From Centroscyllium fabricii (taxonomy: Eukaryota): 64,000 nucleotides of DNA. The translations under genes were made by a program, and so were the position numbers. This document shows, in pieces, positions 1 through 64,000 of the stretch. The DNA lies in contig JBNRSN020000034.1 of assembly GCA_051313645.2 (NCBI GenBank), positions 24,056,001 to 24,120,000 on the forward strand. The letters run 5' to 3'. Each line of letters starts with the position of its first letter. Positions within the stretch are counted from its first letter, which is position 1. The notes below the pieces were generated by a model, which worked only from the letters and a program-made list of their open reading frames with translations, was not told the DNA's origin and did no database searches.

Positions 1-1630
1 ATTTGGAAGGTAGTTTGAAGAAGGGTTTGGAAGGTAAATTTGAGAAAGGTTTGGAATGTGAAATTGAGAAGGATTTAGAAAGTAGTTTGGAGATTGTTTT
101 GGAAGGTAGTTTGGAGAAGGGTTTGGAAGGTAGTTTGGAGAAGGGTTTGGAAGGTAGTTTGGAGAAGGGTTTGGAAGGTAGTTTGGAGAAGGGTTTGGAA
201 GGTAGTTTGGAGAAGGGTTTGGAAGGTAGTTTGGAGAAGGGTTTGGAAGGTAGTTTGGAGAAGGGTTTGGAAGGTAGTTTGGAGAAGGGTTTGGAAGGTA
301 GTTTGGAGAAGGGTTTGGAAGGTAGTTTGGAGAAGGGTTTGGAAGGTAGTTTGGAGAAGGGTTTGGAAGGTAGTTTGGAGAAGGGTTTGGAAGATACATT
401 TGCGAAGGGTTTGGAAGTAAATTTTGAGAAGGTTTTGGAAGGTAATTTGGAGAAGGGTTTGGAAGATAAATTTGAGAAGGGTTTGGAAGATAAATTTGAG
501 AAGGGTTTGGAAGGTAATTTTGAGAAGGTTTTGGAAGGTAGTTTGGAGAAGGTTTTGGAAGGTAAATTTGAGAAGTGTTTTGAAGGTAGGTTGGAGAAGT
601 GTTTGTAAGGTCAATTTGAGAAGGGTTTGGAAGGTAATTTTGGGAAGGGTTTGGAAGGTAGTTTGGGGAAGGGTTTGGAAGGTAGTTTGGGGAAGGGCTT
701 TTGGAAGGTAGTTTGGGGAAGGGTTTGGAAGGTAGTTTGTATTAGGTTTTGGTTGGTAGTTTGGAGAAGGTTTTGGAATGAAGTTTGGAGAAAGCTTTGG
801 AAGGGTTTGAATGGCAGCTTGGTGAAGGATTTGGAAGGTAGTTTGGAGAAGGTTTTGGAAGGTAAATTTGAGAAAGGTTTGGAAGGTAGTTTGGAGAAGG
901 GTTGGGAAGGTAGGTTGGGGAAGGGTTTGGAAGGTAGTTTGGAGAAGGTTTTGGAAGGTAAATTTGAAAAGGGTTTGGAAGGTAGTTTGGAGAATGGTTT
1001 GGAAGGTGGTTTGCAGAAGCATTTGGGAGGTAGTTTGGAGAAGGGTTTGGAAAGTAGTTTGGAGAAGGGTTTAGAAGGTAAATTTGAGAAGGATTTGGAA
1101 GGTAGTTTGGAGAAGGTTTAGGAATGTAGTTTGGAGAAAGCTTTGGAAGAGTTTGAATGGTAGGTTGGTGAAGGGTTTGGAAGTTAGTTTGTAGAAGGGT
1201 TTGGAAGGTAGTTTGGAGAAGGGGTTGGAAGGTAATTTTGAGAAGTTTTTGGAAGGTAGTTTGGAGAAGGGTTTAGAAGGTATTTTGGAGAAGGGTTTAT
1301 TAGGTAAATTGGAGAAGGATTAGGAATGTAAAATTGAGAACAATTAAGAAAGTAGTTTGGAGACGGTTTTGGAAGGTAGTTTGCAGAAGGGTTTGGAAGG
1401 TAGTTTGGAGAAAGCTTTGGAAGGGTTTTGAATGGTGGTTTGAGGAAAGGTTTAGAAGGTAAATAATGAGAAGTGTTTGGAAGGTAGTTTGTTGAATGGT
1501 TTGGAAGGTAGTTTGGAGAAGGATTTGGAAGGTTTTTTGTAGAAGGGTTTGGAAGGTAGTTTGGAGAAGGGTTTGGAAGGTAGTTTGGGGAAGGATTTTG
1601 AAAGTAGTTTGAGAGGTATGTTTGAGAAGG
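1..1630. repeat. 24-bp tandem satellite/minisatellite (unit GAAGGTAGTTTGGAGAAGGGTTTG); resumes briefly at 3441-3470
   Basis: Near-perfect units at about 100-390, degenerate further on. The (LEGSLEKG)n and (QTLLQTTF)n ORFs are translations of the repeat. Confidence 0.97.
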
Positions 1631-1734
1631 CAGGGCATGACACAACCATTTGCCTGCTTGCCCGGGGCAAGAAAAATGCGCCGAAGGGCAAGCAAATGAA
1701 AATCACACTTGCCCGATGCACTTCACATTAACGA

Positions 1735-2038
1735 TGATGACGGATATGGGTGGGTGGATCCGGCGCTGGAGGCGGATGTGGATTGGCCGAGAGGCCCGGC
1801 TGGCGTGGCGGTCGATTGGAGGAGGTGGCGTGTCAATCGGAACAGGGCAGCAATCAAGTTAGGTGAAGCGGGCTGATGGAACGCGGCAAGAGTGGGTCGG
1901 TGCCGTCGACCCGCTGAGGGTGAGAGAAAAAACCATAGTGGCTTCTGAGAAGAAAAAAACCTAACTACTCGGCCTTTATTTTTTCGATCAATTATAAAAT
2001 CTTTATAATTAGTCCTCGAGGGGGGGAAATATAAAAGA
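1735..2038 (+). promoter_or_regulatory. Putative captured promoter/5'UTR upstream of the QKI-like exon
   Basis: GC/CpG-rich stretch with two inverted CCAAT boxes (ATTGG at 1782 and 1815), upstream of the ATG at 2039. Confidence 0.4.
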
Positions 2039-2178
2039 ATGGTGGGGGAAATGGACGTGAAAGAGAATCCGAGACCCGGTCCCGACTATTTGATGCAGCT
2101 GATGAACGACAAGAAGCTGATGTCGAGCCTGCCCAACTTTTGCGGCATCTTCATACCTGGAGCGGCTGCTGGACGAAG
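2039..2178 (+). pseudogene. QKI: QKI (quaking, STAR family) exon 1 copy encoding the QUA1 region, with a 2-nt deletion
   Basis: Translates [38 protein letters not shown], then a frameshift, then LERLLDE followed by G|GTAGGT donor. Matches the vertebrate QKI N-terminus. The exon is 140 nt, versus 142 nt needed to keep frame. Confidence 0.92.
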
Positions 2179-2514
2179 GTAGGTGGGGAGAGAGAGTGAG
2201 GGAGCCCGCGGCCTGCGGAGCTTCACAGAAAGTTTGGTAAATGAGGGAAGAATGTTCAGAGTGGAGAGAGAGAGAGAGAGAGAGACCCTGGCCCGCCCGC
2301 CCAGCCCAGCCAGCGGCCACAATCCCCACCCACTGAGGAGGGGGGCTGCACCTCACATCCACCGTTCCATTTTAATCAGATTGATTCCCGGCAGTGTTTA
2401 ATTTATTATTTTAATTCCTTCCCCCCCCCAACCACCATTTTCCTCCCCCCGCCAACCTCCATTTTGGGACATTAAGCTGCGGGTGATGCCTACAAAAAAA
2501 CATTTTTTCATAAT

Positions 2515-2905
2515 ATACGAGCACACAACAATGACGAACAGAATAAGACTGCAGGTCCATCCAGCCTGTCCCACACAACTGCAATGCCCTGTGTGTCACA
2601 ATCTACAATGCCCACCCCATTCAAAAGCCATATAATCTCCTGGGAGAGGCAAAGAAACTGATAAAACCCATGCCAATAAGGGGGGGGGGGAAATCTGGGA
2701 AATTACTCTGCGGCCCCCTCAGGCGATCAAAGTTAGTCCAGGAGACCACATTGACCCTTGTACGAGGTGATCTCCACACCAGCCAGAATCTAATCCAGAT
2801 CTCACCTCGAGATTCAGCAGATAAGTGGCAGCTTGATCCATAGGTCCACTATTCTTGGGGCGGAGGGGGGTGGGTGAAGCACCTCCTAACATCTAACCTA
2901 GGTCT
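2515..2905 (-). mobile_element. Degenerate CR1-type LINE 3' fragment inside the hAT element
   Basis: Shares CCTGGGAGAGGC...GGCGATC...GTCCAGGAGA-CACAT with the 3'UTR (32480-32640) of the CR1 RT copy. Confidence 0.6.
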
Positions 2906-2916
2906 GGCTTTACACC

Positions 2917-3186
2917 ATGCAAGGTTTAGTCAGCTCAGAGACTTTCAGCAACATCCTGCATGTGATAGAGATCATCATGATCTTGCCACTCTCTACTGCA
3001 GCCTGTGAGAGGGGATTCTCTTTAATGAAGCACACAAAATGTGACTGGGGATCTGGGCTCACAGTAGACATGCTACTCAAGCTCATGTCACTCTCTCTCC
3101 ATGGCCCAGCGGTTGAGCATTTTGATACAACAGGTGCAGTTGCTGGATGGCTGAAGGCTGGCAATTGTCACTTAGCTTCACATTGA
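2917..3186 (+). pseudogene. hAT transposase C-terminal dimerization domain remnant (ZNF862-like)
   Basis: LPLSTAACERGFSLM...LMSLSLHGP...FD...AVAGW is the hATC signature. AATAAA at about 3311. Confidence 0.85.
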
Positions 3187-3474
3187 CAATAGCTGAAATA
3201 TTTACTTTAAGCCAGTCAGGTCTGTACAAAACATATGCAGTTAATGTATCATCCTTTTGCAATGTTCTTCACTGACTTGTCCGTCTATGGCTTTATATTG
3301 AAGCATTTAAAATAAAAATGTGAAATCTTTAGTTATTTCTTTAAAACTTTCGGGTAAGTGAAATTTGTGTTTGGGCAAGTGTTTTAGAAATCCACTTGCC
3401 CAACTGGGCAAGTGAAAAAAAAATGTTTTGTAGCACCCTGGAAGGGTTTGGAAGGTAGGCTGGAGAAGGAAGTT

Positions 3475-4235
3475 CCAAAGAGTACAGCTGAGGAGGCTGA
3501 AGAATCTGCCATCAGATATGGAGTAGAAGGAGGGGAGGATGCACAGGTCAGAGTCAGAGGACTGAAGATTGTGGGAGAAGATAGTAAGAGATAGGGTAGG
3601 GTGAGGCCAAGGAATAAATTATAGAATAGAATGAGGATTTCACATTTGATCCATTGGTGATGGGGGAGCCAATGTAGCTCAGTGAGGATGGGGTGATGGG
3701 CCCGCAGGACTTAGCGTGGGGACAAGCTACAGAGTTTTGGAGGATTTGGTGTTCAAGGAGGCCAGCAAGGAAGATCATCAGAGAAGTGCTCTTGAGGAGA
3801 TGAAAGCATATATAAGGGTTTGGGTGGCAGTGAGAGAAAAGGTGGGTACAGATGAGCAGTGTTTCAGAGGTGGAGCAAGCTATATTGGCAGTGGATAGGA
3901 AAGGATTTGAAGCTCAGCTCTGTGTTGTACAGGAAGCCAAGGTTTCAAGCAGCAGGAGCAAGCATCCAAGAAGGGAGAATCAAGCAAATGGCAATGTGTG
4001 GAGTTTGGCCAATGGCTGAGTTTGATAGCTCTGGCCTCCCCGATGTTCAGCTGTAGAAATTACTGGCTGATCCAGAACTTAATGCCAGATAGGCGGTCTG
4101 ACAGCATGCAAATGGTCATAAGGTCAAGGCAAGGGGTTACAGAGGTACAGCTGTGTGTTGTTAGCATACATGTGGAAGCTGACCCTGTGTCTCTAGACTA
4201 TGTCACCAAGGGGCAGCATATAGGTGCAGACACCC
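3475..4235 (-). mobile_element. Old L2 LINE, RT C-terminal fragment
   Basis: Minus strand reads YMLPLGDIV*RHRVSFHMYANNTQLYL, a decayed YADD motif. Confidence 0.8.
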
Positions 4236-4537
4236 TCCAAATCATTTGATTTAAAAGGAGGCAACACAAATTTTGTAATAAATTTAAGGTGACTGATTGA
4301 AGTTTGGGGGTTTTTAAACATTGGAGACAAAGGAGACATTAATTGTCAGATAACAGAAACTTTGAAACAAGAAAGGGCCAGTTGGCCCATCAAGCTTGCT
4401 TCTTCCACAGCCTAAGTACAATCTGCATGGCCATGGCCATGGCTCCTGTCCCACCCTGAGGAAAGTGCTTTGCGGGATCATGCCTTGATCCCCAAAAGTA
4501 GTTCAACAAAATTCTAGAATCAGCATCTGTCCTTACA

Positions 4538-5335
4538 GGTGTCAGTGGTGGCTGAGTGGGTAGCACTCTCACCTGAGTCAGGAGGTCATGTGTTCAAATC
4601 CCACTCCAGAGACTTCAGCACAAAATCTAGGCTCACATCCAGTGCAGTTCTGAGGGAGTGCGACATTGTCAGAGGTGCCGTCTTTCAGATGAGACATTAA
4701 ACCAATGCCCCATCTGCTCTTTCAGATGGACGTAAAATATGCCATGGCACTATTTCAAAGAAGAGCAAGGGAGATCTCCCTGGTGTCCTAGCCAATATTT
4801 ATCCTTCAACTGATACCTAAAACAGAATATCTGGTTGTTATCACATTGCAGGTCAGTAGAGGAATCGCTTCAAGGACACCCTCAAAGTCTTCTTGAAAAA
4901 GTGCAACATCCCCACCGACACCTGGGAACCCCTGGCCCAAGACCACACAAAGTGGAGGAGAAGCATCCGGGAAGGCGCTGAACACCTCGAGTCTCTTCGC
5001 CGGGAGCAAGCAGAAGCCAAGCACAAACAGCCAACAGCAGCATGTCAACCCAAGCACCCCACCCAACCACCATTTGCCCCACCTGTGACAGAGACTGTAG
5101 GGCCCGCATTGGACTAATCAGTCACCTGAGAACTCATTTTTAGTGTGGAAGCAAGTCATCCTTGATTCCGAGGGACTGCCTAAGAAGAAGAAGCTGTTTG
5201 TGGGAGCTTGCTGTGCATAAATTGGCTGCTGTGTTTCCTAGATTAGAACAGTGACTACACTTAATTGGCTGTAAAGCACTGTGGGGCATTCTGAGGTTGT
5301 GAAAGACACTAAAGAAATTCAAGTCTTTCTTTCTA
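4538..5335 (+). mobile_element. tRNA-headed SacSINE1/DeuSINE-like SINE, split by an RTE insertion
   Basis: tRNA-like head (TGGCTGAGTGGGTAGC...GTTCAAATCCC). Central GGTGCCGTCTTTCAGATGAGACATTAAACC domain shared with other copies in the window. Confidence 0.8.
4850..5193 (+). mobile_element. RTE-clade LINE 3' fragment
   Basis: RFKDTLK..LKKCNIPTDTWEPLAQDHTKWRRSIREG motif; (AAG)n tail. Confidence 0.8.
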
Positions 5336-7231
5336 TTCAAGCCTAGCCTGCTGCCTTCCAGAGAAAACATTTCTACTGACCCTCGCCACCATTGTGTCTT
5401 TAAACTGTTTATGCGAGGATTCACTCAAACTTCCACCAAATGCATTGCCGATAACCTTTCGGCAACAGTTGCAAGGCTTACAATCACACTGCACACTCAT
5501 TGAGCCGATTATGTGAAAAATGTAGTTGATGAAAAAGGGAACCCTATCATAACCTATGACTGGTACAGCAATCAGGGGGTTAACAGCAGACCATCAATGT
5601 TTCTCTGTCAGGTTACTTGTGAAGCTTGACAATTAAATGGCAATCACTTGCCTTAAACAAATAACTCTCACTTGTGTGTGTGTGTGTGTGTATATATAAG
5701 TGTTAAATTATATGCCCGACGGTATTATTTTTAAATGTGACTCAAAACGAAACCAGTTCAAACACGGAAAGGCCAGCTATGGGTCATGTTCTGCGGAAGG
5801 GGTGGGAAGAGGAGCTTTTCTCTCTCCAAAACAAAAAAGTGCCGTAGGTATACAGAGCTGACTCATGTTCTGTGCCGCTCTATCCTGCCACATCTAAAGA
5901 GCAGCACTTTGTAGAATTGCTTCTCAAAGGCTGCCTTGAGTGCTTCTCTCTGCCTTTAGTGGTTTACACCTTAATCTCGTTTGCTTGATCCGCCAGAATT
6001 GGGTTACCCCTCGAGTGATTGATATCCAGCAACCGAAAGGCTGCTCTCTGTCATAATTATACGGCAGAAGTACACACAACAAAGCCACATGCTCTACAGC
6101 AACAGAAAATGCCACAGAATGATGAAAAATGCAAACAGGGTTGACAGCTGGAGATGTTAAGGAACCATGATATCAAGAACCCCAGGCATGAGAAATGATT
6201 TATCGAAAACTAGGCGGCTTTGTTTATTGTTCTGCTTTTTTTTTGTTTTGTTTTTATTTTTGGTGTCCCTCAGGGAGGAAAGAGCTGGAGGTTCTTTTTT
6301 TAAAGGGGGCTGAGGTGTGTGGAGGGGAGCACCAGGGGTGGAGTCCTTGTCACTGTATCTGATACCACCAGCCTGTGCAACCAGCCGACCGTGAGAAGTA
6401 AGGAGGATAAGAAGTGGCAGCGGCACAAACAATCCAAATGGCTTTTATACTCTTCCTGATCTGCCATCAGCCTCTTCAAACCCGGATATTCTCTGTCGCT
6501 CTGACTGACAGCTGACATTCTCCAGTTCATGGATGGGAACTCAGTTGATGGTTATCGACGCAGACAAATGTAGGAAAATGTCAAGCCTGGAATATTTCCA
6601 CAGCCTCTGCTCTCCCCCCACCCCCACACCTTTATATTCAAGTGTATTCCGAGTTTATGTTTGTGTTCTTTCGAGGGGGGAAAAAAGCTCTTTGTGTGAT
6701 GCCAAAAATGTTAATATTCTCCTCAGGCCCTTGTTGCATTGTCACATCAAAACCAATTTAATGGGGAGGGAAGCTTTCTTGATATAAAAGAGAAAATTAA
6801 ACAATTAGCAAACAAATAGGTTCGCTGAGAGGCTGGGGAGCGAAGTTAAGAGGTACGATCCGACCCACCAACTGTATTGGATTTTCCTATGAAAGGGCTG
6901 GATCGCATACCCAGTCTAAAGGTCATATCTCCTCGTTGCTGTAAGGTTCCCAGCAACATGAGATACCTATTGAAGGCCCATGCATGCATAAATCGTCATA
7001 CAGAAGGTGTTGCCGATTAAACTATCGTATTTCAAAGGCCCTACAGTAAGTCAGAAAGGAAGAAAGGAGACCTCTGTCTTTTGTTAGTCAAAGAGCTACA
7101 GTAGGTGATAATTAACCCATTTTTTTGTTGAGAAATCCCATGGACAAAAGTCAAAGGATTACCACCCAATCTATTGTTGCTTCAAGATCAGGATGTTTTA
7201 TCCCACTGTACAATAGGCCCAGTCAGCCCTG

Positions 7232-7411
7232 TGGAGATGACGATTAGAAAGCAAACTGCTACTTTTAAAACATTATATAATATAATATTATTTTAAATAT
7301 AATTAAAAGGATTGTACTGTATGGAGATGACGATTAGAAAGCAAACTGCTACTTCTAAAACATTATATAATATAATATTATTTTAAATATAATTAAAAGG
7401 ATTGTACTGTA
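7232..7411. repeat. Tandem duplication, 2 x 90 bp
   Basis: TGGAGATGACGATTAGAAAGC...ATTGTACTGTA occurs twice with one mismatch. Confidence 0.95.
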
Positions 7412-7944
7412 TAAATACGAGTTCTTTCTTACTGGAGAGCATGGGGCGATATTAACAGCAGTTTTCTGCAGCTAAAAGGCCTCATTCTGTGATTTACTGC
7501 TCTCTGCGTTTGGCTAAAATATGTATTGGGAAAGATGCAATTATTATTTCATTAATTAATGCTTAATGAATGCAAAAGTAGGGTATGATTTATGAGTTTG
7601 ATTAATTTGCTGGGTTGCTATTCTAAGTGTAAAAACAAAATTTGAAAACATGCTCTAAATTGTGGAAAATAAACGATCATTTATCTCCAAGCCTCTGATA
7701 GTTTGATTCATTAGAAAACTGGTAAACATTAACTTGTAACAGCAATCCTGCCTTTATAATATTTAAATATGCAGTCACATCAAAAGTAATGTATGTTTTA
7801 TCGAGTTTTAACGCTTTTCTTCTCACACCCCTCGTCTCCTGAAAGAGGCCCTCTCTCTCTCACTGGGGGTACAGTTCAGGTAAGTCAGGTGCTTCATTCG
7901 TCACTTGTGAGCCCAGAAGGCTATTTGGCGGTGGGGGGCATCCA

Positions 7945-8258
7945 CAACAACAACTGCTTGCATTTATATAGCACCTTTAACGTAGTAAAATATATCAAGG
8001 CGCTTCGACAAGAGCGTTATCAGACAAAATTTGGCACTGAGCCACACAAGGAGATATTAGGACAGGTGACCAACAGCTTCGTCAAAGAAGTGGGTTTTAA
8101 GGAGCTTCTTAAAGGAGGTAAGAGAGGCGGAGAGGTTTAGGGAGAGAATTCCAGAGCTTAGGGCCTTGGCGGCTGAAGGCACGGCCTCCAATGGTGGAGT
8201 GATGAAAATCGGGGATGTGCAAGAGGCCAGAATTGGAGGAGCGCAGAGATCTCGGAGG
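7945..8258 (-). mobile_element. L2 LINE 3' end (related copies at 18505-18780 + and 22378-22760 -)
   Basis: (CAA)n tail; minus strand ...STIGGRAFSRQGPKLWNSLP typical of the L2 ORF2 end. Confidence 0.8.
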
Positions 8259-8846
8259 ATCGAAGCTGAGCCCAATCCTGTCCTCTCCCGCGCTCGCGCT
8301 CTTCTCTCTCCGGCAGTGGTCCCCACACAGCGACCAGGAGTTAGATGAAGTAGCCATCCCAGAGTAAACTTGCCGAAATTGGTGGGGCCGACTGCCTGGA
8401 GCATTTGATTTAACTGGGTCATCCAGCCTGAGTGAGTGTGGCATAGCTACTGGCTATGCAAAAGTAATGCACCGGGAACTAGATTCATTCTTGAAGTAAA
8501 TAAACGTAAGGTGCTGAGTGTGACTTTATAGGGCAACAGAGCCAAGTCCAGTCCTGTCCTCACCGGGCATTCACATGCATTTAATGAGTCAATGGATAGA
8601 GAGTTCCCTACTCAAGGGCCGTTGATGTCAATTCTAGTGCCCCTGCTGCTGCCTCAATGATCCAGCACAGAGCAGGCATCAAAGGTGGTACTTTTCTGAT
8701 CTGTATGTCTCAGTAGCACATCACATTTACCAACGTAGCCATCAGGAACTCAGCGAGAACCATGCAGTCTCCTGTAACATACCTCCACCAACTCTGCAGC
8801 GTGCACCTGCCCAGAGAACATGGGGGGGAATAAAAAGGCACTCATT

Positions 8847-9750
8847 GGGCCAGAAATTAGCCCTGGAGCCTTCGTGCGGGTGCAGTGCTGTTATTTGCAC
8901 ATACCCAGCACTTTTTCAGTTTTGAGTTTTTGCACTGTGACTTTCTGCGTTGCACAGCTTGTCAGAGCTCTGTGCAAGCCCCTTGTGCAACTGAACGGCG
9001 TAATTAGTTCGAAATCTCCCACGAGATCACGTGATCAGCAGGGAGCCAATCAACGGAAGTAATCCTCCATTAAAAACTTACACGGAGAAATCTGTGTAAG
9101 TTTTCAAAAGAGAGATCTTCCAAAACACATCTAAACTCAAAAATAAAATTTTTAAAACACCACATTTTTTTAACAGTACTCCAACTAACATAAATTACCT
9201 ATTTTAAAGAAAAAAGAAAAATTTAGATTTTTTTTTTACACTCTTTAACAGGCCGAAAAGAATACTTACCTGTCTTTAAAGTTAACAATAATTATAAACC
9301 TAAAAGAACACTTAAAATCAATAAAATAAAGACTTACCTGCTAAAAACAGGTGCTTACAACTGCTATTTCCAAGTGTAGAATCTTCACTACTTACTCCGA
9401 TGAAAATCTTAGAAAAAAAATCGGAAAGTTACTGCACACCACGTGGTGCGCAGGTTCGTGCGATAACCATCACAGGAGCTCTGCCCCCCCGCCCCCCCTG
9501 GCCGCCTTCGAAAAGTCATGAAGTAGCTGCAAACGGCTGCTTCATGAGAGTTGGAGCTCTGCTGCGCTCGCACCAGAGCTCCAACGGGATATCCGTGATC
9601 GGAAAGGTCGGGCCATTGTCTCGCCTGCTTTCGCTCGGAGTTTCCCTGCCACGCCCTCTATTGTGAGCCTCTGCCAGTGAGCACTTCAACTTAAACTAGA
9701 CACCATTTCTTTTGCCCAGTGCTTTGGTTCTCCCTGACTGCCATTTCTCT
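8847..9750. mobile_element. Probable Harbinger-type non-autonomous element, left part; may enclose the minisatellite
   Basis: Begins GGGCCAGAAATT, similar to the termini of the elements at 14701, 45156 and 54224. Right end not identified. Confidence 0.35.
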
Positions 9751-9759
9751 CCCTGGGGG

Positions 9760-12700
9760 TGAGTAAACCCACCAACCCACACCCCCCGCACCCCAGTAAA
9801 CCCACCGACCCACACCCCCCGCACCCCAGTAAACCCACCGACCCACACCCCCCACACCCCAGTAAACCCACTGACCCAAACGCCCCCGCCCCGCACCCCA
9901 GTAAACCCACTGACCCAACCGCCCCCGCCCCGCACCCCAGTAAACCCACTGACCCAACGCCGCCCCCCGCACCCCAATCAACCCACCCCCCCGCACCCAG
10001 GTAAACCCACCAACCAAACCCCCCCAGTAAACCCACTGACCCAACCGCCACACCCACGCAGCCTAGTAAACCCACTGACCCAACGCCCCCCCCGCACCCC
10101 AATAAACCCACTGAACCAATCGCCCTGCACCCCAGTAAACCCATCGACCAAACCCCCCAGTACACCCACTGACCCAACCCGCCCCGCACCCCAGTAAACC
10201 CACCGACCCAACCGCCCCCGCAGCCCAGTAAACCCACTGACCAAATCCCCCCCACACCCCAGTAAATCTAGTGACCCAACCCCTCCCCCCCCCGCACCCC
10301 AGTAAACCCATCGACCCAACCCCGCCGCACCCCAGTATATCCACTGGCCCAACCGCCCCCGCACTCCAGTAAACCCAATGCCCCCCGCACCACAGTAAAC
10401 CCACCGACCCAATGCCCCCGCACCCAAGTAAACCCAACGACCCAACGCCCCCGCACCCCAGTAAACCCACAGACCCAACCGCCCCCGCACTCCAGTAAAC
10501 CCAACGCCCCCCGCACCGCAGTAAACCCACCGACCCAACACCCCCCCGCACTCCAGTAAACCCACCGACCCAACGCTCCCACACCCCAGTAAACCCACCG
10601 ACCCGATGCCCCCACACCCCAGTAAACCCACCGACCCAACGCCCACGCACTCCATTAAGCCCACCGACCCAACACCCCAGTAAACACACCAATCCAACCC
10701 CCCGTGCCCCAGTAAACCCACCAACCCAACCCCCCACACCCCAGTAAACCCACCGACCAAACTCCCCCGCACCCCCGTAAACCCATCGACCAAACCCATC
10801 GACCAAACCCCTCCCCCCAGTAAACCCATCGACCCAACACCCCCGCACCCCAGTAAATCCATCGACCCAACCACCCTGCACCCCAGTAAACCCTACGACC
10901 CAACCCCCACACACCCCAGTAAACCCATCGACCAAACCCCCCCGCACCCAAGTAAACCCATCAACCCAACCCGCCCGCACCCCAGTAAATGCATCGACCC
11001 AACTCCCCCACACCCAAGTAAACCCATCAACCCAACCCCCCCACACCCCAGTAAACCCATCGACTCAACCCCCCTGCACCCCAGGAAACCCACCGAAACA
11101 ACCCCCCAGTAAACCCACCAAAACAACTCCCCCAGTAAACCCACCGACCCAACGCCCCCGCACCTCAGGAAACCCACCGAAACAACCCCCCAGTAAACCC
11201 ACCAAAACAACTCCCCCAGTAAACCCACCGACCCCGCACCCCAGTAAACCCACTGAAACAACCCCCCCAGTAAACCCACCAAAACAAACCCCCAGTAAAC
11301 CCACCGACCCAATGTCCCTGCACCCCAGTAAACCCAGTGACCCAACCCCCCCGCACCCCGTAAACCCAGTGACCCAACCCCCCTGTACCCCAGTAAAGCC
11401 ACTGACCCAACCCCCCCCAGTAAAACCACCGACCCAACCCCCCCCCGCACCCCAGTAAACCCACCGAAACAACCCCCACCGCACTACAGAAATCCACCGC
11501 CACAACAGCCACCCCACACTCCAGTAAACCCACCAACCAAACCCCCCCGCACCCCAATAAACCCACCGACCAAACCCCCACAGTAAACCTACCAACCCAA
11601 CCCACCCGCACCCCAATAAACCCACCGACCAAACCCCCACAGTAAACCTACCAACCCAACCCACCCGCACCCCAGTAAACCCACCAACCAAACACCCCCA
11701 ATAAACCCACCAACCCAACCCCCCACACCCCAGTAAACCCACTGACCCAACCCCCCCAGTAAACCCAGACCCAACTCCCCCCGCACCCCAGTAAACCTAC
11801 TGACCCAACCCCCCTGCATCCCAGTAAATCTACTGACCCAAACCCCCCGCACCCCAGTAAACCCACCGAACCAACCACCCCACACCCCAGTATACCCACC
11901 GACCAAACCCCCCAGTAAACCCACTCACCCAACCCCCCCCCGCACCCCAGTAAACCCACCAACCCAACCACCCCCGCACCCCAGTAAACCCACTGACCAA
12001 ACCCCCCCACACCCCAGTGAACCCAGTGACCCAACCCCCCACCCGCACCCCAGTAAACCCATCAACCCAACCCCCCCACGCAACCCAGTAAACCCACTGG
12101 CCCAATCGCCCCCTCACCCCAGTAAACCGACCGACCCAACGCCCCCGCAAGCCAGTAAACCCACAGACCCAACGCCCCCCGCACCCCAGTAAACCCATCG
12201 ACCTAACCGCCCTGCACCCCAGTAAACCCACCGACCCAATGCCCCCGCACCCCAGTAAATCTACAGACCCAACCCCCCCTCACCCCAGTAAACCCATCGA
12301 CCTAACCCCCCCGCACCCCAGTAAACCCATCGACCAAACCCCCCCACACCCCAGTAAACCCATCGACCCAACCCCCCGCACCCCAGTAAACCCATCGACC
12401 CAAGCCCCCCGCAACCCAGTAAACCCATTGACCCAACTCCCTCGCACCCCAGTAAACCCATCGACCCAACCCCCCCCCGCACCCCAGTAAACCCATCGAC
12501 CCAACTCCCCCGTACCCCAGTAAACCCATCGACCCAACCCCCCCGCACCCCAGTAAACCCATCGACCCAACTCCCCCCGTTCCCCAGTAAACCCACTGAC
12601 CCAACCCCGCCCGCACCCCAGTAAACACATCGACTCAACACCCCCCCCCCGCACCCCAGTAAACCCACTGACCCAACCCCGCCCGCACCCCAGTAAACCC

Positions 12701-13710
12701 ACTGACCCAACCCCCCCCCGCACCCTAGTAAACCCACTGACCCAACCCCGCCCGCACCCCAGTAAACACATCGACTCAACCCCCCTGCACCCCAGGAACC
12801 CACCAAAACAACCCCCCCAGTAAACCCACTGACCCAACGCCCCCGCACCCCAGTAAACCCACTGAAACAACCCCCCCAGTAAACCTACCGAAACAACCCC
12901 CCCAGTAAACCCACCGACCCAACGCCCCCACACCCCAGTAAACCCACTGACCCAACCCCCCCGCACCCCATAAACCCACGGACCCAACCCCCCTGTACCC
13001 CAGTAAAGTCACTGACCCAAACCCCCCCAGTAAACCCACCGACCCAACACCCCCACACCCCAGTAAACCCACCGACCCAACACCCCCCGCACCCCAGTAA
13101 GCCCACCGACTAAACCACCCCTGCACCCCAGTAAACCCACCAAAACAACCCCCACTGCACCCCAAAAAACCACCGCCCCAACCCCCCCACAGCCCAGTAA
13201 ACCCACCAACCAAACCCGCCCGCACCCCAATAAACCCACCGACCAATCCCCCCAGTAAACCCACCAACCCAACCCCCCTGCACCCCAGTAAACCCACCGA
13301 TCAAACCCCCCCAGTAAACCCAACAACCCAACCCCCCCGCACCCCAGTAAACCCACTGACTCAACCCCCCCAGTAAACCCACCAACCAAAACCCCCCCGC
13401 ACCCCAGTAAACCCACTGACCCAACCCCCCCACACCCCAGTAAATCCACTGACCCAAACCCCCCGCACCCCAGTAAACCCACCAACCCAATGGTCCCCCT
13501 CACCCCAATAAATTCACTGACCCAACCCTCCCTGCACCCCAACAAACCCACTGATCCAACCCCCCCTGCACCCCAGTAAACCCACCGAAACAACCACCCC
13601 GCACCCCAGTAAACCCAACGACCCATCCACCCCTGCACCCCAGTAAATCCACTGACCCAACCACCCCCGCACCCCAGAATCCCACCGCCCCAACCCCCCT
13701 GCACCCCAGT
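9760..13710. repeat. About 4-kb C-rich minisatellite (unit about 27-35 bp, CCCCGCACCCCAGTAAACCCACCGACCCAA)
   Basis: Over 100 variant units. The Gly/Val/Trp-rich ORFs are artefacts. Confidence 0.97.
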
Positions 13711-14700
13711 TATGTCATGTCACGACACACGTGCATCACTATTCTGCGCGCTGTCCAAAACTGCCACGGTCAAGTTAACACTCGCACTTGATCTGGGGTC
13801 ACCCTGTAACGCAATCGGTTTAGAGGAGGATGAACGGTCGGTTATGCGGCAGACTTGAGCTGTTAGCTGGCTCGCCCGAGTTACAGGCTGCGATGTAAAC
13901 GCAGCGGGAGGATATCCTCACATGGGCTGCCAGCGCCCCAGCAAGAGCTTCATCTAAATTCTTAAAAGAAAAGCTAGGGACTCTTGAAATAATAAAAGTC
14001 ACTGTCTTATCTTCACTACTGTGGCTCACTCCAGCCCATTTGGATGAAAGTCATTCTGATGAAATCCATCTATTATTAAGATGTGCTCCAGTACATATTA
14101 TTTAAAACTGGGCTCTTTTTAAGTGTTAAACATCAGTAAATAGCTGGTGCTCACGGTGCCATTTAATGAATCTGACCTTTCTCTGGGGATTTCAAGAACC
14201 CAAGTGAAAAACAGCATTGTTTGGAAGACATTTAGCTGAACACCTATTGGTCCAGTTCGCAGTGTTTAAGGTCCCGTGATCTGACAGAAGTTGGTGGTCC
14301 TCTTTGCTCTCTCTCTCTGTTTGGGTTTGAAGTCTTGTGTCGTAATGGCAGGTCCCTTTATAAGCAAATGAAAGCTCGTTTTCCTCCCTGTAGCATTTTG
14401 TGGCTTTTTTTTCTTGCAGTCAGTCACATTTCTCATCAAAGCCCAGCGGGACTCTTCCAGCCCGCCGCTGGGCACTGACGGGGCCTCCCTCACAAACCTG
14501 TCTAATCCACGCAAATCAGATTAGGCTAATTTTCCAGGAGCAAGTGCCAGCAAGCCACACCTCACACTTGCCAAGAGCTTGGCAACAAGATGATGCACAT
14601 ACAGTACACACACACAAACACACACTGCAGGATAAACCAACTTCATTTCCATTTGGGTGATAGCTTCTGTACCGCAACTCCATCGACTAATTGGTTCGAA

Positions 14701-16014
14701 GGGGAAGAAGTTCATTATAGCCCCGTTTGGGGATCTAACTTTTAAAAGTTGAAAAAATTAGCTTTCAACTTTAAAAAAAATCGATTTTTGCACTCCAGGA
14801 AGGAAGTGGAATGCTGAATCAAGCGTTCCACTTCCTTCCTGGAGCACACCAGGCAGCAGGCGGGGCAATAGGTGTGCAGTGCTGCCGCATTGGAAGGCTC
14901 TTTCCCTCCCTTAAAGGGAAGGGCCATCGCTGCATGCTCTGCAAGGGGAAAACTTATGCCCCAGTTTCACTGGAGGCTAAGAATGTCAAGAATATCAAGA
15001 ATCGTCAAGAATCGAAATTCTTGGCGATTCTGCAAAAAATGCGAAAATTCTTGGTTGATTCTTGGCGATTCTTGGTGAATTCTTGCCGATTCTGGACAAG
15101 GTTAAGAATCTATCACGAATTATTGTAGGAATGAGGTACGAATCACTCACGAATATGAAGAATTAATTTACGAATCCACTACGACCTCCACGATTAAGTT
15201 ACGAATTCTACGAATTAGCTACGAATTATCTACGAATTGCATTCGTAGTGCATTCGTAGTGCATTCGTGGACATTCGTGGATATTCGTGGGCATTCGTGA
15301 TGAATTCGGCGTTTTTCCACGAATTTGAGAAAATCAAGAATGCCCAAGAATAGGCAAGAATGCACTACGAATCCACTACGAATCAGTTACGAACGGTAAG
15401 AAAGGGTCACGAACGGTAAGAATGGGTCACGAATTGTTTAGGAATCTATCACGAATTGGACATTCGTGAACCCTCCCACGAAATTTTTTGACAAACAAAA
15501 ACTTTCTTGAAAACTCAAAGAAATCCCGCGATCTTCCGCGAACTCTACGAATCCGCTACGAATCCACTACGAATCCACTACGAATCAACCACGAATTGCA
15601 AGAATGACCCACGAATCGGGCAAATTTCACAATCGGCACGATTCGGCAATTCGTAGCCTCCAGTGAAACTGGGGCATTACCTGGACCCTGACGGCAGCCG
15701 CAATCCAGCCCGATCACTGCAGCAGAGTGCCAGGCTGATCAATCGCTGGGTGGGGAAAAAAAAGCAGGGAACGAGCATTTCAGTATTTTTTTCCTACCTC
15801 GGCCACCTCGCCTTTAAGTATTGCCCCTGAAGCGCCCGGCCTCCCGATGAACGCCTCCTGCAGCTGCCGGTGTTTTTCGCCCGGCGATGCTGCAGGGGGC
15901 GGATCCTAAGTTCGGGTCCGGGGCACTGCTGGTTAGCACCACCGCAAACGTCCGCATGGTTAGTGCCCCATTATCGCCCCCCTGGAGGCGCTAACCAGAT
16001 GAATTTCTAGATCC
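14701..16014. mobile_element. Harbinger-like non-autonomous element hosting a younger MITE
   Basis: Degenerate termini GGGGAAGAAGTTCAT / ATGAATTTCTAGATCC; GC-rich interior. Confidence 0.5.
14957..15676. mobile_element. Harbinger MITE with ACGAAT-rich interior and TTA TSD
   Basis: Perfect 23-bp TIR TGCCCCAGTTTCACTGGAGGCTA; TTA at 14954-14956 and 15677-15679. Confidence 0.93.
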
Positions 16015-16177
16015 TTTAATACCCTAACCCAACAAAAATTAATCAATCGCAGTTTTGACATTTTCAATTGACCTATCCTTAACAGTTTTTTGGGGGAAGA
16101 GAATTCTAGATTTGCACTACCCTTTAAGTGAAGGGGTACTTCCTGACTACACCCCTGAATAGCCAAGCTCAAACTAA

Positions 16178-16843
16178 TGCCCCGCTTTCACTGAGGGCTA
16201 CGAATTCCCGAATATCCCGAATCGAAATTCGTGGCGATTCGGCAAAAAATGTGAAAATTCGTGGTTGATTCGGGAGGAGCTACGAATCCACCACGAATTG
16301 ATTACGAATTATTCGTGCTGAATGTCAAGAATGGTTTAAGAAACAAGTACGAATTCAAAGAATCAGGTAAGAATTTAACGAACTCACTTACGAATGTGCC
16401 GAATTACTGTACGAATCCACTACGACCGATTCGTACTTGATTCGTACCTGATTCGTGGACATTCGTGCCTGTTTCGTGATGTATTCGGCGTGGGTCCACG
16501 AATTTGAGGGAGTCACGAATGCCCAAGAATAGGCCAGAATGCAGAAGAAGCGATTAAGAAACGGTTAAGAAGGATAAGAAAGGGTTAAGAACGATAAGAA
16601 ACGTTCACGAATTGTTTAGGAATCTATCACGAATTGGACATTCGTTAACCCTCCCACGAAAGTTTTTGACAAGCAAAAACTTTCGTGAAAAATTAACGAA
16701 ATCACGCGAACTTACGCGAACTCTACGAATCAACCACGAATCAACCACGAATCGTTTACGAATTGCAAGAATTACCTACGAATCGGACAAATTTCAGATT
16801 CGGCACCAATCGGGATTTCGTAGCCTCCAGTGAAAGCGGGGCT
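16178..16843. mobile_element. Related Harbinger MITE, diverged subfamily
   Basis: TIR GCCCCGCTTTCACTG; same ACGAAT motif array; flanks TAA / TCA. Confidence 0.88.
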
Positions 16844-16846
16844 TCA

Positions 16847-17135
16847 GGGCTCTAAATATAAGATTGTCACTAATAAATTCAATAGGGAATTCAGGAGAAA
16901 CGTCCTTACCCAGTGAATGGTGAGAATGTGGAGCTCGCTACCACAGGGAGTGGTTGAGGTGAATAGCATATTTAGATTTAAGGGGAAGCTAGATGAGTGC
17001 ATGAGGGAGAAAGGGATATAAGGATATGCTGATAGGGTGAGATGAAGAGTGGTGGGAGGAGGCTCGTGTGGAGCATAGACATCAGCATGAACCTGTTGAG
17101 CCGCACTGCCGGCTTCTGCGCTGTAAACTCTGTGT
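16847..17135 (+). mobile_element. CR1 LINE 3' fragment
   Basis: AGGGAATTCAGGAGAAAC...GTGAGAATGTGG...AAGGATATG, the CR1 ORF2 end. Confidence 0.7.
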
Positions 17136-17214
17136 GATATAATTTTAAAGTCATGCCTCCTTGTTCTGGATTCCCCCCACCAGAGGAAATATCTCTATCT
17201 ACCCTGTTAACTCA

Positions 17215-17505
17215 CAGAAACACAGAAGATAGGAGCAGGAGTAGGCCATTCGGCCCTTCGAGCCTGCTCCGCCATTTTGATGAGATCATGGCTGATCATC
17301 CAAACCCAGCACCCCCCTCCTACCCTCTCCCCATATCCCCCGACACCCCCAACTCTAAGAACTATATCTCACACACATACTCATGGGCAATTTTTAGTAT
17401 CTCCAATTCACCTAACCTGCATGTCTTTGGGTGGTGGGAGGAAACCGGATTACCCGGAGGAAACCCACACAAACACGGGGAGAACATGCAAACTCCACAC
17501 AGAGA
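17215..17505 (-). mobile_element. V-SINE/HE1-like SINE fragment with CR1-type tail
   Basis: Minus strand TGTGTGGAGTTTGCATGTTCTCCCCGTG...GGGTTTCCTCCGGG V-domain; tail shared with CR1 3' ends. Confidence 0.75.
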
Positions 17506-17956
17506 GGTCCCGGTCCTTTAATCATCTTAAAACACCTCGATTCTGCATATTAGAATTCCAGCCCTCCAGGAATGAAAGATTAATCTCCCAAACACTGCTG
17601 CAAGCAACCCGGCAGAAAGGCTATAGGGGCATTCAAAAAAATGGTGTTTCCTTTTTTAAATTTTCTTTGAAGACTTTTGTTTATTAATTATAAAAATATT
17701 GGAGATGGGGGAAAAGGCTGTTTGACTGGGCGGAGTGGTTGGGGGTCATGTAACAACAACCTCCAGGAGTACGCCCAACCATAGTTGCCGACCCTATATA
17801 TACACTCTTCTAACACCAACGTGGTCCCAAGTTATTCTCCTTCAACCCCATTCCCTCCAGAAGGCAATAACTCACGCTCAAACAATGTGTTGGCAGGCTA
17901 TTTAGCTATAGAGAGCATCACTGTCAAGCTCGAGACTATTCTCACCTCGATACATA

Positions 17957-18223
17957 ATGTGGAGGTGCCGGTGTTGGACTGGGGTGGACAAATGCAAGAA
18001 GTCACACAACACCAGATTATAGTCCAACAGTTTTATTTTAAATCACAAGCTTTCGGAGCTTCTGCCCCTTCGTCGGGTGAAAGAGAGACTTTTGTTTATT
18101 AATTATAAAAATATAATTCTCTCTTTCACCTGACGAAGGGGCAGAAGCTCCGAAAGCTTGCGATTTAAAATAAAACTGTTGGACTATAATCTGGTGTTGT
18201 GTGACTTCTTGCATTTGTCCACC
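17957..18223. mobile_element. Penelope-derived inverted-repeat insertion with hammerhead ribozyme cores
   Basis: Two inverted arms; TCAC-CTGACGA-A-GGGGC-AGAA-GCTCC-GAAA-GCTT-GCGA at about 18127-18163. Confidence 0.75.
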
Positions 18224-20394
18224 TTGATACACACACACGCGCGCTATCCAGTCAGAGTCAGTGGATAAGGAGGACAATCAGAAAGCCGGCTGATTTTGCC
18301 TGATAGTCCAGGGCTACAGGAGCTTACTGCATTCTGTTCACCCCCACCCAAGATCGGCTATCTCAGCACAGCCCAGGGCTCAAACCTGGGCCGTTCCTCT
18401 TCTGTAAGGCTTGACACTGTACCACAAGATGCATTTGCGCTTTGAGCCATCAGAGCACCTGACAGGTCCATTTCTCAGTGTAAAATGGCTCCTACCTATG
18501 TATGTATTCTAGCCTCATCATTCCACCACTGGTGACCGTGCCTTCAGCTGCCTAGGCCCTAATCTCTGAAATTCCCTCCCTAAACCATTCTGCCTCTCTA
18601 CCTCTCTCTCCTCCTTTAAGACGCTCCATAAAATCTACCTCATTGACCAAGCTTTTGGTGATCTGTCCTAAATATCTCCTTTTGTGGCTCGGTGTCAATT
18701 TTGTCTGATAACGCTCCTGTGAAGCAACTTGGGACATTTAACGTCATTAAAAGTGTTATATTAAAATGAACATTGTTGTTGTGTAAAGACTTCTGTCATT
18801 TCACACGGTACCTGTTTATTGTACACAAAAAGTCTCTTTTTTTTTTACTTGATTTATCTTGTTGCTGCCAATCTTGTTTACACTCTCCCTAAATGATGCC
18901 AGCCCCTCAAGCTGCCGACTTACTAAACTCCCACATTACCATCAACATTGGTACGAATCTGTCACAACCGGGAACACTTAGCGTCTCATGCTAACAGCTC
19001 CGTGCAACACCACTAAGATAACACGGAAACAAGCGACAACACAACAGCCACAAGATCCCAGCCTTATTTCCAGCTGCTGTATCACTGTGCTGGCGTGGCC
19101 AGTTCCTGAAGCCTCTGCCATGCGCAAACCAACTGCTAGCCAAAAAACGGCCGGGATTCCCTAAGACTGGCGGCCTGATCTCTGAAATCCCAAAGGAGAG
19201 GGTGAGGGAGGGGAGGGGAGGGGAGGGTGAGGGTGAGGGAGGGGAGGGGAGGAGGGGGGGCGTTGTGTGGCCTCGAACAGAAGCCATCTGGAATAAAGAG
19301 CAAATTCCGCCTGCCCCTTGCCTGTGATCCTGACCTATCTGGGATGGGGGTGGGGGGGGGTCATTGAAAAGCTTCGGATGGGCAGCCAGCTGAGGGGAGG
19401 TCTAAGGGTTTCGCGGGTCCGCGGGTACTGGGCTGAAAGGCAAAACACTTTAAGAGGAGCACCTTCATTTCTTCTGCCGGTTTCTGCGATCGATTGCATA
19501 TTGGAAACCATCCTTCCAATCTGACACCTCCCTGCCAGGGCCCCCAGGAACTCGTAGGCCCCCCTGGTGCCCAGTGTCACTAAAGGCACATCTTAAGATA
19601 TCTAGCTCCAACCGCCCCCACCCCCCACTTTGCTATACCTGGGATCCAGTATTTCAGTTATTCTTTCCCCTTTTCTTCGTGAGCCTCCTCCCTCCCTCCC
19701 TGCCCTCAATCACACGCCGATGCCCCTCAGCCAAGCTATTTGCTCCCAGCCACGAGTCAAGATGTCGCTGAATCTCACAGCTGGCCATGGTTGAAATGCC
19801 TCCCACCTTAAGTTTCATTCTCAGTGGGAAGGGAAATTTATCCCCCTCTGCCACCTCCCACCCCCCCCAAACTCCCCCCCCCCCCCAAACTCCCACCTCC
19901 CCGATAAAGCAAGAACGTTCACATTAATGCTATGAGATAGTCTTAGAGATATTCACTTTCCCCAGTGCAGCCTACCGAGCTGTGCTCTGTAAACTGATGA
20001 GGTTCTGAGGTGAAGAGTTTAGTCAGCCCTGGTGAAGCCGTTCCTGTTTAGAGCGCATTTCAGTTGCGCAACTTTATTGTTTTCCTGTTATTATTTTCCC
20101 TTCTGCCTGAACTCGTGCAGAGGATTGAATGTTATTTCCAATGGCTCTGCTCTCTGGGAATAATAAGGGCTGTAGCCAATGCTGGCCATTCAGGGGAATG
20201 AGAGAGTAACAGGTGCTGGGGGCACTGTGTGAATTGGGCCTGCAATTAGAGAGCAGATTCATCCAGTGGGTAATAAAGCACATTTTATACTTTCATTCAT
20301 TGCCTTCAGCAGGAATCATTTTCTTCCCCCCCCCCCCCCCAATCAAAATGCCAAATATTGGAAGGGGAGATTTTTTAAATTACAGATGGAGGAA

Positions 20395-20800
20395 TTTTCT
20401 GAATTACACCTTTACTTTCGTGCTGGGCCGTCCTCTCCCGCAGGGGCTGACTTCCTTACTGGGAGCACCACTGGGGAGAACTCCAATGTTCTTTGAAACA
20501 TTGCCATGGGACCTTTGACGTCCACCAAGGGTCCCAGACCTGAAACGTTAATTCTGTTTCTCTCTCCACGGATGCTGCCTGGCCTGCTGAGTATTTCCAG
20601 CATTTTCTGTTGTTATTAGGGCAGATGGGGCCCTCGGTTTAATGTCTCATCTGAAAGGCGGCACCTCTGACAGTGCAGCACTGCGCTGGGAGTGTCAGCC
20701 GAGGTGATGTGCTCAAGTTTCACGGAGTGGGGCAACCCACGACCTTTGGACTCAGAGGGCGAGAGTCCTTCCCACTGTAGCGTCAGCCTAGATTACGTGC
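20395..20800 (-). mobile_element. SacSINE1/DeuSINE-like fragment containing a short Penelope-type tail (about 20526-20617)
   Basis: Reverse complement of the SINE core; insert GAAACGTTAATTCTGTTTCTCTCTCCACGGATGCTGCC...GCTGAGTATTTCCAGCA. Confidence 0.6.
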
Positions 20801-21538
20801 TCACGTGGTTGAAACGCATCGTGAATGGTTGCCGTCCGCTGAATGACTTTGTGGTCATTTGGCGCTCACGGCCCAGACTCACCGATGGAGCGCGGCTATT
20901 TGGGCACTGGAGGGGCTGCCGGCGCCCATGGAACTATTTGTCAGCAAGGAGCCGGCGTACTTGGGGACAATAGGGGAGGAAGATGAAAAGAAAAATAATG
21001 TAATAAAAAAAATCATGATTCCACCATGTCAGACGGAAGAAAGTTTGAAGTAAAACAAAAAGGCACAAAAGCAGGACGTTGCTTTTTATAATGTTCCCTA
21101 TTAGCTAGTGATTAAAATACATCACAAGTGCTTCAGTATTGATGTGAATTATTTTACCAATTAATGGGCATTTTCCTCCTCATTATCGCTAAATTAAAAC
21201 ACACTACGGTCCCGACTCGCAGAGATATGCTGACACGTTATTTTCTAACATTTCTCCAACGGTGGTCGCTTATCTCCCCTCCCCATATAGATTTTCACAA
21301 ATGACAAATTTGCAGAAAGATTGCTGAATAATTGCAGGAAAATAACCTTTTTATTAGCCGATCAGCAAATTCTTGTGCTTAGAATCCAATTGTAGCAAAT
21401 TGTCATTAGGTCCATATTTAAAAAAAAACACTGCAGATGCAAAGACAAAATGTTTACTGTGGGGAATAAGACTCTTTCCTCGCCCTTCCTCCCCCGAAGG
21501 CAAACTGATCTCTCCGAAGGCGGACTGAGTTAACACTA

Positions 21539-21774
21539 ATGTGGAGGTGCCGGTGTTGGACTGGGGTGGACAAATGCAAAAAGTCACACAACACCAGATT
21601 TATAGTCCAACGGTTTTATTTTAAATCACAAGCTTTCGGAGCGTCTGCCCCTTCATCAGGTGTGATCTTTGAGTTCAGTCTCTCTTTGCTCACCTGACGA
21701 AGGGGCAGACGCTCCGAATGCTTGTGATTTAAACTAAAACCGTTGGACTATAAATCTGGTGTTGTGTGACTTTT
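21539..21774. mobile_element. Penelope-derived palindromic insertion, 13-bp TSD
   Basis: Same arms as at 17957; TGAGTTAACACTA at 21526-21538 and 21775-21787. Confidence 0.8.
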
Positions 21775-23989
21775 TGAGTTAACACTAGGAAAGGCACTGT
21801 TTGGGTCTGTTCCTGACCTGCTCGGCAGCCAAGACACACCGAACGCTAAATATGAGAGACACATGGTACAATCAGTTCAGCTTCTGTTGGTGTACTGCTA
21901 CAAAAATAAGGAAATGGGTACACTGGCCCACTTGGGGGATTGTTGCTTAATGCAGAAAGCCCAACTTGCTCTGTTGCTGTTGATAGTGCAGTGGGATCAG
22001 TGCCACAGGCCTCAGCAACAGAAAAGCAACTGCATACTTTTACAATTCCGTTTTTGACCACAATGTTTTCTGCACTAACCCTGAAAGGTCATTAATGAGG
22101 CAGCAATCTGGAAACCACATTAATTCATCCTCAATGGGAGCCAATTTATGCTGGTACCCCCAAGCCCATACTCAATCTTTGAACAAGAATCCAGTTCACA
22201 GCATCGCTCATAGTCCCTTGCTCTTGATGTTAGCCCAATGGCGTCACGATGCTGTGCAACTTTGCACTGGGTACTGGAGCTGCAGCAGGCCGGAGTTATA
22301 CTGGCAATATGGTTTGTGTGCCTGGTGCGAAGTCCCTAGCCACTGTGGGTTTCTGTTTCAATTTGGAGTCAGGTTTATACAACAACAATAACTTGCATTA
22401 ATATAGTAAAATGTCCCAAGGCACTTCAACAGGAGTGATATCAAACAACATTTGACACCGATCCACATCAGGCGATATTAAGACCTGTGACCAAAAGCTT
22501 GGTCAAAGAGGTAGGGTTTAAGGAGTGCCTTCCAGGAAGAGAGGCGGAGAGGTTTAGGGAGGGAATTCCAGAGCTTAGGGCCTTGGCAGCTGAAGGCACG
22601 ACCACCAATGGTTGAACAATGAGAATCATGGATGCGTAAGAGACCAGAATTGGAGGAGCGCAGATATCTCGGAGGGTTGTGGGGCTGGAGGAGGTCACAG
22701 TGATTGAGAGGGGTGAAGCCATGGAGAAATTTGAAAACAAGGATGAGAATTTTTAAAATAATTTTGTACTCTTACTTTAGCATTTGCTATAACACTATAG
22801 TTGGGAGTATAAATGCAGCCTTAGACACAAGGCCCCATCTCTGAGGCATGGAAAGTCCCAGCTTCAATCCTGGGCCTGCATTAAGATAGCTGACCTCACA
22901 TCCAGGACGGCCTCAGGAGGCAACAGTGCTCCCTCAATTCCATTCCAGTACCAATGGAGAGAGAACATTAACTACAATAAAGATGCTTTTACAGTAAGCT
23001 TAGAGAGCTGGCACGAGTGCCAACTTTAACATAAATTTCCAGCTTCCGCTAAGACGCAGCCACTGGGAAGATTGTGTTCATAAAAAAGTGGGTCTTCCCA
23101 GTGGCTGGTCTTAGTTGCATTGGGGTTGCTGCTGGGTGAGTGAGTCGAGAAGCGAGTACCTGTACAAGCACCTTTAAGCAGCTTGAAATGGTAGAAAGTT
23201 ACTCTCCCACCTACCTACATTGTGTCATATATCTCCAAATATATTGACATTGTGTTTTATTAGTTCAAAGCTGCATGAATAATGAAACAACCCCCTTTGC
23301 TCTTTGTATTATATGTTCCCTGTGTTGGCTTCTCTCTGGGTTCAAAGGGGAGACTATAAGTAGTACAGAGAGAGAGTCTTCTTGTACCAATTATACTGGC
23401 CCAAGGGCAGTATGCTAATGAGGAAATAAATCGTATGAAACACTAAAATCACTGTCATCACTGGGTTTTAATATGGTAATTTGTACTTTAATGGAGTTCA
23501 AACACCCTAACTCACAGCAAATAGGGTAAATAAAATTCATATAGGTCTCTTTTTTTTGGAATGCAGGACAACTTGACAGTTGAGAGACATGGAAAATGAG
23601 ACAAGGTGGCAGCTCATACACCAAGAGTCCTTTCAAAGCTGCCTATACAGTTCAGCCTTAATAATTACTTAGCAGGACAGACAAATCCCACCGGTCCCTC
23701 TCAAGAATGTTTTGCTTTATACCACTTCACCAACAAAACTTGCACATCTCCCCTGTAAGGTGGGACATACATTAGAGTCATCTTAAATAAAACAGCAACA
23801 GGCCTTTGCTTAACCTTTGTCAAAACCAAGAGAGAGAGAGAGACAAAAAAGTTCTATTTAAAGGGCTGTCTTTAAGTTCAGCCCTGCTGCCTGCCTGACA
23901 GACTGGAACATGGTACATCTCCCAGGCATTTGCCGGCAGCGATTGTTTTCACTTGTTGTCCCGCTTTGCATTCTGATTTTCTCTTCTTT

Positions 23990-24370
23990 ACTTTGCTCCT
24001 CCTGAAGTCATGGGGCTCATCCAGGGGTACAGTTCCATTGGCATTGCTAGCTCTATGGCCCCTCTCCCAACAGTCCATTCTTCTTCACCTGTCAGACTGG
24101 ACATCGAGTCTTGAAAGGCTATTTGGTCATGTGGGGGCGAGCTTGGGGGGGAGGATCACTGCTCAGACAAATGCTGTTCTCAATTGATGTCTATTATGTG
24201 TGAACATTTCAGCAGGGGTCACTGTGTCGCGAGCAGGAGCAGGAATCCTGGCAGATTCCTCCTCTCCCAAACCCAGTCACGTTGAGGTCAATGGAAGCCA
24301 GTTGTTCCAGTTGAAATCAACTAATTCAGCGCAGGTTAGGGATTGAACCTGGAGACCTTTTGGATCACTA
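23990..24370 (-). mobile_element. LF-SINE-like element
   Basis: Minus strand AGGTCTCCAGGTTCAATCCC...GCTGAATTAGTTGATTTCA...GAAGAATGG...GGAACTGTACCCC. Confidence 0.65.
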
Positions 24371-25309
24371 ACATCTTTAGTCACTAAAGGGCACCTCTGC
24401 GCAGAATCTTACAGCACAGAAGGAGGCCAATTGGCCCACCATGCCTGTGCTGGCTCTTTGAAAGAACTCTCCGATTAGTCCCACTCCCCTGCTCTTTCCC
24501 CACAGCCCTTGTAGATTTTTCCTTTTCACGTATTTATCCAATTTCCTTTTTGAAAATTAACTTGTGTTTCTGTAGCCAGCATTGCAGGAGAATGATGCCC
24601 ATGCACTGGCTCCCCATGTATGTGTTGGTAAAACTGGCTCCCTTATCCAAACGGCTTAATCCACAGTCATGGAAAGCATGAATTGTAAAAGTACCTGAAC
24701 CACACCCCCACACACAGCAGACCCCTAGTCAGTGTCTCTTTAAATAAATAAGGCGGCTCACATTTCCATTAGGCAGGGTTATGATTTCAAATGCAGCAGA
24801 ACAGTAATCCTGCCAGACTTGCACAGGCTTATTAGTATTCTCAAACAGTGGTGTGTAAAATAAATAATCTCACCGATTCAAGTAAACAAGAATTCAATAT
24901 TCTGTTCAAAATGAAAAAAAGAGAGATAGAACCAAAAAACTGAATGCCCAGATCCTATGCAAATACTGCTCCATAAATGTCTGGGAGCCTCACAAAAATT
25001 CATGCACTCACTCGCCCTCCCACAATAGAGCTGCAGTCACCTAGTATTTACTTCTATTAATATTCACAGTTTGGCAGCTAAAAGCTGCTGGGAATGTGGC
25101 AGGGATGGGGCAAGCTACTGAGAGAGGTCCAGGCAATAAAAAGAGGGAACTATTCAACACAATCCTCAATGCGCAAGCAATTTATAACACATTCGCAAGA
25201 TGGATGCCTGCCTTTGGGTCGGATTAGCGTCTCCACACCACGTAAAAGGGGCTGCCTTCCCTCCTCATACTGGGGTAAAGAGCCAGGGTGTCAGTGATCC
25301 CATGGTATC

Positions 25310-26515
25310 TGGCAGTGGGGAGGGCAGTACAGCCAGTCGTGTCCCTGCCCATGGGTACTAGCCCCGGGGGCTGTAAGGGCACTACAGCCAATCGTGTCCC
25401 TGTCCATGGGTACTTTCCCTGGGGCCGTAAGGGCACTACAGCCAATTGTGTCCTCACCCATGGGTACTAGCCCTGGGGGCTGTGAGAGCACTACAGCCAA
25501 TTGTGTCCCTGCTCAAGGGTACTAGCTCCAGGGGCTGTAAGGGCACTACAGCCAATCATGTTCCTGTCCATGGGTACTAGCCCCGGGGGCTGTAAGGGCG
25601 CTACAGCCAATCATGTTCCTGTCCATGGGTACTTTCCCCGGGGCTGTAAGGGCACTACAGCCAGTCATGTCCCTGCTCATGGGTACTAGCCCCGGGGGCT
25701 GTAAGGGCACTACAGCCAATCGTGTCCTCACCCATGGGTACTAGCCCCAGGGCTGTAAGGGCACTACAGCCAGTCGTGTCCCTGCCAATGGGTACTAGCC
25801 CCGGGGGCTGTAAGGGCACTACAGCCAATCATGTCTCATGTATGGGTACAAGCCCCGGGGGCTGTAAGGGCACTACAGCCAATCGTGTCCCTGCCCATGG
25901 GTACTTTCCCCGGGGCTGTAAGGGCACTACAGCCAGTCGTGTACCTGCCCATGGGTACTAGCCCCAGGGGCTGTAAGGGCACTACAGCCAATTGTGTCCT
26001 CACCCATGGGTACTGAACCCGGGGGCTGTAATGGTACTACAGCCAGTCGTGTCCTCACCCATGGGTACTAGCCCCGGGGGCTGTAAGGGCACTAAAGCCA
26101 ATCGTGTCCCTGCTCATGGGTACTAGTCCCGGGGGCTGTAAGGGCACTACAGCCAGTCGTGTTCTTGTCCATGGGTACTAGCCCCGGGAGCTGTAATGGT
26201 ACTACAGCCAGTCGTGTCCTCACCCATGGGTACTAGCCCCAGGGGCTGTAAGGGCACTACAGCCAGTCGTGTTCCTGTCCATGGGTACGAGCCCCAGGGC
26301 TGTAAGGTCACTACAGCCAATCGTGTCCCTGCCCATGGGTACTACCCCGGGGCTGTAAGGGCACTACAGCCAATCGTGTTCCTTTCCATGGGTACTAGCC
26401 CCGGGGCAGTAAGGGCACTACAGCCAGTCGTGTCCTCACCCATGGGTATTAGCCCCGGGGGCTGTAAGGGCACCACAGCCAATCGTGTCCCTGCCCATGG
26501 GCACTAGACCCGAGG
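25310..26515. repeat. Minisatellite, about 59-60 bp unit, about 20 copies
   Basis: Unit GGGCTGTAAGGGCACTACAGCCAATCGTGTCCCTGCCCATGGGTACTAGCCCCG. Confidence 0.96.
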
Positions 26516-27599
26516 GTTAGTAAGTGCGCATGGGTTACGTTCCTCTTTTAATGAAATATAGGAGAGTCAGCACTTGTCTTTTGCTATAATCAATGACCCG
26601 TTGGCACAATCCCATTCTCAGAAGCTCTATGCTCCCACAATTTGCGGTTTGACTGGAGAGAAAGACAGGCATTATCTCAATTTTTGTTAAAAGAAGAATT
26701 TCACCTACTGCCAAGTACACGTTTTAATGGGATGGCTGGATAGTGATAAGGAGCAGGCACTTTGGCTGAGACGAACTAACTCAGCACAGACCACTGATTG
26801 AATCTTAGACCACCTGGTCTGTATGGCTCAGTACCACACTGCATGGCGAATTTGCCCACTGGGCCTTTGGGGGCGCTTATAAGCTAGGGCATTTTTTCCC
26901 TCCTTGAAAGAATCAGACTGTGACAGCAGATAGCTCAAGTGATTGAGTGCTTGAGTCCTGGGACTGGAGCTGACTGCTTGACTCAGTGCTGCACAGACCT
27001 GAATCCTGAGGAGATCCCATGGAGAATTAAATGCTGGTCAAATTGTATCTGCATCTGGCTGATCACAGTCGAAAACTCGACTGCCCAGATAGCCACACCC
27101 GCCCAGCCAGAGAAGAGCAGTCAACAAGAGGCATCAAGAGCAGAAATAAACAAATGTTAAAACACAAAATCAAATCAACAGCAAGTTTAGATTCCTGATT
27201 TAAAAATACGACAGGAGATTGGGGGTGGGGGGTGCGGGAGGAGGCCAAGAGATCTGAGCAGCAATGCACCACACGTAGGCGAAAATGTTTCAATCACAAA
27301 AGGACTCTTCATTCCCTTTGATTGATGAAGGGAGCTGCTGTTATTCAGTGGTCTCCATTTACAACTGGATTTGGTTTCGCAAAATCTGCATTAACTTTTT
27401 TTAACCCGTCCCTGTGGGCTTCTGACCAATTTTGTCATAAAAATTGATTGGGAAATCCTCCAGTTCCTTCCAGCTCTTCCGACCGTCGGTCGTTTCCACA
27501 GCATCGAGGGCTGTCATCGAAGAGCATTTGAGGCGTTTCAAGTATAGACAATCCCGAGTGCCAGCCGGGGCCAGGAAAAATATATTGATTGAAGGAGAG

Positions 27600-28010
27600 G
27601 CATGGAATAAAATGAGAGAGGGACAAAACAGGCGGAGAAATAAAAAGCAAAATGGAGAGAGAGCAAATAGATGAATAGAGAGAAAAAGAGGCTGAGAAAA
27701 ATAGAAGGAAAGAGGGAAAAGAGGGGAAATAGAGAGAAATAGAGAGAAACAGACAGAGACGGGAATGGAGAGAAAGAGCGAGGGAGAAAATATGGGAAAA
27801 AGAGAGGAAAGATACTGGGATAGAGACCGATCGAGAGAGAAAATAAAAAGTAGAGTGCAAGAAAGAGAAGAGAAATAAGGAGAATGAAAGGGAGGAATAA
27901 AATAGAGAAGAGAGAGCAGAAAGATACAGAGACAGAGAGAGGAAATGGAGAAATAAAGAGACTGACAAAAAAAAGAGCAGACAGGAACAGAGAGATAGAG
28001 AGGAATGAAC
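27600..28010. repeat. GA-rich low-complexity tract
   Basis: Polypurine composition. Confidence 0.85.
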
Positions 28011-29719
28011 ACTTAACATGGACGTATCAAATCTCTCTGTCCACTATTTGTAACTCATTTCAAATAAATGGGTTAAGAACTCTTTTGAAATAGCAGAGAG
28101 GAGTTTCATGAGTGCATTAACCATTCGTACAGTATCACACACAGTAATATCTACCCTATATGGAGAGAAAAGAACAAGAGGAAAAGCAGTAAAAGAGGGA
28201 AGTGTTTAGAGAAATAAAGAGAAAGAAAGAATTCTGTTCAAAAGCCGAAGATGTAGATATAGTTAGATTTAGACATAAAAGATATTAAAAAGCAATCATA
28301 CATTTATGTTTGCATTCACACTCACATATATACTCACACACTCATACAGACATGTAAATATGTACATACACACACACAATATATATTTCTGCCTGCAGTG
28401 TCTCCTTGGTTCAGGCAGGCACTATGCCTGCCTTCTTCTGCCAAGCCCTGATCTCGATGTAATGGGGAGCGAGCTCACTGCTCGTCTCGAGCTATCGATT
28501 AGCTGCTACTCTCTTGAAAGATGCTACACTTTCTGCTGCTGTCTAGTTCACAACGGGTAAAAATTGTCCGAACTAATTAATGTCATGAAATGTCAGTTTG
28601 ACATGGCGTGACAGGCTGCCTTTCAGACTCAGCTGCTCGCTGCTATTAGATGATATGAGCATCAGACAACTTTATTCATATGTTCTCCTCCCATCCCTGC
28701 ATTTACTAAAGAGCATTTTCTAGTTAACAATATATTCAGAAATCACATTCGATATATATATTTTTTCACTTTACAGAGCATCTGATCCCTTTACGTTAGA
28801 TCAGCAGTCAGGTTGACAGTATTGCAAGACGTCAAATCCACAAAACTCTTCTCTTCCCGCTCTAGTTGCTGCTTTCCTCTCCTGAATGCAACAACTCTTG
28901 AGTGCAAGGCCCTGGGGCACTTTCCAGTACCTCCTGCAGGCTGGAGGTGCAAGTGAGGTGGGTATCAGGCAAGGGCAGAGTTGGTCCCACATTTGAATAG
29001 CCAGCCGCCACTCACCGCCGCCAGGTCATACGTGAATAAACGGCACCCAGGCGAGGTGCCGGAGGTCACTCAGCACTCCGTGGAAACATTAATGCTGGTT
29101 GGCAGTCAAACCCTCCATGAAAGGGAATGGAGAGAGGGGTAGGGTGAAGACATCTTTTGGCATTACTTGCATTAATGCTGGTGGTTTATGGTTCCCAGCT
29201 GGACTGCTGGGCAAAGCCAGTGCCCACAGCAGAATGTGAGCTTTAAGTCATCTCATCCTACACTAAGAGGATAAAGGGCAGGTGTGTGCCACTTTCCTCA
29301 TCATTGAAGAATCCATGCGGCCACCTTAATATAGACCAATAGATCTTACCACAAACCAATAGATCTTACTACAGACCAGTTAATCTTATTACAAGCCAGT
29401 GGTTCTTACCACAGTCCATTTAATCTTCTCACAGACTAGCAGATCTTACCACAAACCAGCTCACCTCCCTGGTATCATTTTCAAAAGTCCTCCGTATAAT
29501 TAATTTATGGATTTCAAATTTTTTTTTTTAATCATCCTTGTAAATATCCACATAAAATTGATTATCTTTTTCCCTCCCATTCACTCCTTAAGACTGACCT
29601 AAATTTTCCGATTGGAATGCTGATGGGAACCCATTTAAAATGAACGTATTGCCCTCGGTATAACAATTGGAAAACCTCCAGCAATAATTCCTGTTGGAAT
29701 ACAGTTCCATTGGGGTTAG

Positions 29720-30040
29720 TCATCCTGCAGTAGCTTGTCCAAGTGTGAGCCTAGACTGTGCATGTTGATGATAGAGCAACTCATTTAAAGAGGATATCAC
29801 AGCCATGGCTTATCCGGTTCTCACTCAATGTCCATGTTAGAGGCACTGGCTGGTGATCAGGACCAAGAACCCCACGGCTGATCGTTCCCCTCCCTTGGCC
29901 CAGTGAGACACAGAGGCCAACTGCACTGTCCACATCCCCACCCCAACTGAGATTAGCTAAACCAGTACAAACCAGGGATCGAGCTTGGGACCTTGGTGTT
30001 TAACATGGCTCAGGCCCGTATGGCATGGTGCATTTACACA
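29720..30040 (-). mobile_element. LF-SINE-like element
   Basis: CTGAGATTAGCTAAACCAGTACAAACCAGGGATCGAGCTTGGGACCTT is the reverse complement of the LF-SINE head. Confidence 0.7.
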
Positions 30041-30094
30041 CCTGCACTAGAATTGCACCATACACTGGCCTATTATAAGTTGCCTTAAGTTGCC

Positions 30095-30772
30095 TTGCAG
30101 GTGCAGCAGGCGATTAAGGCGGCAAATGGTATGCTGGCCTTCATAGCGAGAGGATTCAAGTACAGGAACAAGGATGTCTTGCTGCAGTTGTTCAGGGGCT
30201 TGGTGAGAGCACACCTTGAGTATTGTGTGCAGTTTTGGGCGCCTTATCTGAGGAAGGATGTTCTTGCCATGGAGAGAGTGCAGCGAAGATTCACCAGGCT
30301 GATACCTGGGATGGCAGGAATGACGTATGAAGAGAGATTGGGTCGGTTGTGCTTATACTCACTGGAGTTTAGAAGAATGAGAGGGGATCTCATTGAAACT
30401 TATAAAATTCTAACAGGACTAGATAGGCTAGATGCAAGAAGGATGTTCCCGATGGCGGGGGAGTCCAGAACCGGGGGTCACAGTCTAAGGATAAGGGGTA
30501 AGCCATTTAGGACTGAGATGAGGAGGAATTACTTCACCCAGAGAGTGGTGAACCTGTGGAATTCTCTACCGCACAAGGCAGTTGAGGCCAATTCATTAAA
30601 TATATTCAAGAAGGAGTTAGATATATTTCTTAAGGCTAAAGGGATCAAGGGATATGGGGAGAAAGCAGGGACAGGGTACTGAGTTTGGATGATCAGCCAT
30701 GATCTCATTAAATGTCGGAACAGGCTCGAGGGGCCAAATGGCCTACTCTTGCTCTTGTCTTCTATGTTTCTA
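30095..30772 (+). mobile_element. CR1 LINE 5'-truncated copy (ORF2 C-terminus at 30095-30682)
   Basis: LVRAHLEYCVQFWAP...LEFRRMRGDLIETYKI...FTQRVVNLWNSLP; TTCTATG tail. Confidence 0.93.
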
Positions 30773-31419
30773 TGCTTGTAATGTGACCTGAGCAGTTAGT
30801 TACAATATAGGTCTAGGTGACCTAAACCAGATAACAATGCAACAGTGACTGTATGTCAAAATGAATTCATTCGTTTTGAAGTGCTTAAGAACATGCAGAA
30901 GACATGATAAGATGCTATGCAAATGTAAGTGCGTCCTTTCTTCTTTAGAAGTGAATCACGTGAGTAAGAGTTTGCCCATAGTGCAAAACGTGGGTCTGCA
31001 TAACAGACTATTGTTTGGTCCAATGTCATTTGAATTTTATTTATTTTTGAGGACCCCCTCCGCTTGCTGACCTGTATCTGGGTGGTCAACTGGCCATACT
31101 TTCCTTTCTGTAAGGTTACAGTGACTTTACCAGATATGAGTTATGTTGAAGAAACATGTTTGAAGTCTGTGCCAATGAGGTCTATACAGGTCAGAGTGAA
31201 CCACACACAGCTGTTGGGACAAGTTAGCTGGCTTCAAGCTGCAAGTCAACTCCATATGGAGCATCATTTAACTAACGGGCGAATGCAGCAGCATTCGTTC
31301 TCAGCTCTTGCTCCTGGCCTGCCTCAATGTGTCGATAAGGTGACCAGGGACAAGTGGGTGGAGGGGTGTGGGGTCTGGATCACAGATCTGGGCACACGCT
31401 ACAGTCACTGTTAATAGCT

Positions 31420-32460
31420 AGAAACATAGAACATCGAAACGTAGGAGCAGGCGTAGGCCATTCGGCCCTTCGAGCCTGCTCCGCCATTCAATATGATCAT
31501 GGCTGATCCGCTATCTCAATACCATATTCCTGCTCTCAATACCATATTCCTGCTCTCTTCCCATACTCCTTGATGCCTTTTGTGTCTAGAAATCTATCTA
31601 TCTCCACCTTAAATATATTCAGTGTCTTGGCCTCCACAGCCTTCTGTGGTAGAAATTCCCACAGGTTCCCCACCCTCTGAGTGAAGAAATTTCTCCTCGT
31701 CTCAGTCCTAAATGTCCGACCCTGTATCCTGAGACCGTGACCCCTCGTTCTCATAGAGTCATAGAGTTTTACAGCACAGAAAGAGGCCCTTCAGCCATCG
31801 CGTCCGTGCCGGCCATCAAGCCCTGTCTATTCTAATTCCATTTTCCTGTATTTGATCCGTAGCCTTGTATGCGATGGCATTTCAAGTTCTCATCTAAATG
31901 CTTCTTGAATGTTGTGAGGGTTCCTGCCTCTACAACCCTTTCAGGCAGTGAGTTCCAGATTCCAACCACCCTCTGGGTGAAAAAGTTCTTCCTCAAATCC
32001 CCTCTAAACCTCCAGCCCCTTACCTTGAAACTATGCCCCCTTGTTATTGACCAAGGGAAAAAGTTCCTTAATATTTACCTTATCTATGGCCCTCATAATT
32101 TTGTACACCTCAATCAGGTCCCCCCTCAGCCTTCTCTGCTCCAAGGATAACAACCCCAGCCTGTCCAGTCTTTCTTCATAGCTGAAGCACTCCAGCCCAG
32201 GTAACATCCTGGTGAGTCTCCTCTGCACCCTCTCCAAAGCAATCACATCCTTCCTATAGTGTGGCGACCAGAACTGCAAACAGTATTCCAGCTGTGGCCT
32301 TACGAGCGTTTTCCACAGCTCCATCATAACCTCCCTGCTCTTATTATGCCTCATGAAGGCATAATACACAAGAACACAAGAAATAGGAGCAGGAGTAGGC
32401 CAATCGGCCAATCGGCCCCTCGAGCTCATTCAACAAGACCATGGCTGATCTGATCCTAAC
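31420..32460 (-). mobile_element. Cluster of 2-3 CR1 3' fragments
   Basis: ORFs 31536-31754 and 32031-32429 carry CR1 C-terminal motifs; separate tails at about 31420, 31753 and 32366. Confidence 0.85.
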
Positions 32461-32479
32461 CTCAATTTTATTTTTACTC

Positions 32480-33670
32480 TCCATCCCACCCAGACCCATG
32501 TGATCACCTGGGAGAGGCGAAAAACCAGATTAAAAAAACCAGTAGCCAATTTGGGAGAAAAAAATCAGGAAAATTCCTCTCCGACCCATCTAGGCGATCG
32601 AAAACTGGTCCAGGAGATCACATGGCCGATCTGAACCTAGCCTCACGTCCACTTACCTGCCCGCTCACCATAACCCCTAATTCCCTTTAATTCCAGGAAA
32701 CTGTCTATCTCAGTTTTAAATTTATTCAACGTAGTAGCTTCCACAGCTCTCTGGGGCAGCAAATTCCACAGCCCCACCACCCTCTGAGTAAAGAAGTTCC
32801 CCCTCATCTCAGTTTTGAAATGGCAGCCCCTTATTTTAAGATTATGCCCCCTAGTCCTAGTCTCACCCACCATTGGGAACATCCTCACTGCATCCACCCG
32901 ATCAAGCCCTCTCACAATCTTATATATTTCAATAAGATCGCCTCTCATTCTTCTGAACTCCAATGAGTAGAGGCCCAATCTACTCAGCCTCTCATCATAT
33001 GTTAGCCCCCTCATCCCCGGAATTAACCTAGTGAACCTTCTCTGCACTGCCTCGAGAGCAAGTATGTCCTTTCTTAAATAGGGACACCAGAACTGCACGC
33101 AGTATTCCAGGTGTGGTCTCACCAATACCCTGTACAACTGCAGCAAGACCTCCCTGCTTTTATACTCAATCCCCTTAGCAATAAAAGCCAACATTCCGTT
33201 GGCCTTCCTGACCACCTGCTGCACCTGCATATTAACTTTTTGTGTTTCCTGCACCAGGACCCCCAGATCCCTTTGCACTGAAGTACTTTCCAGTTCCTTT
33301 CCATTTAGATAATAACTCGCTCTATTATTTTTCCTGCCAAAGTGCATAACTTCACATTTTCCAGTATTATACTCCATCTGCCAAATCTCTGCCCACTCAC
33401 TTAGCCTATCTAAGTCCTTTTGCAGGTTTTTAATGTCCTCCTCATTTATCACCCTCCCTCCCATCTTTGTGTCATCCGCAAACTTTGATATGTTGCACTT
33501 GGTCCCTTCTTCCAAATCGTTAATATAGATTGTAAAGAGTTGGGGTCCCAGCACCGACCCTTGCGGAACACCACTAGTGACTGACTGCCAGTCTGAGAAC
33601 GAACCATTTATCCCAACTCTCTGTTTTCTGGTAGAAAGCCAATCCTCCACCCATGCCAGAATATTACCTT
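32480..33670 (-). mobile_element. CR1 LINE with open RT fragment (32643-33650)
   Basis: SGVPQGSVLGP...YINDL...SKFADDTK...RPHLEYCVQFW. Confidence 0.95.
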
Positions 33671-33849
33671 GAATATTATAATGAAGGCAAGTATCCCATA
33701 TGCCTTTTTAACCACCTTATCTACATGTCCTGCTGCCTTCAGGGATCTTTATTCTAGATCCCCCAGCCAGGGGGAACATCCTCCCTGCATCCAGTCTGTC
33801 TAGCCCTGTCAGAATTTTATACGTTTCAATGACCTCTTCCTGGTCAGCT

Positions 33850-34250
33850 GATACGCAATGCATGGCACAATACCAGTGCCGATGGGGACTAGGCACCTGT
33901 TCAAACTCCAGAGGAAGCCAGTGTGGTCTTCTCCTGTTGTATCTGGGCAACTGATCTTTGTTGAGTCCGTTGATAGTACCCAGAGGGGTCTGATACAGTT
34001 GATATCAATGCCAATGGGCTAGGCTGAAGGAAAACAAAATCAGCTGGAACTCTGGCTCCTGCTCGCAATCCAGTGACCTCTGCTGGAAAGTGCGTGGTCA
34101 TTGAGCTTGGCTGCAATGCCTCCATGGTCAACTAGCTTAACAACACTCACACGCAAAGTGTCGCCATCTAAGCTAGATAAGAGATGTACATGGAACAGTG
34201 CCCCAGCATAAATGGGCACCTTCTGAAGATGAGGCAAGAAAAAGTAAGAA
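33850..34250 (+). mobile_element. LF-SINE-like element
   Basis: AAAATCAGCTGG...GCTCCTGCTCGCAATCCAGTGACCTCTGCTGGAAAGTGCGTG. Confidence 0.65.
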
Positions 34251-34529
34251 GAACTGGGCTAAAAGATAAAACATGGGTTGAATTTTAAGGTAAAATCAGT
34301 GAGGCACAGCACTGCAGAAGCATGCATCAGTGACCTGTACCCAGTTAACACGCCTGATTTGTGGGGCTCCCGATGTTCATCTGATTAAATTCTGTCACTG
34401 GAACTTTGGGACTGCCACTAACCTCCATGTCTGATTCACCAATCCTTGCTCTCCTTGAACAAGGCTCCACACTGGAAGCGAAGCCTCCTTGAACTGACCC
34501 TTTTACATGTAGGCATTAAAGATAGCCAA

Positions 34530-34970
34530 ATAGCTGGCTCAGTCGGTAGTGCTCTTGCCTCTGAATCAGAAGATTCTGGGTTCAAGACCCACACTAGAGA
34601 CCGGAGTACTAAATCTAGGCTGACACTCCAGTGCAGTGCTGAGGGAGTGCTGCACTGTCAGATGAGACATTAAACCAAGGTCTCATCTGCTCTCTCAGGT
34701 GGATGTAAAAGTTCCCATGGAACTATTTCGAAAAAGGGCAGTGGCGTTCTCCCTAGTGTCCTGGCCAACATTTATCCCTCAACCGACATCGCTAGAGCAG
34801 ATTATCTGGTCATTATGTGATTGCTGTTTGTGGGAGCTTGCTGTGTGCAAATTGGCTGCCGCATTTCCTACATTACAAAAGTGACGGCACTTCGAAAGTA
34901 CTTCATTTGTTGTAAAGCGCTTTGGGACGTTCTGAGGCTGTGAAAGGTGTGATATAAATGCAGGGTTTTC
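34530..34970 (+). mobile_element. SacSINE1/DeuSINE-like SINE, full length
   Basis: tRNA-like head, Deu-like core, TGTAAAGCGCTTTGGGACG...ATAAATGCA tail. Confidence 0.82.
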
Positions 34971-35489
34971 TTTCTTTAATACTCATGCCACAAAAACAAG
35001 AAAATGAGATGCAAAGGAAATACAATGAGGCACGTGAAAAGTACAATTGAGAGATGCCAATGGATAAAGGATCAGCCCAAGTATTAAAAACATTGACCAC
35101 AAGACAGAAAGAAAGACGAGAGAGAGAGAAAGGAAAAGGAACAGAAATTAGAAATTCAGATTCGTGCACAGAAAGGAACAAAGAGAGAGAGAGTGACAGA
35201 AAACAGACAGCAACAAGCGATGGTGACAAACAGAAAGGCACAAACAGGAGCGGGAATGAGACAAGCGGAGATGAATAAAGAGAGAACTAGCTGTGGGTAA
35301 AAAGGTTGTTTAGGTGGATGAGAGAACACTTCACAGCAGGATACTTCAAGTAGCTCAACTTAAACATTGGCATGTAATGCTGACATAACGCGAGCAATAT
35401 TCAACACTCTGAAGGCACAAGAATGAACATATGTATCTACCACGAAGCCATTTCAATAGGCTTAGCATTTAGCTTGTTTTTATTGTCAA

Positions 35490-35890
35490 TTTTCTCCTCT
35501 CGTCTCCTCCCCTCTCTTCAGTGTGTTGACTGCTGGTATGGTATGATTCCTAGTTGATGAGCTCCCATCAATATCTCACCCAAATGGCCATTCGGATTTG
35601 TGAGTCTAGACATTGCATGTGGGCAGGCTGTTTGAACACAGCCAGCTAGGCCTATCCTGTCCTTAGCTAATGGTGATACATACACACTACCAGCAGCAGT
35701 AACTGGATAGTGATCAGAAATTGGGCTGATTTCTTCCCCTCTCTATCATAGCAGCACTGAGGCCAATTGTAACACCTGTTCTTACTACCCCAGTTGGGAT
35801 TGGCTAATTCAGCACAGACTAGAAATTGTAACATAAACTTTCTGGTTGGTTTGACTCAGTTACACACTGGCTTTACCAACTGAGCCATCA
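35490..35890 (-). mobile_element. LF-SINE-like element
   Basis: GCACTGAGGCCAATTGTAAC...GCTAATTCAGCACAGAC. Confidence 0.65.
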
Positions 35891-38800
35891 GAATTCAGTC
35901 CCCAAAAATATTTTTTGGCATATACAGCAGGTGCGCGTAGAGTGTCAACTGTTGCCATGGTGACACCAGAATGAAGAGGAGGTAGAGAAAAGCCAATGAA
36001 AGCAGCGGCCCAACCACAGATGGGCCAGCCAGGATACGCTCAGCCAACATTTTCAACACGTTACTGAAAGAGCTTGGGTCAGATAATGAAACTGTAGATA
36101 AGGTGATGCGATCTGACATTCCAACAGACCATCTATTCCACCACTCCCACCTGCTGGACCCGTTCTGCTCTCACTTGCAGTGAACGTAAATGTTTACAAT
36201 GAGTCTCAGAAGGCACTTTTCATTTAACACTTCTAATCTGGGGTCCCAGGAGTCCAGTGTCCATACACGGGCTCCCCACATTACTGTAACTGAAACCAGC
36301 TCCCTTATGCCAGTGACAGAATAGTAGACCCGTTCTCCAGATAAGGGAGCCAGTTTTATCGACATGTTGGACTCCTACAAACCAAACTGCAGAAGTGCTA
36401 AATGCTGGGGCCGTATTTTTAACCAACCTGTACTAATTGGAGGTGGACAGACACAAACTCTGGACGATCCTATGCACGTGTATGGATGTCAAGTGTGAAC
36501 AGGGGACGGGCTCAGCCATGATACCCTAGCTCCTCGAATAGCCTGCTGACATTCACGTAGCAAGAGCCACCACTTGATGGAGGTAGCAGAGGGAACCAGT
36601 GGCCAAGAAACTGTACGCAGGTGAGAGATTCAATGGGCTCAGGGGAGGAGAGAAAATTGAAGGAGAATATTGGAGAGTAAAAGACAATTGCTTCCCATCC
36701 AATAAGGGGAATGAAAGTAATGCAACTCTCCAGCCCAGCACGTGACCCCCTCCCATCTCTCTCTCCATCCCATATTTGGAGTGTCCCCCACAAGTAGATA
36801 CACAGCAATTTAATATTGGATTGGATGTGAGGAAAGAGAGATTTGGGAAGGTTCAGCCTATAAGAAGATAAGGTAAATGGTAGCTTGATGCATAATCATG
36901 TAAGCATGGTCAAGTCACTGGACTCCAACATACATTTTTCCATCATAATAAGTTGTATCCAAACCGTTCTCTCCTGTGTCCCAAGCATCATAATTTGTAG
37001 ATCATCATGGTACTAAGTGAAAGGCTGGCCGCCAGTAAAAGACGTTCCCAATCTATCAAGTCGTTTGCTAATCAATTCATGCTAGTAGTGATTAACAGCA
37101 GACTGTGCTCATGCACGGGCTGCTCACACAGCGACTGGCGAACCGCCAAGGTTAGGCAGGAGAATTGTGCCAGGTGCCATCGCTAGGAACAAGGTGGGGC
37201 CCCCTCACTTGGCCTGTGCTGCACAGAGAGGCCAATTGTCAAAAAAAAGCAACAACAGAAGAAATAGTAAAAGCAGCAAGAAAACACAGAGTAGTGACAG
37301 CATCAAAGTCGGTAAATTTAATTATACGTTTTTCCTGCTAAGAGCGCTAACTCAAGTTGGAGTTTGGTTCTAAAGGTGGTATCTTGCCTAAGTGACTGTT
37401 CTTTATGTGAGAGCCAAAACAGTCAGACTATTTGACTCCACTGGGTGTTACAGTTGAGCCCAATCCTGTTCACACTTGATCCCCAGCCAGCAGGAATCGC
37501 TGGATAGGGAACAAGAGCTGGAGGGACAGTGACTAAATTGTTTTTACCCCTCAACCAACGCCGCCAAAACAGATTAACTGCTCATTACCTCATTACCGTT
37601 TGTGGGATCTTGCTGTGCACAAACTAGTTGCCACGTTTGCCTAAATAGCAACAGTGACTACACTTCAGAAATGATCCATTGATGGGGAAACACTTTAGGA
37701 GGCCCTGAGGATGTGAAATGTGCTGTACAAGTACAAGTCCTTTCTTATTCTTCCCAACCTTGGTACCAGCCTGCACTAGGTCCATAGCCCCTCACTTGGG
37801 TACCCTATTAAAAAAAATGATCTGCCTGGTTTTTTTTCCAGTGTTAGATGGAACATCAACGGATTAGGAATTTCCCAGGTGAGCACAGATGGAGAAATAA
37901 ACCTGTGGGGGAGGGAAAAATCCAATCAAAGCACAGGAAACACTTTGCAGTCATTTTCTGTCATGCAAAAAGCCACTTGTGTGACCTACCAAAACATATT
38001 AAACACCCTTCAAAATATTCTTTCCAAATGTCATGGTCCAATAAGCAATATTGCAAAGCTCCGCTTATTTTCCATGAACTGTTGGTTTCCTAGGAATTAA
38101 TTAGCATCACCTGTGTTAATTATACCAGCAAACCAATCAGAGTCTTTTGCTAATTAGGTTTCCTTCATTAAGGCCGGAAATTGCCATGGTGACAAGTCAC
38201 CTGGGGAAAATTATGAGGTAACAGATACTTGTGCCGATTTAATTTTAAAAAAAAATTAAATTTTTTTTTTTTTTTTAAAGAGCGATACAGCTTGTTTATC
38301 TCTGAAGGGAAAAGAAACACAAATATCCAATTAGGTTTTTTTTCAGACCCTGGGGTTTCCAAACACATTGGACTCTTCTGGCAATTACTAATTTTAATTT
38401 AGAAAACTTTTTGTAATTTGGTTTGTCACTGGATGTTTACAATGCAGCAAAATTCTTTCATCTAGACTTTAACAGCCAGGATTCTAAACAGATGGACAAG
38501 ACCTTCCCCATTGTCTACCCCTAGGATCAGCCATTGCTAATGAGGGACTTTCTCTCAGTTTTTGTGCTTTCAACATGTCCATTATTTTTATATATATATA
38601 TATATACAGTATATCATAATTCTATAACATATTAAAAATCTTGCATCACTCTTCCTGTCAACATTTTACATTCCAAAATTCCAGTGTCCACATTTATAAT
38701 GGGGACTGCCTATGTAAACTTATCACACTGTGATTACACCCTCCTCCTATTGGAGGCACTTCTGTGCTACCACCTGTGTGTTTGCAGAGGCAGTTTGCAT

Positions 38801-41329
38801 TTTAAATGTGGACATATGATTTAATAATGGAATTATAAAATAAGGACAGAATGTGTGACTTTAAAATGGCAACTAACTAAAACATGCAGGACCTGTTCCA
38901 ATTCTCTAACCTTGCTTTACCTGCAGAGTGAAGTGATCTGACATATTTCAATGTGATATGATGGTATTTTTAAAAATTAATTCTCGGGAAATGGACATTG
39001 CTGGCAAGTCCTACATTTATTGCCCATCCCTAGTTGCTGTTAAGAAAGTGGTAGTGGTGGCCTGCTAGAGTCCGTGTGTTGAAGGTACTCCCACAGTGAG
39101 GGAGGGAGTTCCATGATTTTGAGCCAGCAACGATGAAGGAACGGCGATATACTTCCAGGCCGAGATGGTGTGTGACTTGGAGGGGAACTTGTATTTTATC
39201 TTCTTATTTATTTTAAATACTGAAATTCTACTCTTGATAGAGATTTGCGTTAAAAAAATTAATATGGGTCGAACATCTCATCTCCCGCCTCATTTATAAT
39301 TATAATGAAAACACAGAGGAGTTGAAATTCAACTTCAGCGGGGACACAGAGCAGACAGTAAAGGATCGACCGTTCGTTATATACCAAATCCGATTTTACT
39401 TACCATCGGCGTCAATGGAAAGGAAATTTGGGCGGGGTGTATAACGGACAGCTGATCCGTTACTTCACTCCCAAACTATTCAAAGGTAAGTAAGACTTTT
39501 GTCTGTGTTGGGTGAATGGCCTGATCACAGTTTAGCTTCTGACTCTGGGAAGGCAATTAGAAGCTGACAGCAGTGTCTTGTCACCACGTGTCCCGGAGTG
39601 TGTGTGCTCCACCTCCCCCTACTTCAAGAACTAACCACGTTCTCCAGGTGCAATGTGTTGGAAATATCAGCATATCAGCAAACAGCCCAAGTGCTTTTGT
39701 AGCTTTGCCTCCTTATTTTGAAAGAAAAATTGAAAGGTATTTGCAAAAGCAATAGCCCATGGAAACTGGAATATGATTCCCAATGTGAACATGTGTGATT
39801 TTAATATCTCAGTCAGTGAGTTACCTGGGTTAAAAGATCTTACAGCTGAAAGCAATTTACTTTAGCAGAGATTAACAGAAAGCAAGTACAATAAAAAATA
39901 AATATGGTTTTATTAACTTTAAGGTCTGTAACCCCCCTTTCCCTGCTCTGTTTAATAGGTGGAGTTTTTACATACGTTTTTTTCCTTCCTCTCCTAACAG
40001 TGCAGGCTTGTGATGTGGTAATTTCACAGGTACAGACCATCCTCCTAAATCTCACAAAGTGAACCTGCTTCACATGTGAGGCGAGGCGGTGAATATTGGT
40101 GGGCTATTAATCGCTGGCAGCAGGTGGCAGCCGATCTCATCTTCATCCACAATATCCATACAAGTGCACACTCCGGCAGAAGTGAATGGACTCTGACCAG
40201 GAGCGGAAATGCTGACCAATATTTTTCCCCTCCCTAAACCCCGGGAGGCTGAGGGCAATTGGAGTGTGAACCTACTGTCCGTCCTAGATCAGCATAAGAC
40301 TAGGAAGCAAATTTGGGATGTGCCTGGACTGCATGGCTTAGTACCATAGAGAGTCCTAACTTTATAATTAATTGTACCAGAAAGACCTTAATTATTGTTC
40401 CAGTGTAACAACTACTTGCATTTATATAGGTTGGGGAAATTTCCAGAAAAGATATGGCTGTGTGATGCTCCTCATGGTTGAATAACCTGCGACCATCCAC
40501 TAGACTCAAACGTGGAAGGGTGACCAGTAACTGTGCAACTGCATCCCAGTGAATTTCAGTATCTTCAGGGGTGAGGAATGGAGGTAGAAAATTGGAAGGG
40601 GAGAGAAATCTCGGGGGCTGAAATCCATTTTGGGAGGTAACGCAAATTGTGCGATAGTGAATCAGCAGCATGTTTTACGCTCCACCTGATATTCTTTTCA
40701 GTTGTTGGAAAAGATTCGCTAGCGTCCGTTTTGCGCTACCGCCAAGGTAAATTTTGCGCCTCCACCTCCCCACCTTAATCTCAAGAGTTTTGAGTATACG
40801 TTGCGTTTCCAGACTCCAGAATACACATGGAGATCTGGTTCTATTCCAGATTTTACAGCACAGGACATTCAGCTCTAGCCATCAGGCATTTACTAATGGG
40901 AAAATTAACAGCATTAAAAAAATACATGAGGTTCAAATTATTCAACTCATTAAAAATTGCAGATAACAAATTGTTCTCTTTGTCCCTTCTCTCATTCCAA
41001 TTGATAATGCTGAGACTTAAAAAACAATGTCACTTGTGAAAATATTAATTAATTGAGATTGTACCATTCTGTTTTGCAGAATGTAAAAGACACACTTTGT
41101 ATTTTACAAGGTTTGACTGACCATGCACCCATATAATCAAATGATGGATCTGCTTGTAAACACACCAAGATAAACCTTGAATATCGCCATCTGCAATTCA
41201 GTTTCAAAAACAATGGTTAATATTGAATAATTATTCATATTTTCTTGTCTATTTCTATTATATGAATCCTTTTGTTTGTAAGTGTTGATGATTATCTGAG
41301 ATGAGTTCCTGATCCTAACAATGTGAGGG

Positions 41330-41750
41330 AGCTGGATTAACATCAGCAGAGATACTGTCAGTAAAACAGGGCGTTGGGGGAGTGGGGTTACTGAGTGACA
41401 GTGTGAGGATGCTGGATTAACATCAGTAGAAATACAGTCAGTGACACAGGGTACTGGGTGGGATTACTGGGTGACAGTGTGAGGGTGCGAGATTAACATC
41501 AGTAGAGATACAGTCAGTGACACAGGGTACTGGGTGGGATTACTGATTGACAGTGTGAGGATGCTGGATTAACATCAGTAGAAATATAGTCAGTGACACA
41601 GGGTACTGGGTGGGATTACTGGGTGACAGTGTGAGGGAGCTGGATTAACATCAGTGGAGATACAGTCGGTAACACAGGACCCGGGGTAGAAGGCTACTGA
41701 GTCTGACAATAGGAGAGAGCTGGAATATCAGGAGAGATACAAACCTAGGA
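41330..41750. repeat. Tandem repeat, about 77-bp unit, about 5 copies
   Basis: GCTGGATTAACATCAGTAGA...GACACAGGGTACTGGGTGGGATTACTG...GACAGTGTGAGG. Confidence 0.9.
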
Positions 41751-41873
41751 ATTACTGTTTGCAGTGTAACCCATCTTTCCGCGGTGATGACTGTATCTCT
41801 GTTGATGTTAATGTAGCTCTCTCACACTGCCAGGCTCAGGAACTCCTCCCAGCCAAGTCCCCCAATATCATTA

Positions 41874-42649
41874 AGGCCCTGTCACACCTTGACGTTTTAG
41901 CCAGCGTATGCAAATTTGGCGAAAACGCTGGGTTACGTCGGATACGTTATGGGTACGTTTTGCATACGTTAAGAGCACGCTGGCATACGCTGGCCATAAG
42001 TTGCATACGTCGTTGTACTCCGAGTAAGTCGAGAAATTTTGAGCATGCACAAAATTTCTCGACGTACCTTGCATATGATTCACACGTTCCGCATACGCTG
42101 GCCATACGTTGTAGGCACGTTAGGCGATCGTTGACACACGTCGACACACGTTACTTGTAAGTTAGTCATAAGTCAAAATACGTCGAGATAATGTCTAGCG
42201 TACCCGGAACTTATTTCTAACCTATGAGTAACGTGCTTTGAACCTATGTGTAACGTATCTCCAACGCATATTGACGTATTTGACGTCTTCCGGACGACCA
42301 CAGAACTTATGCCCCTGTCATGCCCTGTCACACCTTGACGATTTAGCTAGCGTATGCCGACGTATCAAAATTTATCTAAAACGTCGGCGATACGCTGCCG
42401 TTAGACTATGCATACGTTAGACTATCGTTGGGCATAAGTTGTGAACGCCGACAACACGCTAAGCATTCGTTGGTATAAGTTATCTGTAAGTTATCGATAC
42501 GTTCTGTGTACGTTACTAATACGTTATGCATACGTCCAACTCGTTATGAATACGCTATTATACGCCCAAAACTGAAAAAAACATCGATAGTTCAGCGTTT
42601 TAGCCAAATTTGCATACGCTGGCTAAAACATCAAGGTGTGACAGGGCCT
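41874..42649 (+). mobile_element. Composite Harbinger MITE of the 61094 family, with an internal third TIR at about 42320
   Basis: TIR AGGCCCTGTCACACCTTGA; left arm matches 61094-61515; flanks TTA / TAA. Confidence 0.92.
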
Positions 42650-44259
42650 TAATTAACACTAACTGCTTAAATTAAAATATTCAAAAGGGAATAAATAGAA
42701 TTTAAAAAGCACATTAAAAGTTAACCACTCATTGCGAACTGTTTTGTTTTTAAATGGACCATTTTTGTGATACCCAGTATCTTGCTGGTCTTATTAATGA
42801 TGGTGGGTGCCACTCTCATTGTAAGTCTGTCTTCACCAATCAGTGTATTTGCTTAAACTCTTTTTGAAATGCTGAACTTCAACTTATTGATACATTACTG
42901 CTTCTGTGAAGAACTTCAACTTATTGATACATTACTGCTTCTGTGAATAAACAAGACTGTACATATTCTGTCATAATCACTGAACGGGCACAGAAATATT
43001 AGCACGGAGAGACTTTGGTGGGTTAAGTGGCTTTTGAAAGCCTTTTCACCAAGCCTGACTTGACAGTTCTCCAGCTCTGAGTGTTCAGCCTTGTTCAGAC
43101 AGCCCTGATGGACCCCAGTCATACAGGGAGACCGTTCTGACGCTTCCCACTTATGACATGATTGATTTTCTTTCAGCGGCCCTTCACTCAGGTCCTGGCG
43201 GTACCTGCCTGACTGAACCCCCGGCTCATTCTGACCTCGACATATGGCCGACTGTGCTGCTCAGAACTGATGACGGCAGAGTACTAAGAAAATCAATAGC
43301 ACCTGTCAGTCAGCACCGAAACAAACAGCTTTAAAAAAACAATCACGACACAGGCTGTCGCACAGCACTTCCAAGCTCTACACTTGAGAAATCAGCAAAT
43401 TCCCTTATTTCGTTCCCACTGTCCCTATTCTCTGCTTTACTATAATAGCCATGTTATGCAAGAACACTGTTACTTTACTGTAAGCGATCCAGTGTGCTTT
43501 TATTTTCCCTTTCCTCCTCTCATCTCCAAGTCAATCAACCTTAGCTCCTCACACTTTCGGCCAAGACCCTATAAAGATTGATCCATTTCTAACCTACTTC
43601 AGAGGTGGTTTTAAGAAGGATCAGTTTAAAGTGCACCACGTTCTTGTGTCGAATGAGTGCAAGCACAGCCATTGGAAAGACAATACACCCCCTCTCGCTG
43701 GGTACATTTGCACATTTCGGTTTTTTTTAATTGTCCTTTTTTATCCTCCAATTTCCCCCCTCCTCGTCCTTTCGCTTTGCAAAGATCCTGGCTCGTAATG
43801 GTGTGCATTCCACAGGCGACCTTAACACTCCGATTGATAGTGAATGTTGGCAGGTCATTCAACCGTGGAAGGTGTCATGGCCGAGCCTGATTATGTCCTC
43901 ACCAATTGGCCAACATGCCCAATTTCCAGAAGGAGTCACGGGATAACGATTAGCGAGAGCAAACCTTGGCTGATTGTTCCTTTTCCCTGGTCGAGTGGGG
44001 TGCTGAGGTCAATTTTAGCACTTCTACTGGTGTCACGGCAGAGGATGAACCGTGGTAGATTGTGTAAATTAAATAAATAGGACCTATGTGTTGTTGAATC
44101 TAACTGGCGTCTGATAATTGGAGGTCCTACAGAGGAAGGAACTGTGTCCAGCTGGACCCTGCTATGGATAAACTCCAAGGCCATATACAATCCCAAGGTG
44201 GACCAGATTTCCTACCTACCACTGTAAAAAAAATCCGAGCTACCCAAACAAGTCATGCA

Positions 44260-44640
44260 CCGCCCAATGTGGCACTGAACCACATAGGTCCAGAAGGCCT
44301 CAGATTCAATCTCTCGTCTGCGCTAATCTCAGCCAGGCTAACAGCAGCAACACGACAACTGGCCTCACTGCGCTTCAGATGCTGAAGAAGGGAAAAATAC
44401 CAATCAGGGTTTTGCCCTCTTGAATGCTGGAAGGAGCACATGCATAGACATTGGGCGAGGACATGATTGGGCATAGGTGTGATCCTTCGCCCCTACCTCC
44501 CACCACCCCATGGTCAAATACCCTGTCAAAACTCAATAATTAAGACTCACACATGAAGGGTGACATCTATTAGGATGTGCCCATGGAACCGTACGCCAGT
44601 AACAGTTGGCGCCTTCCACCAAGGAGAACAAGAACAAAAA
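44260..44640 (+). mobile_element. LF-SINE-like element
   Basis: GGCCTCA...GGGAAAAATACCAATCAGGGTT...CTCACACATGAAG...CCCATGGAACCGTAC. Confidence 0.65.
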
Positions 44641-44674
44641 TAAAGAATGATCCATTTTACAAAGAAAAATGAAA

Positions 44675-45045
44675 ATGAATTTGCATTTATACAGCACCTT
44701 TCAAGCCTCAGGACGTCCCAAAGTGCTTTACAGCCAATGAAGTACTTTTTGATGTGTAGTCACTGTTGTAATGTCGGGAATGCGGCAGCTAATTTGTGCA
44801 CAGCAAGCTCCCACAAACAGCAATGTGATGATGAGCAGATAATCTGTTTTAATTGTTGGTTGAAGGATGAATATTGGCCAGGACACCAGGGATAACTCCC
44901 CTGCTCTTCTTTGAAATAGTGCCAGGGCACCTTTTACATCAACCTGAGGGAGCAGAGGGGGTCTCGGTTTAACGTCTCATCTGAAAGACAGCACCTCCGT
45001 CAGTGCAGCACCCCCTCAGCACTGCATTGAAATATCAGCCTGAGT
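44675..45045 (-). mobile_element. SacSINE1/DeuSINE-like SINE
   Basis: Reverse complement of the copy at 34530. Confidence 0.82.
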
Positions 45046-45155
45046 TATTTTAAGTCCTGCTGCATAAAAATAACTTTCCTATAGTGCGACAATCCTCCCC
45101 CAAGCATACATACAAGGTTGGTTTTTAATCTGCAAACTAACAGAACAAAATCTTT

Positions 45156-45925
45156 GAGTTTGAAATTGTCACCTTAGCGCCGGCCGATTAGCGGCGGAAA
45201 ATGGGTGCAGGAGGGTTTTGCGCTGAGCGCAAGAAATTTTGCGCCAGGCGCTAAATTCGCCACCCGACTAGCGTCGGTGCTAACTGTTGCGATCGGCAAT
45301 CGTCGTGCAAATCCGAGTGCAATGCCCGCCCGCCGGGCTGCGCCCGATATTCGCCGTTGCTCCAGTCCCCCCGGCGCAGCGCTGCCAGTGCCAGCTTTGA
45401 CAAGCGCTGCTGAGGGTCTGAGTGGCCACTGCAGCGCTGCTCAAAGGGTGACCCTCCCTTTCCTCGGTAACCTCTTCGGCCCGAGATTGGCCAGATGCTG
45501 CGGGAGGGGGGTCAGCCTGAGATCAGCCAGTTGCTGAGGGGGGTCGGGTGGCCCGAGATCGGTCAGTTGCTGAGGGGGGTCAGGCGGCCCGAGATCGGGC
45601 AGATGATGAGGGGGGTTGGGCGGCCCGAGATCGGGCAGATAATGAGGGGGGTTGGGCGAGATCGGGGAGATGATGAGGGAGGGGTGCCGACACATCATAC
45701 ACTGTTTAACCTACCCCTTTTAGACCTGTCCGGCCCCAGAGTTCATGGGAAAGCAAGGAGTTGATGAAGGAGCGCTGCGCCCACGATCGGCAATTAGCGC
45801 CACAAAATTGGGCGTTTGTACTCGTGCAATGCTAGAATTAGCACCGCAATCTGCAAGGCCGGCACTCATTTTTGCGCAGCGTTAATTTTAGCACCCCAAT
45901 TCATGCGCTCACGAATTTCGCACCC
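45156..45925. mobile_element. Harbinger-like non-autonomous element with an internal 36-bp tandem repeat (45480-45680)
   Basis: Degenerate termini GAGTTTGAAATT / AATTTCGCACCC, TTT on both flanks, CpG-rich. Confidence 0.55.
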
Positions 45926-46634
45926 TTTGTGTTTCTCAAGTGATGAAATCAACTGGTACAGGTACTAAGTTTAAAAAATGTTTGCACAATATTCCACTCA
46001 ATATAATTTCAGATAGGGCATCGCTGCCTCCTCCCATAATTAACTTTTGATGCAGGGGCTCCAACAAAGCCTCCGGGCTGCCTCTGATTTGTATCATCCC
46101 CATAAGCAACATCCATCAATACTAATTCAAGTACACTAGGAATCAATTGGTGCCTGAGAAAACGTCCCCAATAAAAGAATACTCTTTCCCACCAACCCCG
46201 CCGCGCGCACACATTAAGCACATTCCCATTAAGTGGCTTTAACCGTATTTAATTTATCTCAATCTCAAGGGCTCACAAGCGTTCTTGTTCTAAAGCAGGC
46301 ACTGTAACTGTAACTGTAACTGTGGGTGAGGAAATTGGAAGAGGAACAGAAAATGGTAGCAGCATCTGTAAAGAGAAAGGACGAGCTCACGTTTCAGATA
46401 GAGACCCTTTGTCAGATCACTCATTTATGTTAACCCGAATTTTCTGTTTCTGATGTTGAGACACCTGCTCTGGATTTCTAGTATTTAATGTTTCTTTTTT
46501 CCTTTTGGCATAAGAAAAAGCCTTTAATTATCAACTCCCGCCATCTCTCCCCTCGAAGGCCCTGACTAGTGCCAAAGTACGGGCTTGTGTGTTCTGATAT
46601 CCCTCTCAAACCTCAAATAGTGGTGTTTTTACAG

Positions 46635-47085
46635 GGTGTCAGCTGTGGCTTAGTTGGTATCACTCTCGCTTCTGAGTCAGAAGTTCTGGTTCAAGTCCCA
46701 CTCCAGAGACTTGATTACAATCTAGGCTGGCGCTCTAGTAGAGTGCTGCTCTAGTGAAGTGCTGCACTGTTGGAGGCACCGTCTTTCAGATGATACGTTA
46801 AACCAAGGCACCATCTTCCCTCTCAGGTGGACGTAAAAGATCCCATGATGCTATTCGAAAACAAGCTGGGGAGATGTCCCCGGTGTCCTGGTCAACATTT
46901 ACCCTTTAACCAACATCGCTATAAACAGATAGGGTCATTATCACGTTGCTGTTTGTGGGACCTTGCAGTGCGCAAATTGGCTGCCACATATCCTACATTA
47001 CAATAGTGACGACACTTCAGAAGTACTTCACCGACTGAGACTGTGAGAGGCACTAAGTTTCTACAGTTGTGTAAATGTCTTTCTT
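46635..47085 (+). mobile_element. SacSINE1/DeuSINE-like SINE
   Basis: Head GGGTGTCAGCTGTGGCTTAGTTGGTA...GGTTCAAGTCCC and the shared core. Confidence 0.82.
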
Positions 47086-48156
47086 CATATATACACACAC
47101 AGTATATATTAAACAGCACTTTTACAAAAGACATTGCTTTTACAATACAATAAGCTTTACATGCACTCCTGTTAAATGAGTGCCCCTTATAATTGCACAT
47201 GTACCTGTCAGCTTTACACTTAGGAGGGATAGTCTATACATCAATAATTGTGTAACATCACTGACACATTAATAGTACTGTTCTTTTTTCACCCTTAAAA
47301 TGAAGCTTTCGCTCTCCAAGCAGGAATGCTTTGTCATTGTCTTCATGAAACCCATTTTGTGGTGATTCATCGCAGCTATCACACAGTTATCATAGTTGCA
47401 ATTATTAGGATAGCGAACAAAACAGATGGTGCAATTGTCAGGGCTTTATTCAATGAGATATATTGGTTGAACGTACATATAACATTAAGACATCCCCAAT
47501 ATTAATAGCAACAAATAATTCAAAGGAAATTTATAACTCACTGTGGCATTTGGCCATCTCTCACTGCCTGGCAGTGTCACACTGAACTGACTGGCATCTT
47601 ATTTTGTTTACCAGCGAATGTTTATGAAGGTGGCAACTCGTCAGTATCTCCCTTTATTGAAATGTCACAACGGTTCAGTGTGAAGCTGGCAGGTCCGGAG
47701 CCAATGGCCGGAATCATCACTCCAGCCGTTTCATGGTGCGCCGACCAACCTTGCTGTTAGTCTAGAAATGACAACTGTTTCTGAAACGTTCCAGCACCGA
47801 GTGTAGATGTGGATCCAGAAAGGCTGATAGCAGCATCTGCCACAGGTGAAATCTGCTGATCAGACGAGCGATTAGCTTGCATGACAGCTTCACACCAAGT
47901 GTGCAGCAGGCAACCGTTTACTATCAATAATCTGAGCAAGTAGTTTTTGGCTTTTGTTTCAATTATATCCCTTCCATTCCTGAAGGCACTGATTCACACT
48001 GAAAAAACAATCCCATAGGTGCCCTTCAGTGCCTCATACAACTGGCCTGGAGCCTAAATAGTCAATGTCCGCAAGCAATTCTACCATGAAGAACATCACA
48101 TCCAAGCCCAATTCTACCCTCAACCAATATTCACACAAAGACTGTGATCAGGAGTG

Positions 48157-48936
48157 AGCACCCGCAACAACATCCTGCGCAAACTCGCCAACACCAGATG
48201 GGGTGCATGTCCCAAGACACTACGTGCCACAGCCCTTGCCCTCAGCTTCTCTACTGCAGAATATGCCAGCCCAGCGTGGGAAAGATCCACCCATGCTAAA
48301 AAACTGGACCCCGCTCTTAACGAGAGCTGCAGATGTATCACTGGGTGCCTGAAGCCCACTAACACCAACGACCTGTACATCCTGGCAGGTATCGCCCCTC
48401 CAGACATCAGAAGAGCAGTAGCCAGCAGGACAGAGCGGCGCAGGCAAACCACAGATGAGAGGCACCCCCTACATGGCCATGTACCTGCCCCCAGCCGACT
48501 AAAATCACGGAGAAGTTTCCTGACCAGCACTGCTCCACTGGAGACAACACCATCTGAAGCCCGCCTTAAAATGTGGAAGGAAAAGCTGTCCAAACACCCA
48601 CACAGCTCGACTATGCTCATCCCCCCTGCCGAAACCCTCCCACCAGGAGATAACAACTGGGCAAAATGGAAGTGCTTGAACCGACTCCGCTCAGGTGTTG
48701 GCCGTTCCAGGGAAGCCCTAAGCAGATGGGGTTATCTTAGTGGCCCAACCACATGTGACTGTGGCACAGAACCCCAGACCATGGAGCACCTCCTTCGATG
48801 TCCTCTGTTAGGTGGACCCTGCACAGCAAAGGACCTAGCACTCTACAACATCAAGGGACAGCAATGTACCAAGCACTGGTTGGACGTTATATAAGCTGAA
48901 TAGCTTTGTATATGGACACGAAGAAGAAGAAGAAGA
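48157..48936 (+). mobile_element. Vingi/Ingi-like LINE 3' portion with open ORF, TSD AGGAGTG
   Basis: RNNILRKLANTRWGA..TLRATALALSFSTAEYASPAW...CITGCLKPT...LNRLRSG...CDCG..QTMEHLLRCP; (GAA)n tail; AGGAGTG at 48150-48156 and 48937-48943. Confidence 0.78.
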
Positions 48937-49454
48937 AGGAGTGGAAGTGCTGGCTGATTTTTACCCTCCCTATCTCAGGGACACCAATGGTAATCTCCCA
49001 ATACTACCACAGCTGAGATCAACAAACTCAACACGGTCAAGTCGTGACCTACCTGATCTGTATGGTTCAGTCCTACGACACACTGAGCCTTCGGGGTAGC
49101 CCAATACATCCAGCCTCTCCAGTAGCTTTCAGAATACACCAGCAAAGTAAGCGTATTCATCAATCTTCCCTATCAAATAGTGAGCAACACCACTTCTATC
49201 ACCATGTCACCCAGTAAACTAGGTATCAAAACACCAACGCCTTGAAATGACACTACCAGAGTTTTAAGAAAGAACTAGAAATTTCTAGCACCTTTCCTAA
49301 TTTCAGGACCTCATCAAGTACTTCATAGCGAGCAAGGTCCCAGAAAGTAGCAATTAGATAAATGACCAGATAATCTGTTCAGTCATGTTGGTTGAGAGAC
49401 AAGTATTGGTCAGAACACCAAAGGAACTAACCTACTCTTCAAGTACTGCCCATG

Positions 49455-49671
49455 ATGTGGAGGTGCCGGTGTTGGACTGGGGTTGACAAATGTAAGAAGT
49501 CACACAACACCAGGTTATAGTCCAACAATTTTATTTGAAATCACAAGCTTTCGGAGCGCTGCTCCTTCCTCAGGTGAAGTCACTTCACCTGACGAAGGTG
49601 CAGCGCTCTGAAAGCTTGTGATTTCAAATAAAACTGTTGGACTATAACTTGGTGTTACGTGACTTCTTACA
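49455..49671. mobile_element. Penelope-derived palindromic insertion, TSD of about 13 bp
   Basis: Same arms as at 17957 and 21539; TTCAAGTACTGCC at 49438-49450 and 49672-49684. Confidence 0.8.
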
Positions 49672-49712
49672 TTCAAGTACTGCCATGGGATCTTTTACAT
49701 CTATCTGCGAAG

Positions 49713-49985
49713 TAGGGTTGCAAACTCTGATTGGACATATTCCTGGAGGATTTCATCACATGATCTCTCCACCTCCAATCGCCCCGCCCAGTCAGACTGC
49801 CTTTGTTTCCCATCTCCAATATTTTTCAAACTAATAAACAAAAGTATTCATAAAAAATTAAAAAGCACAGGTTTTTTGTTAACATTCCTCTGATTTTTCT
49901 CCCGGGGTCGCTCACAACAGTGTCCTGGAGATTAAATTTTAATTCCCAAAGAATCCAGGACCATTCTGGAGGGTTGGCAAAGCTA
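49713..49985. mobile_element. hAT-type MITE
   Basis: Termini TAGGGTTGCAAAC / GTTGGCAAAGCTA; degenerate 8-bp TSD CTGCGAAG / CTGAGAGG. Confidence 0.75.
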
Positions 49986-50068
49986 CTGAGAGGGCAGATA
50001 GGGCTTCAATTTAACATCTCATCTGAAAGATGGCGCCTGAAGTGTCAGTGTAGATTATGTGTTCAAGT

Positions 50069-50107
<39 letters not shown>

Positions 50108-50215
50108 GGCCGATACATTCAATGTGAAAATGCATCATATTCCGTTTCTTAGTTGCTATATTAAGGAAGGTGCTAACCTATTTCTAATAAACAGGCTACT
50201 GCCTCTATTAAATTA

Positions 50216-50823
50216 TGGGGCTGTCACACCTTGACGTTTTAGCCAGCGTATGCAAATTTGGCGAAAACGCTGGTACACGTCGAATACGTTATGGGTAAGT
50301 TTTGTATATGTTAAGAGCACGCTGGCATACGCTGGCATACGTCGTTGTACTCCGAGTAAGTCGAGAAATTTTGAGCATGAACAAAATTTCTCGACTTATC
50401 CAGCGTATGACTCACACGTCCGCATACGCTGGCCATAAGTTGTAGGCACGTTAGGCACGTTAGGCGATCGTTGACACACGTCGACACACGTTACTTGTAA
50501 GTTAGTCATAAGTCAAAATACGTCGAGATAATGTCTAGCCACGTGATCGTCGGCGAAACGCTGCATAAGTTAGACTATCGTTGGGCATAAGTTGTGAACG
50601 CCGACAACACGCTAAGCATTCGTTGGTATAAGTTATCTGTAAGTTATCGATACGTTCTGTGTACGTTACTAATACGTTATGCATACGTCCAACTCGTTAT
50701 GAATACGCTATTATACGCCCAAAAACTGAAAAAAACATCGATAGTTCAGCGAACGCCAGCGTTTTAGATAAATTTGCATACGTCGGCATGCGCTAGCTAA
50801 TTCGTCAAGGTGTGACAGGGCCT
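50216..50823 (+). mobile_element. Harbinger MITE, internal-deletion derivative of the 61094 element
   Basis: Left arm up to ATAATGTCTAGC joined to the right arm from TGATCGTCGGCGAAACG (compare 63377); flanks TTA / TAA. Confidence 0.92.
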
Positions 50824-52372
50824 TAAGCAACATAGATTTAATATGGAGGTATTTAAATATTAAAATGTTAATGTTTTTGCTCAGAGCAAGATTGCAGTCC
50901 AAAACTTGTTTACAGTAAATTTGTTACAAACACAACTTTATCTGAATGGGCCCAATGTCCCAATTTTCTCCCCCATCTCCCCTGAAGCAAGTGACTCTTG
51001 TTGTTCCTCTAATACTTATCTGAGTAGACGTTCCTCATGTGTGACCTGAGATCCACTGTTGGCAAGCTGTTGGACAGTGGTGGATGGACGGAGGGGAGGG
51101 GGTGAAGGTGCATAGGGTCTCACAGCTGAACCCAGTGCTGCCCTCATTCAAAACCCGCAACAGGTACATTTTCCAGCATGGCTGCTTATTCCCTTCCCTA
51201 GTACTAAGACCAACTGTGGCGCTTTTAACTAATGCCGTGGCTGAGAGCAACTAACACAGCAAAGACTGAGGTTCAAACTCTGGGACCTTCTGTTCTGAGT
51301 TGCTTAGTGCTACACCAGGGGTGGCTGTTATGCAGTAAGCACTGTGTTAGTAGGAAATCTGTTAGAAGCACAACTTTATTTGAATGCATTTTTATGTTAA
51401 TCAAGAAAATTAAACAGTAATCTACAAATTTTTAAATTTATATAAACCTTTTCAAAGTGAAGATATTGGAAACAAGGGCCTTTTAATTGTTAGTTAATCC
51501 ATTAAGATGAACAAATCAGTCCCTTGTCACTATTTTGAATTAAATAATTGCTCCTCAAATTGCATTGTTCCAAGTATGACAAGATGATATGAATCTGAAT
51601 ATGAAGAGATTGCACAAGAAAAAGAAACTATTTTAGCAAAGCTCTTCAAGAATTCACCTGACTGGCCATTAATAATACATCTAAACCAAAGGAGCAGCCT
51701 TTGAAAAGCACTAAACTGAACCCAATTAAAGCCTACTTCGTTACGAAGGCTCAAGATGTAAAGGCAAGTCTAGCTTAAAATTTTTCCCCCCCTGTTGCAG
51801 TCTGTCTTAATGTAATATTAATGAGGCTGGATAGAGGGGCCATAAAAACTGATAGGTTTGCGATTGTAAATTATAAATCGGTATTGATTTTTTCCGGCAC
51901 TAACACAGTTGGCTTATTGTAAGCTACTACATGCACAGTGCACTTTATCAGATTAGGCTGGAGCCTGGTATCAAATATACATGAGAAGGATGCATTTCTG
52001 ACACAGTGGATTCTGAGAAACAACAATACACAGAAGCACACTCATGCACACACACACACAGGATTCCGCAAGAAAACATACACTCGACAACTTCAACAAA
52101 TTTTGACAGAATTGTCAGAAAAAAAATCAAAGATGAACTGTAATAAAAGCACTTCATTCTCAATGAATATAAAATGGGAAGATTCCTTTTATTTTATTAC
52201 TTATCAAAAATTGTCAGACAGTTTTAGCAAAATGAACAGTATTGTGAAAATCAGATGAACTGAAATCTGTTTTTTCCTCTCTCTCCCCTCACTCTGGGGT
52301 ACTGTTCCAGAGATCCTCTGCTACCTCGCCCAGCCATCCTTTCTCTACATGTGTCACCCTAAGCAGTGATAT

Positions 52373-52617
52373 GTGTGTATGTGTGTGCGTAGCTATTCAT
52401 TCAATACGTCAGGTTATGCATTTGTATGTACAATTGTATATGTTCTTTCTAGATCTATATGCGGGTTTTTATGTGTATGTGTATGCATAGTTATTCATTC
52501 AATACGTCTAGTTATGCATTTGTATGTCCAACTGTATATGTTCTTTTTTGTGCTTTGGCAACATAGGATGTATCTTGTCATGCCAATAAAGCAATTTGAA
52601 TTGAATTGAATTGAATT
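52373..52617 (+). mobile_element. LINE 3' tail with (GAATT)n, inserted in an LF-SINE-like copy
   Basis: GCCAATAAAGCAATTT(GAATT)n; TGATATG on both sides. Confidence 0.55.
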
Positions 52618-53309
52618 GATATGCTGGCAGCCTGTGAAACCATGGAGCACATCACGGCCATCCCCGATCCTGTCCCCCATCCAACACGGACACACAAGCA
52701 CTTTCCAGGAGGGGTTACAAAGACAAGTTCAGATGGGCAGGCTATTCAACCCACCTAGCTTATGCTTCCATTGAAACCTCTGCCCTGCCCATCAAAGTAT
52801 TCAGCTGTTTCTTGAGTGATCCCAGGGTTATTGCCTTCACTATTCTACGCAGAGGACCATTCCAGGTACAAGGGTATGGATCACAGCATACACAAAGAAG
52901 TGCCTCCTGACATCGCCACTGGATTGCAATTAGGAACTGATTTTATTTCCTGTCCCCAGCCCAGGGCAAGGGGGACAACTGTAGCACCCCTACTCCTGCT
53001 TCTGGCTGCTATCACCTGACTCACAACAGTAACTTACACTTCTATGGTGCTCATTACATACAAAGAGGCATCTCAGATTGCACCACAAGGCAAGTGCATA
53101 GCAAATGGCGGAGCAGGCAGAGTATAAAGGGAAAAGGCTCAAGGGGGGGTCATAGGCAATGTCGAAGAGGAGAGTGTTAAGGATATTTTGGAAAGCAGGG
53201 AGGGAGGTAACAAAGCGGAAATGGCAAGGAAGGCAGTTCCAGAGAGCAAGGGGGCTGAGGAAGTAGCTGGGAGTGGAGCAGATAGTGCAAGGAACCAGAA
53301 GTAAAAGAA

Positions 53310-53610
53310 AGAAAGTGCCTTTCACAACCACCGGACGTCTCAAAGCACTTTACAGCCAATTAAGTACTTTTGCAGTGTAGTCACTGTTGTAATGTAGGAA
53401 ACACGGCAGCCAATTTGTGCACAGTAAGGTCCCACAAACAGCAATGTGATAATGACCAGATAATCTGTTTTTGTTATGTTGGTTGAGGGATAAATATTGA
53501 CCAGGACACCAGGGAGAACTCCCCTGTTCTTCTTCGAAATAGTGCCATGGGATCTTTTACATCCACCTGAGAGCAGACGGGGCCTCGGTTTAACGTCTCA
53601 TCTGAAAGAC
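53310..53610 (-). mobile_element. SacSINE1/DeuSINE-like SINE inserted in an old L2 fragment (about 53090-53960)
   Basis: SINE core in reverse; minus-strand flank reads HWHPVSQKFDFNILVLTFR, L2-like. Confidence 0.75.
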
Positions 53611-54478
53611 GGTCTGTGTCGGAGAACCAGACTGTACATGGAGGGACAGAGGGTTGGAGGGGGTCGTGGAGGCCAAGGAGAAAACGGAAGGTGAGGACAA
53701 GAATGTTGAAGTCAAATTTCTGGGACACAGGGTGCCAATGGAATTTGGTGAAGACAGAGTTGACAGGGATGTCGGCCTCAGTGCGAGTGACGACATGGCC
53801 CAAGGTATTCTAGATGAATGTTTATGAATGGGAGAAGCAGTGAGGCCAGCAAGGGGACTGTTGCAGAGAGGCAGCCACGAGGTGGTAAGAGTGTGGACTA
53901 AGGTTTAAGTGGCAGAGGGAGAGAATTAAGGGGCAGAACCAGGTAATGTTGCAGAATAAAAACCAGGAATGCCGTTAACAGAATTTATAAATAAGCCAAG
54001 GAATGTGAAGCCATGACTATTATAATTCACTGGACAGTACATTTATCTAACTATGCCACATAATATTTGTAATGCACTACGTTAGATGCAATCTATACTT
54101 ATAATTCAATGGATGTGAACTTCCAATCTTGAGACATAAGACGCTGAAATGTTCTTTGTTGTACTGTTCTTTCAAGAATTAATCAATAAAAACATTTACA
54201 TGACTTTTTGTGAAGAGACATCTTGGCCGGAATTTTGCCCTAATGGCGGGGAACTGGCGGGGATTGGTCGGGGCGGGTTTTTGTCCCGCCCGAATAAGTG
54301 CCTGCGTTTCCCACGAGATTTTCGTCTAACGACCCAATTAATTCCCCGCCTGTGGGAAGCCTTCCCAATCACCGATTTCCAGTCAGAAAGTCACACAATA
54401 TGACGTCAGGATTCGGGTTTGCTTCAATAAACACAGCTCGCCTCCCGCACTGCTCAGAGCTCTGCAACCTTCAGCAGG

Positions 54479-56511
54479 ATGGCAGAGCGTGAGGGTGCTG
54501 CATCGGGCAGCGCGAGGGGACAACCCGCTCCCAAATTTGATGATGCCTCCCTCGATGCATTGCTCGAGGGGGCAACTACCCATCGGGAGGTTCTCTTCCC
54601 CTCCTCAGGGAGGAAGAGACCTCCCTCACAGACCAAGGCTGCATGGCAGCAGGTGGCTGAGGGGGTCAGATCTTTGGGCACAACACCCCGGTCCTGGCTG
54701 CAGTGTCGCAAGCGACTGCATGACCTTCATCGCACTGCCAGAGTAAGTATTCATTTCCCCTCACCCTCAATCACATCCCCCTCACCTCTCCTCACCACAA
54801 CTTATCTTCACCGCTCCCTTCCTCCACATCCCACTTGCCCATCACCTCCAAGCAACCTTACCCATTCCCTCTCTATCTATGCTCACACTCACGGTCCTTT
54901 CCCTCCATTCAGCCCTCACACTCCCTCTCACTCTCATGCTTGCTGCACATCTGGCACCACACAGGGAGAGCCTTTGGTCTTGCAGGCTCACTGCATCTTT
55001 GTCACCCTACAGCAAACTTTGCTGGTCACTCGCTGCAACAACTCCTTCCTTCTCACTCAACCTCCACTTCTCTACCTCATTGCAGGAAAAGACAGCCGCC
55101 AACAAGCGGCACAGCGCCGGGACCGGAGGAGGACCCCCCACCATCCAGCAGCTCACCACCTCGGAGGAGGCAGTGCTAGACCTTGTTGGGGAGGGGCAAG
55201 CCCCTGGAGTGGGTGACGGCAAGGCAGGCAGGCAATCTCGAGCTGGTGACAGCATGGTTTAATTATTTCTCTAACAAGTAACACATGAGACTGGCACAAT
55301 GAATGTAAAAGCACTGCAGAGGCATCTCTGCTCAGCTCCTGAATGCTATTTGTATGTAACCTTGCTGACATATCTCTAACCTCTGCCTTTACTGCCCCAC
55401 AGGCCCAGCCGCAGCTGGACGGCCAACCACAGATCAGCACCAGGCCGCCCCTATCCAGTCCTCAGAGGAACCTGCCACCTCTGAGGGTGCACCGTCAGCA
55501 CCACAGACTCCACCCGGCACCAGCGCAGATACTAGCACCTCGGTGGGCCCCCCTAGAGCTACATATGACTTGTCACCGGGTGATTCAGACAGCACTAGTG
55601 AGCCTCAGCAGATTGTGGAGACAGGGACAGCAGTGCAGGGTCCTAGTCGGAGGGCTCAGGACTTTGCCAGCTTAGCTGAGCTGCATGTCGACACAGCGCT
55701 TTTGGATCCATCAGGTAGAGGACACATGATGGGACTCCAGACACAGATGCAGGCGTCTCTGACAGGTTTTGTCTCCCAGGTAGCTGCGAGTGTCATGCGA
55801 ATGGAGGAGTCTGTCACAAGCATGAGAAGTGACCTTGCGGAGTCAGTGTCGCATGATCGCATCACCATGGAAAGGATGGCAACCACCATGGAAAGGATGG
55901 CGAACACCATGGAAAGGATGGCGACCACCATGGGAAGGATAGCGACCGTGGATGAGAGGATGGCCACGGCCATCGAGCACATAAGTCGCCAGTCTTTCGA
56001 AGACATGGGCACTGTCCACAATAGATACACATCTCTTGAGCAGCGAGTGGCATCCAATGAGCAGATGACCCAGACCTTCGTGGAAGTCCCTCTCAGTAGG
56101 ACTTCCACTGCAGAAACGGGTCCCCATGGCCCCCCTGAAGTGCAGCAAGGTGCTGTCCAGCCACTTGCTGGCGCTGAGGGGGAGGTGACCCATGAGAGGG
56201 AGGTTGGTGGTGCAGCTGAAGGAAGTGGAGGCTCCTCTCCAAGCGCTCCCATGTCCACACCACTGCAGAGCCCTCGGTCAGAGGCCCGCCGGAGTCCCCA
56301 TGCACCTGAGATGGAAGTCTCATACTCTGCCCAGCCGTAGGAGCAGCAGACTGGTAGCGAGCCCCCACAGGCTCACCACCCCAGAGGACGACCGCCAAAG
56401 GTGTCCAGACAGGAGCAGCAGGGCACTCAGCAGGGGGCCTCCACATCTGCTGACACCACAGGGATAGCACCACGCAGGAGCACTCGCAAAAGAAAACCTA
56501 AGCACCCTTAG
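54479..56511 (+). CDS. Harbinger Myb/SANT-like DNA-binding protein; exons 54479-54742, 55086-55245, 55403-56511; probable premature TAG at 56338
   Basis: APKFDDASLDALLE...W..VA.......RSWLQCRKRLHDL trihelix motif. GT-AG junctions keep frame (phases 0 and 1). TGGGPP motif. Reading past the TAG gives PRGRPPK and RRSTRKRK. Confidence 0.82.
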
Positions 56512-57774
56512 GCACAACGGGAGTCACTTGGGTGTTAGTGTAACAGTCAGTTAGGTGTCCAAAGCAGTGGTCAGACAGCAGACCACTGCAGGTGCCACCT
56601 GATGCAGTTGTCATGTGTGACATCTTGCGAATGGCCCTTCCACATTGAAACCTTATGCAGACTGGATAGCAATCGGGCAGGCCTCACAGATATGCAAGAA
56701 TGCAGACGCAACATGGCAGAAGGACTTACAGCAAGATCAATGAGGTTCAATAACAGACTGCAGCTCAATGGTTAACAGTGAAGGCCCTTGAAACCGGCCT
56801 ACCTTCATGGTGACGCACACCAGCGAACAGAGGGACTGTATGACCGATGTGTGGTCCAAAGGATGACCAGGTTAACTGAACAAACCACCTGATGTTTTCG
56901 CTACACCAGCAAACACACCTCAGGGCTGAACTTTAACACGAACAAAACTTTAAAAGGATGGAGGTGGGCAAAGAAAAGATGGGCCAACTGGCCAAAGTAC
57001 CCACGCATCCAACATCATCTGGCTGCAACTGGCCCCTCACAGCACCTGACCCTGATGGAATGGCCAAGGAGCCATGGTGCCAGCATGCCTCAGCTCTCAC
57101 ACATCAAACAAGATCAGGTGGGTGAAGAACCACCAGACATTGACCCTCACCACCCTCCACAGCTCCTGCCTCATGTGCGGGTGCGCTGCCCTGGTTTGTC
57201 AGAATGTGTCACTCTTGAAAAGGGAGGGGCAGCACGTGAGAGGGGGGAACATGATTGACAATGGATATGAAGTTGCAAGCTCAAAACTGGACTGGCTGAG
57301 GTGCAGCATTGCTGATAATGACATTTTGACCGTTTCAACCTGCATGTCTGCAGCTGAGATGCCTGGGACATCATTAATGCAGTGATTCATAAATGCTGGT
57401 CATCAGTTGAACAACCATGCATGTGGCCATGTTTGCTTAATGTCTTTACTAAACAGCATGTTGCAGTTGCAACCTTTAATGTTTATGTGTTCATTATTGC
57501 ATGTGATGGATGGATGGATGTTTGGGTGGGACCATGTTCATCAAAGAAATGTGTGGTGCGTCAGGGGCGTGGGTGCATGCGCGAGCACAGAAAGCCTTCA
57601 CAAGCACTTGGCAGCCCCAGAAGCACACTCCCCCAAACCCGCACCCCCCCACCCCCCACAGATGTCATTACAATAGTGGGACTCATGCAGGTATGAGCTG
57701 TGGAACTGATTGGAGTGTGTCATTGAGGATGCACTGTTAGGATGAGGAGAGTAACACAAGCTGGCTTGAGTAGT

Positions 57775-59063
57775 CTAAGAAAATCTTGCAAGGATGAGCT
57801 CCATCCTTGCTTGCCGGCCAGCAACGTTCTCGCATAATGGTGGTGCTGGCTGGGGTCGAGCGGCAGCAACCCCGTCCTCCTCCTCCTCTACCTCCTCCTC
57901 CTCTACCTCTTCCTCCTCCTCCTCCTCCTCCTCCTCCTCCTCCTCTTCCTCTTCCTCCTCCTCCTCATCTGAGGACAGTATGCGAGGAGGCAGGTCTTGG
58001 TCAGGAGGTTGCAAGCCACGGCACTGGGCCATGTTGTGAAGTTGACAGCATACCACTACCATTCTGGAGACCCTGGCTGGGGTGTATTGCAGGGCTCCAC
58101 CTGATCTGTCCAAGCATCTGAAACGCATCTTGAGCAAGCCTATGGTGTGCTCTATAATGCTTCTGGTGGAGATGTGTCTGGAGTTGTAGTTCTCCTCAGC
58201 CTCATTGGCTGGCCTCCTGACCGGCGTCACGAGCCAAGTCCTGAGGGGATAGCCCTTGTCTCCAAGTAGCCACCCCGGAAGCTGGTCCGGCGGTGTGAAG
58301 AGCGTAGGCAAGGTTGATTGGCGCAGGACATAGGAGTCATGGCAGCTGCCAGGGTACCTGGCACACACATGCAAAATCTCCTTGTTGTGGTCACACACCA
58401 GTTGAACATTGAGTGAATGGAAGCCCTTGCGGTTGAGAAAAGCTACTGGGTTGTCGTTGGGTGCCCTAAGGGCCACATGTGTGCAGTCAATGATGCCCTG
58501 TACCCTTGGGAAGCCTGCCAGACAAGCCATTCCAATCGCTCGGGCCCTCACACTTGCGCGATCCGTGGTAAAATGGATGAAATTGTGGGCGCGGGCAAAG
58601 AGGGCATCGGTTACCTGGGTGATGCAGGAGTGTGCGGCCGACTCGGAGATTCCGCTGATGTCGGCTACTGATCCCTGGAATGAGCCAGAGGCAAAGAAGT
58701 TGAGTGTGGTGGTGACTTTGAGGGCCACTGGTAAGGCATGTCTACCTGGTGTGCTAGGCTCCAGCTCTTGCTGCAGCATGGCGCAGATGTCTGTGACTGC
58801 CTCTCGGGAAAGTCGGAGTCGCCTTTGGCACTGCCGCTCACTCATGTTGAGGTAGGTGGCTCGGACTCTGTAGACACTGTTTGGGGGTATCTTCTGCGGC
58901 GACGGCCTTGGATGCGCCGATGCCTTCTGGCCCATGCTGCCCCCGGAGGGTCCGCAGGAGCGTCAGGCTCCTGGTGTGGCTGGTGCTGTTGCTGCTGTAG
59001 CCGCATCTGCTCCTGGTAGAGATCATGCGATCCCAAGAAGGGAAGGAAGACAATGGCTCCCAT
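57775..59063 (-). CDS. Harbinger DDE transposase (HARBI1-like family), 1-nt frameshift at about 58885
   Basis: GIIDCTH / LLGDKGY / [10 protein letters not shown] triad, [11 protein letters not shown], poly-Glu tail. The N-terminus MGAIVF...RRRRRYP lies in another frame. Confidence 0.93.
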
Positions 59064-59829
59064 GGCTGTGCTGGCAGCCTCGCCTGAGGAAGCACTGAGT
59101 GAGGGGGGGAAGTGAGAGGGCTTTCCCAGGTCACACTGCAGAAGTGTTTGGGGATTCAACCTTCCACAGGTGTGCTGAAGCCTGTTGCAAATATCCCCAG
59201 GACTGAGAGAACAATGTGTTTGCGCAAGCGAATGATGGCTGATTAAATGTGAGCCTTCATTGAGTGACCGGACACAGATATTCAGCAGTCCCACTGAGTT
59301 CACACAAGAGTTTCACCTGACGGGGTTTATCTTGGCGGGTTTTGTGCGTGAAACACATGAAAATTGCTAAGGGCCCTTAAAATGGGATTACTGATGCCAA
59401 TTAAGGGCCCTTAACGACCTTAACAAGCATCCCCGCCGGGCGAATGTATGAAATCATCCCCGGGAAAGATTCGGGGCGGGAAAAAAGCCCGCACAAAAAT
59501 TCAAATCCAGCGGGGAATGGGCGGGAACCAAAATTTTCTAATTTTCATCTCCCGCCCGCCCAAAACCCCGCCTGACGGGGACATGAAAATTCCCCCCCTT
59601 ATTTCTGGATAATGATCAGTGTGGTATTCTGCTAGCTTATTTTATTTGTAGCTAATAGGTAAATTATAATATACTTTATGGGGCTGTTTTGTTTTGCATG
59701 CATTTTGAATAATAATTTTCTCATTTTGACAGTCCTACTTATTTGTGTACACTATCTAAGCAGAGTATGTCAACTCAGGATTTTTTTCAAAGAGGTTGCA
59801 TTTTGTAAAATTATGCCATCAAAAGTCTT

Positions 59830-60200
59830 TTTATTTTTAAATTGCCGCTCCTCTGCTGAAAGTTCCTCCATACGCTGTGGTACAAGTTCCATGCACTCTG
59901 ACACCTCACCCAGGTGTGAGCCGAGATGGTGGGTGTCAACAAGGTGTCTAGCAGTAGGGGGCATCGCAGCCGAGTCCAATCCTGCCCTCATCCCAAATGC
60001 AACATGGATGCATTTTCAGGCAGGGGGTCACTCAATAGGTCGGGGGTGGGAACACTGCTTTTCTTTCTTCCCCCTCTGCTTTCCCCAACTACAACATCTC
60101 AAATGCCCCTCAACTGAGATCAGCAAAGTGCTGGGGTTGGGTGGGGGTGGTGGGGTGTCAAAACTGGGCACCTGCAGGTGCTTTTGCTTGGGAATCACCA
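59830..60200 (-). mobile_element. LF-SINE-like element
   Basis: GGGCATCGCAGCCGAGTCCAATCCTGCCCTCA...CAGGGGGTCACT...CTGAGATCAGCAAA. Confidence 0.65.
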
Positions 60201-60522
60201 CCAATGCCACCTTTATTGTAACTAGTGAAGGTAAATTTGCATTTCCAAGTAGCATAATCTTGGATAAACTACATGCACCACTGCACAGGCTGACTTGTCA
60301 TTGTACAGTTGAGGGGGACAGGGCTGTCAAATTCTATCAATGTTTACCAAGCATTGTTTTAAGTTAATTTTCGGGACAGCTTTTAAAATATCCTAGCATG
60401 CACACCAACCCCATTTAGTGGGTGTTTACTAACACTCTAAGCTGTCCACCGTGCCGATCTCAGCAGACAGCACCATTCCTTTAGGCATTACCACTCGATA
60501 TGTCACTTTTAAAAGAGCTTAA

Positions 60523-61090
60523 AGGCCCTGTCACACCTAGACGTTTTAGCCAGCATATGCAAATTTGGCTAAAACGCTGGGTTACGTCGGATACGTTATG
60601 GGTATGTTATGCATACATTAAGAGCACGCTGGCATACGCTGGCCATAAGTTGCATACGTCGTTGTACTTCGAGTAAGTCGAGAAATTTTGAGCATGCACA
60701 AAATTTCTCCACGTATCTTGCGTATGATTCACACGTTCCGCATACGCTGGCCATACGTTGTAGGCACGTTAGGCGATCGTTGACACACGTCGACACACGT
60801 TACTTGTAAGTTATTCATAAGTCAAAAGACGTCGAGATAATTTCTAAGCGTACCCGGAACTTATTTCTAACCTATGAGTAACGTGCTTTGAACCTATACG
60901 TATCTCCAACGCATATTTACGACCACAGAACTTACTGAACGTGTTTGCTACCATATAATACGTTATGCATACGTTATGCATACGTCCAACTCGTTATGAA
61001 TACGCTATTAAACGCCCAAAGTTCAGCGTAACCCAGCGTTTTAGCCAAATTTGCATACGCTGGCTAAAACGTCTAGGTGTGACAGGGCCT
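60523..61090 (+). mobile_element. Harbinger MITE directly abutting the transposase-bearing parent
   Basis: Long TIR AGGCCCTGTCACACCTAGACGTTTTAGCCAGC..; flanks TAA / TTA. Confidence 0.93.
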
Positions 61091-61663
61091 TTAAGGCCCT
61101 GTCACACCTTGACGTTTTAGCCAGCGTATGCAAATTTGGCGAAAACGTTGGTTTACGTCGGATACGTTATGGGTAAGTTTTGTATACGTTAAGAGCACGC
61201 TGGCATACGCTGGCATACGCTGGCATACGTTGTTGAGTCGAGAAATTTTGAGCATGCACAAAATTTCTCGACGTATCCTGCGTATGACTCACACGTTCCG
61301 CATACGCTGGCCATAAGTTGTAGGCACGTTAGGCGATCATTGACACACGTCGACACACGTTAGTCATAAGTCAAAATATGTCGAGATAATGTCTAGCGTA
61401 CCCGGAACTTATTTCTAACCTATGAGTAACGTGCTTTGAACCTATGTGTAACGTATCTCCAACGCATATTGACATATGTAGACGTATTTGACGTCTTCCG
61501 GACGACCACGGAACTTACTGAACGTGTTTCTAACTTACAGCTACCGTATAATGGCGTATTGGCAGCGTTTAGGGGAATTGGTATATAAAAAAATGGGGTT
61601 CACAGGAGGAACCCGTCAGTGTTCCAGACTCCATGGTGAGCAGATGTCCATGTCATCCGAGAG

Positions 61664-63150
61664 ATGAAGGATCCGGCAAGACGAGAATACCTACTAGCTG
61701 TCCTCCAACATCAACATGCCCTCATCGATTTGACACTGTACCAGTTGCGTGCCAATAGAGCCAGGAGAAGAATAGGTGAACGGAGGAGAAGGAACTGGGT
61801 GAGACCATGGATCGGGAGGTGACGGCAGTTTGGCATGTATGACCAGCTCATGGTGGAACTCCGTAACGAGGACCATGCATCCTTCACCAACTTCCTGCGT
61901 ATGCCCCCAGCGATGTTCGACGAGCTGCTAGCCAGAGTGGGTCCAAGGATAACCAAGCAGTACACCTTCTACAGGGATCCGCTTGAGCCTGGCATGAAGC
62001 TGGCACTGACTTTGCGTCACCTTGCCTCTGGAAACAAGTATGCCTCGATGAAGTTCGCATGGAGGGTCCCTCACAACACCCAGTCCCTAGTGGTCAGAGA
62101 AGTCTGTCAAGCCATTATTGACGAATACGTGGATGAGGTGATGGTTTGCCCAAGTACTCCTGATGGTTGGCGCGCCATAGCTGACAAGTTCTTCCAACGA
62201 TGGAACTTTCCCCATACATGTGGGGCACTTGACGGGAAGCAAGTGGCCTGCCGCTGTCCTCCAAAGACTGGGTCCCAATACTATAACTACAAAGGATTCT
62301 ACTCCATTGTTCTGATGGCGCTTGTGGATGCTGACTACAAATTCATTTGGGCAGATGTCGGCGGTACTGGATCTGCATCAGATGCGCAGATATACAATGA
62401 CTCTGAGCTGAAGGAATGCGCTGAAGACGGTACCCTTGGTTTCACTGACCCTGAGCCTCTTCCCAATGACAACCAGGACGTGCCTTACTTCTTTATCGGT
62501 GACGATGCCTTCGCCTTACGACCAACCATGATGAAGCCATACAGCCTCCGTGGTCTGACGAATGAACAACGCATCTTCAACTACAGGCTTAGCCGAGCAA
62601 GGAGGGTAGTAGAAAATGCATTCGGCATCCTGGCTAACAGATTCCAGGTTCTGCTAAGTACCATGCAGCATCACCCCTCCACTGTCAAGCTCATTGTCAA
62701 AGCATGCTTGATCCTGCACAACCTCATGAGGACCAGGTAATTCATGTTTACATAGCATATATTATACAGTATACAATGAAATTTAACTTTTAGCCTATGC
62801 TTATAAACATTATATGATTTACCTTAAATTTTACATGTATCATTATATTACTTTTTAATGTACAGCGCATTAGAATATATGTTTTTATTATAGGTGCGTT
62901 TTATAAGTAAATAAAATCAAATTCAAATTCCAGGTACCCAGGACTACAGAACCAGCAGCTTGACCGGGCAGAGAATGAGAACCGCGACCTTGTTCCAGGA
63001 GCATGGCGACAGGGACATCAGTTGGAGGATACACAGACAGCTACTGGCCCCAACACTGCCTCCAAGGACGGAAGGAAACAGAGGAATCTCCTCAAGCACT
63101 GGGTTAACTCCCCAGCTGGCGCAGTTCCGTGGCAAGATAGGATGATTTAG
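61664..63150 (+). pseudogene. Harbinger transposase; exons 61664-62736 and 62934-63150; in-frame TGA at 61820
   Basis: MKDPARR...WVRPWIGR*RQFGMYDQL...GALDGKQV...YNYKGFYS...GDDAF...VVENAFG...LHNLMRTR|YPG...GAVPWQDRMI*. Confidence 0.9.
62737..62933 (+). other. 197-nt GT-AG intron-like insert flanked by a CCAGGTA duplication
   Basis: CCAG|GTAATT...TTCCAG|GTA; removal restores the reading frame. Confidence 0.85.
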
Positions 63151-63506
63151 ATATTTGTATTACTGCATTGTTCAGGCAATAAAGGACCTCAGAGACTTTC
63201 CTCCTGAAATGAACATCTTATAAAAAGCCTTTTTTTCAATTATCCACTTTTCAATATACATGTACATTATATTATTATACCTTTTTCAAAGTGTATGAAT
63301 TTATTATTGTTAATTATTGTTTATGATTTAAATTATAAAACAATAACATCAACAAACATCAAGAATTTGCTCAACTTGATCGTCGGCGAAACGTTAGACT
63401 ATCGTTGGGCATAAGTTGTGAACGCCGACAACACGCTAAGCATTCATTGGTATAAGTTGGTATAAGTTATCTGTAAGTTATCGATACGCTCTGTGTACAT
63501 TACTAA

Positions 63507-64000
63507 AGGCCCTGTCACACCTTGACGAATTAGCTAGCGCATGCCGACGTATGCAAATTTATCTAAAACGCTGGCGTTCGCTGAACTATCGATTTTTTTT
63601 CAGTTTTGGGCGTATAATAGCGTATTCATAACGAGTTGGACGTATGCATAACGTATTAGTAACGTACACAGAACGTATCGATAACTTACAGATAACTTAT
63701 ACCAACGAATGCTTAGCGTGTTGTCGGCGTTCACAACTTATGCCCAACGATAGTCTAACTTATGCATAGCGCGCGGCAGCGTATCGCCGACGTTTTAGAT
63801 AAATTTTGATACGTCGGCATATGCTAGCTAAATCGTCAAGGTGTGACAGGAGCATAAGTTCTGTGGTCGTCCGGAAGACGTCAAATACGTCTACATACGT
63901 CAATATGCGTTGGAGATACGTTACACATAGGTTCAAAGCACGTTACTCATAGGTTAGAAATAAGTTCCGGGTACGCTAGACATTATCTCGACGTATTTTG
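63507..64000 (-). mobile_element. Composite MITE (same structure as 41874) nested in reverse orientation in the parent's right arm
   Basis: Inserted after TAA (63504-63506). Internal TIR ends at about 63850 and is followed by the reverse-complemented left arm. Confidence 0.9.

Follow-up and report, generated by a model that had tools for sequence, protein, structure and literature searches.

What appears to be the first exon of a quaking gene lies at the end of a satellite array in the 64,000-nucleotide stretch of DNA analysed here (the window, on contig C867 of a 7.2-Gb genome), and the question this locus raises is how the exon came to be there. The original prediction was that a hAT transposon at 1631-3440, still carrying a remnant of the hAT dimerisation domain, had captured the 5′ end of QKI at the DNA level, had entered the satellite as one unit and may be mobile. 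Alternatively, the window could hold the gene itself, or a retrocopy or segmental duplicate of it, with pieces of hAT sequence around it by chance. Our analysis leaves little doubt that 1631-3440 is a decayed member of a non-autonomous hAT family with a high copy number, although both the donor gene and the prospect of mobility have to be revised.

The boundaries of the element are those predicted from its hAT-like ends, CTTGCCC motifs and target-site duplication (TSD). A satellite array with a period of 24 bp (TRF) fills 1-1630 of the forward strand, and the element is inserted in its end between exact 5-bp copies of GAAGG at 1626-1630 and 3441-3445. An 8-bp TSD, the usual length for hAT elements, was rejected because only two of eight positions match. 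The termini, CAGGG...CCCTG at 1631 and 3440, are short imperfect terminal inverted repeats (TIRs); the TIR of about 15 bp, CAGGG(C/T)GC.ACAAAA, and the CTTGCCC repeats occur in the window copy and in autonomous copies alike. CTTGCCC or GGGCAAG is found at 1657, 1665, 1686, 1708, 3373, 3395 and 3406, which are 7 of the 12 occurrences in the whole 64 kb. Removal of the element and one TSD in silico restores the 24-bp register at the empty site. The satellite thus does continue in register to the right, as had been claimed, but for only about 1.3 units before the array ends, the right TSD and last satellite unit occupying 3441-3472. Other large tandem arrays lie elsewhere in the window at 9762-13710, 25321-26524 and 41318-41678 (33-bp, 55-bp and 76-bp units).

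Between its ends the element is a mosaic, on the forward strand except where stated. The left end (1631-1727), with its imperfect TIR and subterminal motifs, corresponds to the first 101 or so bases of the autonomous element. It is followed by the captured upstream region and 5′ UTR (1728-2038), by the coding part of exon 1 with the start of the QUA1/STAR dimerisation region (from the ATG at 2039 to 2178, with a 2-bp deletion near its end in the window copy) and by the GTAGGT donor at 2179 with the captured start of intron 1 (2179-2488). The exon matches quaking in the PDB (4jvh, E 1e-14) and the STAR_dimer profile above its cut-off. CCAAT boxes had been reported in the GC-rich stretch 5′ of the exon and are indeed present, but on the reverse strand (ATTGG at 1782 and 1815). 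The 3′ part of this stretch aligns to the host gene. Because the host upstream region is partly unreadable in the assembly, the 5′ end of the captured stretch is not mappable on it, and we infer both the 5′ limit of the capture and the origin of the CCAAT boxes; the 5′ part, with its two reverse boxes, is presumably promoter of the donor gene. At the 3′ capture junction (2484-2510), GGGTG, which is common to the host intron and the right TIR, precedes a 21-bp stretch that repeats, inverted, the right end of the element itself (2490-2510, reverse strand), an arrangement that may be the scar of a template switch.

The remaining sequence is filler and transposase. Filler (2511-2911, no strand assigned), with a piece of a common repeat at 2624-2751, is present in all copies of the window's subfamily. 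Beyond it lie the 3′ tail of the hAT transposase gene down to its stop (2912-3186; dimerisation region, ...AACERGFS...) and the transposase trailer with the right end, its subterminal motifs and the TIR at about 3424-3440 (3187-3440). The predicted dimerisation-domain remnant is genuine: its match to Dimer_Tnp_hAT is slightly below the cut-off (E 3.6e-4), and it aligns to an autonomous copy's 3′ end at 89% identity. Relative to the autonomous element, the window's subfamily is therefore built from bases 1-101 and 2241-2762, between which lie the cargo and some 420 bp of filler.

Both a family of related copies and an intact parent had been predicted, and both were found. In a similarity search, all 40 scored DNA matches, of 3,651 candidates, were copies (the window and 39 others at 83-89%), and copies across the genome have these ends in common, whether or not they contain the insert, and have distinct TSDs. 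The parent lies on the minus strand of contig C834, about 2.2 Mb from the end of this 43-Mb contig, where an intact exon 1, exon 2, one qkia-type KH exon and one Quaking_NLS exon follow in order over 164 kb. The exon and its donor were thus correctly recognised, but the gene is not QKI. Elasmobranch quaking-A proteins match host exon 2 at 96-98% identity and frog QKI matches it at 73-75%, and GKSSMRD and T39 are of the quaking-A type; QKI as donor was rejected on these grounds. Judged by sequence, the donor is the fish paralog of QKI, qkia (quaking-A). The assembly searched yielded no canonical QKI gene, which says nothing of whether QKI is absent. According to passages in PMC4699748 and PMC11457510, qkia is a paralog that was lost in tetrapods and is needed for fish muscle.

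The cargo aligns with the 5′ UTR, exon and donor of the host gene and with two blocks of its intron (+142..+175 and +5334..+5534), which bears out the claim of capture at the DNA level. Between these two blocks the host gene has about 5 kb of GA-rich satellite (G000:C834:40909200-40914350), and the cargo has a short GA run; either the array has grown in the host or capture removed it. No ends of the family were found in the 99.5 kb around and below host exon 1. Nothing beyond the high identity of the exon to the gene speaks for a real gene, retrocopy or segmental duplicate in the window, whereas the intact host gene is on another contig, the retained donor and intron are not those of a retrocopy, and thousands of copies have the same ends and different TSDs. 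We regard this reading as having almost no chance of being correct.

The captured exon itself is decaying. The majority sequence of 138 copies encodes the same 47 residues as the host. A frameshift that is a family trait or an assembly error was rejected, as 13 of these 138 copies have a gap at the site and the family majority is in frame; the 2-bp frameshift is therefore decay of the window copy. Among 106 copies not selected by protein similarity, pN/pS is 1.01, 102 keep the GT of the donor, and 45 keep both an open exon and the GT. The exon decays neutrally, and no selection is seen.

The vehicle can be identified from its autonomous relatives. Copies selected by the transposase tail include 2.76-kb autonomous elements with the same ends, one of which has a frame of 689 codons for a transposase (P0001) that matches zf-C17orf113 above the cut-off and Dimer_Tnp_hAT below it (E 0.006). 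Its best database match, of 8,000 candidates scored, is a ZNF862-like protein of sea urchin (47% over 74%). No whole intact transposase gene was found among 95 matches from 65 scored candidates. Copies of the cargo differ from their own majority by 3.5-7% (pS 0.035). The suggestion that the unit may be mobile therefore holds for the past, as the thousands of copies attest, but present mobility of the family is unlikely because the matches scored include no intact transposase and the copies have diverged by 3.5-7%.

Classification depends in part on the TSDs. In 89 end pairs, with four elements counted on both strands, exact TSDs of 5 bp occur in 39, of 6 bp in 6 and of 7 bp in 10, with none in 34; shuffled pairs gave about 0.2 matches of 5-7 bp. 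Exact TSDs are thus of 5 bp in 39 of 55 cases, and no pair of the 89 has an exact 8-bp TSD, on which account a canonical 8-bp hAT was rejected. Other features are those of the hAT superfamily, namely the dimerisation region in the autonomous partner, the short TIRs and the subterminal repeats. Pack-MULEs have long TIRs, TSDs of 9-10 bp and a Mutator partner, and this class was rejected for a family with short TIRs, TSDs of 5-7 bp and a hAT partner. Helitrons have rolling-circle ends and neither TIRs nor TSDs; Helitron gene capture was rejected because the family has both. As in the Pack-TIRs defined by Tan et al. (2021, PMC8277862), a host-derived interior lies between two ends of one TIR family. 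Three parents are identified and none is enclosed by the element (qkia on C834, RYK on C224, CENPW on C1), and distinct TSDs at dispersed loci match the multicopy form. By function and by these Pack-TIR features the family is a Pack-hAT, though not a canonical 8-bp hAT.

As this list of parents implies, qkia is one of several cargos. The RYK module encodes a signal peptide that ends in VEEVRRLI and is followed by GTGAGT. Host RYK exon 1 (C224) has no element ends and lies 139 kb upstream of the WIF exons; it is 87% and 83% identical to shark RYK, the closest proteins being those of sawshark and sevengill shark, which suggests a squalomorph shark as the host. A PDB search with the RYK cargo peptide gave chance matches only. 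This cargo sits in a TA-flanked mariner-type element of its own, which we take to be Tigger-like and which was later nested in the hAT near its left end. The mariner-type element also carries RYK from about -180 to +475 by itself, with a TIR that starts CAGGTACACAA (for example at G000:C711:535775834-535778989). At 28 non-host RYK loci, the mariner left TIR is present in 5, both mariner TIRs in 3 and a hAT left end upstream in 15. A RYK 20-mer has 650 exact occurrences genome-wide and is exact in 28 of 59 sampled copies, which suggests roughly 1,400 copies. Separately, RYK intron 1 contains a broken autonomous-type hAT copy (L070, G000:C224:170745594-170749148), and this copy and the WIF exons occur twice, about 390 kb apart on C224, through either a duplication or a duplicate in the assembly.

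The CENPW module, an upstream region and exon 1, lies in the hAT on the reverse strand, and host CENPW exons 1 and 2 are 10.7 kb apart on C1. In its longer form the module was within the hAT in all 30 copies fetched. A 22-mer from the CENPW piece has 4,652 exact matches in all, most of which presumably sit in a TA-flanked MITE of about 540 bp (TIR starts CAGGTTGAGCACC) that bears the CENPW 5′ UTR and first 27 codons. The MITE and the hAT-borne module have the same alleles differing from the host. As local capture would predict, the start codon of host CENPW has a truncated hAT copy with qkia cargo 1.3-2.3 kb upstream of it (G000:C1:428956611-428957601); this copy does not enclose the gene.

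Further CpG-rich modules have no assigned parent (L032, L050, L090, L126, L130, L144 and others). They include a module in which two CCAAT boxes accompany GC boxes, another that combines CCAAT with CACGTG, and a third whose ATG-started frame ends at GTGAGT (MEKQKPFYGDKPRFV...); in addition, a tandem repeat of 24-bp units precedes an internal left-end copy. Searches for parents returned the family itself: for module I, all 25 loci fetched of 263 candidates were element copies, for module CG 30 loci were copies or fragments, and for module H all 30 were in the element. Pfam searches with 53 chosen module frames yielded only CENP-W, below its cut-off (E 8e-4 and 2e-3), and four weak matches that we attribute to chance. 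An atlas search returned no match, nor did a representative search, which used the wrong strand of the CENPW module.

How large the family is can be gauged from exact words. Genome-wide, a left-end 25-mer occurs 2,077 times, a coding-exon 23-mer 461 times and a 19-mer across the exon end and donor 2,522 times, one of which is the host gene; reversed control words gave no match. The same motifs are exact in 24 of 120, 49 of 99 and 63 of 162 fetched copies, respectively, and scaling up from these similarity-picked samples gives rough estimates of 10,000 left ends (duplicated internal ends included), 900 coding exons and 6,500 donors. At 40 loci on contig C1 picked by the left end alone, qkia sequence was present in 27, the donor piece in 24, the 5′ coding part in 3 and the transposase tail in 1. 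The commonest derivative has lost most of the coding exon and kept the upstream region and donor. Divergence is much greater, up to 15-19% across parts, in some members of the window's subfamily (for example L074 on C446, L075 on C830 and L076 on C823), and several cluster at C823:30-33 Mb.

The family is also present in related organisms. Sequencing runs of five of them (A-E) contain 16-41% of the sampled family words, and contigs from B, D and E span both ends, the cargo and the common deletion joint. Because these three share ends, cargo and joint, the burst likely predates their split. Outgroup runs F and G yielded nothing closer than distant matches to quaking coding sequence, apart from one low-depth family contig in F, and runs H and I gave nothing.

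Replacement of the transposase gene, a qkia cargo, amplification and stacking together provide what is very probably the best overall explanation. The transposase gene was replaced by the qkia 5′ end, likely through template switching during break repair, and the product spread to thousands of sites, likely by means of transposase supplied in trans by autonomous relatives. Deletion derivatives arose later, and the RYK and CENPW 5′ ends were stacked on. A bias toward gene starts might reflect CpG-island promoters that are open in the germ line and near insertions, such as the truncated copy upstream of host CENPW. Several observations count against this explanation, namely the excess distance of the qkia cargo from its host gene and the ordinary divergence of repeats around qkia, both described below, the unmapped 5′ end of the captured stretch, the 34 of 89 end pairs without an exact TSD and the lack of a family copy near qkia now.

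It is also conceivable that promoter-exon-donor cassettes were favoured or put to use, for example as mobile alternative first exons that are spliced to nearby genes and add a QUA1 dimerisation piece or a RYK signal peptide. All three identified cargos are gene 5′ ends, the commonest derivative keeps the upstream region and donor while most coding sequence is dropped, the GT survives in 102 of 106 copies and open exon with GT in 45, and among bat Helitrons those that contain promoters are more numerous than the rest, according to a passage in PMC4224331. However, pN/pS across copies is 1.0 and the retention of the GT is what 3.5% of neutral decay would leave. Moreover, identification favours coding first exons, so that the 5′ bias is partly one of detection, and several modules have no assigned parent. 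Use of the cassettes is thus a possibility that we consider doubtful.

The divergence between cargo and host qkia is anomalous. The cargo majority differs from the host at 26 of 205 positions in the UTR (12.7%) and at 47 of 174 in the far intron block, with a range of 13-27% in non-coding sequence, but the exon has five synonymous differences (about 29-34 sites) and no replacement in 47 codons; the cargo-type exon 1 alleles are G33, T51, G81, C90 and G117. Because the absence of replacements limits neutral drift on the element stem to about 3%, the difference must have arisen in a working gene. Cargo and host differ at 16 of 169, 2 of 154 and 15 of 218 positions for RYK and at 14 of 190 for CENPW, with no base bias, and the difference between qkia and RYK in the UTR is borderline (Fisher p 0.055). 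For qkia, changes from cargo to host run from AT to GC in 43 cases and from GC to AT in 10 (p 6e-6). G/C swaps make up 23 of the 80 differences and count against conversion bias alone, which does not explain them.

A regional increase in rate was rejected, since the divergence of repeats in the 99.5 kb at qkia does not exceed that of repeats in other places (median 88.9 vs 90.4%, p 0.39), and any acceleration of the host must therefore be very local. In sharks, GC and Ks are higher on short chromosomes and towards chromosome ends, according to a passage in PMC10620051. Local acceleration at the host promoter after an early capture is the reading we favour with some confidence, because of the AT-to-GC skew, the growth of the satellite, the position near the end of a short contig, and the residues V7 and S14, which occur together in cargo and host but are not paired in any of the 15 further chondrichthyan quaking-A proteins compared that include an N-terminus. 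The excess difference would then be mostly GC-biased acceleration that followed the capture.

Alternatively, the same element may have arrived ready-made by horizontal transfer or introgression, its qkia cargo taken from another shark lineage or from a lost second qkia copy. Five synonymous and no replacement differences in 47 codons indicate that the divergence built up while purifying selection acted, rather than along a neutral transposon stem, especially as pS among copies is only 0.035; moreover, local capture fits the RYK and CENPW cargos much better than it fits qkia, and the repeats around qkia are not fast. Nevertheless, since V7 and S14 occur together, among the proteins compared, in cargo and host alone, the donor would have to be a close lineage, and the strong skew from AT to GC in the host direction is in keeping with local conversion. 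In addition, only one Quaking_NLS exon and one qkia-type KH exon were found in the assembly, and the UTR excess of qkia over RYK is borderline. We judge such an origin unlikely, and slightly less likely still its specific form, in which a foreign allele from another shark lineage later collected the RYK and CENPW starts of this one. What probability remains falls to alignment inflation and ancestral polymorphism. As a dated snapshot of the host promoter, the cargo majority makes it possible to test how fast such a promoter changes.

Searches with exon 1 of qkia, RYK or CENPW in these sharks will return hundreds to thousands of false paralogs. More broadly, gene capture by TIR elements in animals has been held to be mostly single-copy and independent of transposition. 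Here, two superfamilies have amplified first exons from three different genes, which occupy roughly 10,000 sites or more in a single vertebrate genome, as Pack-MULEs have done in rice and Helitrons in bats. Whether 5′ ends are preferentially captured or amplified, and whether such cassettes seed alternative first exons, can now be tested. A literature search for captured gene fragments in shark DNA transposons, or of qkia, found no such family, though a consensus may be deposited in Repbase or Dfam. Judged from its sequence and these reports, the family appears to be new for a vertebrate cut-and-paste element in its scale, serial stacking and nesting across superfamilies.

The closest animal counterparts are the Pack-TIRs of the 100-genome survey by Tan et al. 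(2021, PMC8277862), the main text of which gives 370 Pack-TIRs, four of them multicopy (three in frog, one in alligator) with three to five copies as examples. The word shark does not occur in that main text, and its supplements may list a cartilaginous fish. Examples such as frog hAT-N8_XT, with 291 bp of the CAPSL 5′ UTR, and fly Ssk-FB4 resemble the shark family in having a TIR on both sides and an unflanked parent elsewhere, and the likeness extends to distinct TSDs, GC-rich 5′ cargo and junction microhomology. The shark family, however, has thousands of copies, at least three gene starts and a nested Pack element of another superfamily.

Among hAT elements, groups with TSDs of 5, 6 or 7 bp are known separately (hAT5, hAT6 and hAT7, as described in part of PMC12730594). 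In a comparison by description, the shark family resembles these groups and ZNF862/C17orf113-type transposases in having a hAT transposase and TSDs shorter than 8 bp, mostly of 5 bp. Each group has one TSD length, whereas this single family yields 5, 6 and 7 bp, which is of interest for the hAT mechanism. Plant Pack-MULE, Pack-hAT and Pack-Mariner elements, as outlined in portions of Gisby and Catoni (2022, PMC8903248), are similar in their non-autonomous shuffling of genes between TIRs, stepwise gain from multiple loci and composites of neighbouring copies. The cluster sizes quoted there, such as more than 100 for maize hAT clusters, are one to two orders smaller than the shark family.

In cargo and abundance, the nearest parallel is provided by bat Helitrons. 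HelibatN3 bears NUBPL's promoter, its 5′ UTR and exon 1, and part of its intron 1 in about 1,000 copies (Thomas et al. 2014, in the sections of PMC4224331 that describe it). A vertebrate host, the anatomy of the cargo, sequential captures, over-represented 5′ ends and thousands of copies are common to both systems. Yet the bat elements are rolling-circle transposons, whereas the shark family is a cut-and-paste element with TIRs, TSDs of 5-7 bp and a hAT transposase.
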